From assembly GCA_965217895.1 (NCBI GenBank), contig CBDCJV010000002.1, forward strand, positions 1,760,001 through 1,824,000: 64,000 bases of DNA, in the 5' to 3' direction. A program made the translations under genes and the position numbers. Source of the stretch: Waterburya sp. Lineage in GTDB: Bacteria > Cyanobacteriota > Cyanobacteriia > Cyanobacteriales > Xenococcaceae. The stretch's first letter is position 1. Each line of letters opens with the position of its first letter. Positions 1 to 64,000 of the stretch are shown here, one piece after another. The notes under the pieces are model-generated. The model saw nothing but the letters and a program-made list of their open reading frames with translations, was not told the DNA's origin and did not search any database.

Positions 1-426
1 TTGGGAGGAATGGAAGCGTTAAACCAGCGATTTGCCAAAATGAAATTGACCCAAACCAGATTACGTAACCCACTGCCAGATTTAACAGGGACTAACACCA
101 CCTCCGCAGAAGATCTAGGTAATTTATTAGCTGAAATAGATAGTGGTGATTTGCTTTCATTAAGAGCGCGCGATCGCTTGATACACATTATGGGCAATAT
201 AGCAAATGATAGCTTACTACCTCAAGGTCTAGAACCAGAAGCACTTATTGCTCACAAAACAGGAGATATTAAATCGGTATTAGCCGATGTAGGCATGATT
301 GATATGCCCAGCGGCAAACGTTATATTGCCTCTATATTTGTCAAGCGACCTGATAATTCTTCTCAGGCACGAGAGTTAATTCAAGAAGTGTCTCGCCAAA
401 CTTATCAGTATTTTCAGCATCCTTAA
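1..426 (+). CDS. Class A beta-lactamase-like serine hydrolase, C-terminal part (runs off window)
   Basis: NTTSAEDL and IAHKTGDI (KTG) motifs, DVGMI; open at window start. Confidence 0.85.
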   Translation: MGGMEALNQRFAKMKLTQTRLRNPLPDLTGTNTTSAEDLGNLLAEIDSGDLLSLRARDRLIHIMGNIANDSLLPQGLEPEALIAHKTGDIKSVLADVGMIDMPSGKRYIASIFVKRPDNSSQARELIQEVSRQTYQYFQHP

Positions 427-478
427 AATCGCTTCGCGGTCGGCTTTAAGCTTTAAGTATCAGTAGTTGACCAAAATC

Positions 479-742
479 TCAATTGAAAATTCGTCTGCTT
501 TTTAGCCTCCAACAGTCATCGAGCCAATCGATTAGTTCACTACGAGATGCAGTTGATTGTTTGACCACACAGCAAAGTTGCGCGATCGCATTGGGATTAT
601 CGAGTTCTACTTCTAAAGGTTGATTAGTTGAACATCTACAGGGACTTTCGAGCTGCTGTAAACGATAATATATGCTCCATCGTTCAGTGTGCTTGATGCC
701 AACAGGATGAATGATTGGTTGAGAAGATGGACTCGATTTTAT
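479..742 (-). CDS. Asr1405/Asl0597-family small protein, missed by ORF track; only an ATA start is available
   Basis: Manual translation IKSSPSSQPIIHPVGIKHTERWSIYYRLQQLESPCRCSTNQPLEVELDNPNAIAQLCCVVKQSTASRSELIDWLDDCWRLKSRRIFN*; RWxIYxRLQxL..C.C and LIDWLxxCW motifs; divergent from dps. Confidence 0.7.
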   Translation of the reverse strand: MKSSPSSQPIIHPVGIKHTERWSIYYRLQQLESPCRCSTNQPLEVELDNPNAIAQLCCVVKQSTASRSELIDWLDDCWRLKSRRIFN

Positions 743-1165
743 GTTTTCACTTAAAGAGAATAATTATTAATTTATTTTTTATTTAATGCCAGCTTTCAAG
801 TATGTAGTCGAAAACTCCAAGTATTTCTACAGAAGCTTTGTTAGCCTGCCTTTCCCAAATCTAATATACAGCTTAATGCTAATAGATTGCAATAGGTGTG
901 ATTAGTATCACTCATAATGAAGTTCATAATCACTTTTGATTACTATTTATTAAATTGTTTATTGAAAAACCATATTATTATTCAAAGCCATAGATCACCA
1001 TGCTTTGATCTTGAATAATAGTTTGTATTCCATAATAGACAAGTCTTATGGTGATTTTTTATTTAAAATTTATCACGATAATTTAGCAAGTTTAAATTTG
1101 CAATAAACTTTTCATGCTAAATTGAGATTATCAATAAAACTAACCTTAATGAGAGAGTAAGAATT

Positions 1166-1729
1166 ATGTCTACTACCACAAATTTATTACGTCCGTTTGG
1201 TCACGTAGAAGATAATCCAGTATTGCTAGATAAAAGCGTCACTACGCCAGTATGTGAAGGTTTTAATGCTGTGTTGTCTAGCTTTCAAGGCTTATACTTG
1301 CAATATCAAAAACATCATTTCGTAGTTGAAGGTTCAGAATACTATTCACTACATGAGTTTTTCAACGAAAGCTATGAAGAAGTACAGGGACACATTCATG
1401 ACATTGGCGAACGTCAAAACGGCTTAGGCGGTATTCCTGCTGCTAGCTTTAGTAAGCTAGCTGAGTTATGCTGCTTCGAGCAAGAAGAGGATGGTATTTT
1501 TGGCGAACGTCAGATGGTAGAACACGATCTCGCAGCAGAACAAGCAATTATTAAACTGCTACGTCAGCAAGCATCACAAGCAGAAAGTTTAGGCGATCGC
1601 GCTACTCGCTATTTATACGAGCAGATTTTACTCAAAACTGAAGAAAGAGCATATCACTTACACCACTTCCTAGTCCACGATAGTTTGACCCTGGCTTTTG
1701 TTGGTAATAATGCCAATGGTTCTAAATAG
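1166..1729 (+). CDS. dpsA: Dps/ferritin-like DNA-protecting protein (cyanobacterial DpsA type)
   Basis: [36 protein letters not shown] ferroxidase-type motifs. Confidence 0.9.
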
Positions 1730-1812
1730 TCTCGGCAATAATGTTAATTTCTGTACCATTTTTGCGTAGCTGGTTAATTACCCAACGTCTGCTACTGTGA
1801 GTTGAAGTACAA

Positions 1813-1842
1813 GCGTAGATTAATTGCTTTTGTAATCTACGC
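1813..1842. terminator. Hairpin between convergent dpsA and GAF gene
   Basis: GCGTAGATTA-N10-TAATCTACGC inverted repeat. Confidence 0.5.
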
Positions 1843-1930
1843 AAGAAAAGTCTATTAAAAGCTAATAACTAATGACTACGAACGGTATTGCTAACGGTTT
1901 CACACCTGAAATCATCAACGCCGTAATAGA

Positions 1931-3397
1931 TTACGGCTGATTAACAGACTCTTCTAATAGCTTGACAGTTTTATTATCAGCTAGGCCGATCAATGCCTCA
2001 TCCAAGAGATTATCTGCTTCACTTTTGCCCTGATTAATGGCGACGAGAGAAGATTTAAATTTATAGGTAATTACTGCTAATTTTTTGATCATGATTTGAA
2101 TCATTTTTGTATCCTTTTTAGTTTGTAAAGAGCCATTTTGATTGATTAAATTAATTTCTCTATCCAGCAGTTTATTGAGATTATTAACTTCAATTAAAAT
2201 CTGGCTAGTATTTTGAAGAGGTTCTTTTATTTGCTGAATTTTTGATTGTGCCAAATTAACGATATTTTTTAGATTATCTAATTTATTAATTTCACCCTCT
2301 ACTACTTGAGATTGCTCTTTCAATCTGGCTTTAGATAAAGACAAGCCTGTATGCAAAGCAATATCTTTAAAATAGGTAATTTCGCTCTTTTGCCAATCTT
2401 TAAAACTAAAGCACTGATGAGCGACTAATAAACCATATATTTTGCCGTCATCCCAATTGATTGGTGCTATGAGATTCGATCTCACACCAATTTTGGCCAA
2501 ATTCTCTATATAGCAAGAAGTCATTCCTGCTTCATAAATATTGGGAATTGCACGAATTCTTCCCTGCTCGTATTGATCTATGTAGCGATACTCAAAACAG
2601 GGATCTTTAATTACACTGCCCAAAATTGTAGCCAAAGCTGGAATAGCTGCTTCAGCTACAATTTCTCCCAGACTCTGATCTTGTAAGCAATAAACTACAA
2701 CCCGATCGCAATTTAAGATTGATTTAGCTTTGTCTACTCCCAACTGCAAGACTTCCTTAAAGGTTACCGCAGCATGAATTTCTTGAGTGATGCTATTAAT
2801 TAACTGCTGTGCCTGCTGAGTATTTTCTAATTGATTGGTTAAGTTGATACGGGCTTTTAGCAGCGACAATTGTTCCATTGTCCAATTTGCCATTTCCAGA
2901 ATAAATTCCACCTCAGACTGCATCCATTGTCGAGTTTGAGAGCATTGGTGCATTACCAGCAACCCGTATAAAGCAAAATCTTGATCGATTAAGGGAATGA
3001 CTAAATTAGATTTAACATCAATTGCTTTTAAGGATTCTAAATGACAGGGAGCCATCCCTGAATTGTTGACATCACCAATAGCTATAATTCGACCTTTTTG
3101 ATACTTTTCAATATATCCTTCTTCAAAACAAACATCTCTAATTACTCTGTTTAAGATTTGGGCATAGCCAGGAGTAACAGCTTCGGCGGTGATTTTACAG
3201 AATGAATTTGGCTGCATACCGTAAACCACAACCCGATCGCATTTCAAGGCTTGGTGTATAATTGCCACACTAGCTTGAAGTATTTTTTCTTCTGTATCGT
3301 TATTACGTAATTTCTTTAAAATTTCAGTGGATAATGTATTTAACTGTTTGCCATTTGAGGAAATTGCCGAAAGTGACATTGATGGCTGCATATTCAT
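1931..3397 (-). CDS. Tandem-GAF cyanobacteriochrome-like protein (two DXCF-type GAFs plus C-terminal coiled coil)
   Basis: Two GAFs (CDRVVVY...SNL..P...YGLLxxHQC); GAF1 has DVCF and CH, GAF2 has DPCF and CY. Confidence 0.85.
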   Translation of the reverse strand: MNMQPSMSLSAISSNGKQLNTLSTEILKKLRNNDTEEKILQASVAIIHQALKCDRVVVYGMQPNSFCKITAEAVTPGYAQILNRVIRDVCFEEGYIEKYQKGRIIAIGDVNNSGMAPCHLESLKAIDVKSNLVIPLIDQDFALYGLLVMHQCSQTRQWMQSEVEFILEMANWTMEQLSLLKARINLTNQLENTQQAQQLINSITQEIHAAVTFKEVLQLGVDKAKSILNCDRVVVYCLQDQSLGEIVAEAAIPALATILGSVIKDPCFEYRYIDQYEQGRIRAIPNIYEAGMTSCYIENLAKIGVRSNLIAPINWDDGKIYGLLVAHQCFSFKDWQKSEITYFKDIALHTGLSLSKARLKEQSQVVEGEINKLDNLKNIVNLAQSKIQQIKEPLQNTSQILIEVNNLNKLLDREINLINQNGSLQTKKDTKMIQIMIKKLAVITYKFKSSLVAINQGKSEADNLLDEALIGLADNKTVKLLEESVNQP

Positions 3398-3719
3398 AGC
3401 TAAATAATATGTTTGTATTAATAGTTTGACAATATAATTTTTTAGGGCGTAACGTTTGAAATTAGAAATTATAAATTTACTAAATTCTCAATGGTCTTAA
3501 TAGATAGATGAGTATTGTTATCTATGTATAATTACAGAAGATTTTAGCGTATTCAAGTAATTTATGTTTTTTAATCAGATTTGAATACAGACTAGAAACG
3601 CTTAAAATTAGCGGTCTTTGAGAATTAGGAAAAAAATATTATTTATAATAGAGACAGAGAAAAGTAATAAATAAGGAAGCGTTTTGATTGACTATGTTTA
3701 GGTAATTAGTAATCAATCT

Positions 3720-4490
3720 TTAATCGGTGCTTTGTATGAAAGACTTTATCAATTGAACAAACTCTAAAGTCTGTTCAAAATGAACATTATGACCACTATT
3801 TTTGACAATTTCTAGCTTAGAAAAGCGACATAAAAGGTCAATTTGTTGATTAATAGCTATAAACTTTCGATCTAACTCACCCACTACAAGCAGCATCGGT
3901 ATATGGGCTTCTGGTAAATGATTCCAAAGAGACGGTTGCTTACCCAAACCTCCATGAAGTAGAGACTTAGCTAGTTTAAAAGGATTATTATCCAATCTTC
4001 TGGCAATCGCCTGTTGATAATTCGGATGCAAAGTAAAAGAAGTAAATAATGTATTACTATACCACTGCTGTAGAAATAAAGTAAAGTCTTGATATCTAAG
4101 TTTTTCTATTAAGTTAAAATCTTGTTTAATGCGTAATTCTCGCTCTGCTTGAGTTCGCAAACCTGGAGAAGCAGATTCTAAAATAACTCCTTTAAAATAA
4201 TGAGAAAAGTAAATAGCCAAATATAAGGCAATTCTACCTCCCATTGAATAGCCTACTAAAAAACAAGACTTTATTTTCAAAGTTTTTAAGAGTTGAATCA
4301 ATGCTTGGCAAATATTAGGTATTTGATAGTTATCATCTTGCCTAACTTTAGTTTTACCATGACCAGGTAAATCAACTACAAGACAATAAAACTGTGAGGA
4401 AATTAAACCAATTACTTCTAGAAAATCATTGCTATTCCCCATAAAACCATGAAGAAATAAAATAATTGGTTTTTGACGATCGCCAATCAA
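3720..4490 (-). CDS. menH: SHCHC synthase (alpha/beta hydrolase)
   Basis: LFLHGFMG, GYSMGGR, LESASPGL, GHNVHFE. Confidence 0.88.
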   Translation of the reverse strand: MIGDRQKPIILFLHGFMGNSNDFLEVIGLISSQFYCLVVDLPGHGKTKVRQDDNYQIPNICQALIQLLKTLKIKSCFLVGYSMGGRIALYLAIYFSHYFKGVILESASPGLRTQAERELRIKQDFNLIEKLRYQDFTLFLQQWYSNTLFTSFTLHPNYQQAIARRLDNNPFKLAKSLLHGGLGKQPSLWNHLPEAHIPMLLVVGELDRKFIAINQQIDLLCRFSKLEIVKNSGHNVHFEQTLEFVQLIKSFIQSTD

Positions 4491-4698
4491 AGAATAGTTA
4501 AACTGATAATCTTGCTTGTATTTACTATTAATAGTGCAATTTTATTTTTATACTTTGATAAACTCTATGCAGATATTTAAACATATTATAAATGTTTATC
4601 ACAACAAAACCCACTCAAGATTGCAAATTAATATTTCACTTAACTGACTAATTTGAAGCCTTTAGATTATAATTTATCTGATATATCATCAATACAAG

Positions 4699-4911
4699 TT
4701 GGAAATTATGGGTAGAAAAGCTAAACTAAAAAAAATGCGGAAACAGAAAACTACCGCCAAGTCTAATCAAAAATATAATCAAACTCAGTTTGTTCAACAG
4801 TTTGCCAAAATGGGTTATCAATTAAGAATCGATCCCCAGCTACAGCCAGAAACCAATAGAGGAAATATATCTCCCGAAATTCCTCAAGCAAAAATTGAAC
4901 CCAAGCTTTAG
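4699..4911 (+). CDS. Small basic hypothetical protein (ATG at 4708 likely)
   Basis: ORF MGRKAKLKK...SPEIP..K.EP; no competing ORF. Confidence 0.6.
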   Translation: MEIMGRKAKLKKMRKQKTTAKSNQKYNQTQFVQQFAKMGYQLRIDPQLQPETNRGNISPEIPQAKIEPKL

Positions 4912-4927
4912 GCAATGTTATCTAAAG

Positions 4928-5137
4928 CTAAAGCAAAATATTATGGAGGGCTTTACGACTTAATTCCCAACTAGCTATAGGTAAGACAATTGGCCAGAAA
5001 AGAGGAGTAATTAATAAAAAAGCCCAGGATGTCAAATCATTTTTTGGCGTACTTTGGTCATAAAAGAAAAGCATTGACCAATAAACAAAAACCATAAGTG
5101 TAATTGTCCAGTACCAAGTAAAGATATTATTTGACAT
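4928..5137 (-). CDS. Small membrane hypothetical protein
   Basis: Two hydrophobic segments; D.STPK.D..SW and LFWPIVLP motifs. Confidence 0.65.
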   Translation of the reverse strand: MSNNIFTWYWTITLMVFVYWSMLFFYDQSTPKNDLTSWAFLLITPLFWPIVLPIASWELSRKALHNILL

Positions 5138-5234
5138 TTTTTAAAAAGCTTAAGCAACTACTTTATGCTTAAATTGTTATTGATAAGAATCAAATTTGTA
5201 AGCCGTAAGAACACTTAAATAGAATTAAGAATAA

Positions 5235-6017
5235 TTAAGAAGCTAAGTGATTTTGGCACACGAGTTTTAGACCTTGAAAAACTAAATTGCGCTCGACTAT
5301 TATCTGTGGAGAAAGCTGAAGAAGTTGCAGACGCAAATATCGAAATAGCAACTCACCATCTCCTCCAGTAAAAATTACTTGATGATCACAAAATTGTCGC
5401 TGCCAATCAGCAATATAACTACTAATACTAGAGATCGTTGTATAAATAACCCCGCTAGCGATCGCTTCTTCGGTATTTAATGCCCAACGTTGAGGTAGAA
5501 TATGAGGAAGTTCTATCTCTGGTAAAGCGGTTTTTTGCTTGAGGCTGGTAAGCTGCGATCGCAATCCAGGTAAGATTGCACCTCCTATAAGCTTTTTTTG
5601 TCGATCTACTCCTGTAAAAGTTAAAGCCGTGCCTCCATCTATTACCAGACAGGCTTTATTATAAGTTTCTACTGCGCCCCAAACTGCTAAAGCGCGATCG
5701 ATTCCCATAGTGGGATAAATATTTTCTAATTCAATATCTTCTAGAGTTACTATTTTTAAATAAGCATAATTTTGCCAGAGTTTCGTTTGTCCTGAGACAA
5801 CTGAAGCTAGATAAACTGGTATTTGCGTAAGCTGTTTTTCGAGTAGTTTGCTAGCTAAAAATTGCTGAGGTAACTGATTGGGTTTGATTGCGACTGATAA
5901 ATGTTGTGTATGCCAAGTTTTAATTAAAATATCGTGCTGAAACCATGCCCAATGCAGCCTGGAATTACCAACAGCTAACCCTAACCAATTATCAAAGCTT
6001 GTAAACTTATTATTCAC
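5235..6017 (-). CDS. coaX: Type III pantothenate kinase
   Basis: GNSRLHW, GIDRA, VIDGGTALT, GGAILPG, TGGDG. Confidence 0.92.
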   Translation of the reverse strand: MNNKFTSFDNWLGLAVGNSRLHWAWFQHDILIKTWHTQHLSVAIKPNQLPQQFLASKLLEKQLTQIPVYLASVVSGQTKLWQNYAYLKIVTLEDIELENIYPTMGIDRALAVWGAVETYNKACLVIDGGTALTFTGVDRQKKLIGGAILPGLRSQLTSLKQKTALPEIELPHILPQRWALNTEEAIASGVIYTTISSISSYIADWQRQFCDHQVIFTGGDGELLFRYLRLQLLQLSPQIIVERNLVFQGLKLVCQNHLAS

Positions 6018-6041
6018 TTGTGTTCAAAACTACCCGTAGAT

Positions 6042-7163
6042 TTACTGAGAATTAATTTTCTGCCACTTCTGTATCCAGGAAATTAACTGTGCATCACTAA
6101 TTTTCTGATTAGCGTTTCTAGTTTGCAATAATTGCCTCAAATCTGCTGCCGATTCTTTTTTCTGTTGTTGACAAGCAGTAATTAAAGTATTGTCGTCAAC
6201 TAGAGATTTTCCTAAGCCGAGAGATGTTTGCAGTTTTCTTTGTTCATCTTTGGCAATAGTATCTATAATAAAATCTGTACTGTTAGCTTTTTCTAATACT
6301 CCTGCTAAAGCATCAATATAAGCTGTACTATTATCTACTATCACAGTTTTAGAGATAATTGGTATACCAAAGCGACGAAAAGCAGCAGCACTAGCAACAC
6401 TACCGATAACTATCATTTGTATAAACAATAGATATAAAGGAGTTTTTGCAAGATAGCTTAGAACGTCTTCTCTTTGCTCCTCAACAAGAGTTTGGCGATC
6501 TTTATAGCCATGAATATATTCGTCTATCCAGATAGCTCGATTCTGGCTTACTAACTCTGCCAGAAATTCATAATTACCAGCAGAATTTTGATAGGCGTTA
6601 GCTGCCAAATAAGGAGTGGTGCTATAGATAACTTTGCCTTTACCGAGTTTTTTTGACCAGACAATTGCCCCATAGCGATCGCTCAGTAAGCTAGGATTTT
6701 GGCTGGGAAATATGTAACGGCGAGTAGTTTCAATTTCGATCTGACGACTGGATAAAGGTCGATCTCGATAGGGTATAAAGCTTTTAAAAGGTGCTGCGGT
6801 GGCTGGTAGATTAACTCCTAAAATTACCAGGGTATTGCCTTGTTCTACCCAGCTAGACTCATCTTTAGCTAAGTCTAGGGTGCTAGACAGAAAATCAGCT
6901 TGACTGTGGATTTTAATATAGGTAATTCCCTGATGATTGTCTTTAATAAATTGGGCAAAAGGCTTTTGCCAACGTTTAATTGGTATTTCCCTTTTTGACA
7001 TATACTCATACCATGCACCATAACCATCAGGAGCGCGTCCGTAGCTTGAGCCACTGTTGTTTTTACTGCCGTTGCTATTAGGTGCAGCAATTAAGGTTAA
7101 AATAATAATTACAGCGATCGCCATTGCTGCTAAGAGCCATTTACGTCGAGGAAAATTTGGCAT
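6042..7163 (-). CDS. DUF4350-domain protein
   Basis: N-terminal TM, GSSY..PDGYGAW, DEYIHGY, RRFG; next to DUF4129 and RDD genes. Confidence 0.75.
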   Translation of the reverse strand: MPNFPRRKWLLAAMAIAVIIILTLIAAPNSNGSKNNSGSSYGRAPDGYGAWYEYMSKREIPIKRWQKPFAQFIKDNHQGITYIKIHSQADFLSSTLDLAKDESSWVEQGNTLVILGVNLPATAAPFKSFIPYRDRPLSSRQIEIETTRRYIFPSQNPSLLSDRYGAIVWSKKLGKGKVIYSTTPYLAANAYQNSAGNYEFLAELVSQNRAIWIDEYIHGYKDRQTLVEEQREDVLSYLAKTPLYLLFIQMIVIGSVASAAAFRRFGIPIISKTVIVDNSTAYIDALAGVLEKANSTDFIIDTIAKDEQRKLQTSLGLGKSLVDDNTLITACQQQKKESAADLRQLLQTRNANQKISDAQLISWIQKWQKINSQ

Positions 7164-7168
7164 TGGTA

Positions 7169-7780
7169 TCAGTTGGGATTAACTTCGATTTGCTTATACG
7201 CCTGCTGACATTGCTCAAACAGAGATCGATCTGCTTGTGCGCTACTAAAACATAATCTTTGATGACTAGACAGCAATAGCTCATAGGCTTGAAGGGTAGA
7301 TAGATTCTGTTCTAAAAGCGATCGCCGATATTCTTCATCGGTACGACTAGATCTTGCTGCAATAATTCCCCGCTCGTTTAGTAGCTGCAACATCGCTTGA
7401 TACAGACAAAAAATTGCTTGACGATAGTTACCTTCAATTCTGGCTGATTGCGATCGCTCCAACCAGTCTGCTCTCGAAAGCTCTAGTATATTAGTAGGTT
7501 TGTCGATGATTAAAGAGCGATTATTTTTCCTTTGCCAGCCTTTCCAGTAAGGACGCAAGCCAAGCCACAGTTGCCATGTCAGCCAAACTAATAAAATAGC
7601 CAGAAGCGACCACACACAGAATTTAACGACCTGCCAGAGTAGCTTAGATTTGAGCCATCCTAGCTCCCAGGAGTCTGTATCTAATTGAGAGGCTTTATAT
7701 TCAATCCATTCACCAATTCTGCGTTTAATTAAATCTATGCGCCAGCCTAAACCGTCTTGTTTGAATGACCCTGGGGACAT
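7169..7780 (-). CDS. DUF4129-domain membrane protein
   Basis: TM segment followed by GNYRQA..CLY..MLQ.L and SRTDEEY. Confidence 0.75.
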   Translation of the reverse strand: MSPGSFKQDGLGWRIDLIKRRIGEWIEYKASQLDTDSWELGWLKSKLLWQVVKFCVWSLLAILLVWLTWQLWLGLRPYWKGWQRKNNRSLIIDKPTNILELSRADWLERSQSARIEGNYRQAIFCLYQAMLQLLNERGIIAARSSRTDEEYRRSLLEQNLSTLQAYELLLSSHQRLCFSSAQADRSLFEQCQQAYKQIEVNPN

Positions 7781-8020
7781 AACAGTCTTGCATTAAACAT
7801 TGAACACTAATCATTAAACATTGATATTTCAAAATTGGGTAGTAGTTAGGGCAGACAAAATCTTGGTAGAATACTAATTCAGTATTAATTGGATGTAACT
7901 ATAACTATATCTATGCTTGGAATCACAGTTGCCTCTGGTAGATCGAGCTAGACTGGTAGATCGAGCTAGACTCAAAGCCTAAATTAATTATTAATTGTTT
8001 TCTAGGCTCGATATATATAT

Positions 8021-8806
8021 ATGCGTTTTTTTAATCAAATTAATTTACAAACTCCTGAAAGCGTTGAACTAGAATTTACTTTAGCAGGAATTGGCAATCG
8101 CTCATTTGCTTTAATAATAGACTACATAATTGTTGGGCTGAGCGTGTTACTAACTTGGGTAATTAGCTATTATTTTGCTTATCAAATCGATCCAGGATTT
8201 ATTTTTGGTTCAAATCCAGACCTACCTGCACAGTGGATTATAGCCATTCAATCTCTCGTTGCTTTTGCTATTTATGCTGGCTATTTTGTAATTTTAGAAA
8301 CTCTTTGGCAGGGACAGACTCCTGGTAAAAAATGGACAAAAATTAGAGTTATTGGCGATAATGGTAAGCCAGAAAGGTTGCCTCAAGCTATTTTACGAGC
8401 ATTACTTAGACCAGTAGATGATATCTTGTTCCTTGGCGTATTTTTTATCGTTTTTTCTCAACGAGAGAAGCGTATCGGTGATTTAGTGGCAGGGACACTT
8501 GTAGTTCAAGATGAGCAGGTATCCAAATCTGCCAATTTTGATATTTCCCCAGAAGCTCAAGATTTAGCAGTCCAACTAAGAATTGAGTCTGAGATAACTA
8601 ATTTACTGCCAGAAGACTTTGCCACCATTCGTGATTTTCTCCAGCGTCGTCAAAATATCATGTTGGAATATCAGCATAAATTAAGCCGTAAATTAGCCGA
8701 ACAGGTTAAAGAAATTATTTTGTTAGAAAAAATTCCCGAAGGTTATAGTAACAGCCAATTTTTAGAGGCGATTTATTTAGCTTATCAACAAAACAATGAT
8801 TATTAA
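8021..8806 (+). CDS. RDD family membrane protein
   Basis: TPESVELEF.LAGIG.R..A..ID, GQTPGK, KRIGDLVAGT. Confidence 0.88.
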   Translation: MRFFNQINLQTPESVELEFTLAGIGNRSFALIIDYIIVGLSVLLTWVISYYFAYQIDPGFIFGSNPDLPAQWIIAIQSLVAFAIYAGYFVILETLWQGQTPGKKWTKIRVIGDNGKPERLPQAILRALLRPVDDILFLGVFFIVFSQREKRIGDLVAGTLVVQDEQVSKSANFDISPEAQDLAVQLRIESEITNLLPEDFATIRDFLQRRQNIMLEYQHKLSRKLAEQVKEIILLEKIPEGYSNSQFLEAIYLAYQQNNDY

Positions 8807-8814
8807 AGGTAAGT

Positions 8815-9032
8815 TATCGCAGTACGTTGACTGGTTAGGACAGAAAAATGAACTGCTCGTAAGTAACAAGCGGTGCGACCCCCTAAAGGGTTCAGCAGTT
8901 TGCTTATGCCGGGGAACCCGTCCACCGCAACTGCTTCACCGCGTCGCCGTCAGGCGCAAGACAAAGGCTTTAGCCGCACGTACGCGCACCAAGACAGTAG
9001 CAAGTGTCCTAATATAAGTACGTATTGCTATA
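8815..9032 (+). mobile_element. MITE, copy 1, with nested GC-rich insertion at 8870-8995
   Basis: Imperfect TIRs TATCGCAGTACG-N7-TTAGGACA / TGTCCTAA-N7-CGTATTGCTATA; aligns to the reverse complement of 29296-29413. Confidence 0.75.
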
Positions 9033-9184
9033 TATCCAATCTAGATAGTTAACCCAACGAAGCATAGTGGCAGTCGTGTCTGTCTGTCTGTCCTATATAC
9101 CACGATCTAAACTGTCTTTAAATTAAATTTAACCTGAGTATTTGCAGCTTAAATCCGAGTTAAATTAATTAACAAAAAAGCGTT

Positions 9185-10900
9185 TTATAATTCAATTGCC
9201 TGAGAACTAACAGGGTCAAGATTAGTGTCAAAGTCGGTAGTATGTTCATCAACATAATCAACCGCTTCTTTTAGGGCGATAGTGCGATCGCTTATTATAT
9301 TTTTACTGGGTATTTTTACAATTACACCTAACTTTCTGAAGCGTTTTTCGGCTTGACTTTGCAAACCTACTAAGAATACCTGACGACCTTTTTCTAATGC
9401 TTCAGTTATAGCATTTTCCAAAGCTAAGGCAGAAGTCACACCCAAAATTGGTACTTCTGACATATCTAAAACTAACGCTTGATAGTCATCAATTAAATTG
9501 TGTTCGCGAGAGATGGCTTTGGCTACCCCAAAAATCATCGGACCACTTAAATAGAACAATAGTACGCGCCCATTGGCTCTTTCTAATAACTGTTTTTCTT
9601 CATCGTTGAGTACAATTTCTTCATCGTCATAAGTGATAGCTTTGACTTTTTCGGCTCGCAAATTAGTCAGACGTTCGATAGTCAAAATATTGGCAACAAA
9701 TACACCCACACCAACAGCCACCATCAAGTCAACAAAAACAGTGAGGATAATCACCCCATACATAATTAAGGCTGCTTTGGGAGAAATTTTGTGAGCGCGT
9801 TTGAGAAAACCCCAATCCACAATATCAAAACCTACTTTAAAAGCTATCCCCGCTAAAACTGCACTAGGAATACCTGTCAAATATTGACTTAAACCTAAAA
9901 CAACTACTAGTAAAATCAAGGCGCGAGTTATGCCAGATAAGGCAGTTCGACCACCAGATTGGATATTAACTACTGTCCCCATAGTTGCACCAGCACCAGC
10001 AATACCACCAAATAAACCAGAAACTAAATTACCAATACCTTGACCAATTAATTCTTTGTTAGAGTTGTGTTCGGTACGAGTTAAACTGTCCGCTACCAGA
10101 GAAGTGAGCAAAGCATCAATACAGCCTAACATCCCCAACACTAAACCGTTAACAAGCATAACTCGCAGTTGATCGGCTTCAAAGGTAGGAAGCTGTAACT
10201 TAGGTAAACCAACTGAAATTTTACCAATAGTGTGAATATTAGCGTTATCAAAGAAAATAGGGAAGATAAAGATGGCGATTATACTTCCTACAATCAAAGC
10301 CAATAATTGAGGAGGCATGAATTTTTTCAGCTTGGACGGATAAAAGAACAAGATCCCTAGGGTTAAGGTAGCCAGCAAAGTTTCTAAAGGATTAATATTT
10401 GCCAGCAGGGTCGGTAATTTTTGCACTGTACCTAAAGCACCGCCCTTAGGACTAACTTGCCCCAAAAATGGTGCAGTCTGCAAAATAATCAGAATTACCC
10501 CAATACCTGACATAAAGCCAGATATCACCGTGTAGGGCATCAGGGTAATATATCTGCCTAATTTAAAAATTCCAAAGATAATTTGAAAAATACCTGCCAA
10601 CATGACGACAGTAAATGCCATTGCCAAACCGTTTTCAGGATCGGCAGCAGTTAGAGTGGCAATTACGGCAGTCATCACTACTGTCATTGGACCAGTTGGC
10701 TCAGAGATAAGACTGGGAGTTCCACCGAACAAAGCTGCAAACAAGCCAATTAAAATCGCGCCCCAAAGCCCAGCAGAAGCTCCCGCACCAGAAGCAACAC
10801 CAAAAGTCAGAGCCATGGGCAAAGCGATTACCGCAGCGGTAATACCACCGAAAATATCGCCCTTGACGTTTTTCAAGTGAATTATGTTGGTGATTGGCAT
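9185..10900 (-). CDS. bicA: SulP/SLC26 Na+-dependent bicarbonate transporter
   Basis: GDIFGGITAA, SEPTGPM, NSNKELIGQGIGN, GAGATMGT, STAS domain. Confidence 0.9.
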   Translation of the reverse strand: MPITNIIHLKNVKGDIFGGITAAVIALPMALTFGVASGAGASAGLWGAILIGLFAALFGGTPSLISEPTGPMTVVMTAVIATLTAADPENGLAMAFTVVMLAGIFQIIFGIFKLGRYITLMPYTVISGFMSGIGVILIILQTAPFLGQVSPKGGALGTVQKLPTLLANINPLETLLATLTLGILFFYPSKLKKFMPPQLLALIVGSIIAIFIFPIFFDNANIHTIGKISVGLPKLQLPTFEADQLRVMLVNGLVLGMLGCIDALLTSLVADSLTRTEHNSNKELIGQGIGNLVSGLFGGIAGAGATMGTVVNIQSGGRTALSGITRALILLVVVLGLSQYLTGIPSAVLAGIAFKVGFDIVDWGFLKRAHKISPKAALIMYGVIILTVFVDLMVAVGVGVFVANILTIERLTNLRAEKVKAITYDDEEIVLNDEEKQLLERANGRVLLFYLSGPMIFGVAKAISREHNLIDDYQALVLDMSEVPILGVTSALALENAITEALEKGRQVFLVGLQSQAEKRFRKLGVIVKIPSKNIISDRTIALKEAVDYVDEHTTDFDTNLDPVSSQAIEL

Positions 10901-10997
10901 AATAGCAATTTAAAATATTGTGTTGATATTGTGTTGGTAAATTTTACTATGTTCTAAGTTTTAATTATTGATAAAATAGTTTCATATGTGATATACG

Positions 10998-11058
10998 ATG
11001 GTTTTTAAACTATTGATTAAACACTATTGTTATTATTTTTCGATTGATTTAAATCTAT
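10998..11058 (-). promoter_or_regulatory. Three near-consensus NdhR/CcmR (ATAG-N8-CTAT) sites upstream of bicA
   Basis: ATGG-N8-CTAT 10998-11013, ATTG-N8-CTAT 11012-11027, ATTG-N8-CTAT 11043-11058. Confidence 0.55.
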
Positions 11059-11151
11059 ATAAAACTGCACCCCAATCAAGTTTTAAAAGCAATCTTTACT
11101 GCTTGAATTTTTTAATCTCAAAAAGAAGGAAAGGTTATCAATCGACTATAG

Positions 11152-12006
11152 CTAATTATCGTTCCTGATAAAATTACGCTCGATCGCATCAGCTACACGA
11201 CAAACATCAAACATTTGGGCTACATCATGAACTCTCAAGATATCTGCACCTCTGGCGATCGCACCATAGCAAGCAGCAGCCGTACCCCATACCCTCTCTT
11301 GAGGCTCGTTTTGCTTGAGTATAGGACGCATAAAGCTTTTACGAGATACCCCGACCAAGAGTGGTAGATTCAGTGCTTTTAATTCAGTCAAACGCTGAAG
11401 TAATGCCAAACTTTGTGATGCAGTTTTAGCAAAGCCAATGCCAGGATCGATAATAATATTAGTCCGCTTAATACCACAGGAGATCGCTTTCGATGTCTGC
11501 GTTGCCAAAAATTCTGCTACTTCTGCCACCACATCTTGATATTGAGTCAAAGACTGCATTTTTTGGGGATTTCCGCGAATGTGCATCAAAACAATCGGTA
11601 CGTCTAATTGAGCTACGGTGGTCAACATCTGCCGATCGAGAGTTGCCCCTGATATATCATTGACCATATCTGCCCCTGCTGCGATCGCTCCAATGGCAAC
11701 AGTTGCTTTAGTAGTATCAACAGAAATAGGTATAGTTGATTCTTGGCGTAGCTGCTCAATTACAGGAATAACCCGCTCTAATTCCAATTCAACTGAAATA
11801 GCCTTCGCCTGAGGACGAGTAGATTCTCCACCAATATCAATAATATCTACTCCTTGAGCAATCATATTTCGAGCCTGCATCAGGGCAGATTCTAAGCTAT
11901 TAAACCTACCACCATCGCTAAAGCTATCGGGGGTAACGTTCAGAATACCCATCAAATAGGTTCTTTCTCCCCAGTTAAAATGGCGATCGCGAATTTTTAG
12001 AGTCAT
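11152..12006 (-). CDS. folP: Dihydropteroate synthase
   Basis: MGILNVTPDSFSDGG, DIGGESTRP, DPGIGFAK, SRKSF, RVHDV. Confidence 0.97.
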   Translation of the reverse strand: MTLKIRDRHFNWGERTYLMGILNVTPDSFSDGGRFNSLESALMQARNMIAQGVDIIDIGGESTRPQAKAISVELELERVIPVIEQLRQESTIPISVDTTKATVAIGAIAAGADMVNDISGATLDRQMLTTVAQLDVPIVLMHIRGNPQKMQSLTQYQDVVAEVAEFLATQTSKAISCGIKRTNIIIDPGIGFAKTASQSLALLQRLTELKALNLPLLVGVSRKSFMRPILKQNEPQERVWGTAAACYGAIARGADILRVHDVAQMFDVCRVADAIERNFIRNDN

Positions 12007-12181
12007 AGCTAGTACGAGATATTAAATTCTACCAACAAATTTACTATTTCAAATGCTTTCTTTCGTGCAACTCCTCTGGTAGATTAATCCTAGTCCCAAA
12101 TTCTAAAGTTTATCTAATTTATCTTTAGACTTGGGTAATATTTATTAATTTATTTAACAAGCAATTAGGAGGAAAGTCGCA

Positions 12182-13381
12182 GTGGCTAAAAAGACCGTAG
12201 CGAGTTTAAGCGAAGCAGATGTCTCTGGAAAAAGAGTTTTAGTAAGAGCCGATTTTAATGTTCCTTTAGATGATAGTGGCAAGATTACAGACGATACTCG
12301 CATCAAAGCTGCATTACCCACAATTAAAGATCTGGTTGGTAAAGGCGGGAAAGTAATTTTATGTAGCCACATGGGTCGTCCCAAAGGAGAAGTTAAAGAA
12401 GAATTACGACTGACTTCTGTTGCTAAGAGACTGGGTGAGTTGTTGGAACAAGACGTTGCTAAGTGTGATGATTGCGTTGGCGATGCTGTAGCTTCTACTA
12501 TTGATGGTATGAGCAATGGTCAAGTTGTTCTTTTAGAAAACCTCCGTTTTCATAGTCAAGAAGAAGCAAATGACCCTGAATTTGCCAAACAGCTTGCTTC
12601 TAACGCCGATCTGTACGTTAACGAAGCATTTGGTACTGCTCACCGCGCTCATGCTTCTACTGAAGGGGTAACTCATTATCTAAGTCCTAGCGTTGCTGGT
12701 TATTTAATTGAAAAAGAATTAGATTATCTGCAAGATGCAGTTGACAACCCCAAGCGTCCCTTGGCTGCAATTATTGGCGGTTCAAAAGTCTCTAGTAAAA
12801 TTGGCGTAATTGATACTCTACTCGACAAGTGCGACAAGCTACTCATCGGTGGCGGGATGATATTTACTTTTTATAAAGCTCGTGGTCTTAGCGTTGGTAA
12901 TTCTTTAGTAGAAGAAGATAAGCTAGATCTAGCTAAGTCTTTAGAAGCTAAAGCTAAAGAGCAAGGCGTTGAACTACTATTGCCTACTGATGTTGTAATA
13001 GCTGATAATTTTGCGCCTGATGCCAATGCTAAAACTGTAAGCATCAATGATATTCCCGATGGCTGGATGGGACTAGATATTGGTCCTGATTCAATTAAAG
13101 TATTTCAAGATGCTCTAGCTGACTGTAAGGCAGTAATTTGGAATGGTCCAATGGGCGTATTTGAATTCGATAAATTTGCTGCTGGTACTGAAGCGATCGC
13201 CCATACTTTGGCTGGTAAATCTGATGCTGTCACTATCATTGGTGGAGGTGATTCCGTTGCAGCAGTAGAAAAAGTTGGTGTAGCTGAAAAAATGAGCCAT
13301 ATTTCTACTGGTGGTGGTGCAAGTTTAGAGCTATTGGAAGGTAAAACTTTACCTGGTATTGTTGCTTTGGATGATGCTTAA
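12182..13381 (+). CDS. pgk: Phosphoglycerate kinase
   Basis: [45 protein letters not shown]. Confidence 0.98.
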
Positions 13382-13485
13382 ATTATTAAGCATTAAGCAT
13401 TAAGCATTTATTAGCCTGTAGATTGACTTATGTTGGTCTATGGGTGTTTTTTTATGGCATAAAGGTAAGAAAGTTAATTGATTGA

Positions 13486-15540
13486 ATGTACCGTACTAAT
13501 TTAGGCAAAGCCATATTGTTGATCGCAGGTATTCTTATTGCTGTAGCTTTTTATTCTTTTGGAAAAATTCAAGCTTATGAAAATATTAAATATATTTCTA
13601 TGAGTGAAAGAGTTGATGAGAATTTGGCTCTCGATCGCGAAGCCAAATCGGAAACTACTTCAAGCGATCGCTTGAGAGAATTGGCTGCTTTAAATGACGA
13701 TCTGGCGCAAATAGTAGCGAGCAATATTTCTGCACCTCCAGAATTACTAAAAGATTTAGCTTTTCATAAGAATCAAGCTGTCAGGAAAGCCGTTGTTAGA
13801 AACTCCAATACTCCGATAGAAACACTATTTATTTTAGGTGAATATTTCCCGCGAGATTTATTAAACAACCCAGTCTTTGAGTTTTTGACATTAGAAGATT
13901 TAAAATTCGTAGAAAAGATTTCTTCTGGTGCTATAGCTAGTCTAATTCAACAACCAAATGTCCCAGAATTTTTACTAAAGTATGCTGCTAGCCATAAAGA
14001 TAAAACAATAGCATATATGGCAAAAATGAGCGTAGCTATCTCAGGAGAAATGAATGAAGGATGGCATGAAGAAGCAGCAATTGTAATTCGAGAAACTCAT
14101 CTTAAATACGATATTCTCGATAATTATTTTGACGAGAAAGAAGTTAATAAATTCTTAGTATCTTCGGAATTGTTGCCTAATTTTCTTGAATTTATTCCTC
14201 CTGTTATTTTAAATAATTTGGAATTTAGAAGGAATCTAGGGAAAAATTCTAACGCAACGCCTAATTGGTTGAGACAACTGGCGAATGATTCTACTCGTTG
14301 GATTCGTAACGGTGTAGCAAAAAATCCTAATACCCCCTTAGATATATTAGAACTTTTGTCACGCGATCGCAATTATATGGTTCGTAGGGATGTGTTAGAA
14401 AATACTAATACAACAGTAGAAATAGTAGAATCCCTTGCTAATGATTCCAGTACTGAAGTTCGTAGCGGTGTAGCGAAAAATCATAAAACACCGACATATA
14501 AACTAAAATTACTTGCTGGCGATCCAAGTGAGCAAGTTCGTATGCAGGTAGCAGCAAATCCGAATACACCAGCAGCCAAACTTGAATTATTAGCTAATGA
14601 CGAAGATCCAACGGTTAGTCAGCTTGCTGCAAAAAACCCAAATACACCAGATAAAATACTAGAGTCTTTAGCTAAAGACTCTAGCGAAGACAAGCGCGGA
14701 TACATAGCAGAAAATATTGGTACACCCATAAGTATTCTTGAATTACTTGCTACTGATTCCGATCATTGGGTTCGCTATTATGTAGCAACAAATCCTAATA
14801 CACCATTAAATATACTAAAATCACTTGCTACCGATTCTGACAATTCAGTTCGTAGTGGCGTAGCGAAAAACCCGAATACATCTCTTGATATACTAGAATT
14901 TCTTGCTACTGACTCTACCAATTCCGATGTCCATAATTGGATTCACAAATCTTTAGCGGAAAATCCCAATGCATCGGCAAAAATCTTAAAATTTATTTCT
15001 ACTAATACCAATCCCTCTGTACGAGAAAATGTTGCCAGGAATCCTAATGCAACATCTGACATACTACAACTACTTGCTAAAGATTCTTTTGATATGGTTC
15101 GCTATTATGTAGCGGAAAATTCCAGTACATCATCAGAGATTTTGAAATTACTCGCCAATGATTCCAATATTTGGGTTCGTAGCAGCGTGGCGAAAAATCC
15201 GAATACAACTATCGAGACAATAGAAAAACTTGCTAATGATGCCGATAATTTAGTTCGCGAGTCTGTTTCGGCAAATCCTCAATGTACCCATAAAATAAAA
15301 GAAACTATTTTTAATAACTTTGCCAAATTGGAATATCCGTCTTTTAATCGTTTAACTTTTTTCCTAAGCGATTATGCAGAAAGCTTGGTTTTGGCTGAAA
15401 ATAGCAATTCTATCTCGTGGTTAGAAAGATATGCGATCGCCCAAAATGCCAAAACTCCAAAGGATACTCTCCAACAATTAGCCCAAGATGGCAATCGTAT
15501 TGTTCGTGCTACAGCAAAAGAAAGCTTAGAAAGATATTGA
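13486..15540 (+). CDS. Leucine-rich-repeat-variant/HEAT-like repeat protein (about 24-aa repeats)
   Basis: Many repeats of VR..VA.NPNT...ILE.LA.D; C-terminal WLERYAIAQN..TP...L..LAQDGNRIVRA cap; true start may be the internal MSERVDEN. Confidence 0.8.
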   Translation: MYRTNLGKAILLIAGILIAVAFYSFGKIQAYENIKYISMSERVDENLALDREAKSETTSSDRLRELAALNDDLAQIVASNISAPPELLKDLAFHKNQAVRKAVVRNSNTPIETLFILGEYFPRDLLNNPVFEFLTLEDLKFVEKISSGAIASLIQQPNVPEFLLKYAASHKDKTIAYMAKMSVAISGEMNEGWHEEAAIVIRETHLKYDILDNYFDEKEVNKFLVSSELLPNFLEFIPPVILNNLEFRRNLGKNSNATPNWLRQLANDSTRWIRNGVAKNPNTPLDILELLSRDRNYMVRRDVLENTNTTVEIVESLANDSSTEVRSGVAKNHKTPTYKLKLLAGDPSEQVRMQVAANPNTPAAKLELLANDEDPTVSQLAAKNPNTPDKILESLAKDSSEDKRGYIAENIGTPISILELLATDSDHWVRYYVATNPNTPLNILKSLATDSDNSVRSGVAKNPNTSLDILEFLATDSTNSDVHNWIHKSLAENPNASAKILKFISTNTNPSVRENVARNPNATSDILQLLAKDSFDMVRYYVAENSSTSSEILKLLANDSNIWVRSSVAKNPNTTIETIEKLANDADNLVRESVSANPQCTHKIKETIFNNFAKLEYPSFNRLTFFLSDYAESLVLAENSNSISWLERYAIAQNAKTPKDTLQQLAQDGNRIVRATAKESLERY

Positions 15541-15783
15541 TAACTAAAATAATATGCTGCTATGAATAAAACAGACAATAATTTCAGATTCGATTCCTTA
15601 TGCCATCTTTCATACTTTAGCAAGTAAGTCTGATATCGCTATCATCATTGATGGTGAAGACTACGTAGCTGAGGTAAATAATATAGCTTGTAGATAAAAA
15701 TGATTTTTCTACAGGCTTTTTTGATGGCGACATTTAAACATTGGGCGATTAGGATAGGAAGGGGAAATTAAAGGGTATGGGAA

Positions 15784-16926
15784 GTGAGCAGTTTCTGGGA
15801 TTCTATAAATATTGATTGGCTAAACTCGGAAATTGTGGAGGGGGATTTTCCTCTGCTAAAAGTTATTCTGGTAATTGTGGTCATAACCCTGGCACAAGTG
15901 TTAAGAAAGCTTTTTTCAGCAATTATTATCAAATACATAGAAGATTTAACCAGTCAGACAGAAACAGAATTAGATGATAAGTTGATTGCTATTCTCAAGC
16001 AGCCTCTAAACTGGCTTATTGTTATTGCTGGGGTTGGAGTTGCCAAGTTAATTATCGTTACTGAATTAAACTCAGCTATTAATAAAACTGCCGATAATAT
16101 AATTGGTTTGTTGGCGATCGCCACAGTTGCCTGGATTATTTTTCGTGCTTCTCCTTTGTTAGGTGAACTTTTAGGTAATTTAGCACTCGAAACAGAAACC
16201 GAACTAGATGATCTGGTTGTTCCTTATCTACCTAAACTTTTTCAAACTTTAGCTATAATCATTGTCTTACTCAAGACAGCAGAAGTCTTACTAGGTGCAT
16301 CAGCAGGAGCGTTAGTCGGTTTAATTGGTGGTACAGGTATTACTTTAGGGTTATTACTCAAAGATATTGTTTACGACTGGTTTTGCACCGTAATTATTTT
16401 TGCCGATCGCCTCTATGGCCTTGATGACATCTTAAAGGTTCAAGGAATAGATAAACTAGTACAGGTAAAGAATATTGGAGTCAGAAGCACCACCCTCTGC
16501 ATCTTAAGCCAAAATGCTTTAACTAAAATTCCCAACTCAAAAATGATTACGGGAATTGTGGAAAACTGGTCGCAAAATCCTGAACCGGAAAACCTCCTGG
16601 GTATTGATATTACCCTGAAGATCGACGATATTTCCTCAGAACAAACTGCCCTTATTTGTAATACTTTACGTCGCTTCCCTCAAGAAATTGAGTATTTGAG
16701 CAATCGCTTTACTGTCTGGTTTAGTGGTATGGAGCAAAATGCACGGATTATTAAAGTTCAGGCTTTTGCCCAAGTAGATAATCTCAAATCCTATAGTGCT
16801 GTTTGGGAAAAGATCAACTTAGGTATCTTAAAAGTGATGGAACAAGAAGGAATTGAACTGTTTTCTTCGACACCTTTTGCAATTCTGCCTGCTAAATCGC
16901 AAAAAGAAGTAGCGGTTAAGAATTAA
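15784..16926 (+). CDS. MscS-family mechanosensitive channel
   Basis: Multiple TMs, T.TELDD repeats, IGVRSTTL, IPNSKM, VENWS. Confidence 0.85.
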   Translation: MSSFWDSINIDWLNSEIVEGDFPLLKVILVIVVITLAQVLRKLFSAIIIKYIEDLTSQTETELDDKLIAILKQPLNWLIVIAGVGVAKLIIVTELNSAINKTADNIIGLLAIATVAWIIFRASPLLGELLGNLALETETELDDLVVPYLPKLFQTLAIIIVLLKTAEVLLGASAGALVGLIGGTGITLGLLLKDIVYDWFCTVIIFADRLYGLDDILKVQGIDKLVQVKNIGVRSTTLCILSQNALTKIPNSKMITGIVENWSQNPEPENLLGIDITLKIDDISSEQTALICNTLRRFPQEIEYLSNRFTVWFSGMEQNARIIKVQAFAQVDNLKSYSAVWEKINLGILKVMEQEGIELFSSTPFAILPAKSQKEVAVKN

Positions 16927-17029
16927 GGATTTTGTTTTGATGTTTTGTCATTGAGTATATATTTTTATTTTCTAACTGAGATTTTGAAACGAAAGTTTCT
17001 ACAGTCTATTTTAGGCAATGAAAAAGAGC

Positions 17030-17265
17030 AGATTAATTCTAGTAGACGTAAAACTCCCAACGGCATACCATCCCCAAAGAAAATTTTTTAGCGATCGCCA
17101 ACAACTGTTTCAATACTACCGCCACCAATATTTATTACTAAAGCTTTGTCATCTCCTAAAGCGATTGAATTGCGGACAGCCAGAAAAATTAACCGCGCTT
17201 CTTCTTTTCCAGAAATAATCCTCAGACTAAGACCAGTTTGAGCTACTACCTCACTACCATTAGGA
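17030..17265 (-). pseudogene. Ppx/GppA exopolyphosphatase fragment
   Basis: Manual translation TGLSLRIISGKEEARLIFLAV...ALVINIGGGSIETVVGDR*, then frameshifted PLGVLRLLE. Confidence 0.75.
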
Positions 17266-17300
17266 AATTAATTGAAATGATTCCTTATAGTCATAAGATA

Positions 17301-18015
17301 ACGTGAATTCGGGATAAGAAAAAGGACAGGTAGTAAGCTGAAAATAACGACAAATTCAGTAAACCTGCCCTATGTTTAGTAAAGACAGAATTATTTTGCT
17401 CTGTTGACGATTTTTGTCTTGATTTTGAACCAGGTTGGAAACAACAGTTATTAACACAGGGAAAATGCCGTCTTCGTAATCGTCGATTAAGCTTGAGTGA
17501 AATTATGGCGGTGGGGGACGCTGCTTCGTAAGCAGCTTGTCCAACCACCGCGTTGACGATAGAAATAGCCTTTCATTTATCTGCTTATAAAAATTTCAAG
17601 ACATTTTACTGAGAAATTGTTAACCACTATTGGTGTCAAGCTTTCCCGCACTTGGTTAGTTACAACCGATTTGTGGAATGGCAACCAAGCACTTTAATTC
17701 CTTTGATGGCATACCTTCGCTCTGGCTTGGGAACAAGTACAGGAATCGGATTTATTGATTCTACCAGTATTAAAGTTTGTCAACACGGATGACCATGCTT
17801 GACAAACAGCTATTACGCAAAAGAGCTATAGTTGAATCTGTTATTGAACAGCTCAAACATATCAGTCAAATAGAACACTCACGTCATCGTTCCCCTGCTA
17901 ATTTTGTAGTTAATTTACTCTTAGGGCTTGATTGCTTATTGCCATCGTCCCCAAAAGCCATCTATTGCCGTTGATGACTTGATTTTGTCTGCTTCTGCTT
18001 AACCTGAACTCACGT
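17301..18015 (+). mobile_element. Degenerate IS982-family element (internal deletion, stop codons, 48-bp insertion)
   Basis: TIRs ACGTGAATTCGGGATAAG / CTTAACCTGAACTCACGT; flanks TAAGATA/TAAAATA; remnants [61 protein letters not shown]. Confidence 0.88.
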
Positions 18016-18073
18016 TAAAATATTTGTTATGCTGTTAGTGAAATAAAATTACTACAATAACTATTAATTTCTA

Positions 18074-18175
18074 ATGAGTTCATTAAATAGATTAATTAAG
18101 TCTGTGGTAATTGGCTTAATTGTCTTTTTATTTTCCAGTTTATTAATTATTGATCCTGTTAATGCCAAAAGTATT
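18074..18175 (+). pseudogene. 5' stub (signal peptide) of a secreted-protein gene cut by IS630
   Basis: MSSLNRLIKSVVIGLIVFLFSSLLIIDPVNA-KSI abuts the IS630 left end. Confidence 0.45.
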
Positions 18176-19551
18176 ATAGTCATTCTAAATAGGAAAAGTA
18201 TGAAACAATAGATAGAAGCTGAGAAATCGAGCGGGTGAGATGACTTATAGTGTAGATTTACGAAAGCGAGTCGTAGGCTTTGTAGCTTCAGGAGGCTCGA
18301 AAGCCGAAGCATCAAGAAGATATGAGGTGAGTCTATAGTGTGTAAATGATTGGTGTCAAAGAAAGGATTTAACTCCACCACCACAAAGTCGAAGAAAGCG
18401 AAAACTAGATTGGAAAGCACTCGCTCAACATATTCAAGAAAATCCAGATGCTTTGTTGAGGGAGCGGGCGCAACGTTTTGGAGTGCATACAAGTGCGATT
18501 GGATATGCTCAAAAGCAGATGAAATTGACTCGTAAAAAGCGGTGCGACCCCGCGGATTTCTAATCCGCTAGGGAACGCGCACCAAGACAAAACTCTAAAA
18601 TACAGCGAACGTAAGCATAGTCAACGAATTACTTTTCTGAGAAACTTACGCGAAATTGTGAGCTTAAGATGAATCGGGCTTTGAAGAATATATCTATCGT
18701 CCCTATGGCTGGTCAACAGCTTGGTTCTACATGGTCGGGAAACCCGACCGTAGCCCAAGCTCAAAACGGGGACAAAAAACTTATGGCGATCGCAATGGGA
18801 AAAGAGGGTCAAGAACCAGTCTAATAGCTGGAAAAAGCGCACCGCCTGCGAGTAAAGGGTTTCCTCAGCGTAAAGACGGAGCAAGCAGAGGCAGAGAATT
18901 ATTAGCACCGATTCTTTTTAGAGGAAGTACTAACGCTTTATGGTTTAATCGATGGCTCGAAGAACATCTAATTCCAGAATTGAAACCGAACTCTACTTTG
19001 ATTCTCGATAATGCAGCATTTCATCGAAAGGACGATGTGTTTCGCATCGCCGAACAAGCTGGTCATCAAATTTTGTTTTTACCACTTAATAAATGGGTTT
19101 AAAGCCCCGTCATTTATGACCGCGATCTTAGGGCGACGGCTAGTCGCCATCTCTGCCCTCGACAATAGCCCTTTGTTGGAAACCAACAAGACCGCTTTGT
19201 CTCGCAATCGCGGTGTTGACAATTGGGACTGGGGACTGGGGACTGGGTACGGAAATTTCTACGTAGCCGACGGCGGCTTTTTTGTATGAATCTTCACACA
19301 AAAAACGCGCCTTATTAATCCCTAATTCCCAATCCCTAGAATCACCGTTCCTTTTAGGGCGGTGAGCAGTCAACACCTTATTCCCCAGACTTTAATCGTA
19401 TCGAACAAGACTTCGCCATTCTTAAAAAAAGTCGTATTTATGAGGACACGGGTGGCGAATTCAATTCGCCACCGTGAGATGTCCGTTCCGCTCCAGATAT
19501 TTCCTTAGATGACATCGTTAAATCATACGGAAATTATTTGGAATGACTATA
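18175..19551 (+). mobile_element. Degenerate IS630-family element with five internal insertions
   Basis: TIRs TATAGTCATTCTAAATA / TATTTGGAATGACTATA with TA ends; remnants MTYSVDLRKRV (18240), DESGF, LILDNAAFH, FLPPYSPDFNRIE. Confidence 0.92.
19083..19373 (+). mobile_element. Non-autonomous IS200/IS605 (IS608-like) element, no tnpA or tnpB
   Basis: Inserted 3' of TTAC with no target duplication; AAAG before left hairpin; GAAT before right hairpin TCACCGTTCC-TTTTA-GGGCGGTGA; ends TCAA; removal restores the IS630 FLPPYSPD codons. Confidence 0.88.
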
Positions 19552-19563
19552 GATTTTATAAGC

Positions 19564-19598
19564 AAAAAGACCATCACTTTGAAGAAATGGTCTTTTTA
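19564..19598 (-). terminator. rRNA operon terminator
   Basis: AAAAAGACCAT...ATGGTCTTTTT hairpin just downstream of 5S. Confidence 0.7.
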
Positions 19599-19612
19599 CT
19601 TATAAGATAAAA

Positions 19613-19730
19613 CCTGGCACTGAGCTATTTTTCCGGGGGGCTACCCCCCAAGTATCTTCGCCGCTACAGAGTTTAACTATCGAGTTCGGGATGGGATCGA
19701 AGTGGTTCCACTGCGCTAAAAACACCAGGA
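19613..19730 (-). rRNA. rrf: 5S rRNA
   Basis: Reverse complement TCCTGGTG...GGAACCAC...CCCATCCCGAACTCG...GCCAGG. Confidence 0.95.
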
Positions 19731-19844
19731 AGACTGGTAGGACATCCGTCCCTTCAAGACTGCATAAATCTAGAATTGTGCAGGTTGAGCCAAAATATTG
19801 AGATTACTAAATAAGTCCTTTAGTTGTTTGATAGATTGAATCAA

Positions 19845-22679
<2,835 letters not shown>

Positions 22680-22983
22680 TTTGATTGTTAGATGAGATCC
22701 AACAATCTTTTCTGCTCTATAGGTTATTACCTATTTGGACTTGTTTTTTTGTGAGTTTTTACACTCACTGCCTTAGTTCTATATTTTGGCTCTATCTCCA
22801 GCAAAATCTTTTTCTGTCTTTCGACATCCAAAGCTTTTGCTTTTTCTAGATATTATGCAGTTTTCAAGGTTCGCTTGCTAGAGTCTATAACTCCAGCATC
22901 CTCATCCTACCTTTTTGGCTGGTAGCTATGACAGTGCTGAATCTATTCTCTTTATTTTTAGCTCTTTTTCTCTTTTCGTTTTT

Positions 22984-23059
22984 TGGTGGAGATAAGCGGA
23001 CTCGAACCGCTGACATCCTGCTTGCAAAGCAGGCGCTCTACCAACTGAGCTATACCCCC
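22984..23059 (-). tRNA. tRNA-Ala(TGC), encoded CCA
   Basis: GGGGGTATAGCTCAGTTGGTAGAGCGCCTGCTTTGCAAGCAGG...TCTCCACCA in the ITS. Confidence 0.97.
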
Positions 23060-23142
23060 TTTCATTTAACATTTATCAATTAACACTTATCATTCTCCAG
23101 CCATCGCTGTTTAATGTTCCATGTCAAATGTTCAATGTTTTA

Positions 23143-23219
<77 letters not shown>

Positions 23220-23382
23220 GCATTTTGGTTAGACTCATTTGACTGAGTTTAAACCAGAACACAATTAGTTTGACAGTTCTTGATATTTACCAATTTTTCG
23301 TTTTGTAGACCGACCTTTGGTTTGACCTGTGAAGCTCCAGACATAAATATCTGTCTTGGACTCACGGTTTTGGTCTCCCTAT

Positions 23383-24873
<1,491 letters not shown>

Positions 24874-25094
24874 ATGAACATTTATTCATCAAGTTGATAC
24901 TTGATTTTCTGCTCTTTCTTTTTGTTATCCTTAATAATTGACTTGCAGATAAAATCTTAAAGTCACTAAATTTGGGGATGGAATTTAATGTTTTTAATCT
25001 AAAAAACTTGGTGTTCTAAAAACTGTCAAACTATTGCTTTGTCTAGGTTCTGGGCGTTGTTGACTGACTCATGTCTGTTAACCGCGCATTTACC

Positions 25095-25123
25095 AATATA
25101 GGTAATCTCAATCTCTCTGTCAA
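25095..25123 (-). promoter_or_regulatory. rrn promoter
   Basis: TTGACA-17 nt-TATATT on minus strand; boxA-like GAACCTAGACAA in the leader near 25038-25050. Confidence 0.8.
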
Positions 25124-25220
25124 CCCCTAATTTGAATTTTTTTTTAAATTATTTCTGTCTATCTTCTCAAAGACTGTCATGCTATGGTGTTTGGGCAGAT
25201 AAATAAAAAGTATTTTTCTT

Positions 25221-26099
25221 ATGTCTTTATCCTTTCAAGAAATTATTGCTACTTTGAACGGTTTTTGGAGCGATCGCGGTTGCATAATTGTTCAGCCTTA
25301 TGACACAGAAAAAGGGGCAGGAACAATGAGTCATCAAACTTTTCTACGGGCAATCGGTCCAGAACCTTGGTCTGTGGCATATACAGAACCTTGTCGTCGT
25401 CCAACTGATGGACGTTATGGTGAAAATCCCAATCGATTTCAACATTTTTATCAGTACCAAGTTTTAATTAAGCCATCTCCAGATAACATTCAGGACATTT
25501 ATTTGGAATCACTCAAAGCCTTAGGAATTCATCTAGAAGATCATGATGTTCGTTTTGTAGAAGATAATTGGGAATCTCCCACTCTGGGTGCTTGGGGTGT
25601 AGGTTGGGAAGTCTGGTTAGATGGTATGGAAGTCACTCAGTTTACTTATTTTCAGCAGTGCGGAGGAATTGACTGTAGCCCCGTATCGATCGAAATCACT
25701 TATGGTCTTGAGAGATTAGCAATGTATCTTCAGGATGTAGATGCATTTCCAAAAATAAGCTGGAACGATCGCCTTAGTTATGGAGACATTTTCCTACAAG
25801 CTGAAATTGAGCAGTGTACCTACAACTTTGAAGCCTCTGACCCTGACCTCCTGTTCAGTTTGTTTCGTCTTTATGAGCAAGAAGCTAAACAATTAATCGA
25901 GCGAGGTTTAGTTATTCCTAGTTTAGATTACGTTCTTAAGTGTTCTCACAGTTTCAATCTATTAGATGCTAGAGGAGTGATCGCCGTTACCGAAAGAACC
26001 CGTTATATAGGTAGAATTCGCAATATGGCTAGACAAGTTGCTCAGTTGTATTTAGATCAAAGAGAAAGCTTGGGTTTTCCTTTGCAAAAGATTGGTTAG
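25221..26099 (+). CDS. glyQ: Glycine-tRNA ligase alpha subunit
   Basis: [41 protein letters not shown]. Confidence 0.98.
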
Positions 26100-26145
26100 T
26101 ATCTAGCTTCTTTTTATACTGTTTGTCGGTCATTTATTCAGAGCT

Positions 26146-26165
26146 TATTGAGAATTTATAGCAAA
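26146..26165 (+). promoter_or_regulatory. Putative Fur box upstream of futA
   Basis: TATTGAGAATTTATAGCAAA resembles cyanobacterial Fur boxes and lies upstream of an iron-binding protein gene. Confidence 0.45.
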
Positions 26166-26227
26166 AGCTGTATGATGAGAAGTCTAAAAATACTCTCTTT
26201 TCTGAAAATATAGCTTTATAAATTCGT

Positions 26228-27301
26228 ATGAATAATCAAGTAAGTAGGTTTTCTAGGCGTTTTTTTTTAGGTGCTAGTACAGCAGCGATAGTTGTTGCCT
26301 GTAGCCAAACCAAGCCTAAACAGCCTCAAAACGAAACCAAAGCAGAAAAAACGCCAAAACAAGCTGGACAGGTAAATATTTACTCTGCCCGTCACTACAA
26401 TACTGACGATCAGCTATATGACGGTTTTACCAAGAAGACGGGTATCAAAGTCAACTTAATTGAAGGTAAAGATGATGAACTGATTGAAAGAATCAAAAGC
26501 GAAGGTGCAAATAGTCCCGCAGACATTTTAATGACCGTTGATGGAGGTAGGTTGTGGCGTGCTGAACAGGCTGGTGTCTTTGCCCCAGTAAATTCAGATG
26601 TTTTGAATCAAAAAATTCCTGCTAATTTACGCGATCCCAATAATCTTTGGTTTGCTTTTAGTAAACGGGCGCGGGTAATTATGTATAACAAAGATAAAGT
26701 AAAACCTACAGATTTAGCTACTTATGAAGATTTAGCCGATCCTAAATGGAAGGGGAAAATTTTGATGCGTTCTTCTAGTAATGTTTATAACCAGTCTTTA
26801 GTCGCAGGCATGATTGAAGAAAAAGGGGAAAAAGCAACATCAGAATGGATCGAGGGATTAGTAGCTAATTTTGCTCGTCCTCCCCAAAGTACTGACACAG
26901 GAAATATTGAGGCGGTAGCTGCGGGACTTGGAGATATTACTCTTGCCAATACTTATTATTTAGCTAGATACGAAGATAAGCCAGAAATATTTGAGAAAAT
27001 TGGCGTGATATTTCCTAATCAAAAGGATCGAGGAACCCATGTCAATATTAGTGGTGCGGGATTATTAAAAAATGCTCCAAACAAGGAAAATGCGATCGCT
27101 TTTCTAGAATATCTTGCCAGCCCTGAAGCTCAAGAATTTTTTGCGGTAAAAAATAATGAGTATCCTGTGGTAGAAGGAACACCGCTCAAGGAAGTAATAA
27201 AAAGCTTTGGGGACTTTAAGGACAATACTACTAATGTGGCTGCATACGGCAAAAATAATTCTACTGCTGTTAAGATTATGGATCGCTCAGGATGGAAGTA
27301 A
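26228..27301 (+). CDS. futA: Fe(III) ABC transporter substrate-binding protein (FutA/IdiA)
   Basis: Tat-like SRRFFLG signal, YSARHY, SPADI, ANTYY, HVNISG, NNEYP. Confidence 0.93.
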   Translation: MNNQVSRFSRRFFLGASTAAIVVACSQTKPKQPQNETKAEKTPKQAGQVNIYSARHYNTDDQLYDGFTKKTGIKVNLIEGKDDELIERIKSEGANSPADILMTVDGGRLWRAEQAGVFAPVNSDVLNQKIPANLRDPNNLWFAFSKRARVIMYNKDKVKPTDLATYEDLADPKWKGKILMRSSSNVYNQSLVAGMIEEKGEKATSEWIEGLVANFARPPQSTDTGNIEAVAAGLGDITLANTYYLARYEDKPEIFEKIGVIFPNQKDRGTHVNISGAGLLKNAPNKENAIAFLEYLASPEAQEFFAVKNNEYPVVEGTPLKEVIKSFGDFKDNTTNVAAYGKNNSTAVKIMDRSGWK

Positions 27302-27321
27302 TCTAATAGCTAGGTAAACAA

Positions 27322-29145
27322 ATGAAACAATTTCTTGGTCTGGCAGCTATGGCTATTGTTTTGCTGGCAGGTGGTATATTAGCTACCCCTTTATCTGCCC
27401 AGGTGAAATCGCCATCGTCTTTATTCATTGTTTATCCACCACCAGAACATCAAACTGTCGCCGAGAAAATGTTTTTTATTGGTACAGCACCTCGGCAGGA
27501 TCGAGTTTTCATCAACGATAAACTAATCAAAAATCGTAGTGATGCAGGACATTTTGCTCCTACTCTTCCTTTGAAAATGGGAGAAAATATTTTTAAAATT
27601 CGCGATCGCGATCGCGAAATAGAAGTTAAAGTTACTCGTATTAATAGCCAACCAGAAATCCCCCCAGGATTAGCTTTTGCCAATGATTCTTTAGTACCAG
27701 GAGTGAATATTGCTCGTTTGGTAGATGAACCAATCTGTTTTAGTGCAGTTGCGACCCCAAATGCCAATGTATCGGTACAGCTAGGTAAGAGTAAGATTAT
27801 GCTTTTACCTCAAGTAAATTCTGTTGAGTTGCCACCAAATTCTGCGGTGTTAACAGAAGCAAATGAACCTGAACAAAATCTAAATATTGGCAAATATGCA
27901 GGATGCACTACGTTGAATTATCCGTTCAATTATGGTAAGCCCATTTTTGAATTAGAACAAGATAATAAGCAGGTAACTCGCCAAGGTGGAGGAGAAATTA
28001 CAATTTTTTCTCCCCAAGACATTAAAGTAGTGGAAGTTATTGCTGATGAGGGAGTTGCTAGGACAGGGGCAAGCAGTGATTATTCTCGTTTAACTCCTTT
28101 ACCTAAAGGAACACGAGCCAGAGTAACAGGCAAAGAAGGAGAATGGTTTCGGTTAGATTATGGTGGCTGGATTGAAGAGTCGGAAACAAAGCCCGTGTTG
28201 GGTAACATACCGCCTCTATCTTTGATTCGAGGCATTACTTCTAGACAAGTAGATTCGGCAACTGAAATTGTTTTTCCTTTGCAAGTGCCTGTGCCAGTAG
28301 AGGTTAAACAAAAAGAAGATAGTATTACTCTTATCTTGCACAACACTACTGCCCAAACTGATACTATTCGTCTAGATGCTGACCCTATAATTAAACGTCT
28401 TGACTGGCAACAAGTATCCCCAACTCAGCTTGATTATACTTTTGAACTTCACACGCAGCAGCAGTGGGGTTATGACTTGCGTTATGAAGGGTCAAGCTTG
28501 ATATTCTCGATACGTCATTCTCCGATTGCTGGCTTAATGTTGCCTGAAGATGGTCAGATTAATAAAGCTATCAAAACCAATTCAGAAAGATTAGACAATA
28601 TTAAAATACTTTTAGATCCTGGACACGGAGGTAAAGAATCTGGTTCAAAAGGTCCTACAGGCTATCCTGAAAAAGACATTACCTTATTAATGTCCAAATT
28701 AGTAGAAGAAGAGCTAACCAAACTAGGTGCCATGGTTTATGTGACTAGGGATAAAAATATTGACGTTTCTCTAGAAGAAAGAGTAGCGATGATTGATAAA
28801 ATAAAACCCGATTTAGCCTTATCGATTCACTACAACGCTTTGCCAGATGGTGGAGATGCCGAGAAAACAAAAGGAATAAGTAGCTATTGGTACAATACCC
28901 AAGCTCATGCTCCTGCAATGTTTTTACAAAATTATTTAGTCACCAATTTAAATCGTTCTAACTATGGCACTTTTTGGAATAACCTCGCTCTGACTCGTCC
29001 TTATACTGCACCCTCAATTTTGTTAGAGTTGGGTTTTATGATTAACCCTGAAGAATTTGAATGGATTACAAACAGTAAAGAACAGCAAAAATTAGCTAGA
29101 GCCCTTGCTCAAGGAATTAGAGAATGGTTTGCGACGGTGGAATAA
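27322..29145 (+). CDS. amiC: N-acetylmuramoyl-L-alanine amidase (AmiC-like, with SH3-like region)
   Basis: LDPGHGG, EKD, SIHYNA, LLELGFM amidase_3 motifs; signal peptide. Confidence 0.88.
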   Translation: MKQFLGLAAMAIVLLAGGILATPLSAQVKSPSSLFIVYPPPEHQTVAEKMFFIGTAPRQDRVFINDKLIKNRSDAGHFAPTLPLKMGENIFKIRDRDREIEVKVTRINSQPEIPPGLAFANDSLVPGVNIARLVDEPICFSAVATPNANVSVQLGKSKIMLLPQVNSVELPPNSAVLTEANEPEQNLNIGKYAGCTTLNYPFNYGKPIFELEQDNKQVTRQGGGEITIFSPQDIKVVEVIADEGVARTGASSDYSRLTPLPKGTRARVTGKEGEWFRLDYGGWIEESETKPVLGNIPPLSLIRGITSRQVDSATEIVFPLQVPVPVEVKQKEDSITLILHNTTAQTDTIRLDADPIIKRLDWQQVSPTQLDYTFELHTQQQWGYDLRYEGSSLIFSIRHSPIAGLMLPEDGQINKAIKTNSERLDNIKILLDPGHGGKESGSKGPTGYPEKDITLLMSKLVEEELTKLGAMVYVTRDKNIDVSLEERVAMIDKIKPDLALSIHYNALPDGGDAEKTKGISSYWYNTQAHAPAMFLQNYLVTNLNRSNYGTFWNNLALTRPYTAPSILLELGFMINPEEFEWITNSKEQQKLARALAQGIREWFATVE

Positions 29146-29295
29146 TTTACTAATGTCAAATAGTACTGCCTCAACATCTCCATTTGATCAAATGAAAGCT
29201 TTTTGTTATCACTCGGGCAACTAAAGCGAAAAGTTATCACAAAAGATGGAGTCGCTTTTGGCAAAATAGTTGAATCAAGTCAGAAAAACTGTATT

Positions 29296-29413
29296 TATAG
29301 CAATACAAGGCTATGTTAGGACACTCCCTGCGGTGGGTACACCTTGGCTACTTATTACTTTTTACTTACGAGCAATTAAATTTTCTGTCCTAACTGATTA
29401 ACGTACTGCGATA
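29296..29413 (-). mobile_element. MITE, copy 2 (same family as 8815-9032)
   Basis: Reverse complement TATCGCAGTACGTTAATCAGTTAGGACAGAAAATTTAATTGCTCGTAAGTAA...AGTGTCCTAACATAGCCTTGTATTGCTATA. Confidence 0.75.
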
Positions 29414-29594
29414 CCATTAGCGATCGCAGCAATAAGTCATTGGTCAAATCAAAGAATCTATAAAGAAATATGTCAGTGATTTGAATATTTACTTGATAAA
29501 CTTTTCATCTTCTGGCATACTAATGGGTGGCAAGAACATAGCACAGCCATTTCGCTGTGTATCTTATCAGTTCCCCAGGGAAATTAGATGAAAT

Positions 29595-29666
29595 GCGGGT
29601 GTAACTCAGTGGTAGAGTGTCACCTTGCCAAGGTGAATGTCGCGCGTTCGAATCGCGTCACCCGCT
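29595..29666 (+). tRNA. tRNA-Gly(GCC)
   Basis: GCGGGTG acceptor stem, CACCTTGCCAAGGTG anticodon arm, GTTCGAATC; upstream TTGATA-17-CATACT. Confidence 0.96.
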
Positions 29667-29797
29667 TCGCTCTATAAGTCGCTTAGCCTCATGGCTTCAG
29701 CGAATCTATCAATTGAGCTACCTATTTAAAAACAAATTAGGTTGTGTTCATCTTTATCGAGATTGAGGCTGAAATTACCTCCACGCAGCGGTATTAA

Positions 29798-30556
29798 TTA
29801 GTTCCATTCTTGTTCTTGCTCAGTCTTTAGCTGAATTAGTTTTTGCTCGATCTTTTGCCAATTGCTTGCGGTGCTTGAAATATCTAACTCTAGCTTGCCT
29901 GCATTTAAGTAAAGAAGGCGATCGCAAAAATTTTTAATTAAGCCTAACTGATGATTAACTATAATTATGGTTAGGTTTTGACTTTGGTTCAACTCTGCTA
30001 AAACACTTAAAAGATGATTTGCCGTACCTATGTCTAAAGCTGATGTCGGTTCGTCCAAGAGTAATACCTGGGGCTGCATTACCAGAGCGCGAGCGATCGC
30101 AACTAATTGTCTTTGTCCTAAAGAAAGCTGTAACTCGTTTCTATCTAGCCATTGAGTCGGTATACGCAGTAAATTTGTCCAGGTATCTAGTCTTCGGCGA
30201 ATTTCTGACTCTGGTAATTCCTGTAGCCGTAAGGGATAGCTTAGGGCATCTGCTACTTTCATTCCTAACAACTTAGGTTCTTGAGAAACCAAGACGATTA
30301 AACGACGCAGTTGAATTATTCCTAATTGTTTGACTGGTAAATCATTAAGATAAATTTCTCCCTGGCTTGGTGAAATCAAACGATTAAGCAGTCTTAATAA
30401 AGATGTTTTGCCTGCACCAGATGCCCCAACCACAGCTACCTTTGCACCTGAGGAAATATCAAAAGAGATGTCCTGTAATAAATAACTAGATCCCAAAGAA
30501 GCTTGAAGGCTAACCTGTTCCAAACGCAGAATTGATGGAAGATTGCGATCGCTCAT
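29798..30556 (-). CDS. ABC transporter ATP-binding protein
   Basis: GASGAGKT, LSLGQRQ, LLLDEPT. Confidence 0.9.
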   Translation of the reverse strand: MSDRNLPSILRLEQVSLQASLGSSYLLQDISFDISSGAKVAVVGASGAGKTSLLRLLNRLISPSQGEIYLNDLPVKQLGIIQLRRLIVLVSQEPKLLGMKVADALSYPLRLQELPESEIRRRLDTWTNLLRIPTQWLDRNELQLSLGQRQLVAIARALVMQPQVLLLDEPTSALDIGTANHLLSVLAELNQSQNLTIIIVNHQLGLIKNFCDRLLYLNAGKLELDISSTASNWQKIEQKLIQLKTEQEQEWN

Positions 30557-30729
30557 ACGCTAGTAGTTTGGGACAATATGCTTACTATAAAATGCGCTGT
30601 AAAGAATGTGCCTTAGATTTCGTACCAGTCAATTTTGTGTATGCTCAAGGGTTTAATTTAAGGACACTCGCCAATCTCCAGAATAATCTAACATCTTAGA
30701 GTAAAATCTAACTGACTTATTATTATTGC

Positions 30730-31530
30730 TTGAGGAGTAAAGATTTGAAGCTTCTAAAACTTGCTAATTGGCTATCTAAAGGGGATTTAGAGCGATATAA
30801 ACAACAAGCCCAGCAAGCCCAGCAAGCTCAACAAGAGCAATCAAAGCTGCAATACTTAGAGTCTGAGCTAAAAAGCCTCAGTGCAAAGCTTCAGCAAACT
30901 CAAAAACAATTAAGGCAAACTCAAGCTCAACTTCAGATCAACCAAGGTTTTCAAATTGAGTTAGGAGAAACTCAGCTAAGATTACAAAAAGTTGATGGCG
31001 AAGCAAAACTCTATAAAAAAGCGTTATTTGAACAACAGAAACAGTTTAACCTCACTCAGTCTCAATTGGAACATACACAGCAAGCCTTAGCTAAGTCCCA
31101 AAATTGGCTAGAGCTATTGAAAACACCGATTCAAATTGTTGAAATACAAAAAACTCTTCCCAAACAAAATTTTGATACCCTCTGGGGATTTGGAATTATT
31201 ACCCCCCAGCCTCAATCTCTGTCCATCGCTGGGGCAATATTAGTCAAAGGTTGGGTTTTGGGCAAAAAATCGATTGCCAAAACTCTTAGAGTCATTTATC
31301 AGACGGATATTTTATTAGAAACTCCCGTTAAGCATTCTCGTCCGACAGTGATGCAAAGGTATCCAGATATTCCTACAGCTAATAGCAGCGGGTTTGAATT
31401 TTCTATTTCTGTGGCAGGAATACCAGAATCGGCAAAATTCAAGCTGGAAGCTCTTTTGGAGGACGAAACTATTGTTTCTCTATGTGATTTTATTCTAAAA
31501 TCTGCACAAATTGAATTAAATGACACATAA
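30730..31530 (+). CDS. Hypothetical protein: Gln-rich coiled coil plus C-terminal beta-rich domain
   Basis: Long ORF with QAQ repeats; GWVLG..RP.V..YP...SGF pattern. Confidence 0.7.
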   Translation: MRSKDLKLLKLANWLSKGDLERYKQQAQQAQQAQQEQSKLQYLESELKSLSAKLQQTQKQLRQTQAQLQINQGFQIELGETQLRLQKVDGEAKLYKKALFEQQKQFNLTQSQLEHTQQALAKSQNWLELLKTPIQIVEIQKTLPKQNFDTLWGFGIITPQPQSLSIAGAILVKGWVLGKKSIAKTLRVIYQTDILLETPVKHSRPTVMQRYPDIPTANSSGFEFSISVAGIPESAKFKLEALLEDETIVSLCDFILKSAQIELNDT

Positions 31531-31660
31531 ACTTTTTCGGAAACTCAGTTAGACTAATAAAAATTAATCACCCCATAAACAGGATGATAATAACTATAAG
31601 GAAAATATAAAAAAATACCAAAACGTTTACAATAGAACTTGAGGTGTTCGGAGGAACAAA

Positions 31661-32023
31661 GTGTTTACAAGACTCGCACAACAGCATCGTCGATTTGTAC
31701 AGGATCTGGTAATGACTCTTCAAGCCCTGGCGATCGCTTTTGAGAATCAAGGTTACTTAGCATCCTGCTATACCTGTGGTGGTGAAATGAATAGTGCCTC
31801 TTTTATGGTCAGTTTAAAAGATGAACATCTAATTCGTTTTTTGGTTTCAGATTACGGAATTACCTGGACTGAAATGAGAGATGATCGCGAACTGATGAAG
31901 TTAGAAGGAGCCGAAGCGATTAATCAATTGCAAGATTTGGCAGATTTAATTAAATATCAAACCCAATCACCTAAATCTTCAGAGGTTAAATCAGATAAGC
32001 CACATACATTACAACCTGTTTAG
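31661..32023 (+). CDS. DUF1815 family cyanobacterial protein
   Basis: MF.RLA.QHR.FV.DLVM.LQALA, ASCYTCG, RFLVSDYGI.WTE. Confidence 0.85.
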   Translation: MFTRLAQQHRRFVQDLVMTLQALAIAFENQGYLASCYTCGGEMNSASFMVSLKDEHLIRFLVSDYGITWTEMRDDRELMKLEGAEAINQLQDLADLIKYQTQSPKSSEVKSDKPHTLQPV

Positions 32024-32107
32024 TTAATCTCAAATGACAAACATCCAGCAAAAAAGCCCAAGATAATTAACTAGATTGGGCTTTTTAATAGGTCCCTTGC
32101 ACGAATA

Positions 32108-32284
32108 ATGAAAACGATCATTAAACTTAAAATTGAAAGATTTGAAGAACAGGGACAAGAATATTTTGTCGCTACTAGTAATGATATACAAGGATTAGTT
32201 GCAGAAGGGAATACAGTAGAAGAAGCAGTAGCCATAGCCGAAGATCTTGCTCATCATCTTCTAGAACTTGATCGTCAGCCATAA
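32108..32284 (+). CDS. Short HicB-like/DUF1902 antitoxin-type protein (58 aa, not in ORF track)
   Basis: MKTIIKLKIERFEEQGQEYFVATSNDIQGLVAEGNTVEEAVAIAEDLAHHLLELDRQP*. Confidence 0.75.
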   Translation: MKTIIKLKIERFEEQGQEYFVATSNDIQGLVAEGNTVEEAVAIAEDLAHHLLELDRQP

Positions 32285-32439
32285 AATGTAAGGGCGTTGC
32301 TCTAATTTAGGTAACGATACACAAAAGAGAAAAGAGTAATGTTCGTAGCTAAAATCTAAAAGCTGATAGCTAAAAGCTGATAGCTAAAAACAAATCGGCA
32401 AACAGCCTAACACCTTAACTTGTCATAAATGATTAATCA

Positions 32440-33408
32440 CTAACGGCTTATTTCAATTCCTCTAGACCTTAGCTGCTGCATAAAAAATTCTTCTAGAGAA
32501 GGCCTTGCTTGATGAATACTAACTAACTGAGCTTCCAAATTATCCAGATTGGATACAAATTGATTTGGCTCAACTTTTAATTGACCATGCCAACGATTAT
32601 TTTCATGGGTCAAATTAGTCATCCAGGGAGCTAAAGTTTCCGAACTTCCCCCAGTTACAATTGCCTGATAGGCATTACTAGTACCTAATAGTTCATCAAG
32701 AGATCCCTGGCAAATTAACTCTCCCAGAGCAAGGAAGGCAATGCGATCGCAAATTTGCTCAATATCAGACAGGACATGGGAATTAAAAAAGATAGTTTTA
32801 CCCTGTTGTTTAAGAGACAAAACAATTTCCCGCATTCGATAGCGTCCCATAGGATCTAATCCTGACATCGGCTCATCCAAAAACACAATTTCAGGATCGT
32901 TAATCAAAGCCTGTGCCATGCCTACTCTTTGCAGCATACCTTTAGAATACTGCTTTAGTTTCTTTTTACGGGCTGTAGACTTAGCTAAACCGACTAAATC
33001 TAGTAATTCAGCAATACGTTGACGCTGAATTTTTCGTGGAATTTGGAATAACCCAGCAATAAATTCTAAAAACTCCCAGGCGGTGAGAAAATCGTAAAGA
33101 AAGGCGTTTTCGGGTAAGTAACCAATCTTTTGCTTAACAGTGCGATCGCCAATTGGTTTTCCTAAAATCACTGCCCTGCCTGTAGTTGGACGGGTAATTC
33201 CTAATAAAGTTTTGAGCAGCGTTGTTTTTCCTGCCCCATTAGGACCAAGTAAACCAAACGTTTCTCCTTGATGAATACTCAAAGAACAATTTTTTAGCGA
33301 TTCTATTTTTTGATTCATCCAAAAGCCAGTACGATAAACCTTGCCCAAATTCCAGGTTTGTACCACTGAAAGAGAATCATTAGGGGAAATTGTAGAAGGC
33401 ATAAACAA
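32440..33408 (-). CDS. ABC-2-type transporter ATP-binding protein
   Basis: GPNGAGKT, YSKGMLQR, FLDEPMSGLDP, SLEEFF. Confidence 0.92.
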   Translation of the reverse strand: MFMPSTISPNDSLSVVQTWNLGKVYRTGFWMNQKIESLKNCSLSIHQGETFGLLGPNGAGKTTLLKTLLGITRPTTGRAVILGKPIGDRTVKQKIGYLPENAFLYDFLTAWEFLEFIAGLFQIPRKIQRQRIAELLDLVGLAKSTARKKKLKQYSKGMLQRVGMAQALINDPEIVFLDEPMSGLDPMGRYRMREIVLSLKQQGKTIFFNSHVLSDIEQICDRIAFLALGELICQGSLDELLGTSNAYQAIVTGGSSETLAPWMTNLTHENNRWHGQLKVEPNQFVSNLDNLEAQLVSIHQARPSLEEFFMQQLRSRGIEISR

Positions 33409-33618
33409 CCGTCAGTTACAAAGTATATTTGCCTTTATAGTTCCCTAAAATCGATCATTTTTTAACATTTTAATAAAAGTGTTTTAATTAAGCTCCAAAT
33501 CGAAAATTCCAATTTCCTCAACAACTCTATACTAAAAAAACAGACAATTGTGTTGGTATGTATTACTTATTGTGACTATAATTATTTAATCAAACTTAGC
33601 TTTTATTACCTCTAAGAA

Positions 33619-34761
33619 ATGAATATTTTGTTTGTAATCACCAGGGCTGATGTTATTAGAGGAGTGCAAGTTCATGTAAAAGGTTTAGCCGTTGCTTTAC
33701 AACAAGACCAACACAAAGTTTTAGTTCTTACAGGAAAAAAAGGGGCATATAACAAAGATCTTAGAGAAGCTAGAATCGAGTCAATTGCCTATAAATTCTT
33801 ACAGCGGAAAATTAATCCGTTTAGAGATGGCAAAAGTTTACGTTACATTCTGTACATAATTGATTTGTTTAAGCCAGACTTAATCGCTGCCCATTCAAGC
33901 AAAGCTGGTATCTTAGGTCGTATAGCAGGAAAAATGAGCAAAGTTCCTTGTATTTTTACGGCTCATGGTTGGTCATTTACTCCTGGCATTGGTGAGCCTA
34001 ATCGTACTATTTACCGATGGGTAGAAAAATTAATTGTTCCTTTAGCGACTAAAGTGATTTGCGTTTCTGAGTTTGATCGTCAAATTGGCTTAGAAGCGGG
34101 GCTTAATCCCCAAAAGTTGTTAACCGTTCATAACGGCATGAAAGATATTGTTTCCAAGTTGAGGTCTAACCCTGGTCAAGTTGGTTCAGTTAACATTGCC
34201 AGAGACGACGACGACGAATTAGATTCGTCATCCCTGGTGGTTAAAATAGCCATGGTTGCTCGTTTTGATCGACAAAAAGACCAATTAATCTTAATTAAAG
34301 CTTGTCATGGTCTTAATGTAGAGCTAATTTTAGTGGGTGACGGTGTTAATTTAGCTAAAGCTCGCCAACAAGTAGAGCAGTTAAAAATGCAAGATCGGGT
34401 CAAGTTTTTAGGCTTTCGTAAAGATATAGCCGAAATTTTGGCACGAGTACAAATTTTGACCTTAATTTCTAATTGGGAAGGGTTGCCCTGTACGATCATT
34501 GAGGCAATGCGCGCTGGTTTACCCGTCATAGCCTCCGATGTAGTTGGTGTCAAAGAAATTGTCATTGAAAATGAAACAGGCTATTTGATTTCTGACAACG
34601 ACCCTGACATTCTGCGTCAGAAGTTATCCTATTTAATCGATAATAGCCAGATAAGAACTCGTATGGGAAAATTAGCCCGTCAAAGATATGAGTCTCAACT
34701 AACGTTTAAACATATGTATGATAAGACCTTGGCAATATATCAAGATGCCGTAGCTCAATAG
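33619..34761 (+). CDS. Glycosyltransferase family 4
   Basis: HSSKAG, FTAHGW, VARF..QKD, EGLP..IIEAM. Confidence 0.9.
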   Translation: MNILFVITRADVIRGVQVHVKGLAVALQQDQHKVLVLTGKKGAYNKDLREARIESIAYKFLQRKINPFRDGKSLRYILYIIDLFKPDLIAAHSSKAGILGRIAGKMSKVPCIFTAHGWSFTPGIGEPNRTIYRWVEKLIVPLATKVICVSEFDRQIGLEAGLNPQKLLTVHNGMKDIVSKLRSNPGQVGSVNIARDDDDELDSSSLVVKIAMVARFDRQKDQLILIKACHGLNVELILVGDGVNLAKARQQVEQLKMQDRVKFLGFRKDIAEILARVQILTLISNWEGLPCTIIEAMRAGLPVIASDVVGVKEIVIENETGYLISDNDPDILRQKLSYLIDNSQIRTRMGKLARQRYESQLTFKHMYDKTLAIYQDAVAQ

Positions 34762-34794
34762 CCCCGATCTAAAAAACAACTACCAAAAATCTCA

Positions 34795-35925
34795 GTGAAA
34801 CAGCCAATCCTATTATCTACGCCTCATATTGGTGAACTTGAGCTAAAGTTTGTCCAGGAAGCTTTTGATACTAATTGGGTAGCACCCGTCGGTTCAAATA
34901 TAGATGCTTTTGAACAAGAATTTTCCCAAGCAGTTGGCTCACAGTCTGCTGCTGCCTTATCTTCTGGAACAGCAGCTTTGCATTTAGCCCTCAAGTTAGT
35001 CGGAGTTGAAGCTGGTGACGAGGTATTTTGTTCGACGTTCACTTTTGTGGCTAGTGCCAGTCCAATTATCTATTTAGGAGCTAAACCAGTATTCATTGAC
35101 AGCGATCGCCTTTCTTGGAATATGGATCCTAATTTGCTAGAAACCGCCTTAGCCAAAAGAGACAAACTGGGAAAATTGCCCAAGGCAGTAGTGGTAGTGC
35201 ATCTTTATGGTCAGAGTGCCGACATTGAGCCAATCTTGGCAATATGCGATCGCTATGATATTCCCTTAGTTGAAGATGCAGCAGAAGCCTTGGGAGCAAC
35301 TTATAAAAATACCTCTCCTGGCACTTGGGGTAAAGCGGGAATTTTCTCTTTCAATGGTAATAAAATTATTACCACTTCTGGAGGTGGGATGTTAGTTTCT
35401 GACGATGCAGACTTAATTCAAAAAGCCAAATTTTTAGCAACCCAGGCAAGAGATCCTCAACCTCACTATGAACATACCGAGATCGGTTTTAATTATCGAT
35501 TAAGCAACATTTCGGCAGGTATTGGTAGAGGACAATTAGCAGTATTAAAAGATAGAGTTGCTGCTCGTAGACGAAATTTTGCAGTTTATCAACAGAATTT
35601 AGCAGATTTGCCAGGAATTAAATTTATGCCCGAAGCAAATTTTGGTACAAGTATACGCTGGCTTAGTTGTTTAACAATTGATCCTGAAATTTCAGGCACG
35701 GATCGAGAACAAATACGTCTACAATTGCTAGACAAACAGATAGAAACTAGACCAGTTTGGAAGCCAATGCACCTCCAGCCGATATTTGCAGATTGTGAAT
35801 GTATTAATAATGGAGTAGCCGAAGAACTATTTCAACAAGGTTTGTGCTTACCTTCTGGCTCTAACCTAACTGAGTCAGACCTTGAACGAGTAATTACTGA
35901 AGTTAAAAGTATGTTTGCCTCTTGA
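34795..35925 (+). CDS. DegT/DnrJ/EryC1/StrS sugar aminotransferase (EpsN/PglE-like)
   Basis: SSGTAALHLAL, VHLYGQ, EDAAEALG, SFNGNKIITTSGGG. Confidence 0.92.
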   Translation: MKQPILLSTPHIGELELKFVQEAFDTNWVAPVGSNIDAFEQEFSQAVGSQSAAALSSGTAALHLALKLVGVEAGDEVFCSTFTFVASASPIIYLGAKPVFIDSDRLSWNMDPNLLETALAKRDKLGKLPKAVVVVHLYGQSADIEPILAICDRYDIPLVEDAAEALGATYKNTSPGTWGKAGIFSFNGNKIITTSGGGMLVSDDADLIQKAKFLATQARDPQPHYEHTEIGFNYRLSNISAGIGRGQLAVLKDRVAARRRNFAVYQQNLADLPGIKFMPEANFGTSIRWLSCLTIDPEISGTDREQIRLQLLDKQIETRPVWKPMHLQPIFADCECINNGVAEELFQQGLCLPSGSNLTESDLERVITEVKSMFAS

Positions 35926-36034
35926 TGAAATCTTGCTTATTATTCCGCTATTATAATTTGAGTAGTTTTACGTATGTATTTTTCTTTAAATATTTTAAAT
36001 ATCACTATTTAGATATAACTATTAAATATTAAGC

Positions 36035-38644
36035 ATGAACCCCCCACAAACGTCTTTAGATAATCAACAGTATTGGCAGATGATAAAAAGGCGTTGGCTG
36101 CCTGGGTCAATTGTTTTTTTAATCATATTAACTTTGGGTATTGTTGCGACTACTCTAAAGAAAAACTTTTATGAGGCTGAAGCAAGGCTTAAATTTAAAG
36201 GTAACACCGTTAGCTCTTCTTTGACAGAGGTTAGTAAAGCTTTAGAGGGCTTCTCACCAATTGCAGAGAAAGGAAATCCTATTGACACAGAAGCAGAGGT
36301 TTTACGTTCGGTTCCCTTGATTAGCAAAACTATTAACGATCCTAAGCTTCAGTTGAAAGATGCTGATGGCAAAAAGCTCAAAGTTGAAGATTTTCTAGAA
36401 AAATTAAAAGTTTCCTCGATAACTGCTACAGATATTCTCAAGATTTCCTATGCTAGTCAGAATCCAGAGCAAGCTGCCTTAGTGGTTAACACTTTGGTCA
36501 AAAATTATTTAGGTAATAATTTAATAGTTAATAAAGCTGAAGCAGTTTCAGCTAGAGAGTTTTTGCAAGAACAACTACCGAAGGCAGAAGATTCTCTACG
36601 CAAAACTGAAACAAAAATACGGGAATTAAAAGAATCAAATGGATTTGTCTCTCCTGATGAAAATACTAGCTCCTTAATTCAGGGAATGCAGCAGCTACAG
36701 GCAGAAATAGCCCAAACTCGTGGAGAAATGGCTAATGCTGAATCTCAAGCTGACTATATTAAAAAAAAGCTGGGTTTGACCGCAGAACAGGCGGTGGCTC
36801 TAACTACAATTAGCCAATCTCCAGCAATTAAAGAGACGATATCTAAACTGCAAAATGCAGAATCCGCTCTGGCGATCGCCAGAGCGCGTTTTACAGATAA
36901 TAGTCCGAATGTAGTTGAACTACAACAGCAGGTAGATTCACTGTCAAAATTACTCAATCGACAAACCGCTTCTGTTGGCGGAGAGACAGCAAGAGATCTG
37001 GTAGAAAAGAATAAGACAGGTGTAATTCAAGAAGAACTTACCACCGAGCTAATTCAGCTCGAAGCTCGAAAATCTGGTCTGCAAAAGCAAATTGACAGCT
37101 TAAGCCAGGTTGAGGGCGATCGCCGTGCGAGAATCCAGAAAGTACCAGAGCTAGAGCAAAAGTTAAGTCAGCTTGAAAGACAGCAAACTTCGTATCAGTC
37201 AACCTACGATGTTTTGTGGAAACAGCTACAAACTATAAAAATTGCTGAAGTTCAAGATCCTGGAAACGTTAGGGTGATTTCTAATGCCGTTGTTCCCGAT
37301 CAGCCAGTCTCTTCTCGTGCAGTAGGCTTTTTAGCTGCTGGCTCTCTAGCCTTATTATCCGCAGCTGGAGTTATTTATCTTTTAGAAATTAGTGATAAAT
37401 CAATTAAAACCATTGACGAAGCCAAACAACTATATGGTTATACCTCTTTAGGGATAATTCCAGGCACAGACAGAATCAAACTATTGACTTTACCAGAATT
37501 AGAAGATCGAGATCCCTCCATTCCTAAATTAATAGTCCGAGACTATCCTTCTTTAGCACTCAGTGAGTCCTATCGGATGTTGCAGTCTAATATTAAGTCT
37601 CTAAAGACTGATAGAAAGGTAAAAACTATTGTCATTACAAGTTCTAGCGTGCAGGAAGGCAAATCAACAATAGCTGCCAACTTAGCAGCAGCAATGGCTC
37701 AAGTAGGCAATAGAGTTTTATTGGTTGATGCTAATTTACATAATCCTATTCAAGATCGTATTTGGAATACTTATAGCGACAATGGCTTAAGTAATGTAAT
37801 TACCGATCACTTAGATCCCAAAATGACTATTAATGAAGTAATGCCAAATTTAGACTTGCTTACTTCAGGAAGTTTAAATCCCTCTCCTGCAACTTTACTA
37901 GATTCTCAAAGAATGAGAATGTTGATCGATTACTGGTCAGAAAGCTATGACTTTGTAATTTTTGATACTCCTTCTTTAGATTTAACTGCCGATGCTCCAA
38001 TCATGGGTCGTATGGCTGACGGAGTGTTGTTAGTAGTTAGACCTGGTTTAGTAGAGCGATCGCAGGCAAAATTCACCAAAGAAATTTTAGAGCAATCAGG
38101 ACTCAATATGTTAGGAATTGTCTTTAATGGAGTTGAGCCTCAATTTGATTCACGCTTTTACTACTACAATGCTTTTGAAGAGCCGCCAGCTATACTGTCC
38201 CATAACAAACTTTCAAGCATTAGCCCGATAGAAAATGAAGAGCTTTGGGATACTATTTCTTCTATGGCAATAGAGTCCAAAAAAGATAGATTAGGTGCCA
38301 ACCTTGACGCAGATCAGCTGCTATTAGCACCATTGGATAAGCTAGAGTCAATGGTATTTCATTTACAGCAAGATCTAGCAGATTTAAGTAGAGTGGTCAA
38401 AGAACAAGAAGAAGAACTTTTATTGCAGCGTCAGAAAGTCAAAAAATTGCAACGACAAGCTAATGTCTCTCATGAAAATGAACTTTTCTATTCAGAAAAT
38501 CAATTAAATCAGGAGCAAGAACGAAAACGTATGCTGGATGAAACTCTTGTAGGACAAAGGAGAAACCTGGAAAAACGTCGAGAAATGCTTTTCCAGTATC
38601 AGCAAGTGCTAGAAAGCAGAAAAAATGCTAGTTTTCGAGTCTAG
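36035..38644 (+). CDS. wzc: Wzc-type polysaccharide co-polymerase/tyrosine autokinase with extra C-terminal coiled coil
   Basis: TM-coiled coil-TM, ESYRML, EGKST, DANL, FDTP, YYY cluster, then about 160 extra aa. Confidence 0.88.
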   Translation: MNPPQTSLDNQQYWQMIKRRWLPGSIVFLIILTLGIVATTLKKNFYEAEARLKFKGNTVSSSLTEVSKALEGFSPIAEKGNPIDTEAEVLRSVPLISKTINDPKLQLKDADGKKLKVEDFLEKLKVSSITATDILKISYASQNPEQAALVVNTLVKNYLGNNLIVNKAEAVSAREFLQEQLPKAEDSLRKTETKIRELKESNGFVSPDENTSSLIQGMQQLQAEIAQTRGEMANAESQADYIKKKLGLTAEQAVALTTISQSPAIKETISKLQNAESALAIARARFTDNSPNVVELQQQVDSLSKLLNRQTASVGGETARDLVEKNKTGVIQEELTTELIQLEARKSGLQKQIDSLSQVEGDRRARIQKVPELEQKLSQLERQQTSYQSTYDVLWKQLQTIKIAEVQDPGNVRVISNAVVPDQPVSSRAVGFLAAGSLALLSAAGVIYLLEISDKSIKTIDEAKQLYGYTSLGIIPGTDRIKLLTLPELEDRDPSIPKLIVRDYPSLALSESYRMLQSNIKSLKTDRKVKTIVITSSSVQEGKSTIAANLAAAMAQVGNRVLLVDANLHNPIQDRIWNTYSDNGLSNVITDHLDPKMTINEVMPNLDLLTSGSLNPSPATLLDSQRMRMLIDYWSESYDFVIFDTPSLDLTADAPIMGRMADGVLLVVRPGLVERSQAKFTKEILEQSGLNMLGIVFNGVEPQFDSRFYYYNAFEEPPAILSHNKLSSISPIENEELWDTISSMAIESKKDRLGANLDADQLLLAPLDKLESMVFHLQQDLADLSRVVKEQEEELLLQRQKVKKLQRQANVSHENELFYSENQLNQEQERKRMLDETLVGQRRNLEKRREMLFQYQQVLESRKNASFRV

Positions 38645-38668
38645 TTATTGATTTCTTTTAGCTTGGTG

Positions 38669-39892
38669 CTATAAATAAAACTCCGTTTTGGCGATCGCCA
38701 CAGCTTTTAATTCAAAGATTTTTTCAATTACGTCAGCCACAACTTTATCAGGGGTAGAAGCACCTGAAGTTATTCCTACGGTAATTTCCCCTTCTGGTAG
38801 CCAGTTTTCGGCTACGGTAATTTCTCGCTCTAAAGGCTTATGTTCTAAGCGATCGCGACTTAGAATACGCTCAACGCAGTCAATATGATAAGAGGGTATA
38901 TTATGCTCAACAGCAATTTCTTGTAGATGAGTAGTATTAGAAGAATTAAACCCCCCAATCACAATCATTAAAGACAAGTTTTCTTCAACCAAATCAAACA
39001 TGGCATCTTGCCTTTCTTGAGTCGCATCGCAGATAGTATTAAAGCTCATAAAATGCTGCGTTAACTCAGTTGGACCATACTTTTTCAGCATTGTTTGCTC
39101 TAAAAGCCTACCAATTTGCTCTGTTTCACTTTTGAGCATCGTAGTTTGATTAGCGATACCAACTCTAACCAAATCTCGGTTAGGATCGAAACCATCAGAA
39201 TAAGCGTTTTTAAACTTAGTTAAAAATTCATGGCGATCGCCGCCATGAAGAATATAGTTAGTCACATATTCAGCCTCTGCTAAATTTAAGACAACTAGAT
39301 AGCGATCGGCAAACGAACTTGTCGCCACAGTTTCCTCATGAGCATATTTGCCATGAATAATTGAAGTGTAGTCCCGTTTTTTATGCTTTTCTACCGAATT
39401 CCAAACTTTTGATACCCAAGGACAGGTAGTATCAACAATAGTGCAGCTTTTATCATTCAGTAGCTGCATCTCCGAAACACTTGCACCAAAAGCAGGTAGA
39501 ATAACCACGTCTGTTTGACCAACAACGCTAAAATCTTTTTCACCATCAACTAATTCAATAAAGTCAACGTTCATTTCTCTCAGACGTTGATTAACTGAAG
39601 GATTGTGAATAATCTCGTTGGTAATCCAAATTTTTTCGCTGGGGAAATGCTGGCGAGTTTCGTAAGCCATAGCCACGGCTCTTTCTACTCCCCAACAAAA
39701 GCCAAAAGATTCGGCTAGAAGAATAGTAACATCTCCTTTTTGTAGACGATAGTTGCGATCGCGAATGGTTTGAATTAAATCACTTTGATACTCCGTATTC
39801 ATTGTTCCAGCTACTTCTTCATCGTGTCCAAATCCTCGACGATGATAGTTTTGGGACTGTTGCAAAGAACGTTTAAAAGCTTTAGTATCCAT
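38669..39892 (-). CDS. ispH: 4-hydroxy-3-methylbut-2-enyl diphosphate reductase
   Basis: [39 protein letters not shown]. Confidence 0.97.
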
Positions 39893-40040
39893 TTTTATAT
39901 CAGTCTATTTTTAAATAAAAGTGATTGTATCTATATTAAATCCAATTCAGGTAGGTTACTTAACTTTTAGATAGTTTGTAGTAAGTAGTTTTTCACTACT
40001 AACTACAAACTAATAGATAACTGTTAAATTGGCTTAGTGC

Positions 40041-40931
40041 TTAAAAAATTGCTGCTAGATCAGTTTGCTTGAGAAAATCAATAAATGCCCAGACTGCATG
40101 GGATAAATCTGCGTCTTTAGGAGTAGCCATAACCACAATGCGCTGTAAGGGTTTAGGAAGCTGGCATACAGTTACACCCTGGGGAATATGAAATACAGAT
40201 AGCTGAGGTAAAATGGCTGCACCCGAACCTGCTGCTACTAAATTGATGATTGTGTCACTTTCTCGAACTTGTTCTGATGGTAGAAACTGGTAATTTTCAG
40301 CTTCAAAGTAGCTTTTAATTTGTCTAAAACAGGTATTTTGATTCGGATAAGAAATAATCGGCAAAGCTAATAACTCTGTCCAGCTAATTTTACTCATCTT
40401 AACCAGGGAAAATTTATTAGATGGTAGCAAGACAATATAATCATCTCGCAATACTTCTCTAACTTCGAGTTCTTTAGCGGTGGGTAAAATAGTAAAACCG
40501 AGGTCGGCTTTGCCTGACCATACCATTTGTTCTACTTGGGGACAGTCTTTTTCTTCCGTGATTTTAATCTCGATCTGAGGATATTTAATTTTAAAGCGGG
40601 CTTTTATTTTGGGCAATAATTGAGATGCTGCACCACGAAAAGCCGAAATTCTAACCGTACCTCCCTCAAGGCTTTTATAGCGATTGGCTTCTTGCTTAAT
40701 ATCTTCAACTGATTTTAAAATGCGATCGCAATGAGCTAAAACGCTTTCACCAACAGGGGTAAGATTGACACCTTTTTGGCTTCTAAACAGTAACTGTACC
40801 CCCAAATCATTTTCCAAAGTTGCGATCGCATGACTCACCGTAGGCTGAGTTAAATCTAACTCCATCGCTGCCTGACTAAATTTGCCACATTTAGCTACTG
40901 CCACAAACGACCTGATTTGAGAAAGTTTCAT
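40041..40931 (-). CDS. LysR-family transcriptional regulator
   Basis: N-terminal HTH FSQAA.EL.LTQPTVSHAI..LE..LG..L. Confidence 0.93.
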   Translation of the reverse strand: MKLSQIRSFVAVAKCGKFSQAAMELDLTQPTVSHAIATLENDLGVQLLFRSQKGVNLTPVGESVLAHCDRILKSVEDIKQEANRYKSLEGGTVRISAFRGAASQLLPKIKARFKIKYPQIEIKITEEKDCPQVEQMVWSGKADLGFTILPTAKELEVREVLRDDYIVLLPSNKFSLVKMSKISWTELLALPIISYPNQNTCFRQIKSYFEAENYQFLPSEQVRESDTIINLVAAGSGAAILPQLSVFHIPQGVTVCQLPKPLQRIVVMATPKDADLSHAVWAFIDFLKQTDLAAIF

Positions 40932-40961
40932 GTCTTATATCCAGATCACTATCTTTGCCAA

Positions 40962-42386
40962 TTAATCACTCTTCCAAGTACCATGAAAACTATGGGGAAT
41001 TACAGATGGCAAAGCAAGACGACACACAGGCGGTTCAAAAAGGCGATCGCTTTGATAAATTCTGACTTCACTTTGATTTATATTGCCGTCAAATACAATG
41101 GTTATTAACCAACCATGTTCTGAATCATCTTGACGCGAAACCAAAATTGGTTCAGAAGGATAACAATTATCGCCCATATCGGCGATCGCCATATTACTAG
41201 TTTGACGATCAAAACAGGCGATCGCCTGAAATAATTCTTGACCAGATTTTACGCCGTAACGATGGACGTTTAAATAGGTATAACGCCAATCTTGTCCTAT
41301 CTTTGATGGTGCAACTAGGGGAAATTCTCCCGCAGCATTGGATATTTGCTTGTTGCTAATCACCTCGGCAGTTTGAGGATCGATAGTCAGTGACCATAAA
41401 GTTCCTTTAGAGGGAGTTTCGGTGTAGCCAGATGCTACTTCTTTTAAATACTGATTAGTGTCAAAGTTTTCAAAGCGAGTAAATTCAGTGACAATATTTC
41501 CTTCATTGTTGACATAGCCGTTGGCAAAGTGCCACTGAAACCAGGGATCGGTTTTACCCTGACTGACTAAAGATAAATCGTCTTTGGCAAAAATTAAAAT
41601 CTCTGTACCTAATTCGGGCTTCCATTCAAGGGAATCACTATAGCTTTTTTGTCCTAGGGCAACAAGGACAAGATTGACTCTTACAGGAGAAACCAAAAAG
41701 ACTAAATACTCACCTGCCAAACAAAAATCATGGATCAAAGGCAGTCCAGACAGAGTGTGAGAAGTTTGCTGCTCAAGTTTACCCGTAGAGTCGCAACGAT
41801 AAAGATTGAGAGTGCTGTTTGCTCCTCCACGAACTCCGTGATTAAATATTTTGCCTGTCACGGGGTCAACTTTTGGGTGTGCCGAAAAGGGCTGCTTTTC
41901 TCCTAAGCCAGATAGAGTATCTGTGCCAATAGTAGCCAAAGTATCTAAATCTAAAGCATGAGGCTTACCACCTTCCCAAAGAGCCAATAAACGGTCTGAT
42001 AATGCCAAAACTGATGTATTGGCAGCATTTTTAAGTGGCTTAAACCAATTATTCCAAAATGCACCTGCTGCCGTCATGCCATAGTTAGGATAAATAAAGG
42101 CATTTTCTTTTTGCTCGTCCACATATCCTGCGGTTTGTACATAACGATACATCCCTGTTACTCCAGAATCAGTAAAATCGACCTTGAGAATAGCTCCATC
42201 GCCGTCAAACCAATGCCCAACTTTTTGTTCGCTTCTAGATAGCCTAGCAGGACCGTTACGGTATAAAGTACCTTTTAGGTCGGTAGGAATTTCTCCTTCA
42301 ATGATTGATAGAGAAGTAGAATCAAATTCCGTAGCGGGTGTGGCGATCGCTTTTGACCAAGCTTTTTGTTTAGATGAGGTGATCAT
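40962..42386 (-). CDS. Carotenoid cleavage oxygenase (RPE65 family)
   Basis: LYRNGP, HWFDGDG, FSAHPK, IHDF, WHFANG, PHSFHG. Confidence 0.93.
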   Translation of the reverse strand: MITSSKQKAWSKAIATPATEFDSTSLSIIEGEIPTDLKGTLYRNGPARLSRSEQKVGHWFDGDGAILKVDFTDSGVTGMYRYVQTAGYVDEQKENAFIYPNYGMTAAGAFWNNWFKPLKNAANTSVLALSDRLLALWEGGKPHALDLDTLATIGTDTLSGLGEKQPFSAHPKVDPVTGKIFNHGVRGGANSTLNLYRCDSTGKLEQQTSHTLSGLPLIHDFCLAGEYLVFLVSPVRVNLVLVALGQKSYSDSLEWKPELGTEILIFAKDDLSLVSQGKTDPWFQWHFANGYVNNEGNIVTEFTRFENFDTNQYLKEVASGYTETPSKGTLWSLTIDPQTAEVISNKQISNAAGEFPLVAPSKIGQDWRYTYLNVHRYGVKSGQELFQAIACFDRQTSNMAIADMGDNCYPSEPILVSRQDDSEHGWLITIVFDGNINQSEVRIYQSDRLFEPPVCRLALPSVIPHSFHGTWKSD

Positions 42387-42525
42387 TAGCTGCTTTTATG
42401 TTTTTATAACTAATTCAAAAGGTGTAGACCAGCGGACAACGGTATACTATCAATGATAACGTTAAAAATTGTATAAGCTCTAAGTGTAGTTTGAGATTAG
42501 CTTAATCTAAATATCATATACAAAC

Positions 42526-43644
42526 ATGAACTCAGGAATCGATTTACAAGGAAGTTTTGTTCAAACTCTACAAGATTTTGGTCTTTCGGCTGGTTTAGCT
42601 AAAGCTGTTTGGCTACCTTTGCCTATGATCTTAATGATAATCGGCGCAACAGTGGGAGTTTTGGTAGTTGTCTGGCTTGAACGAAAAATCTCTGCTGCTG
42701 CCCAGCAAAGAATAGGACCTGAATATGCAGGACCTTTAGGAGTATTACAACCAGTCGCCGACGGAATTAAATTAGTTTTTAAAGAAGATGTTATTCCTGC
42801 TAAAGCCGACCCTTGGTTATTTACCATAGGACCAATATTAGTAGTTATTCCCGTGTTTTTGTCCTATCTTATTGTTCCTTTTGGACAAAACCTAGTGGTT
42901 ACAGATCTAAATGTGGGTATTTTTATCTGGATTTCTTTATCTAGTATTGCCCCGATTGGCTTATTGATGGCTGGTTATGCTTCCAACAACAAGTATTCAC
43001 TATTAGGGGGCTTGAGAGCAGCAGCACAGTCAATTAGCTATGAAATTCCTTTAGCTTTATCCGTACTAGCGATCGTTATGATGTCTAATAGTCTTAGTAC
43101 AATAGATATTGTAAATCAGCAGGCAGGCTATGGTATTTTAGGCTGGAATATCTGGAGACAACCCGTAGGTTTTATTATCTTTTGGATTGCAGCCTTAGCT
43201 GAGTGTGAACGTCTACCTTTCGATTTACCCGAAGCAGAAGAAGAATTGGTTGCTGGATATCAAACCGAATATTCAGGCATGAAGTTTGCTCTCTTTTATC
43301 TAGGCTCTTACGTTAACTTGGTCTTATCCGCCTTGGTTTTTGCTGTTCTCTATTTAGGTGGGTGGGAATTTTTTATTCCTTTGGATCATCTAGCAGATTG
43401 GATTGGGGTTGCAGACACTACTCCCTGGCTACAGGTATTGACTGCTTCTTTGGGTATTATCATGACCTTAGTTAAAGCATACTTCCTAGTATTTATCGCC
43501 ATCTTGTTGCGCTGGACTGTACCTCGTGTGCGTATTGACCAATTATTAGACCTAGGTTGGAAATTTTTATTACCAGTTTCTCTTGCTAATCTCTTGATTA
43601 CTGCTGCTTTAAAATTGTCTTTTCCCGTAGCATTCGGTGGTTAG
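42526..43644 (+). CDS. ndhA: NDH-1 subunit A
   Basis: [42 protein letters not shown]. Confidence 0.98.
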
Positions 43645-43682
43645 TTAAACTAAAAATAATGGAGTAAAGCCAGCTAAAAATT

Positions 43683-44300
43683 ATGTTTAAAGTTCTCAAG
43701 CAAGTACAGGATTACGCCAATGAAAGTTGGCAAGCAGCAAAGTATATTGGTCAAGGTCTTTCTGTTACTTTCGACCATATGCAGCGTCGTCCCGTTACAG
43801 TTCAGTACCCTTACGAAAAATTAGTCCCTTCCGAACGCTATCGCGGTAGAATTCACTTTGAATTTGATAAATGTATTGCCTGTGAGGTTTGCGTTCGTGT
43901 CTGTCCGATCAACCTTCCTGTAGTTGATTGGGAGTTTGATAAAAAAGCCAAGAAGAAAAAGCTCGATCACTACAGCATTGACTTTGGGGTATGTATTTTC
44001 TGCGGTAACTGCGTCGAATACTGCCCTACTAACTGTCTTTCTATGACCGAAGAGTATGAACTAGCATCCTACGATCGCCACGAGCTTAACTATGATAATG
44101 TTGCTTTAGGACGATTGCCCTATAAAGTCACTCAAGATCCGATGGTAACTCCTCTTAAAGAGTTCGCTTACCTACCAAAAGGCGAAGTTGACCCTCATGG
44201 TTTACCTAAAGGAGCGCAACGGGCTGGCAAACGCCCAGATGAGATTTTGGCAGAAATTAAAGCAGCCAAACCTAAAGAAGAAGCAAAAACTGATAGCTAA
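43683..44300 (+). CDS. ndhI: NDH-1 subunit I
   Basis: Two CxxCxxCxxxCP motifs, TVQYPYEK. Confidence 0.98.
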
Positions 44301-44367
44301 TAGCTGATAGCTACCTTAACCAAGGTTATTCAACACAATCATTTAACTTAAAAAAGAGGAGAAAAAA

Positions 44368-44985
44368 GTGAATTTAGCTGAAGGAGTGCAGATAGTTTCT
44401 TTTGGCATCTTGGCAGTAATGATGATCGGGACAGCTTTAGGAGTTGTTCTTTTGCCCAAAATTGTTCATTCTGCTTTTTTGCTGGCTGGGGTGTTTATTA
44501 GCATTGCTGGTTTATATATCCTGCTAAATGCCGATTTTGTAGCTGCTGCTCAAATTTTGGTTTATGTAGGCGCGGTAAACGTTTTAATCTTGTTCGCTAT
44601 CATGCTAGTAAATAAACAAGAAGACTATGCCGAACTTCCTGGTCGTTTAATTCGTAAAATAGCCACAGCCGTAGTTTGCTTTGGCTTGTTTGCGCTTTTG
44701 GGAACAATGGTTTTGGTAACTCCTTGGTCATTAGATACTACTTCTCCACCCGTAACGGATACGGTTGTAGCTTTAGGTGAGCATTTCTTTAGTGATTATT
44801 TGTTGCCTTTTGAGCTTGCTTCAGTCTTGTTGTTGATGGCTATGGTGGGGGCAATTATCCTGGCTCGTCGTGACTTAATTCCTGAATCTTTGGTAACAAA
44901 AGAAAGTATAACAACTAGCTTGACCTTACCTGAGCGTCCCCGTGAATTGGCTACCCTTAGTGGCGATCGCAACAAACAAAAATAA
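44368..44985 (+). CDS. ndhG: NDH-1 subunit G
   Basis: QILVYVGAVNVLILFAIML, LPFELAS. Confidence 0.97.
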   Translation: MNLAEGVQIVSFGILAVMMIGTALGVVLLPKIVHSAFLLAGVFISIAGLYILLNADFVAAAQILVYVGAVNVLILFAIMLVNKQEDYAELPGRLIRKIATAVVCFGLFALLGTMVLVTPWSLDTTSPPVTDTVVALGEHFFSDYLLPFELASVLLLMAMVGAIILARRDLIPESLVTKESITTSLTLPERPRELATLSGDRNKQK

Positions 44986-45084
44986 TACTCTCAATCATTT
45001 ATTAAGAAGATGCGAACAGCCGTTAGTCCGTACATCAATAATCAGTTCCATCTTCATGGGATAACATAATTAGTAATTAAAGCA

Positions 45085-45390
45085 ATGCAGTTAGAATATT
45101 TTTTGGGACTGGCAGCAGCCTTGTTTTGTATAGGCATTTATGGTTTGATTACCAGCCGTAATGCGGTAAGAGTTTTGATGTCAATTGAATTAATGCTTAA
45201 TGCCGTTAATCTAAATTTAGTGGGATTCTCTAACTATTTAGACCCCAGCAACATTAAAGGTCAGGTATTTTCAGTATTTGTCATCACGGTAGCAGCAGCA
45301 GAAGCTGCGGTTGGCTTGGCAATTGTGCTGGCTATTTATCGCAATCGTGATACGATCGACATGGAGCAATTTAATTTGCTTAAATGGTAG
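45085..45390 (+). CDS. ndhE: NDH-1 subunit E
   Basis: [24 protein letters not shown]. Confidence 0.97.
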
Positions 45391-45583
45391 TTTTTAAAGC
45401 TTTTTCTTGTCAGAAATTGCTCCGCCACGTCCGATATGAACGCCTGGGATTTCGCCAGGCGATACGGACTCATAAACGGACTGGTCTATCTTTGACATAG
45501 AATAGAGTTAGAATTAGTTGAAGTGCTATTATTTTTTCATGAAGACCTATTTGTTCAAAATAGTTTTTCTGTTAATTTGATTG

Positions 45584-45656
45584 GGGCGCGTGGCTCAGTG
45601 GATAGAGCAACAGGTTCCGGTCCTGTAGGTCAGAGGTTCGAGTCCTCTCGCGCTCA
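45584..45656 (+). tRNA. tRNA-Arg(CCG)
   Basis: GGGCGCG/CGCGCTC acceptor stem, ACAGG-TTCCGGT-CCTGT anticodon arm, GGTTCGAGTCC. Confidence 0.95.
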
Positions 45657-45820
45657 TTAAGTAAAAGCAATATACCAAAAGGGTTGTAGAGAAGGTACTG
45701 TTTTTTGCAACTCTTTCTTTTCAGGGCTTGATACCAGTTAAAATTTGTCTGGATATTTTGGTAGGATTGAAACTTATATTTACTAAAAAACTAATGTTCA
45801 ATCAGTTCGGGGCATTGCAG

Positions 45821-45990
45821 TTATACTAAATCCGATTTACAACACGGGAGTGGAATATGCTTTTTAACCAAAAGCATTTCCTCCCGTCAAAACCTACTTT
45901 TAAATTAGAAATTCAGAACGGGATTAAAACCATCTGGCATCTGCCTTCACACAACTTTTAAATGATGTATTTCAATAGGATTTGGTATTA
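45821..45990. mobile_element. Probable MITE with internal hairpin
   Basis: Imperfect TIRs TTATACTAAATCCGATT / AATAGGATTTGGTATTA; internal hairpin CGGGAG..GAA.ATGCTTTT..AAAAGCATTTCCTCCCG. Confidence 0.5.
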
Positions 45991-47289
45991 TTACTGACCA
46001 CCACTGCTAACAAAAAAAGTAGCAATAATCCCCCCAGCCAGCCAAATATAAGATAAGATAGCTAGCCAATACAGTAGCGTTTCAGTAAATCCTTGTTTGC
46101 CTCCACCAGGATCGTGTCCACTATGACCTTCGTGTTCTTGATGTTCTTGATGCTGATGTTGCTGGTGCTGTTTTTTTTGCTTTTTACCACTTCCAAAACG
46201 CAACCATGCTAGGACTCCTGTAGCTGCTAAAAATATCAAATTAAGCCAGAAGGTATAGTCGATCGCAAAACGTTCGGTTGACTGAGGGCTGTTACCTGCT
46301 GCACTTTTGGGTAAAACACCAAACAAAGAAAAGCCATAGTGCATCAAAATTGCCGTTGCTACCAAGGCTGCAAAAAATACACCTACAATATATAAAGCAA
46401 CCTTCCAACCATAATATTTAGCATTGACGCGAATTACGGGGAACACGACCAAATCGCTAAAAATAAAAGCCATTACCCCTGCAAAGCTAACGCCGTTGTT
46501 AAATAGAATTGCAGCCAGGGGGATATTACCCATCGAACCAATAAAGGTAAAAAAGGCTGCTATTGGTCCGACGACTGCATTTTCTAAAACGGCAAAAAAG
46601 CTAGGATTTTGCGTACCCGCACCTATAAATAGAGTCTGGAAAAAAGAACGAGGTACAAATGCCGCAATAACCCCTGCTATAGTAAAGCCAAAGGTTACAT
46701 CTTTCCAGACCATACCCCATTCCATAAAGTATTTTTTGGCTACCTGTTGCCATCCCTTTTTGCTGGTAATTTTGTCTTTCCAGTCAGGGGCGTTTTTGTC
46801 CTGTTTGTTTTCTCCTTCTTGTTCGTTTAAGCGTCTTCTAGCTTTTCTGATTAACTCTTTAGGACGAGTGTAGTTAACAATTAGCCAGGTAAAAAGGATT
46901 AAGAAAATTCCACCGAGATATTCACCGACGACAAATTGCCAGCCTAAGAAGATAGCGATAATAAAGCCAAGTTCGATTACGAGATTGGTTGAAGCTAATA
47001 AAAAAGCCAGAGAAGGAACAAATCCCGCACCTTTTTTGAATAAAGATTTGGTGGTAGATAAAGCTGCAAAGCTACAGGAACTAGAGAGAAAACCAAAGAA
47101 AGTGCCGATCGCAATACTTTTTTTGCCCGCTTTTCCCATAGTTTTCTGCATTCGTTCGCGAGTAACAAATACCTGGATCGCACTACTGATAATATAGCCC
47201 ACAACAAATGCCCATAACGCCTTCCAAAAGAAGCTTAGGGAGGTTAATACAGCATCACTATATAGTTGCCAAAAATTAGCGTCATTCAT
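45991..47289 (-). CDS. Predicted permease (DUF318/UPF0718/ArsP-like) with His-rich loop
   Basis: SSSCSFAA, ASTNLVIELG, SMGNIPLA, FIFSDL; many TMs; HQQHQHQEHQEHEGHSGH. Confidence 0.82.
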   Translation of the reverse strand: MNDANFWQLYSDAVLTSLSFFWKALWAFVVGYIISSAIQVFVTRERMQKTMGKAGKKSIAIGTFFGFLSSSCSFAALSTTKSLFKKGAGFVPSLAFLLASTNLVIELGFIIAIFLGWQFVVGEYLGGIFLILFTWLIVNYTRPKELIRKARRRLNEQEGENKQDKNAPDWKDKITSKKGWQQVAKKYFMEWGMVWKDVTFGFTIAGVIAAFVPRSFFQTLFIGAGTQNPSFFAVLENAVVGPIAAFFTFIGSMGNIPLAAILFNNGVSFAGVMAFIFSDLVVFPVIRVNAKYYGWKVALYIVGVFFAALVATAILMHYGFSLFGVLPKSAAGNSPQSTERFAIDYTFWLNLIFLAATGVLAWLRFGSGKKQKKQHQQHQHQEHQEHEGHSGHDPGGGKQGFTETLLYWLAILSYIWLAGGIIATFFVSSGGQ

Positions 47290-47709
47290 GTTTAGTTAGT
47301 CTTTAAAATAATCGAGTAAAACTTTAAGTCAGCGTTATATCGCTGTTCTACAGCAATGTCTACGTTGGACGCATTTGGTAATAACAATACACCCTACCAA
47401 GAAGAGTTTTATTAAGCCTGTTCAAAGCATAATGAATAGCTCAAGTCGTGTATTTCACTTTTCCGTTTGGAAACATCGCGACCCTTTGCCTATCTTCAAC
47501 ATAAAGTCAATTAATGTTTTACTCATCTATCAAATGAAATAGTCTAAAAATCTATCTAAAAGCCAGTCGATATTTCATCCTGATTTCATTTTTATCTGAT
47601 AAGTGCCATTTAGTTTGGTAAAGTTAATTAGCCTTTTTGAATCTGGTTGTTTGTGCTTTAAGGTTTATAAATTGAGATTAGATACACAAATTATCATGTA
47701 AGAATAAAC

Positions 47710-47925
47710 TCAGCCAAGACCCATATTTCCTAAAATAATTTCTTGAAATTCAATTAGATTATTATCGCGATCGCGATAATAAGTAGACTTATGACCTTGA
47801 TTGGGAAATGAGCAAATTTTATTTACTAATTCAACGCCTTTCTCCTTCAAATACTCGCAGGTTTCATCCAAATTTTTAACTTTTAGAGTCAAAACTACGG
47901 TGTCATCATTGTCTGCAAAAGTCAT
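47710..47925 (-). pseudogene. VOC/glyoxalase-family C-terminal fragment
   Basis: LKVKNLDE....LKEKGV...YYRDRDNNLIEF; N-terminal half absent. Confidence 0.6.
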
Positions 47926-48083
47926 AAACTCTGAACCGCCCTATCCCTACCTAAGTCTCTCGCTACTAATGATAAATGGTATGAGTTTGTCCAAATGACC
48001 ATTCTGTTCTGTCTGTACTCAATATCCAAGGTTGCGGTATATCCATGATGCTGATTATTGTTCTGGCAATTACTGTCGATCGC

Positions 48084-49061
48084 TTATCGAGTTTGAAAGA
48101 TATTCTGTACCATTGGCTTGTCTATTTGGGCTGCTGCACGATCTAATTCTGCTACTTCTCCTGCGTCTAGTTGCCAGTCTTTAGCAGCAATATTTTCTTG
48201 CGCCTGTTGAATATTTTTTGCCCCAGGAATGGGAATTGCACCTTTAGCGATGCACCAGTTGATCGATACTTGAGACATGGTTTTCTGGCGGTATAAAGCG
48301 ATCGCCCGAACACAGTCTAAGAGTGGTTTGGCTTCGGGAACTAGTCTTTTAAACAGTAATCCCCGCAAGCCTTTGGGATAGGTTTCAGGGTCAGTATATT
48401 TACCTGTTAAGATACCCAGACACAAAGGACTATAGGCAATTAACTTAATACCTAATTCATCACAGGCAGCTTTGATATCTAGTTCCGTTACAGGATAAGT
48501 TGAAAGCAGGGAGTACTGCACCTGTAAAGTTGCAATAGGAATATTACGGCTACTAAATTTCTCAGCTACTTTTTTCAATCTCTTTGTTCCATAGTTAGAC
48601 AGTCCCACCCCTTTAATCAATCCCTGTTCGTATAAATCAGCCAAGCCGTCTAAAAGCTGCCATTCTTGCCAAGGAAAGTAATTAGCCGTTGACCAGTGCA
48701 TCTGTGCCAAATCCACCCTACCCATACGTTGTATTGAAGCTTTCCCCGCAGCCACCATCGAACCTCTAGTTAATCGCCAGGGATATGCCGCCAACTTAGT
48801 CGCCAGACAGATATCATTTTTATTCACCCCTGAATATTCCTGTGCAAATTTCCCTAGTAGCTTTTCACTCTGACCATTAAACTTACCCGTACCGTAAGAA
48901 TCCCCAGTGTCAAACAAAGTTACGTTACTAGCAACGCAGAGATTAAATACCTCCTGTAACTGGCTATCCATACTTTCGTCATAACCCCACAGCAGGCGGT
49001 TTCCCCACGCCCAAGTCCCGCAACCCATTGGCGGAAAAATCAGCTTTTTAGTAGTTGACAT
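48084..49061 (-). CDS. Aldo/keto reductase
   Basis: GCGTWAWG, FDTGDSYG, GVGLSNY, AYSPL..GILTGKY, IPIPGAK. Confidence 0.93.
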   Translation of the reverse strand: MSTTKKLIFPPMGCGTWAWGNRLLWGYDESMDSQLQEVFNLCVASNVTLFDTGDSYGTGKFNGQSEKLLGKFAQEYSGVNKNDICLATKLAAYPWRLTRGSMVAAGKASIQRMGRVDLAQMHWSTANYFPWQEWQLLDGLADLYEQGLIKGVGLSNYGTKRLKKVAEKFSSRNIPIATLQVQYSLLSTYPVTELDIKAACDELGIKLIAYSPLCLGILTGKYTDPETYPKGLRGLLFKRLVPEAKPLLDCVRAIALYRQKTMSQVSINWCIAKGAIPIPGAKNIQQAQENIAAKDWQLDAGEVAELDRAAAQIDKPMVQNIFQTR

Positions 49062-49219
49062 AATAACTCTTTATTTTAATTTGATAGGATATAAAAATAA
49101 AATCGGCTAAAATTAGCGAAATAAGCCTAAGTTACCAGAAAAATATCAGTTATTTGCCAAAGTCTAAAACCTAATCAAAACAAATTTTATCCTGAGAATG
49201 CCTTGTATTAAATTGAAAA

Positions 49220-49807
49220 ATGCTAACTCAAAAATTACTATCTCATCGCTTTAGTTTAGAAGAATATCTGAATTTTTCTCAGGTAGATTCGGAAAAAACA
49301 TATGAATTAGAAAATGGACAGTTGCGAGAAATGCCACCTAAATCTTGGCAAAATACGAAAATAGCTATGTATTTGCTAGTGGAAATAGCAAAGGTTATAT
49401 CTTTTGAACGTATTTCTCTCAAAACCGAAATAATTACTAGTGGTAATCGAGTAAATGCCAGAATGCCTGACTTAGTTGTTTTATCTCCTGAAGGACTGTC
49501 TGAAATAGAACTGTACAAACGTGCTGTTGTGACTTTAGATATGCCTCCTCCAGTTTTGGTAGTCGAAGTGGTTTCTCCAGGAAAAGCCAATCGCGATCGC
49601 GATTACAGATACAAGCGTTCAGAGTATGCTGCAAGAGGAATTGAGCATTACTGGATTATAGATCCCCAAGAGCAAAAATTTGTTTGTTTGCAACTCCAAG
49701 ATGGTTTATATGAATCAGAAATTCATGATGTTGGTAGCAAGATGATTTGTTTTGACAGACCTTTCAAACTAAATATAGATTGTAGTCAAATATTTCCAGT
49801 GCAGTAA
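49220..49807 (+). CDS. Uma2-family endonuclease (DUF820)
   Basis: YELENG, PDLVVL, LVVEVVSPG, DYRYKRSEYAARGI..YWIIDP. Confidence 0.92.
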   Translation: MLTQKLLSHRFSLEEYLNFSQVDSEKTYELENGQLREMPPKSWQNTKIAMYLLVEIAKVISFERISLKTEIITSGNRVNARMPDLVVLSPEGLSEIELYKRAVVTLDMPPPVLVVEVVSPGKANRDRDYRYKRSEYAARGIEHYWIIDPQEQKFVCLQLQDGLYESEIHDVGSKMICFDRPFKLNIDCSQIFPVQ

Positions 49808-49841
49808 AAGGCATTGGTAATTTAATGTATTAGGTATAAGT

Positions 49842-51560
49842 ATGAACTCGCAACTCCCTTTAGGTTCAGTCATTCAAGGTTCTTTAACCAAAGGTTTAGA
49901 AGTAAGATTACACCCTGACGTATCAGTTGAAGATATGCGAGTCGGTAAATTCCTAGTAATTCAGGGAACTAGGTCACGTTTCTTTTGCCTGTTGACTGAT
50001 GTATCTCTTGGGTGTTCGAGCGATCGCATTATTGCCAATCCCCCGCCTATTGAAGATACTTTCTTACGGGATGTTTTAGCAGGAAGCGGTACTTATGGTA
50101 CTGTTGCTCTTTCGCCTATGCTGATGTTTACCCCCACAGCCACTAATAGCGATTTTCCTAGTCTACCTATAGATCCAGATAAGGATACAAGTTTGGGTTC
50201 GCTACAGGCACAAACTAGCATTGATATGGAACTGTTACCCGTTAAGACAATTCCTGCCCACTTTAGCCAAGTTTACGAAGCCACCGAACATGATTTCCGC
50301 AGTGTCTTTGGTTGGGAAGACGATCCTTTTCGTCGCAATTTTTCTATTGGTGAACCTTTAGATATGAATGTGCCTGTCTGTATCGATCTCGATCGCTTTG
50401 TAGAACGTAGTAATGGAATCTTCGGCAAATCTGGAACTGGTAAATCTTTTCTTACTCGTCTTTTGCTTTCTGGAGTGATTCGCAAGGATGCAGCAGTCAA
50501 TCTGATGTTTGATATGCACTCAGAATATGGCTGGGAAGCAATGAAAGAAGGAAAGCAGGTAAGCACCGTTAAAGGCTTGCGTCAGCTTTTCCCTGGGAAA
50601 GTAGAAATGTATACTCTTGACCCCGAATCTACCAAGCGCAGAGGCGTTAGGGATGCCCAGGAACTTTATCTCAGCTACGATCAAATTGAAATTGAAGACC
50701 TAAAGTTAGTCTCTTCCGAATTAGGTCTATCTGAAGCAGCAATGGACAACGCCAACATCTTATATAACGAATATGGTAAGTCTTGGATCATGCGCCTGGT
50801 AAACATGACCAACGAAGATATTAAAATGTTCTGCGAAGCCAAACAAGGACATCAAGGTTCAATTTCTTCTTTGCAGCGTAAATTGATGCGTCTCGATAGC
50901 CTAAAATATATTCGTTCAGCCTGTCCCCACAACTATATCGAACAATTGATTCAAGCTTTAGATGCAGGGAAAAATATCATCATCGAATTTGGTTCTCAGT
51001 CTAATATGCTGTCCTATATGCTGGCAACCAATATGATTACCCGTCGTATTCACTCTAGCTACGTCAAAAAAGCCGATCGCTTTTTACAAACCAAAAACCC
51101 CCTCGATAAACCCCGCCAGCTAGTAATTACCATTGAAGAAGCGCACCGTTTCCTCGATTCAAGTATTGTCCATCAAACCATCTTTGGCACGATCGCCCGT
51201 GAAATGCGCAAGTATTTTGTTACTCTTTTAGTGGTAGATCAGCGTCCTTCGGGAATTGATAATGAAGTCATGTCCCAAATTGGTACTCGTGTTACCTGCT
51301 TGCTTAATGACGAAAAAGATATTGAGGCGATCTTTACAGGGGTTTCTGGGGGAGCTAATTTAAAGTCAGTTTTAGCTAAACTAGACTCCAAACAACAAGC
51401 TTTAATCTTAGGTCATGCTGTACCGATGCCTGTAGTAGTGCGCACTAGGGCATACGATGCTCAATTCTACCGCGAGATTGGCTGCACTGACTGGGAAGAA
51501 ATGCCCAATGAAGAGGTGTATGCAGCAGCAGAAGTTGCCAAAGCAGATTTAGGTTTTTAA
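49842..51560 (+). CDS. HerA-like ATPase (DUF87)
   Basis: N-terminal HAS-barrel-like region, GKSGTGKS, FDMHSEY, IEEAHRF, IAREMRK, DQRPS. Confidence 0.88.
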   Translation: MNSQLPLGSVIQGSLTKGLEVRLHPDVSVEDMRVGKFLVIQGTRSRFFCLLTDVSLGCSSDRIIANPPPIEDTFLRDVLAGSGTYGTVALSPMLMFTPTATNSDFPSLPIDPDKDTSLGSLQAQTSIDMELLPVKTIPAHFSQVYEATEHDFRSVFGWEDDPFRRNFSIGEPLDMNVPVCIDLDRFVERSNGIFGKSGTGKSFLTRLLLSGVIRKDAAVNLMFDMHSEYGWEAMKEGKQVSTVKGLRQLFPGKVEMYTLDPESTKRRGVRDAQELYLSYDQIEIEDLKLVSSELGLSEAAMDNANILYNEYGKSWIMRLVNMTNEDIKMFCEAKQGHQGSISSLQRKLMRLDSLKYIRSACPHNYIEQLIQALDAGKNIIIEFGSQSNMLSYMLATNMITRRIHSSYVKKADRFLQTKNPLDKPRQLVITIEEAHRFLDSSIVHQTIFGTIAREMRKYFVTLLVVDQRPSGIDNEVMSQIGTRVTCLLNDEKDIEAIFTGVSGGANLKSVLAKLDSKQQALILGHAVPMPVVVRTRAYDAQFYREIGCTDWEEMPNEEVYAAAEVAKADLGF

Positions 51561-51613
51561 TCTGTGAAGATCACTTGCTTAAGCAGCTTAAAAATACTGC
51601 TCTCGAACTCTGA

Positions 51614-52396
51614 CTAAAGTAAAAATTGCAACAATAATGAACCAATACTGCCTATAAATTTACCTATGTTACCCATTCCTCCTTCTTGCTGAGTTGCATT
51701 ATCTTCTGCTTCCTGAATTAAAGCCATTTTTTGCTGAAAATCCACAGCAGTTTTGTAGCCTAGTTGATGTTCTTGCTTTTTAAATAACTTAGCTGCGATC
51801 GCCGTATTTTTTTTAGCTTCTGCTCTTCGATCAAAGTTATATTCAATAATGGCTAATCCCAGGTAAGATGGAGCTAATTCAGGATCTATTTTAATTGCTT
51901 TACGGTAATTAGCGATCGCAGCATTATAATTTCCCCGCGCGGCTTCTTTGACTCCCCAACGGTGAAACTGTTCTGCCGATGCAGCCGTCTCAGATAAACC
52001 TTTAATTCCTTCTAAGTGAGCAGAATCAAGGTCAACTTCGGTCAAATTAGTGTTGCCTACATAAGCATTCCTAAGATCCGTACCAGCTAAATTTGCACCC
52101 GTTAAATTTGCCCCCGTTAGATTTGCTCCATTCAGGGATGCGCCTGTTAAATTTGCGCCCGTTAAATTTGCGCCTGCTAGATTTGCCTGACTCAAATTTG
52201 CCCCCGTAAGATCCGCCTGAAGCAAGTCAGCCCCCTTCAAATCTGCCTGTACTAATCCAGAGCTATTTAGGTCACATTGAGAACACTTTTTAGTACTTAA
52301 AAGTTGATTTAAATCAGTTAAACTTTCAGCTTGAGCAGGTAAAGATAAAGCAACAGTAGCTGAGGTAATGATTACAGATAGTAATTGAGATTTCAT
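51614..52396 (-). CDS. Secreted pentapeptide-repeat plus TPR protein
   Basis: Signal peptide, A(N/D)LxG repeats, TPR-like helix pair. Confidence 0.88.
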   Translation of the reverse strand: MKSQLLSVIITSATVALSLPAQAESLTDLNQLLSTKKCSQCDLNSSGLVQADLKGADLLQADLTGANLSQANLAGANLTGANLTGASLNGANLTGANLTGANLAGTDLRNAYVGNTNLTEVDLDSAHLEGIKGLSETAASAEQFHRWGVKEAARGNYNAAIANYRKAIKIDPELAPSYLGLAIIEYNFDRRAEAKKNTAIAAKLFKKQEHQLGYKTAVDFQQKMALIQEAEDNATQQEGGMGNIGKFIGSIGSLLLQFLL

Positions 52397-52563
52397 AGAT
52401 TTTAAAATAAAGCGTTAAGATTCCGCCATTTTAGCCTCTATAAATTTCAAATGTAGAATACTAGTAGACATGAGCGTAAGTGAAGACACCATTTAGTTGA
52501 CCTCAAACCTTGACTATATCTAACTTGCTATCTGCACACGCTCCAGAACGCGCTACTTGCTAC

Positions 52564-53454
52564 TTATCTTTTCGGATCGAGAGCATCCCTTAGTCCATCG
52601 CCAATATAGTTAATACTTAATACCGTCAAAAATATTGCCATGCCAGGAAAAATTGCCATGTAAGGAGCAGAAGTTAAATAATCTTTTGCCTCAAACAACA
52701 TTCGTCCCCAAGTTGGCACATCAGGAGGAAAACCTAAACCTAGAAAACTTAAGGTAGATTCGGTAATAATAGCGTTACCAACCGATAGGGTAGCAGCCAC
52801 AATAATGACGCTTAAAACATTAGGAAATAAATGTGTCCAAATAAGCCGACTGGGTTTTGCGCCGATCGCTCTGGCTGCGCTAATAAATTCTAACTCTTTA
52901 AGTTTAAGAAAATCTGCTCTAACTAATCTGGCTACCGACATCCAATTCAATCCGCCGATCAGCAAGACAATTAAAATGAATATGCCTAATTCTGCCCCAG
53001 CAACTTTTTTAATTGAATCGCGAAACAGATAAACAATTAAAAGTAATAAAGGTAATTGAGGTAATGCCAAAAATAAATCAGTAATTCGCATTAAAATCCC
53101 ATCAATAATACCGCCATAAAACCCAGCGATCGCGCCCACAATTGTACCGAGAAATATTGCCACCAGCATTGAAGCAATACCCACCGTTAAAGATACTCTG
53201 CCTCCCTGCAAGATTCTCGCTAATTGATCTTGCCCTAAATCATTTGTACCAAAAGGATGTTCCCAGCTAGGAGGTGCAGAAGATGCCAGGAAATCTATTT
53301 TATCAGCAGAATTAGTATAGATAAAAGGAGCAAAAACAACCGCCAAAGCGATAATTAGAATTACTATTGAGCCAAATAGCGCAGGCTTGTCTCGTTTATA
53401 CCTGCGCCAGCTGTCCAACCATAAATTGCTTTCAACTTGTTTAACAGAATTCAT
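52564..53454 (-). CDS. Peptide ABC transporter permease (DppC/OppC)
   Basis: HPFGTNDLGQD, ARLVRA, EFISAARAIGA, LSFLGLG, GDGLRDALDP. Confidence 0.93.
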   Translation of the reverse strand: MNSVKQVESNLWLDSWRRYKRDKPALFGSIVILIIALAVVFAPFIYTNSADKIDFLASSAPPSWEHPFGTNDLGQDQLARILQGGRVSLTVGIASMLVAIFLGTIVGAIAGFYGGIIDGILMRITDLFLALPQLPLLLLIVYLFRDSIKKVAGAELGIFILIVLLIGGLNWMSVARLVRADFLKLKELEFISAARAIGAKPSRLIWTHLFPNVLSVIIVAATLSVGNAIITESTLSFLGLGFPPDVPTWGRMLFEAKDYLTSAPYMAIFPGMAIFLTVLSINYIGDGLRDALDPKR

Positions 53455-53666
53455 GTATGGACTACTGATTACTAATTACTGTCTCAGTATTATCTTGTTT
53501 AACGGGAGTTTTGGCAGAGGACAATCAGCTTTTCTGGGAACGGTTGCTACTCTTTTTGGTTTTTGCCCTGTAAAAAGGCGATCGCTATAGCTTAACTTTA
53601 ATTAATTTTGTGGATAACAGTTTCTCTTTCTGTTTGATTTTCAGCCTTGTTGTCGTTTCCACAGAC

Positions 53667-53704
53667 TAAAATGAGCAAGTTGATAAATCAACTTGCTCAT
53701 TTTA
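53667..53704. terminator. Perfect 18-bp inverted repeat, probable terminator of the 53708-54220 gene
   Basis: TAAAATGAGCAAGTTGAT-AA-ATCAACTTGCTCATTTTA. Confidence 0.65.
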
Positions 53705-53707
53705 AAA

Positions 53708-54220
53708 TTAATTTTTACGCCGATATAAAACGTTGACGATTAGCCTCGCAATAATTTTAAAAAAGCTAGGCTTACGTTCATTAGAAGTAGAAGATATTGA
53801 AGGTTCTTGCTCTTTGTTTTCTGATTCTTTTACGGCATCAACTTGTTGTGGTTTTGAAGTTGCTTCTGACTCTGTTTCAGCCACATTAGTCTCTTTAGCT
53901 ACTCCTTCTGAGTCCGTAAAAGTTTCAGATGCTGAATGCTCTGTTGCTGAAGATGATAAAGCATGACACTTATTAAGGAACTCTTCTAGTTTTTGACGGT
54001 CTTCTAAAGCTGTTTGACGTGCATTTGCAGCGCACTGAGCAATATCATCTTTGCCGATGTAAAAAAGCCATCTTTCTAGATCTTCTCTGACTAAATAATT
54101 AGTGCCATCGTCAGGGAACTGTTGACACAATTGCAATAAATCATCGGCATTATGGGCTAGTTGACCATTGGAAAAATGAAAGGGCTGGTTCATAATCTTT
54201 GGTTGTATTTTATCAATCAA
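53708..54220 (-). CDS. Hypothetical protein (small N-terminal domain, acidic linker, amphipathic C-terminal helix)
   Basis: FHFSNGQLA....L..LC...P.....L..ED.ERWL pattern; start probably MNQPF. Confidence 0.7.
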   Translation of the reverse strand: MIDKIQPKIMNQPFHFSNGQLAHNADDLLQLCQQFPDDGTNYLVREDLERWLFYIGKDDIAQCAANARQTALEDRQKLEEFLNKCHALSSSATEHSASETFTDSEGVAKETNVAETESEATSKPQQVDAVKESENKEQEPSISSTSNERKPSFFKIIARLIVNVLYRRKN

Positions 54221-54344
54221 GAAAAAAGTTCAACTTTATCTTGGCACAGGTATATTGATACAAACCTTTATAAAGCCTAAATATGTTAACTTATTTATCT
54301 AAAATAAGTTTTTGGGGACAGAATAAGCTTATCTTCAAAATTTT

Positions 54345-55226
54345 CTATCCTGCTTGCTGAGAAAGCACCCTTGCTTTTTGTTTTAACAATCTCAAAGCTC
54401 TATTCTTAATTTGTCTTACTCTTTCTCTGCTGATACCGCAGCGATCGCCTATCTGCTCATAAGTCATTATTTCCCCGTCTTTCAAACCAAAGCGAAGAGC
54501 AATTACATCTCGTTGCTTAGGAGACAAGGTATTTAATAAATCTTCAACCTGAGAACTTAATTCTTTTTCATAAATAAAGTCAGTTGGCGAAGCTGAATCA
54601 TCTGCTAATATTTGCCCTAACTCGGTCTGATTATCATCGATGGTTACGTTGAGGCTTCTTGGCTTAGTAATTTGCGAAGCTCTAAGAATAGATCTAAATT
54701 TCTTCTGGCTAATATCAAGTTCGGCAATTAATTCGTCCTCAGTGGGTTTTCTGCCCAATTTCTGAGACAATTGACGAGTGACTTTTTTAATTTTGTTCAG
54801 GTCTTGAGTAACATGAATCGGCAAGCGAATGGTACGAGCTTGATTAGCGATCGCTCTTGTCATAGCCTGTCTAATCCACCAATAGCTGTAGGTAGAAAAT
54901 TTGTATCCTTTACCTGGGTCAAATTTTTCTGCTGCCCTCATTACACCGATACTGCCTTCTTGGATCAAATCAAGGAAGGACAAACCTCGATTCTGGTATT
55001 TTTTGGCAATAGAAACTACCAGACGTAAATTTGCTCTAGCCATCTTTTGTTTGGCTCGTTGTCCTTTGCGAACAATCTTTTCTTCTTCAGAGGTCAAGTT
55101 ATCTTGCTCTAACAAAGGCATCATCGCCTGAATTTGATTGGCAAGCTCAACCTCTTCTTCTGCTTTTAATAGAGGTGTACGTCCAATTTCTTTTAGATAT
55201 TTAGCGATAGTATTACTTGAATTCAT
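54345..55226 (-). CDS. Group-2-like sigma-70 factor (no region 1.1)
   Basis: [51 protein letters not shown]. Confidence 0.93.
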
Positions 55227-55511
55227 TTTTAGCTGCTTAGATTAGTTTTATAACTGGCGATCTTCTTTAACTTGTGTAAAAAAGCTTGACAAAAGCTTTA
55301 TTTGGCTTCTTTTTACTTTTCACTAAGTTAATCTTGAAGGAAAATTTAGATACCTTCATAAGAATCGAATTGTGCTGTGCTGCAAGTTTGCTCTTACATT
55401 TGCTACATATATCAATTTTTGTTTGTGGTATACATCCCTCTATAGCAGTAAACTAAAAAACTTCTTCCCACTAGTGAAAGAAGCCTTTGTGGTTAGACTG
55501 CAATTAGATGC

Positions 55512-55724
55512 TTAGTTCTTTTTGACTCCAAACAAAGAATCAACGATATCTTTTTCTTGGCTAATAAATAATTCTTTGTAGAGATTCTCTTTGTAAAGCA
55601 TTTGCTTGTGCATCTGCACAAGTAGCTCTTGCGCTTCCTCACGAGATAGCTGCTTAACCCGGCTTTCAAATACTTTGTGATTAAATTCTTGTTCGACAGA
55701 AAGGCTATTTTCTAATCTGTTCAT
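55512..55724 (-). CDS. nblA: Phycobilisome degradation protein NblA
   Basis: LSVEQEF...F...V..LSREEAQELL....KQML.KEN.YK. Confidence 0.88.
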   Translation of the reverse strand: MNRLENSLSVEQEFNHKVFESRVKQLSREEAQELLVQMHKQMLYKENLYKELFISQEKDIVDSLFGVKKN

Positions 55725-55915
55725 TATTGTTGCCCTCTTTACTTTACACTTACATTGTAAACAAAGTTTAAGAAGACTTGACTCTATCTAGAGTAGTAAT
55801 ATCCGAAATTTAGCCAAAGATTTTTAGAAAGAATAACTATTTGTCGTTTCTTTGATTGAAAAGAATTGAGCGTAGTTCTAACCATTGAGTCTATCGCCAT
55901 TGTCGCTAAACACAA

Positions 55916-58594
55916 TCAACTTTTAGATTTATATTCGCTTTTCTGCATAATCAAGCTTGCAATTAAACCAGTCCAGCCAGTCTGATGAGATGCGCCCAAA
56001 CCTGCACCATTATCACCATGAAAATACTCATGAAATAGAATCAGGTTTTGCCAATGAGGATCGGCGTGAAATTTAGTAAAATCTCCGTATACAGGTCTTG
56101 CTCCTTTTGCCTTGGGTAAAAAGATATTAATTAATCTTCTTTCCAATTCCGAGGCTATTTCCTTGAGACTCAGCATTGTACCCGAACCTGTGGGGCATTC
56201 TACTTTAAAATTACCATCATAATAGCAGTCAAATCTTTGCAAAGATTCTATTAAAAGATAGTTGATCGGAAACCAGATAGGTCCTCGCCAGTTAGAATTT
56301 CCCCCAAACATTTTGGTCGGCGACTCGGCTGGTTCATAAGTTACATCATATTTTTTTTCTTTAGTGTTAAAGACGTAGGGATGTTCTTGATGATATTTAG
56401 ATACAGAACGAATGCCATAATCACTGAGAAATTCAGTTTCATCTAGCATTTTCTCTAATAGAAGACGTAACCTGTCTTCATTAACTACTGCTAAGAGGCG
56501 ACTAGAATCACTATCGCATCCTTCCATACAGGCGAGGTTGCGACTAAGCTGAGGACGTTCTTTAATAAACCAATCAATACGGCTTTTAAAGCTGGGTAGT
56601 TTTTCTAAGGTCTCTTGTTGAATAGTAGTTACAGCAAGTAGAGGAATTAAACCGACAAGCGATCGCACTTTTAGATCGATATTTTCACCATTGGGAAGAT
56701 GCAAAACATCATAATAAAAACTATCTTCTTCATTCCATAAGTCTGTGCCTTCCGTCCCCAAATGGTTCATGGCATCGACAATATAAAGGAAGTGTTCAAA
56801 AAACTTACTGGCAATGTCTTCATAAACATCGTTATCCTCTGCCAACTCTAAGGCAATAGTTAGTAAGTCCAGACAGTACATTGCCATCCAGCTAGTACCA
56901 TCAGACTGTGATAGTCTGCCTCCTGTGGGTAAGTCGCCACGATTAAATACGCCAATGTTATCTAAACCCAAAAATCCACCTTGGAAGACATTGTTATTTT
57001 CGTCGTCATTTTGATTTACCCACCAGGTAAAATTAAGCAATAGCTTTTGGAAAACTCTCTCCAAAAACTTCTTGTCCGAACGCCCATATATCTTTTGTTC
57101 AATAGTATATACTTGCCATGCAGCCCAAGCGTGAACAGGGGGGTTGACCCCACTAAAATCCCATTCATAGGAAGGCATTTTGCCGTTGGGGTGCATATAC
57201 CATTCACGAGTAAGTCTTTGTAGCTGTTTCTTAGCAAAGTCAGGGTCGATCGCCGCCAAAGGAATCATGTGAAAAGCCAAATCCCAGGCTGCAAAATAGG
57301 GATACTCCCACTTATCGGGCATCGATATGACATCATCAGCGTGAAGATGTATCCAGTTACTGTTTGTGCCTTTCTTCCTTTTTTCAGGGGGTTTGGGTTG
57401 AGATGGATCGCCTTTTAGCCAAGTATCAACTACATAATAATAATATTGCTTGTTCCAGAGCATCCCTGCAAATGCCTGACGTTCAATATTTTGTAATTCC
57501 AGGCTTTTTTGCTGAGGAGATACGCGCTGATAAAATTCGTCGGCTTCTTGTTGCCGTACTTGAAAGGTATCGTTGAAAGTCTGCCCAAAAGGTGTTTTTA
57601 GATCTGGCTGATTAGATAGTCTTAGCTGTATGCCCGTAGTTTCCCCCGCACCTAATTCTAAGACGTGATGAATAGCGAATTTAGTACCAATATTATCGGG
57701 ATTAACTGCGTCTGCTTGTCCTTTTACCACATAACTATTAAAGGCATCTTTGACGTAGGGGGAATCATTTTTTGTCTGAGATAATCTTTGATAATTGGTG
57801 TTATTTTCTGTAAACAGTAATGGTGTATCGTTATCGTGAGCGCAATACAGCCATCGTTTACCCAAATCAGGATGCTGTGTTTCAATAACGCTGTAGTTTT
57901 CGGTGCGATCGTATATTTTTAATTTTGGTTTCTCAACCTCATAACCCCAAGACCAAATATTGCGAAACCAGAGTGTAGGCAGTAAATGAATGGTTGCACT
58001 TTCGGTTGCGCGATTGGCAACCTGAATATAAATTAAAATATCTTCATCGCTAGCTTTGGCATATTCAACTGTGACATCAAAGTACTTATCTGACTCAAAA
58101 ATCCCTGTTTCGATTAATTCAAACTCTCTATTTTTTAGACCTCTTTCTTTATTCTTTTGTTTTAATTGGGAGTAAGGAAAAGCTGCTTGAGGGTACTTAT
58201 AGAGAAACTTCATATAAGAATGAGTAGGAGTATTATCGAGGTGGAAATAATACTCTTTGACATCTTCCCCATGATTGCCTTGAGAGTTAGTTAAACCATA
58301 AAATCTTTCTTTTAAAAAAGGGTCATTTCCATTCCAAAGGGACAGAGAAAAACATAACCTTTGGTGATTATCAGAAATACCCGCAATACCATCTTCTCCC
58401 CAACGATATGCCCGATAGTGAGACTGTTCAAAATCAAAGTAATCCCAGGCTGAACCGTCGGCACTATAGTCTTCCCGTACAGTTCCCCACTGGCGATCGC
58501 TCAAGTAACATCCCCATCTACGCCAGTATGCTTTACGCTCTCTATCTTCTTGCAACCTGAGTTCTTCTTGAGTAGGCTTTTGATGGTCTGGCAT
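55916..58594 (-). CDS. GH63/MGH1-like glycoside hydrolase
   Basis: RQWGTVREDYS, SMPDKWEYP.FAAWDLAFH, NPPVHAWA, NSNWRGPIW, GLGASHQTGWT. Confidence 0.92.
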   Translation of the reverse strand: MPDHQKPTQEELRLQEDRERKAYWRRWGCYLSDRQWGTVREDYSADGSAWDYFDFEQSHYRAYRWGEDGIAGISDNHQRLCFSLSLWNGNDPFLKERFYGLTNSQGNHGEDVKEYYFHLDNTPTHSYMKFLYKYPQAAFPYSQLKQKNKERGLKNREFELIETGIFESDKYFDVTVEYAKASDEDILIYIQVANRATESATIHLLPTLWFRNIWSWGYEVEKPKLKIYDRTENYSVIETQHPDLGKRWLYCAHDNDTPLLFTENNTNYQRLSQTKNDSPYVKDAFNSYVVKGQADAVNPDNIGTKFAIHHVLELGAGETTGIQLRLSNQPDLKTPFGQTFNDTFQVRQQEADEFYQRVSPQQKSLELQNIERQAFAGMLWNKQYYYYVVDTWLKGDPSQPKPPEKRKKGTNSNWIHLHADDVISMPDKWEYPYFAAWDLAFHMIPLAAIDPDFAKKQLQRLTREWYMHPNGKMPSYEWDFSGVNPPVHAWAAWQVYTIEQKIYGRSDKKFLERVFQKLLLNFTWWVNQNDDENNNVFQGGFLGLDNIGVFNRGDLPTGGRLSQSDGTSWMAMYCLDLLTIALELAEDNDVYEDIASKFFEHFLYIVDAMNHLGTEGTDLWNEEDSFYYDVLHLPNGENIDLKVRSLVGLIPLLAVTTIQQETLEKLPSFKSRIDWFIKERPQLSRNLACMEGCDSDSSRLLAVVNEDRLRLLLEKMLDETEFLSDYGIRSVSKYHQEHPYVFNTKEKKYDVTYEPAESPTKMFGGNSNWRGPIWFPINYLLIESLQRFDCYYDGNFKVECPTGSGTMLSLKEIASELERRLINIFLPKAKGARPVYGDFTKFHADPHWQNLILFHEYFHGDNGAGLGASHQTGWTGLIASLIMQKSEYKSKS

Positions 58595-58852
58595 AGTTCC
58601 TGGTTAAGATAGTTATCGATATCAGCTTATGTATTAATTAACATTAACAATTATTAATAAGTTATAGGTCAGCTTAGATGATATTTTTCTAGTATTTATC
58701 GTTCTCAAGGTAGATATGTGTAAATCTTATTACCTATTTCTCTAGTTAGATATTGAACGCTGAGAATCTTTCTATATGTAGATGTGCGATCGCTTGAAAT
58801 GTTGCTCTAATTAAGATAAAGACACACAAGCAATCAAATCATCTTACTACTC

Positions 58853-59392
58853 ATGCAAAAGTTAAATATCGGTCTAACAGAAGAACAGCGACATGGCGTA
58901 ATAGAACTCTTGAATCGGGATTTAGCCAATCAATACCTACTTATCATTAAAACTAAAAAGTATCATTGGGATGTCATTGGTCCTCAATTTCGTACTTTAC
59001 ATACCCTTTGGGAAGAGCATTACGAGGCTTTGACTCTCAATATAGATGCAACAGCCGAAAGAGTACGTGCTTTGGGTGGTTATCCCATAGGAACAGCAGC
59101 AGGATTTATTCAGTACGGTACTATTTCCGAACACGCTAACGATTTACCCAACGCTAATGAGATGGTAAGCCGTTTGGTACAGGATCACGAGCTAGTTATT
59201 CGCGACTTACGAGAAGACATCGACAAGTGTGGTGAACAGTTCCACGACGAAGGCACGGCTGACTTCCTGACAGGGTTAATGGAACAGCACGAAGAAATGG
59301 CTTGGATGTTACGTTCCTTCTTAGAGGGTGAAGAAATAAAGCCTAGTGGCGATCGCCCTGAAGCAGAAACTAAACCCACTGTCAATGCCTAA
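58853..59392 (+). CDS. dps: Dps-family protein (second Dps in window)
   Basis: KTKKYHWDV.GPQF..LH, D..AERVRALGG, HEEMAWML. Confidence 0.92.
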   Translation: MQKLNIGLTEEQRHGVIELLNRDLANQYLLIIKTKKYHWDVIGPQFRTLHTLWEEHYEALTLNIDATAERVRALGGYPIGTAAGFIQYGTISEHANDLPNANEMVSRLVQDHELVIRDLREDIDKCGEQFHDEGTADFLTGLMEQHEEMAWMLRSFLEGEEIKPSGDRPEAETKPTVNA

Positions 59393-59453
59393 ATCGATTT
59401 TGTCTAGTCATAAACCATAAAAGAAAGCATTTTTGAGGAGGATTTAAGAGAAG

Positions 59454-60218
59454 ATGGCAGACTATACAGCCGAACGCACTATCACCGCAGTATTAAAAGA
59501 AGAAGAACAAGTAGATAATGTTGTTCGTCGTTTGATTGATCGTGGTGTGCCTCAAGACCACATTTCGGTAATGGGGCAAAACTTTCAATCTCAAACTCGC
59601 ATTACTGGATTTATCAGTAAAAAAGACGTTGTGCTGGGTGGCTTGCGTACTGGTGCCGTTTTTGGCTCTTTATTTGGTTCTCTTTTGAGCTTATTTACTG
59701 GTATTGGCGTGCTGTTTATTCCCTTTATCGGTTCGGTTGTAGCCGCAGGGCCAATTACCTCTGTGTTGCTTGGTGCTGCTACTGGCGCGATCGCTGGAGG
59801 TGCGGGCGCGAGTTTAGCTTCGGCTTTAGCTACTTTGGGAATGCCCAAGGAAAAGGCTGCGGTATACGAAACCCGCGTTAAAGCGGGTGAATATTTGCTG
59901 ATGGCGGAAGTTCCAGCTAATAAATCTGGAGAGTACCAGCTATTAATCGAAAGCGCAGGCGGAGAAGAAATTCACATTAATGATTCTACCTTGCCCCGCC
60001 CTTGTCCTGGTCGCTGCGAAGGAGCAGAAGATTTATCCCCAGAAATTCGCTCCCATCTTTCAGATGCAGCACAGCAAGACTTTATCGCCAGTTATAATGC
60101 TACGTTTGATGAAACAAATAATGAGACCCAAGCAGAGCATAAAGCTTGGGCAACCATTAAAGACAAATATGATGAAGATGAGAATGGCATCTGGTCAAAA
60201 TCTAAAGTAGCATCATAA
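59454..60218 (+). CDS. General-stress (YflT-like) membrane protein with C-terminal ChaB-like domain
   Basis: Gly-rich hairpin IPFIG.VVAAGP; C-terminal L..EIR.HL...AQ..F...YN......AW..IK..Y. Confidence 0.8.
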
Positions 60219-60361
60219 AAATATGGCGATCGCCTCAAGAAATATTTATTAAGGCGATCGCTGTTTTAAATACTTATCAATATTCAATCCTTCAACGAAA
60301 GGATTGATGTTTTTTTTGCTACTTATTCTTTCTTTTTTTCGCCGAACTCACGTTATACAGT

Positions 60362-60407
60362 ATGAGCGCGAGAGGACTCGAACCTCTGACCTACAGGATC
60401 GAAACCT
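60362..60407 (-). repeat. Inverted duplicate of the tRNA-Arg(CCG) 3' half (att-like)
   Basis: Reverse complement of 60362-60398 is identical to 45621-45657 (37 bp); 44/46 over 45612-45657. Confidence 0.9.
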
Positions 60408-61575
60408 ATAAAAAAACGTATTTCAGTATAGTTTCAATGAATTTATAAAGCTTATAGCCTCTACATTCAAGCTTGTAATTCATATAGCAAACAAAAGTGG
60501 TATCAAACTGGTACATGGGTGTTAGTGCTAATGGCAGAATCTCTATGGTTGATGCTGATAAAAGCGGTAAGTTCTTTAATCGTCATGCAATAAAACACAT
60601 TAGTGCTGAAGTGCCTGATGCTAGCTTTGACCGCTTAGTAGCTGAAATCTCTAATAGTAACTTTGCTGTTAACTGGGGTTCTATGCAGAACTCCCTATTT
60701 ATTAATTCACCTTTGTTAAGTTTGGCTGTTGGTGACGGTGGCTTTGTAGTCCGTAATCCTCTAACTTTCATTAGATAAAAATCGTTTGGCTGGAATTACT
60801 TAAAAAGAAAAATGCCTGCTGAGGAAGGATATATAGGCTTAATTGCTGAATTGATTATATTTTATTCAGTTAAATTGCTGAGGAAATTTATAGTTACTTT
60901 TTATATGATGCTAATAGCTGCTTTGTAGACTTGTATAATAAATTTCAAGCTAAATCCTAGGTCAAGATAAAAAAAAGGTACCAGCAACTACTACTGATAC
61001 CTTTGGAGTCCCACGAACTGTGAAATACCAAATAACAAAATTTGGTACTCATACAGGATAGTCCGAATTTGCTCCTGTAATGTATCAGATTTTACCATCT
61101 ATTTTTTTCTATTGCCATGAAATATCTAAAACTTTCATGACAAACTAACTGTATCTAAATCTTGATCGGTGAATAACGCAGTTATGTCACAGTAAATAAA
61201 CTTTCTACAAGCTGATATGTGAAGCAGCACACTGTAGATAAAATGGATGGGTATTAGCAATCCCAAGTTTTCTGACTTTATGGCGATCGCTTTTCCGCCT
61301 GAATCCAATCCTCCAATTTCTTTGATTTTTACATTTCAGGTAAACTAAACGCTCTAATTACCTTATCTACACTGGTAATAAATGAGCTTAAAGCCCCATA
61401 ATGTAGGTTCGATTAAATAGTTAAATAACCTGAGTTCAAAATAACTGAGAAGCCTTATCCTTTCGTTAGCCAAAAATACTATTCCTTTGTAAAATTACCG
61501 TCAAAATTGTCTTAACCTGAAAGTAGCGTTAAATACTTTGAATATAGGAAATTGGAAAAAATTTTATTTACATAA

Positions 61576-61647
61576 GAAAAAGGTTTTGGGAGTCTTGCCG
61601 TGTTTCGACCCCAAAACCTTTCTCTCTTACACTTACTCCTCACACAC
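61576..61647 (-). ncRNA. yfr2: Yfr2-family sRNA
   Basis: Minus strand GTGTGTGAGGAG 5' motif, long stem AAAGGTTTTGGGGTC-GAAACACGGCAA-GACTCCCAAAACCTTT, TACACT -10 box 7 nt upstream. Confidence 0.75.
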
Positions 61648-61746
61648 AATTAATAGTGTACGGCGACTATTCGATCGCTGTTGCATTTTAGGTGACACTT
61701 TTTAGATCGTCATAATATTCGAGCAAGCTTCTAGAATTAAGCCAAT

Positions 61747-63663
61747 TTAGCTAACCGCAGAGGGTTCTTTATTTTTACTATCGAAGAAAGTTTTCAAGAT
61801 ACTTTCTGCCATCTGAGGACTGCTCAAGCCCAAACTAGCTTTAGATTGATTGGGGGTAGCATGATCGACCAAAATGTCTGGTATGCCAAAGCGTTCGACT
61901 GGTACTAAAACATTATGCTCTTGAAGAGCTTCTAGTACTGCCGAACCAAATCCACCCATAAGACAGCCTTCTTCTAGGGTAACGACTTTGCCGATACGTT
62001 TAGCTAAAGGAACTATCAAATTTGTGTCTAGAGGTTTAACAAAGCGAGCATTAACTACTGTAGCTTCAATACCGTGTTCGCTCAATATTTCAGCTACCTG
62101 TAAAGCAGGATATACCTGAGTGCCATAGCCAACTAGAAGTAGGTCGTCGCCACTGCGCAGAATTTCCCCTTTGCCAATTTCAATAGGTTCCCAGCCTTCT
62201 TCCATCAGCGGTACTCCAATACCATTATCACGGGAATAACGCATGGCGATCGCACCATCATTGTAGTTAACGCCTGTCACCACCATCTGCTGTAGTTCAG
62301 CCTCGTCTTTTGGTGCCATGACGACAATATTGGGAATACACCGTAGATAAGCGATATCGTACATTCCCTGGTGGGTAGGGCCATCTGCCCCGACAATTCC
62401 TGCTCGATCTAAACAAAAGAAGACAGGTAGCTTTTGAATACAGATATCATGAATGATCTGATCGTAAGCTCGCTGCAAGAAAGTTGAATAAATCGCGACT
62501 ACAGGTTTCATCCCTTCACAAGCCATTCCTGCTGATAGGGTAACAGCGTGTTGTTCGGCAATGCCGACATCAATATATTGCTTGGGTAATTTGCTTTGGA
62601 GTTTATCTAAACCTGTTCCCGTTGCCATCGCTGCGGTAATGCCCACAATTTTCGGGTCGTTTTCTGCCAGGGTAGTTAGAGTATCAGCAAATACTTTGCA
62701 ATATTTAGGAGGCTTAGGTTTGGTAGCGGGAATACCTTTACCTGTGGCTAAATTAAAGGGACTTTGAGCATGATAGCCTACCTGATCTTTTTCAGCGATC
62801 GCATATCCTTTTCCCTTGACAGTTGCCACATGAACTAACACAGGACCAGGTACTTTATGAGCCTGTTTAAAGGTAGAAATTAATTCTGCTAAATTGTGTC
62901 CATCAATAGGACCAAAATACTTGAAGCCTAATTCTTCAATCACTGCACCAACTTTTGGCACAGCCAGCCGTTTCATTCCTTCTTTGACTCTTTCCATTTC
63001 TGGGGTTAAAGATTGACCGAAGAAGGGTAGCTGTTTAAATTGTTCTTCTAGGTTGTCAGAAAGAAACTGCACGGGGTCAGATAGTCGAACTTTGTTCAGA
63101 TAGCGAGAAATAGCTCCTACGTTGGGAGAAATAGACATTTCGTTATCGTTTAACACTACCATCAGATTAGTGTTAGGCAGGTGTCCTGCATGGTTGATAG
63201 CTTCAAGTGCCATCCCCCCAGTCAAAGCACCATCGCCGATGACCGCTACACATTTAAAATCTTCTCCTTTGGCATCCCTCGCCAACGCCATGCCTAAGGC
63301 TGCGGAAATGCTAGTCGAAGCGTGACCTGCGCCAAAATGATCGAATTTATTTTCACTTCGTTTTAAATAGCCAGCGACACCATCTTTTTGCCGTAAGGTA
63401 TTAAATTTGTTGTATCTCCCCGTGAGCAATTTATGGGGGTAAGCCTGATGTCCAACATCCCAAGTCACTTTGTCGCGGTCTAAGTCCAAAGTTTGGTAGA
63501 GGGCAATAGTTAGCTCTACTACTCCTAGACCTGGACCTAAATGACCTCCACTAGCTGCAACTGTTTGTAAATGTTTTTCTCTTATTTGGCGGGCGATTTT
63601 CTCAAGTTGTCGGATTGATAAACCGTGCAACTGATTTGGGTGAGTTATTTCACTTAAATGCAT
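61747..63663 (-). CDS. dxs: 1-deoxy-D-xylulose-5-phosphate synthase
   Basis: [47 protein letters not shown]. Confidence 0.98.
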
Positions 63664-63962
63664 ACTGCCGTGTTCTCTAATAACAGATTATCTATTTATT
63701 CTTGAATTGATTATCCTACTTTCTCTGTCCTCAAAGGAAAAATTGGATACTTTTCTCAATGTGATGAGCCTTGATGCTATTTTTTTTAACTAAAATTGTC
63801 CAAAAGCAGCAACAGTAAGCTTTTGTCTCGATGTTTGAAGTATCTAAAACTTTCTGCTTGTGATTTTATTGTAGCTTGTCTGCCTGAGAAGATAATTAAA
63901 AATATCTTAAGTGAATTAGTTTCGTTTAAAGCTTTTAGCCGCAGGCTTCTTGGCTTCCAAAC

Positions 63963-63998
63963 AAAGATTCCAGTAAAAGCACTTTTACTGGAATCTTT
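63963..63998. repeat. Perfect 17-bp inverted repeat, possible terminator of a gene beyond the window
   Basis: AAAGATTCCAGTAAAAG-CA-CTTTTACTGGAATCTTT. Confidence 0.6.
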
Positions 63999-64000
63999 TA

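Follow-up and report, generated by a model that had tools for sequence, protein, structure and literature searches.

The window we analysed, the whole 64,000-nucleotide stretch of a Waterburya sp. genome, carries at 36035..38644 (+) a gene for an 869-amino acid Wzc-type polysaccharide co-polymerase (PCP-2a) joined to a module derived from HmpF, as assigned by Pfam, NCBIfam and PDB comparison. Two transmembrane helices predicted by hydropathy (aa 22–40, 36098..36154 (+), and aa 432–450, 37328..37384 (+)) flank a periplasmic domain with GNVR (E 4e-7) and Wzz (E 0.002) matches, and the topology of Wzc (PMC11986026) places the kinase domain and tail that follow helix 2 on the cytoplasmic side. The BY-kinase-type domain scores 164.5 bits against TIGR01007 (cut-off 108) and matches Wzc in the PDB at E 1e-40. 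It contains Walker A (aa 535–545, 37637..37669 (+)) with Lys543 intact, Walker A' (aa 562–571, 37718..37747 (+)), in which Asn567 aligns, against solved Wzc, with the catalytic Asp564 of the E. coli protein, and Walker B (aa 640–647, 37952..37975 (+)) with Asp644 intact and DTPS rather than DTPP. A short tyrosine cluster, YYY (aa 709–711, 38159..38167 (+)), is now internal and is followed by 158 residues (an earlier sequence-only reading had put this extension at about 160), which include the HmpF-derived module (aa 734–865, 38234..38629 (+)), predicted to be a hairpin with helices at about aa 767–811 and 814–864. In common with E. coli Wzc (PDB 7NHR, 9EXQ) and S. aureus CapAB, the protein has a periplasmic coiled-coil domain set between two membrane helices, a P-loop domain with Walker A and B, an apparent tyrosine cluster and sugar-gene neighbours, and it differs from these PCP-2a proteins in the shortness and internal position of the cluster, the Walker A' Asn, the DTPS Walker B and the 158-residue extension with its HmpF module.

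Upstream on the same strand, and likely in one operon with the fused wzc, lies a GT4 glycosyltransferase (33619..34761 (+)), followed by a DegT/LegC-like sugar aminotransferase (34795..35925 (+)) which is a conserved upstream neighbour, present at 9 of the 18 fused loci inspected in the same family and also at locus L056 of a second family, f37. L036, L042 and L043 have similar sugar-gene clusters upstream, and so do L056 and L065 of f37, as far as ORF starts allow this to be judged by eye. We also note a 266-amino acid protein at 30730–31530 (+), which begins with a coiled coil, belongs to no family of Pfam or NCBIfam, and is found near the fused wzc in four loci of the same genus.

The resemblance of the tail to HmpF, which the sequence-only reading had proposed from two motifs that both occur in the translation as quoted, was borne out by profile comparison. 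Residues 734–865 match positions of about 306–438 of the 553 in NCBIfam NF038350 (taxis_HmpF) at E 1.3e-31 and about 110 bits, which is below the whole-protein cut-off of 200, as expected because only part of HmpF is present and its N-terminal domain is absent. This is not generic coiled-coil similarity, as the neighbouring coiled-coil ORF at 30730–31530 gave no match to the HmpF profile. Compared with HmpF itself (NF038350; N. punctiforme HmpF and Synechocystis Slr1301), the tail has the profile 307–438 segment, the predicted hairpin and the signature residues, whereas it lacks the N-terminal beta domain and long coiled coils and is membrane-anchored through Wzc. The fusion is also additional to HmpF, and the separate full-length hmpF which had been suggested as a check was found in this 99.9% complete genome (571 amino acids, 579.9 bits), adjoining cheY- and cheW-like genes; two pilT genes and a pilB-like ATPase gene are also present. 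The tail is 44% identical to this HmpF over 99 amino acids (tblastn E 6e-16), with the next genomic match at E 0.18.

The junction between kinase domain and tail is spanned by one contig from each of two other studies (X3 record 20, 36870–38653, and X7 record 23, 35979–38800). These independent contigs, together with the 111 protein clusters with both domain types described below, show that the fused Wzc is no assembly artefact, and the Wzc–HmpF fusion is real. The genome (G000) has nine Wzc-type genes, and the eight paralogues of the fused gene have no tail. A single Wza-type export domain was found in the genome (C2:1912566), beside a Wzc paralogue other than the fused one. A search of the genome for hpsO gave no match at E 1e-30, and the search controls gave none anywhere either. 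One of the paralogues (C2:3120604–3122856) has lost both Walker A and the tyrosine cluster.

The segment of HmpF found in the tail stands out within HmpF. Among 66 HmpF sequences, mean pairwise identity is 0.50 and 0.48 across the N-terminal 160 amino acids, 0.28 in the next coil, 0.49 at amino acids 323–432 and 0.24 after this, and by this measure HmpF has two conserved islands, of which the module is one. An AlphaFold2 model of HmpF (pLDDT 84, pTM 0.47) consists of a beta domain, long helices at 74–182 and 190–315, a hairpin at 334–378/381–429, and a helix at 447–570, and the tail modelled alone gives the same hairpin (pLDDT 86). The hairpin is thus predicted to be a discrete unit bounded by helix breaks within HmpF, and the equal lengths of helices 190–315 and 447–570 suggest that it may form the far tip of a folded rod. 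The module profile, searched against PDB sequences, reached E 0.005 at best, and Foldseek found no match to the module at E ≤ 0.001 and returned generic hairpins such as Vipp1/PspA; as these matches lie above E 0.001, an ESCRT-III reading of the hairpin is unsupported. The module has dN/dS values of 0.08–0.37 in four of seven pairs (dS was saturated in the other three), which is like the kinase domain, with the linker mostly freer, and across 113 fusions the EQE-E and TL-GQ--NL residues show little or no variation. These ratios place the tail under purifying selection.

A protein search with the tail returned 142 clusters, and among the 120 listed, 111 are Wzc-type fusions having both Wzc-type domains and PF28019, the Pfam family which marks HmpF-type matches and fused Wzc alike. 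Source names among the listed clusters include Pleurocapsa, Chondrocystis, Waterburya, Stanieria and Hyellaceae, from which we take the family to be pleurocapsalean. The survey of the architecture across cyanobacteria which the sequence-only reading had called for found a tail match besides HmpF, or in a frame unlike HmpF, in 49 of 61 genomes of this family (a count from the match table); 43 of these matches are in frames of 859–913 amino acids and six are partial, and they cover seven of nine genera, with one genus having two copies. All 18 loci that were inspected, from 16 other genomes of the family, are Wzc fusions. The genus with two copies (g33; G082 and G083, loci L041–L044) has two fused genes that have diverged from each other, the first within a sugar cluster and the second next to sbcD.

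A draw across the phylum (301 genomes, 117 with a match) gave no fusion-type frame outside the pleurocapsalean family, and weak matches in this draw (E about 1e-4) were treated as coiled-coil noise. In a draw across the class (401 genomes, 332 with a match, and up to ten candidates scored per genome), extra matches were found in at least 12 genomes of f37, a family of another order, and frames of 832–932 amino acids occur in 13 of 48 f37 genomes. Eight of the 11 f37 loci we inspected are Wzc fusions, and the other three are a kinase-less co-polymerase with the module, a rotamase and a small protein. One related cluster belongs to a Stenomitos sp. by its NCBI label. The f37 fusions overturn the view that the architecture is restricted to one family, and the fusion is conserved across two families of different orders.

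The fused gene was not found in 12 of the 61 genomes of the pleurocapsalean family, some of them near-complete, and these keep hmpF. Such absences might be expected if the tail were a neutral remnant, or a product of read-through or assembly error. In four of five tail-negative genomes we checked, however, the best Wzc is only 33–36% identical, and as no Wzc exceeds 36% identity it is the whole gene that is missing and not the tail alone (the fifth has a 706-amino acid relative at 38–46%). With dN/dS well below 1, a tail kept in seven genera, and independent contigs across the junction, we regard this explanation as refuted and its probability as next to nil. Both the similarity to HmpF and the occurrence of the fusion beyond a single unsupported assembly, on which the sequence-only reading had staked its proposal, were therefore found.

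The same reading called the protein a Wzc autokinase, and here the identification as Wzc holds while the autokinase activity is doubtful. With Asn567 aligned to Asp564 of E. coli Wzc, the second Asp of the Walker A' DxD is absent. The equivalent Asp79 of CapB is placed to deprotonate tyrosine (PMC2422856), and substitutions at this position lower the activity of Wzc (D564A) and abolish that of YwqD (D83A; PMC9800525, Table 2). Among 43 diverse fusions, 27 have Asn and 14 have Asp at this site, against Asp in 80 and Asn in two of 82 comparison Wzc proteins, one of these two being a contig-truncated member of the fused clade. The 113 close fusions have Asn in 78 cases and Asp in 33, and since Asp is kept in these 33, kinase loss is not fixed. 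The Walker A Lys is present in 112 and the Walker B Asp in all 113 of the close fusions, with Lys replaced by Thr in three f37 proteins (it should be noted that the comparison set was picked mostly by its Walker A pattern, which biases its own lysine count). Tyrosines in the cluster average 1.9 in the fusions and 3.5 in the comparison Wzc, and 39 of the 113 close fusions have none or one in the 30-residue cluster region; the fused Wzc of the window has three, in an internal position. As the catalytic Walker A' Asp is replaced by Asn, the kinase of the fused Wzc is likely impaired, and we read the conservation of the kinase domain as relaxed catalysis with the fold retained, the counts being descriptive as related proteins are not independent. 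Two other features were considered as fusion-specific changes and rejected, as the Arg-to-His change in Walker A' is also found in 21 of the 82 comparison proteins, and the altered ExxRxxR motif recurs as Q in 52 of them.

These changes would also be consistent with a role for the hairpin that has no link to pili, in which it is a generic self-association clamp between Wzc subunits and replaces the contact between tyrosine tail and active site which holds the ring together. D564 hydrogen-bonds the neighbouring subunit's tyrosine (PMC7485978), and the fusions differ from other Wzc both at this residue, through the high frequency of Asn, and in their shorter tyrosine cluster. A generic clamp would have no need, however, for the HmpF-specific residues which are kept across HmpF and all carriers.

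The module is not limited to Wzc. When 1.84 billion representatives were searched with the module profile, 245 matches came back, and the best 150 of these, classed by BLAST, are 88 HmpF, 22 Wzc fusions, three DevB-type adaptors and 37 others, many of which look like HmpF fragments. Pfam analysis of 17 proteins identified two HlyD/RND adaptors, an AcrB C-terminus, two TPR proteins, a rotamase, and a TPM protein with two modules. Nine of ten carriers we looked up are single-member clusters and could include chimeras, and single architectures need caution. The DevB fusion of G043 scores above the TIGR02971 cut-off and matches HmpF 331–465; this DevB-family ABC-exporter adaptor (L051:4582–6291 (−)) has the module at its N-terminus, adjoins devA, and is like P0201, P0239 and P0252. 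G702 has a second candidate frame, of 577 amino acids. Among the other carriers, G653 encodes a co-polymerase with the module after the second membrane helix and no kinase domain (L062:7404–9386 (+)), of which P0185 looks like a still more reduced form, and G577 has three module genes, including a parvulin-type rotamase (L057:7478–8983 (+)) and a 213-amino acid protein (L058:2776–3417 (−)). The module also occurs alone, as an ORF of about 90 amino acids in G046 (L052:7636–7908 (+)).

Many of the carriers are oligomeric, as Wzc, HlyD adaptors and AcrB are, and this would suit a clamp, as would a carrier (L062) that has the module without the kinase domain. A clamp leaves unexplained the repeated capture of one and the same segment, and we consider it unlikely. 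The soluble carriers (the rotamase, P0235 and P0241) are as compatible with a regulatory input as with a tag, and the hairpin could be the site on HmpF that receives input from the Hmp chemotaxis-like system, which on Wzc would switch export with light or proton motive force and leave the machine where it is. The localisation of HmpF depends on the Hmp system (PMC11407516), and the usual phosphorylation switch looks degraded in the fusions. Against this, the passages on HmpF name no Hmp component that binds this segment, the bare hairpin has no obvious sensory chemistry, and we think an input site improbable, more so than the clamp.

We undertook a phylogenetic analysis of the Wzc bodies with their tails removed, using 51 rows chosen for spread from 125 sequences. 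In the IQ-TREE phylogeny, 16 fusions of the two families group together (SH-aLRT 97), nested among Nostocales and Moorena proteins that have no fusion, with four further fusions elsewhere, and although FastTree splits the fused Wzc of the two families which IQ-TREE joins, a single origin for these is likely. A single clade for all 20 fused Wzc was rejected (p-AU 2e-55, and 0.026 for the 19 left without the most distant). A module tree of 68 rows, though of only 110 columns, put the AcrB module as sister to the HmpF of family f2 (100/98) and the rotamase module among f37 HmpF (100/97), placements which fit separate captures from resident hmpF genes; the Wzc tail does not group with its own family's HmpF. 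By its distribution, over unrelated Wzc lineages (a single origin being rejected) as well as DevB/HlyD adaptors, AcrB, TPR proteins and a rotamase, the module is a mobile domain which has been captured repeatedly.

Our main reading, to which we give a probability of about 0.45, is that the hairpin is a docking tag which keeps the polysaccharide exporter at the base of type IV pili, where HmpF marks the site. Wzc assembles as an octamer whose tail is cytoplasmic (PMC11986026), and the fused protein would then present as many as eight hairpins inside the cell, which could bind HmpF itself, or a partner normally bound by the hairpin of HmpF. HmpF homologues interact with themselves and each other in two-hybrid assays and co-purify with PilB (PMC7002697), and HmpF, which marks the leading pole, binds both Hfq and PilT (PMC11407516, PMC12288463). 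One of the nine Wzc paralogues might in this way deliver an amino-sugar-containing polymer where pili act, in the service of gliding or attachment by baeocytes, and position might partly replace the phosphorylation cycle as a means of control. The baeocytes of most pleurocapsaleans are motile (PMC8472315) and pilus genes are present in Waterburya (PMC8580901). The sequence-only reading had likewise proposed a tether of EPS export to the HmpF-pilus pole, and the capture of one module by several envelope exporters fits such a docking tag only indirectly. Of 12 membrane carriers, 11 have the module on the side predicted to be cytoplasmic, but any fragment of a cytoplasmic protein would be expected there, which weakens topology as support for the tag. 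Also counting against it are the TPM, TPR, rotamase and unassigned carriers with no known tie to pili, the absence of the fused gene from family genomes which keep hmpF, the modest identity of the tail to the resident HmpF together with its grouping apart from its own family's HmpF, and the relocation of HmpF within minutes, which an envelope-spanning complex is unlikely to match.

The same eight hairpins per ring could give avidity to a membrane-bound decoy, through which Wzc would sequester HmpF or its partner and stop motility as the settled baeocyte starts its sheath. Sheath growth ends baeocyte motility, which suits a decoy, but the second family and the DevB, RND and rotamase carriers would be unexplained, and we hold a decoy to be very unlikely. 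The docking tag can be extended to a broader and rather unlikely proposal, in which cyanobacteria have used HmpF's central hairpin as a movable address for polarity, grafting it many times onto envelope exporters (Wzc, DevB/RND adaptors and AcrB) and thereby making secretion follow the pilus pole as light steers it; in the Pleurocapsales the hairpin would have taken over from tyrosine phosphorylation in controlling one Wzc.

The sequence-only reading knew of no description of this architecture, and our literature searches on HmpF, on HmpF with Wzc, and on cyanobacterial Wzc localisation (subscription papers and supplements being outside their scope) likewise found no fusion or mobile HmpF module described; the fusion is unmentioned in the matched passages of a phylum-wide survey (PMC4594306). 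The architecture is nevertheless already visible to automatic annotation via PF28019. HmpF has been described as lacking characterised domains (PMC11407516), and the natural fusions may single out one 130-amino acid unit of it as functionally portable, a defined fragment for work on HmpF binding and localisation. Pilus activity and polysaccharide secretion in cyanobacteria are co-regulated (PMC9239167, PMC7690835), through a coupling described as not fully defined (PMC9239167). DnaK1/DnaJ3 connect pilus activity to hormogonium polysaccharide (PMC9239167) and so likewise couple pilus motors to polysaccharide output downstream of HmpF, but by an indirect chaperone route and in a filamentous species, whereas here a piece of HmpF is covalently part of an export protein. 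The fusion would be a direct candidate link from the pilus pole to Wzx/Wzy export, and it draws attention to a subfamily of Wzc which may dispense with the canonical kinase cycle. Finally, we note that the Waterburya genome also encodes a stand-alone 148-amino acid protein directly after valS (L003:1501–1947 (+), about 4718058–4718501 of G000:C2), which matches the N-terminal part of HmpF only (profile 1–150, E 7e-21), and the other HmpF island thus also exists alone.
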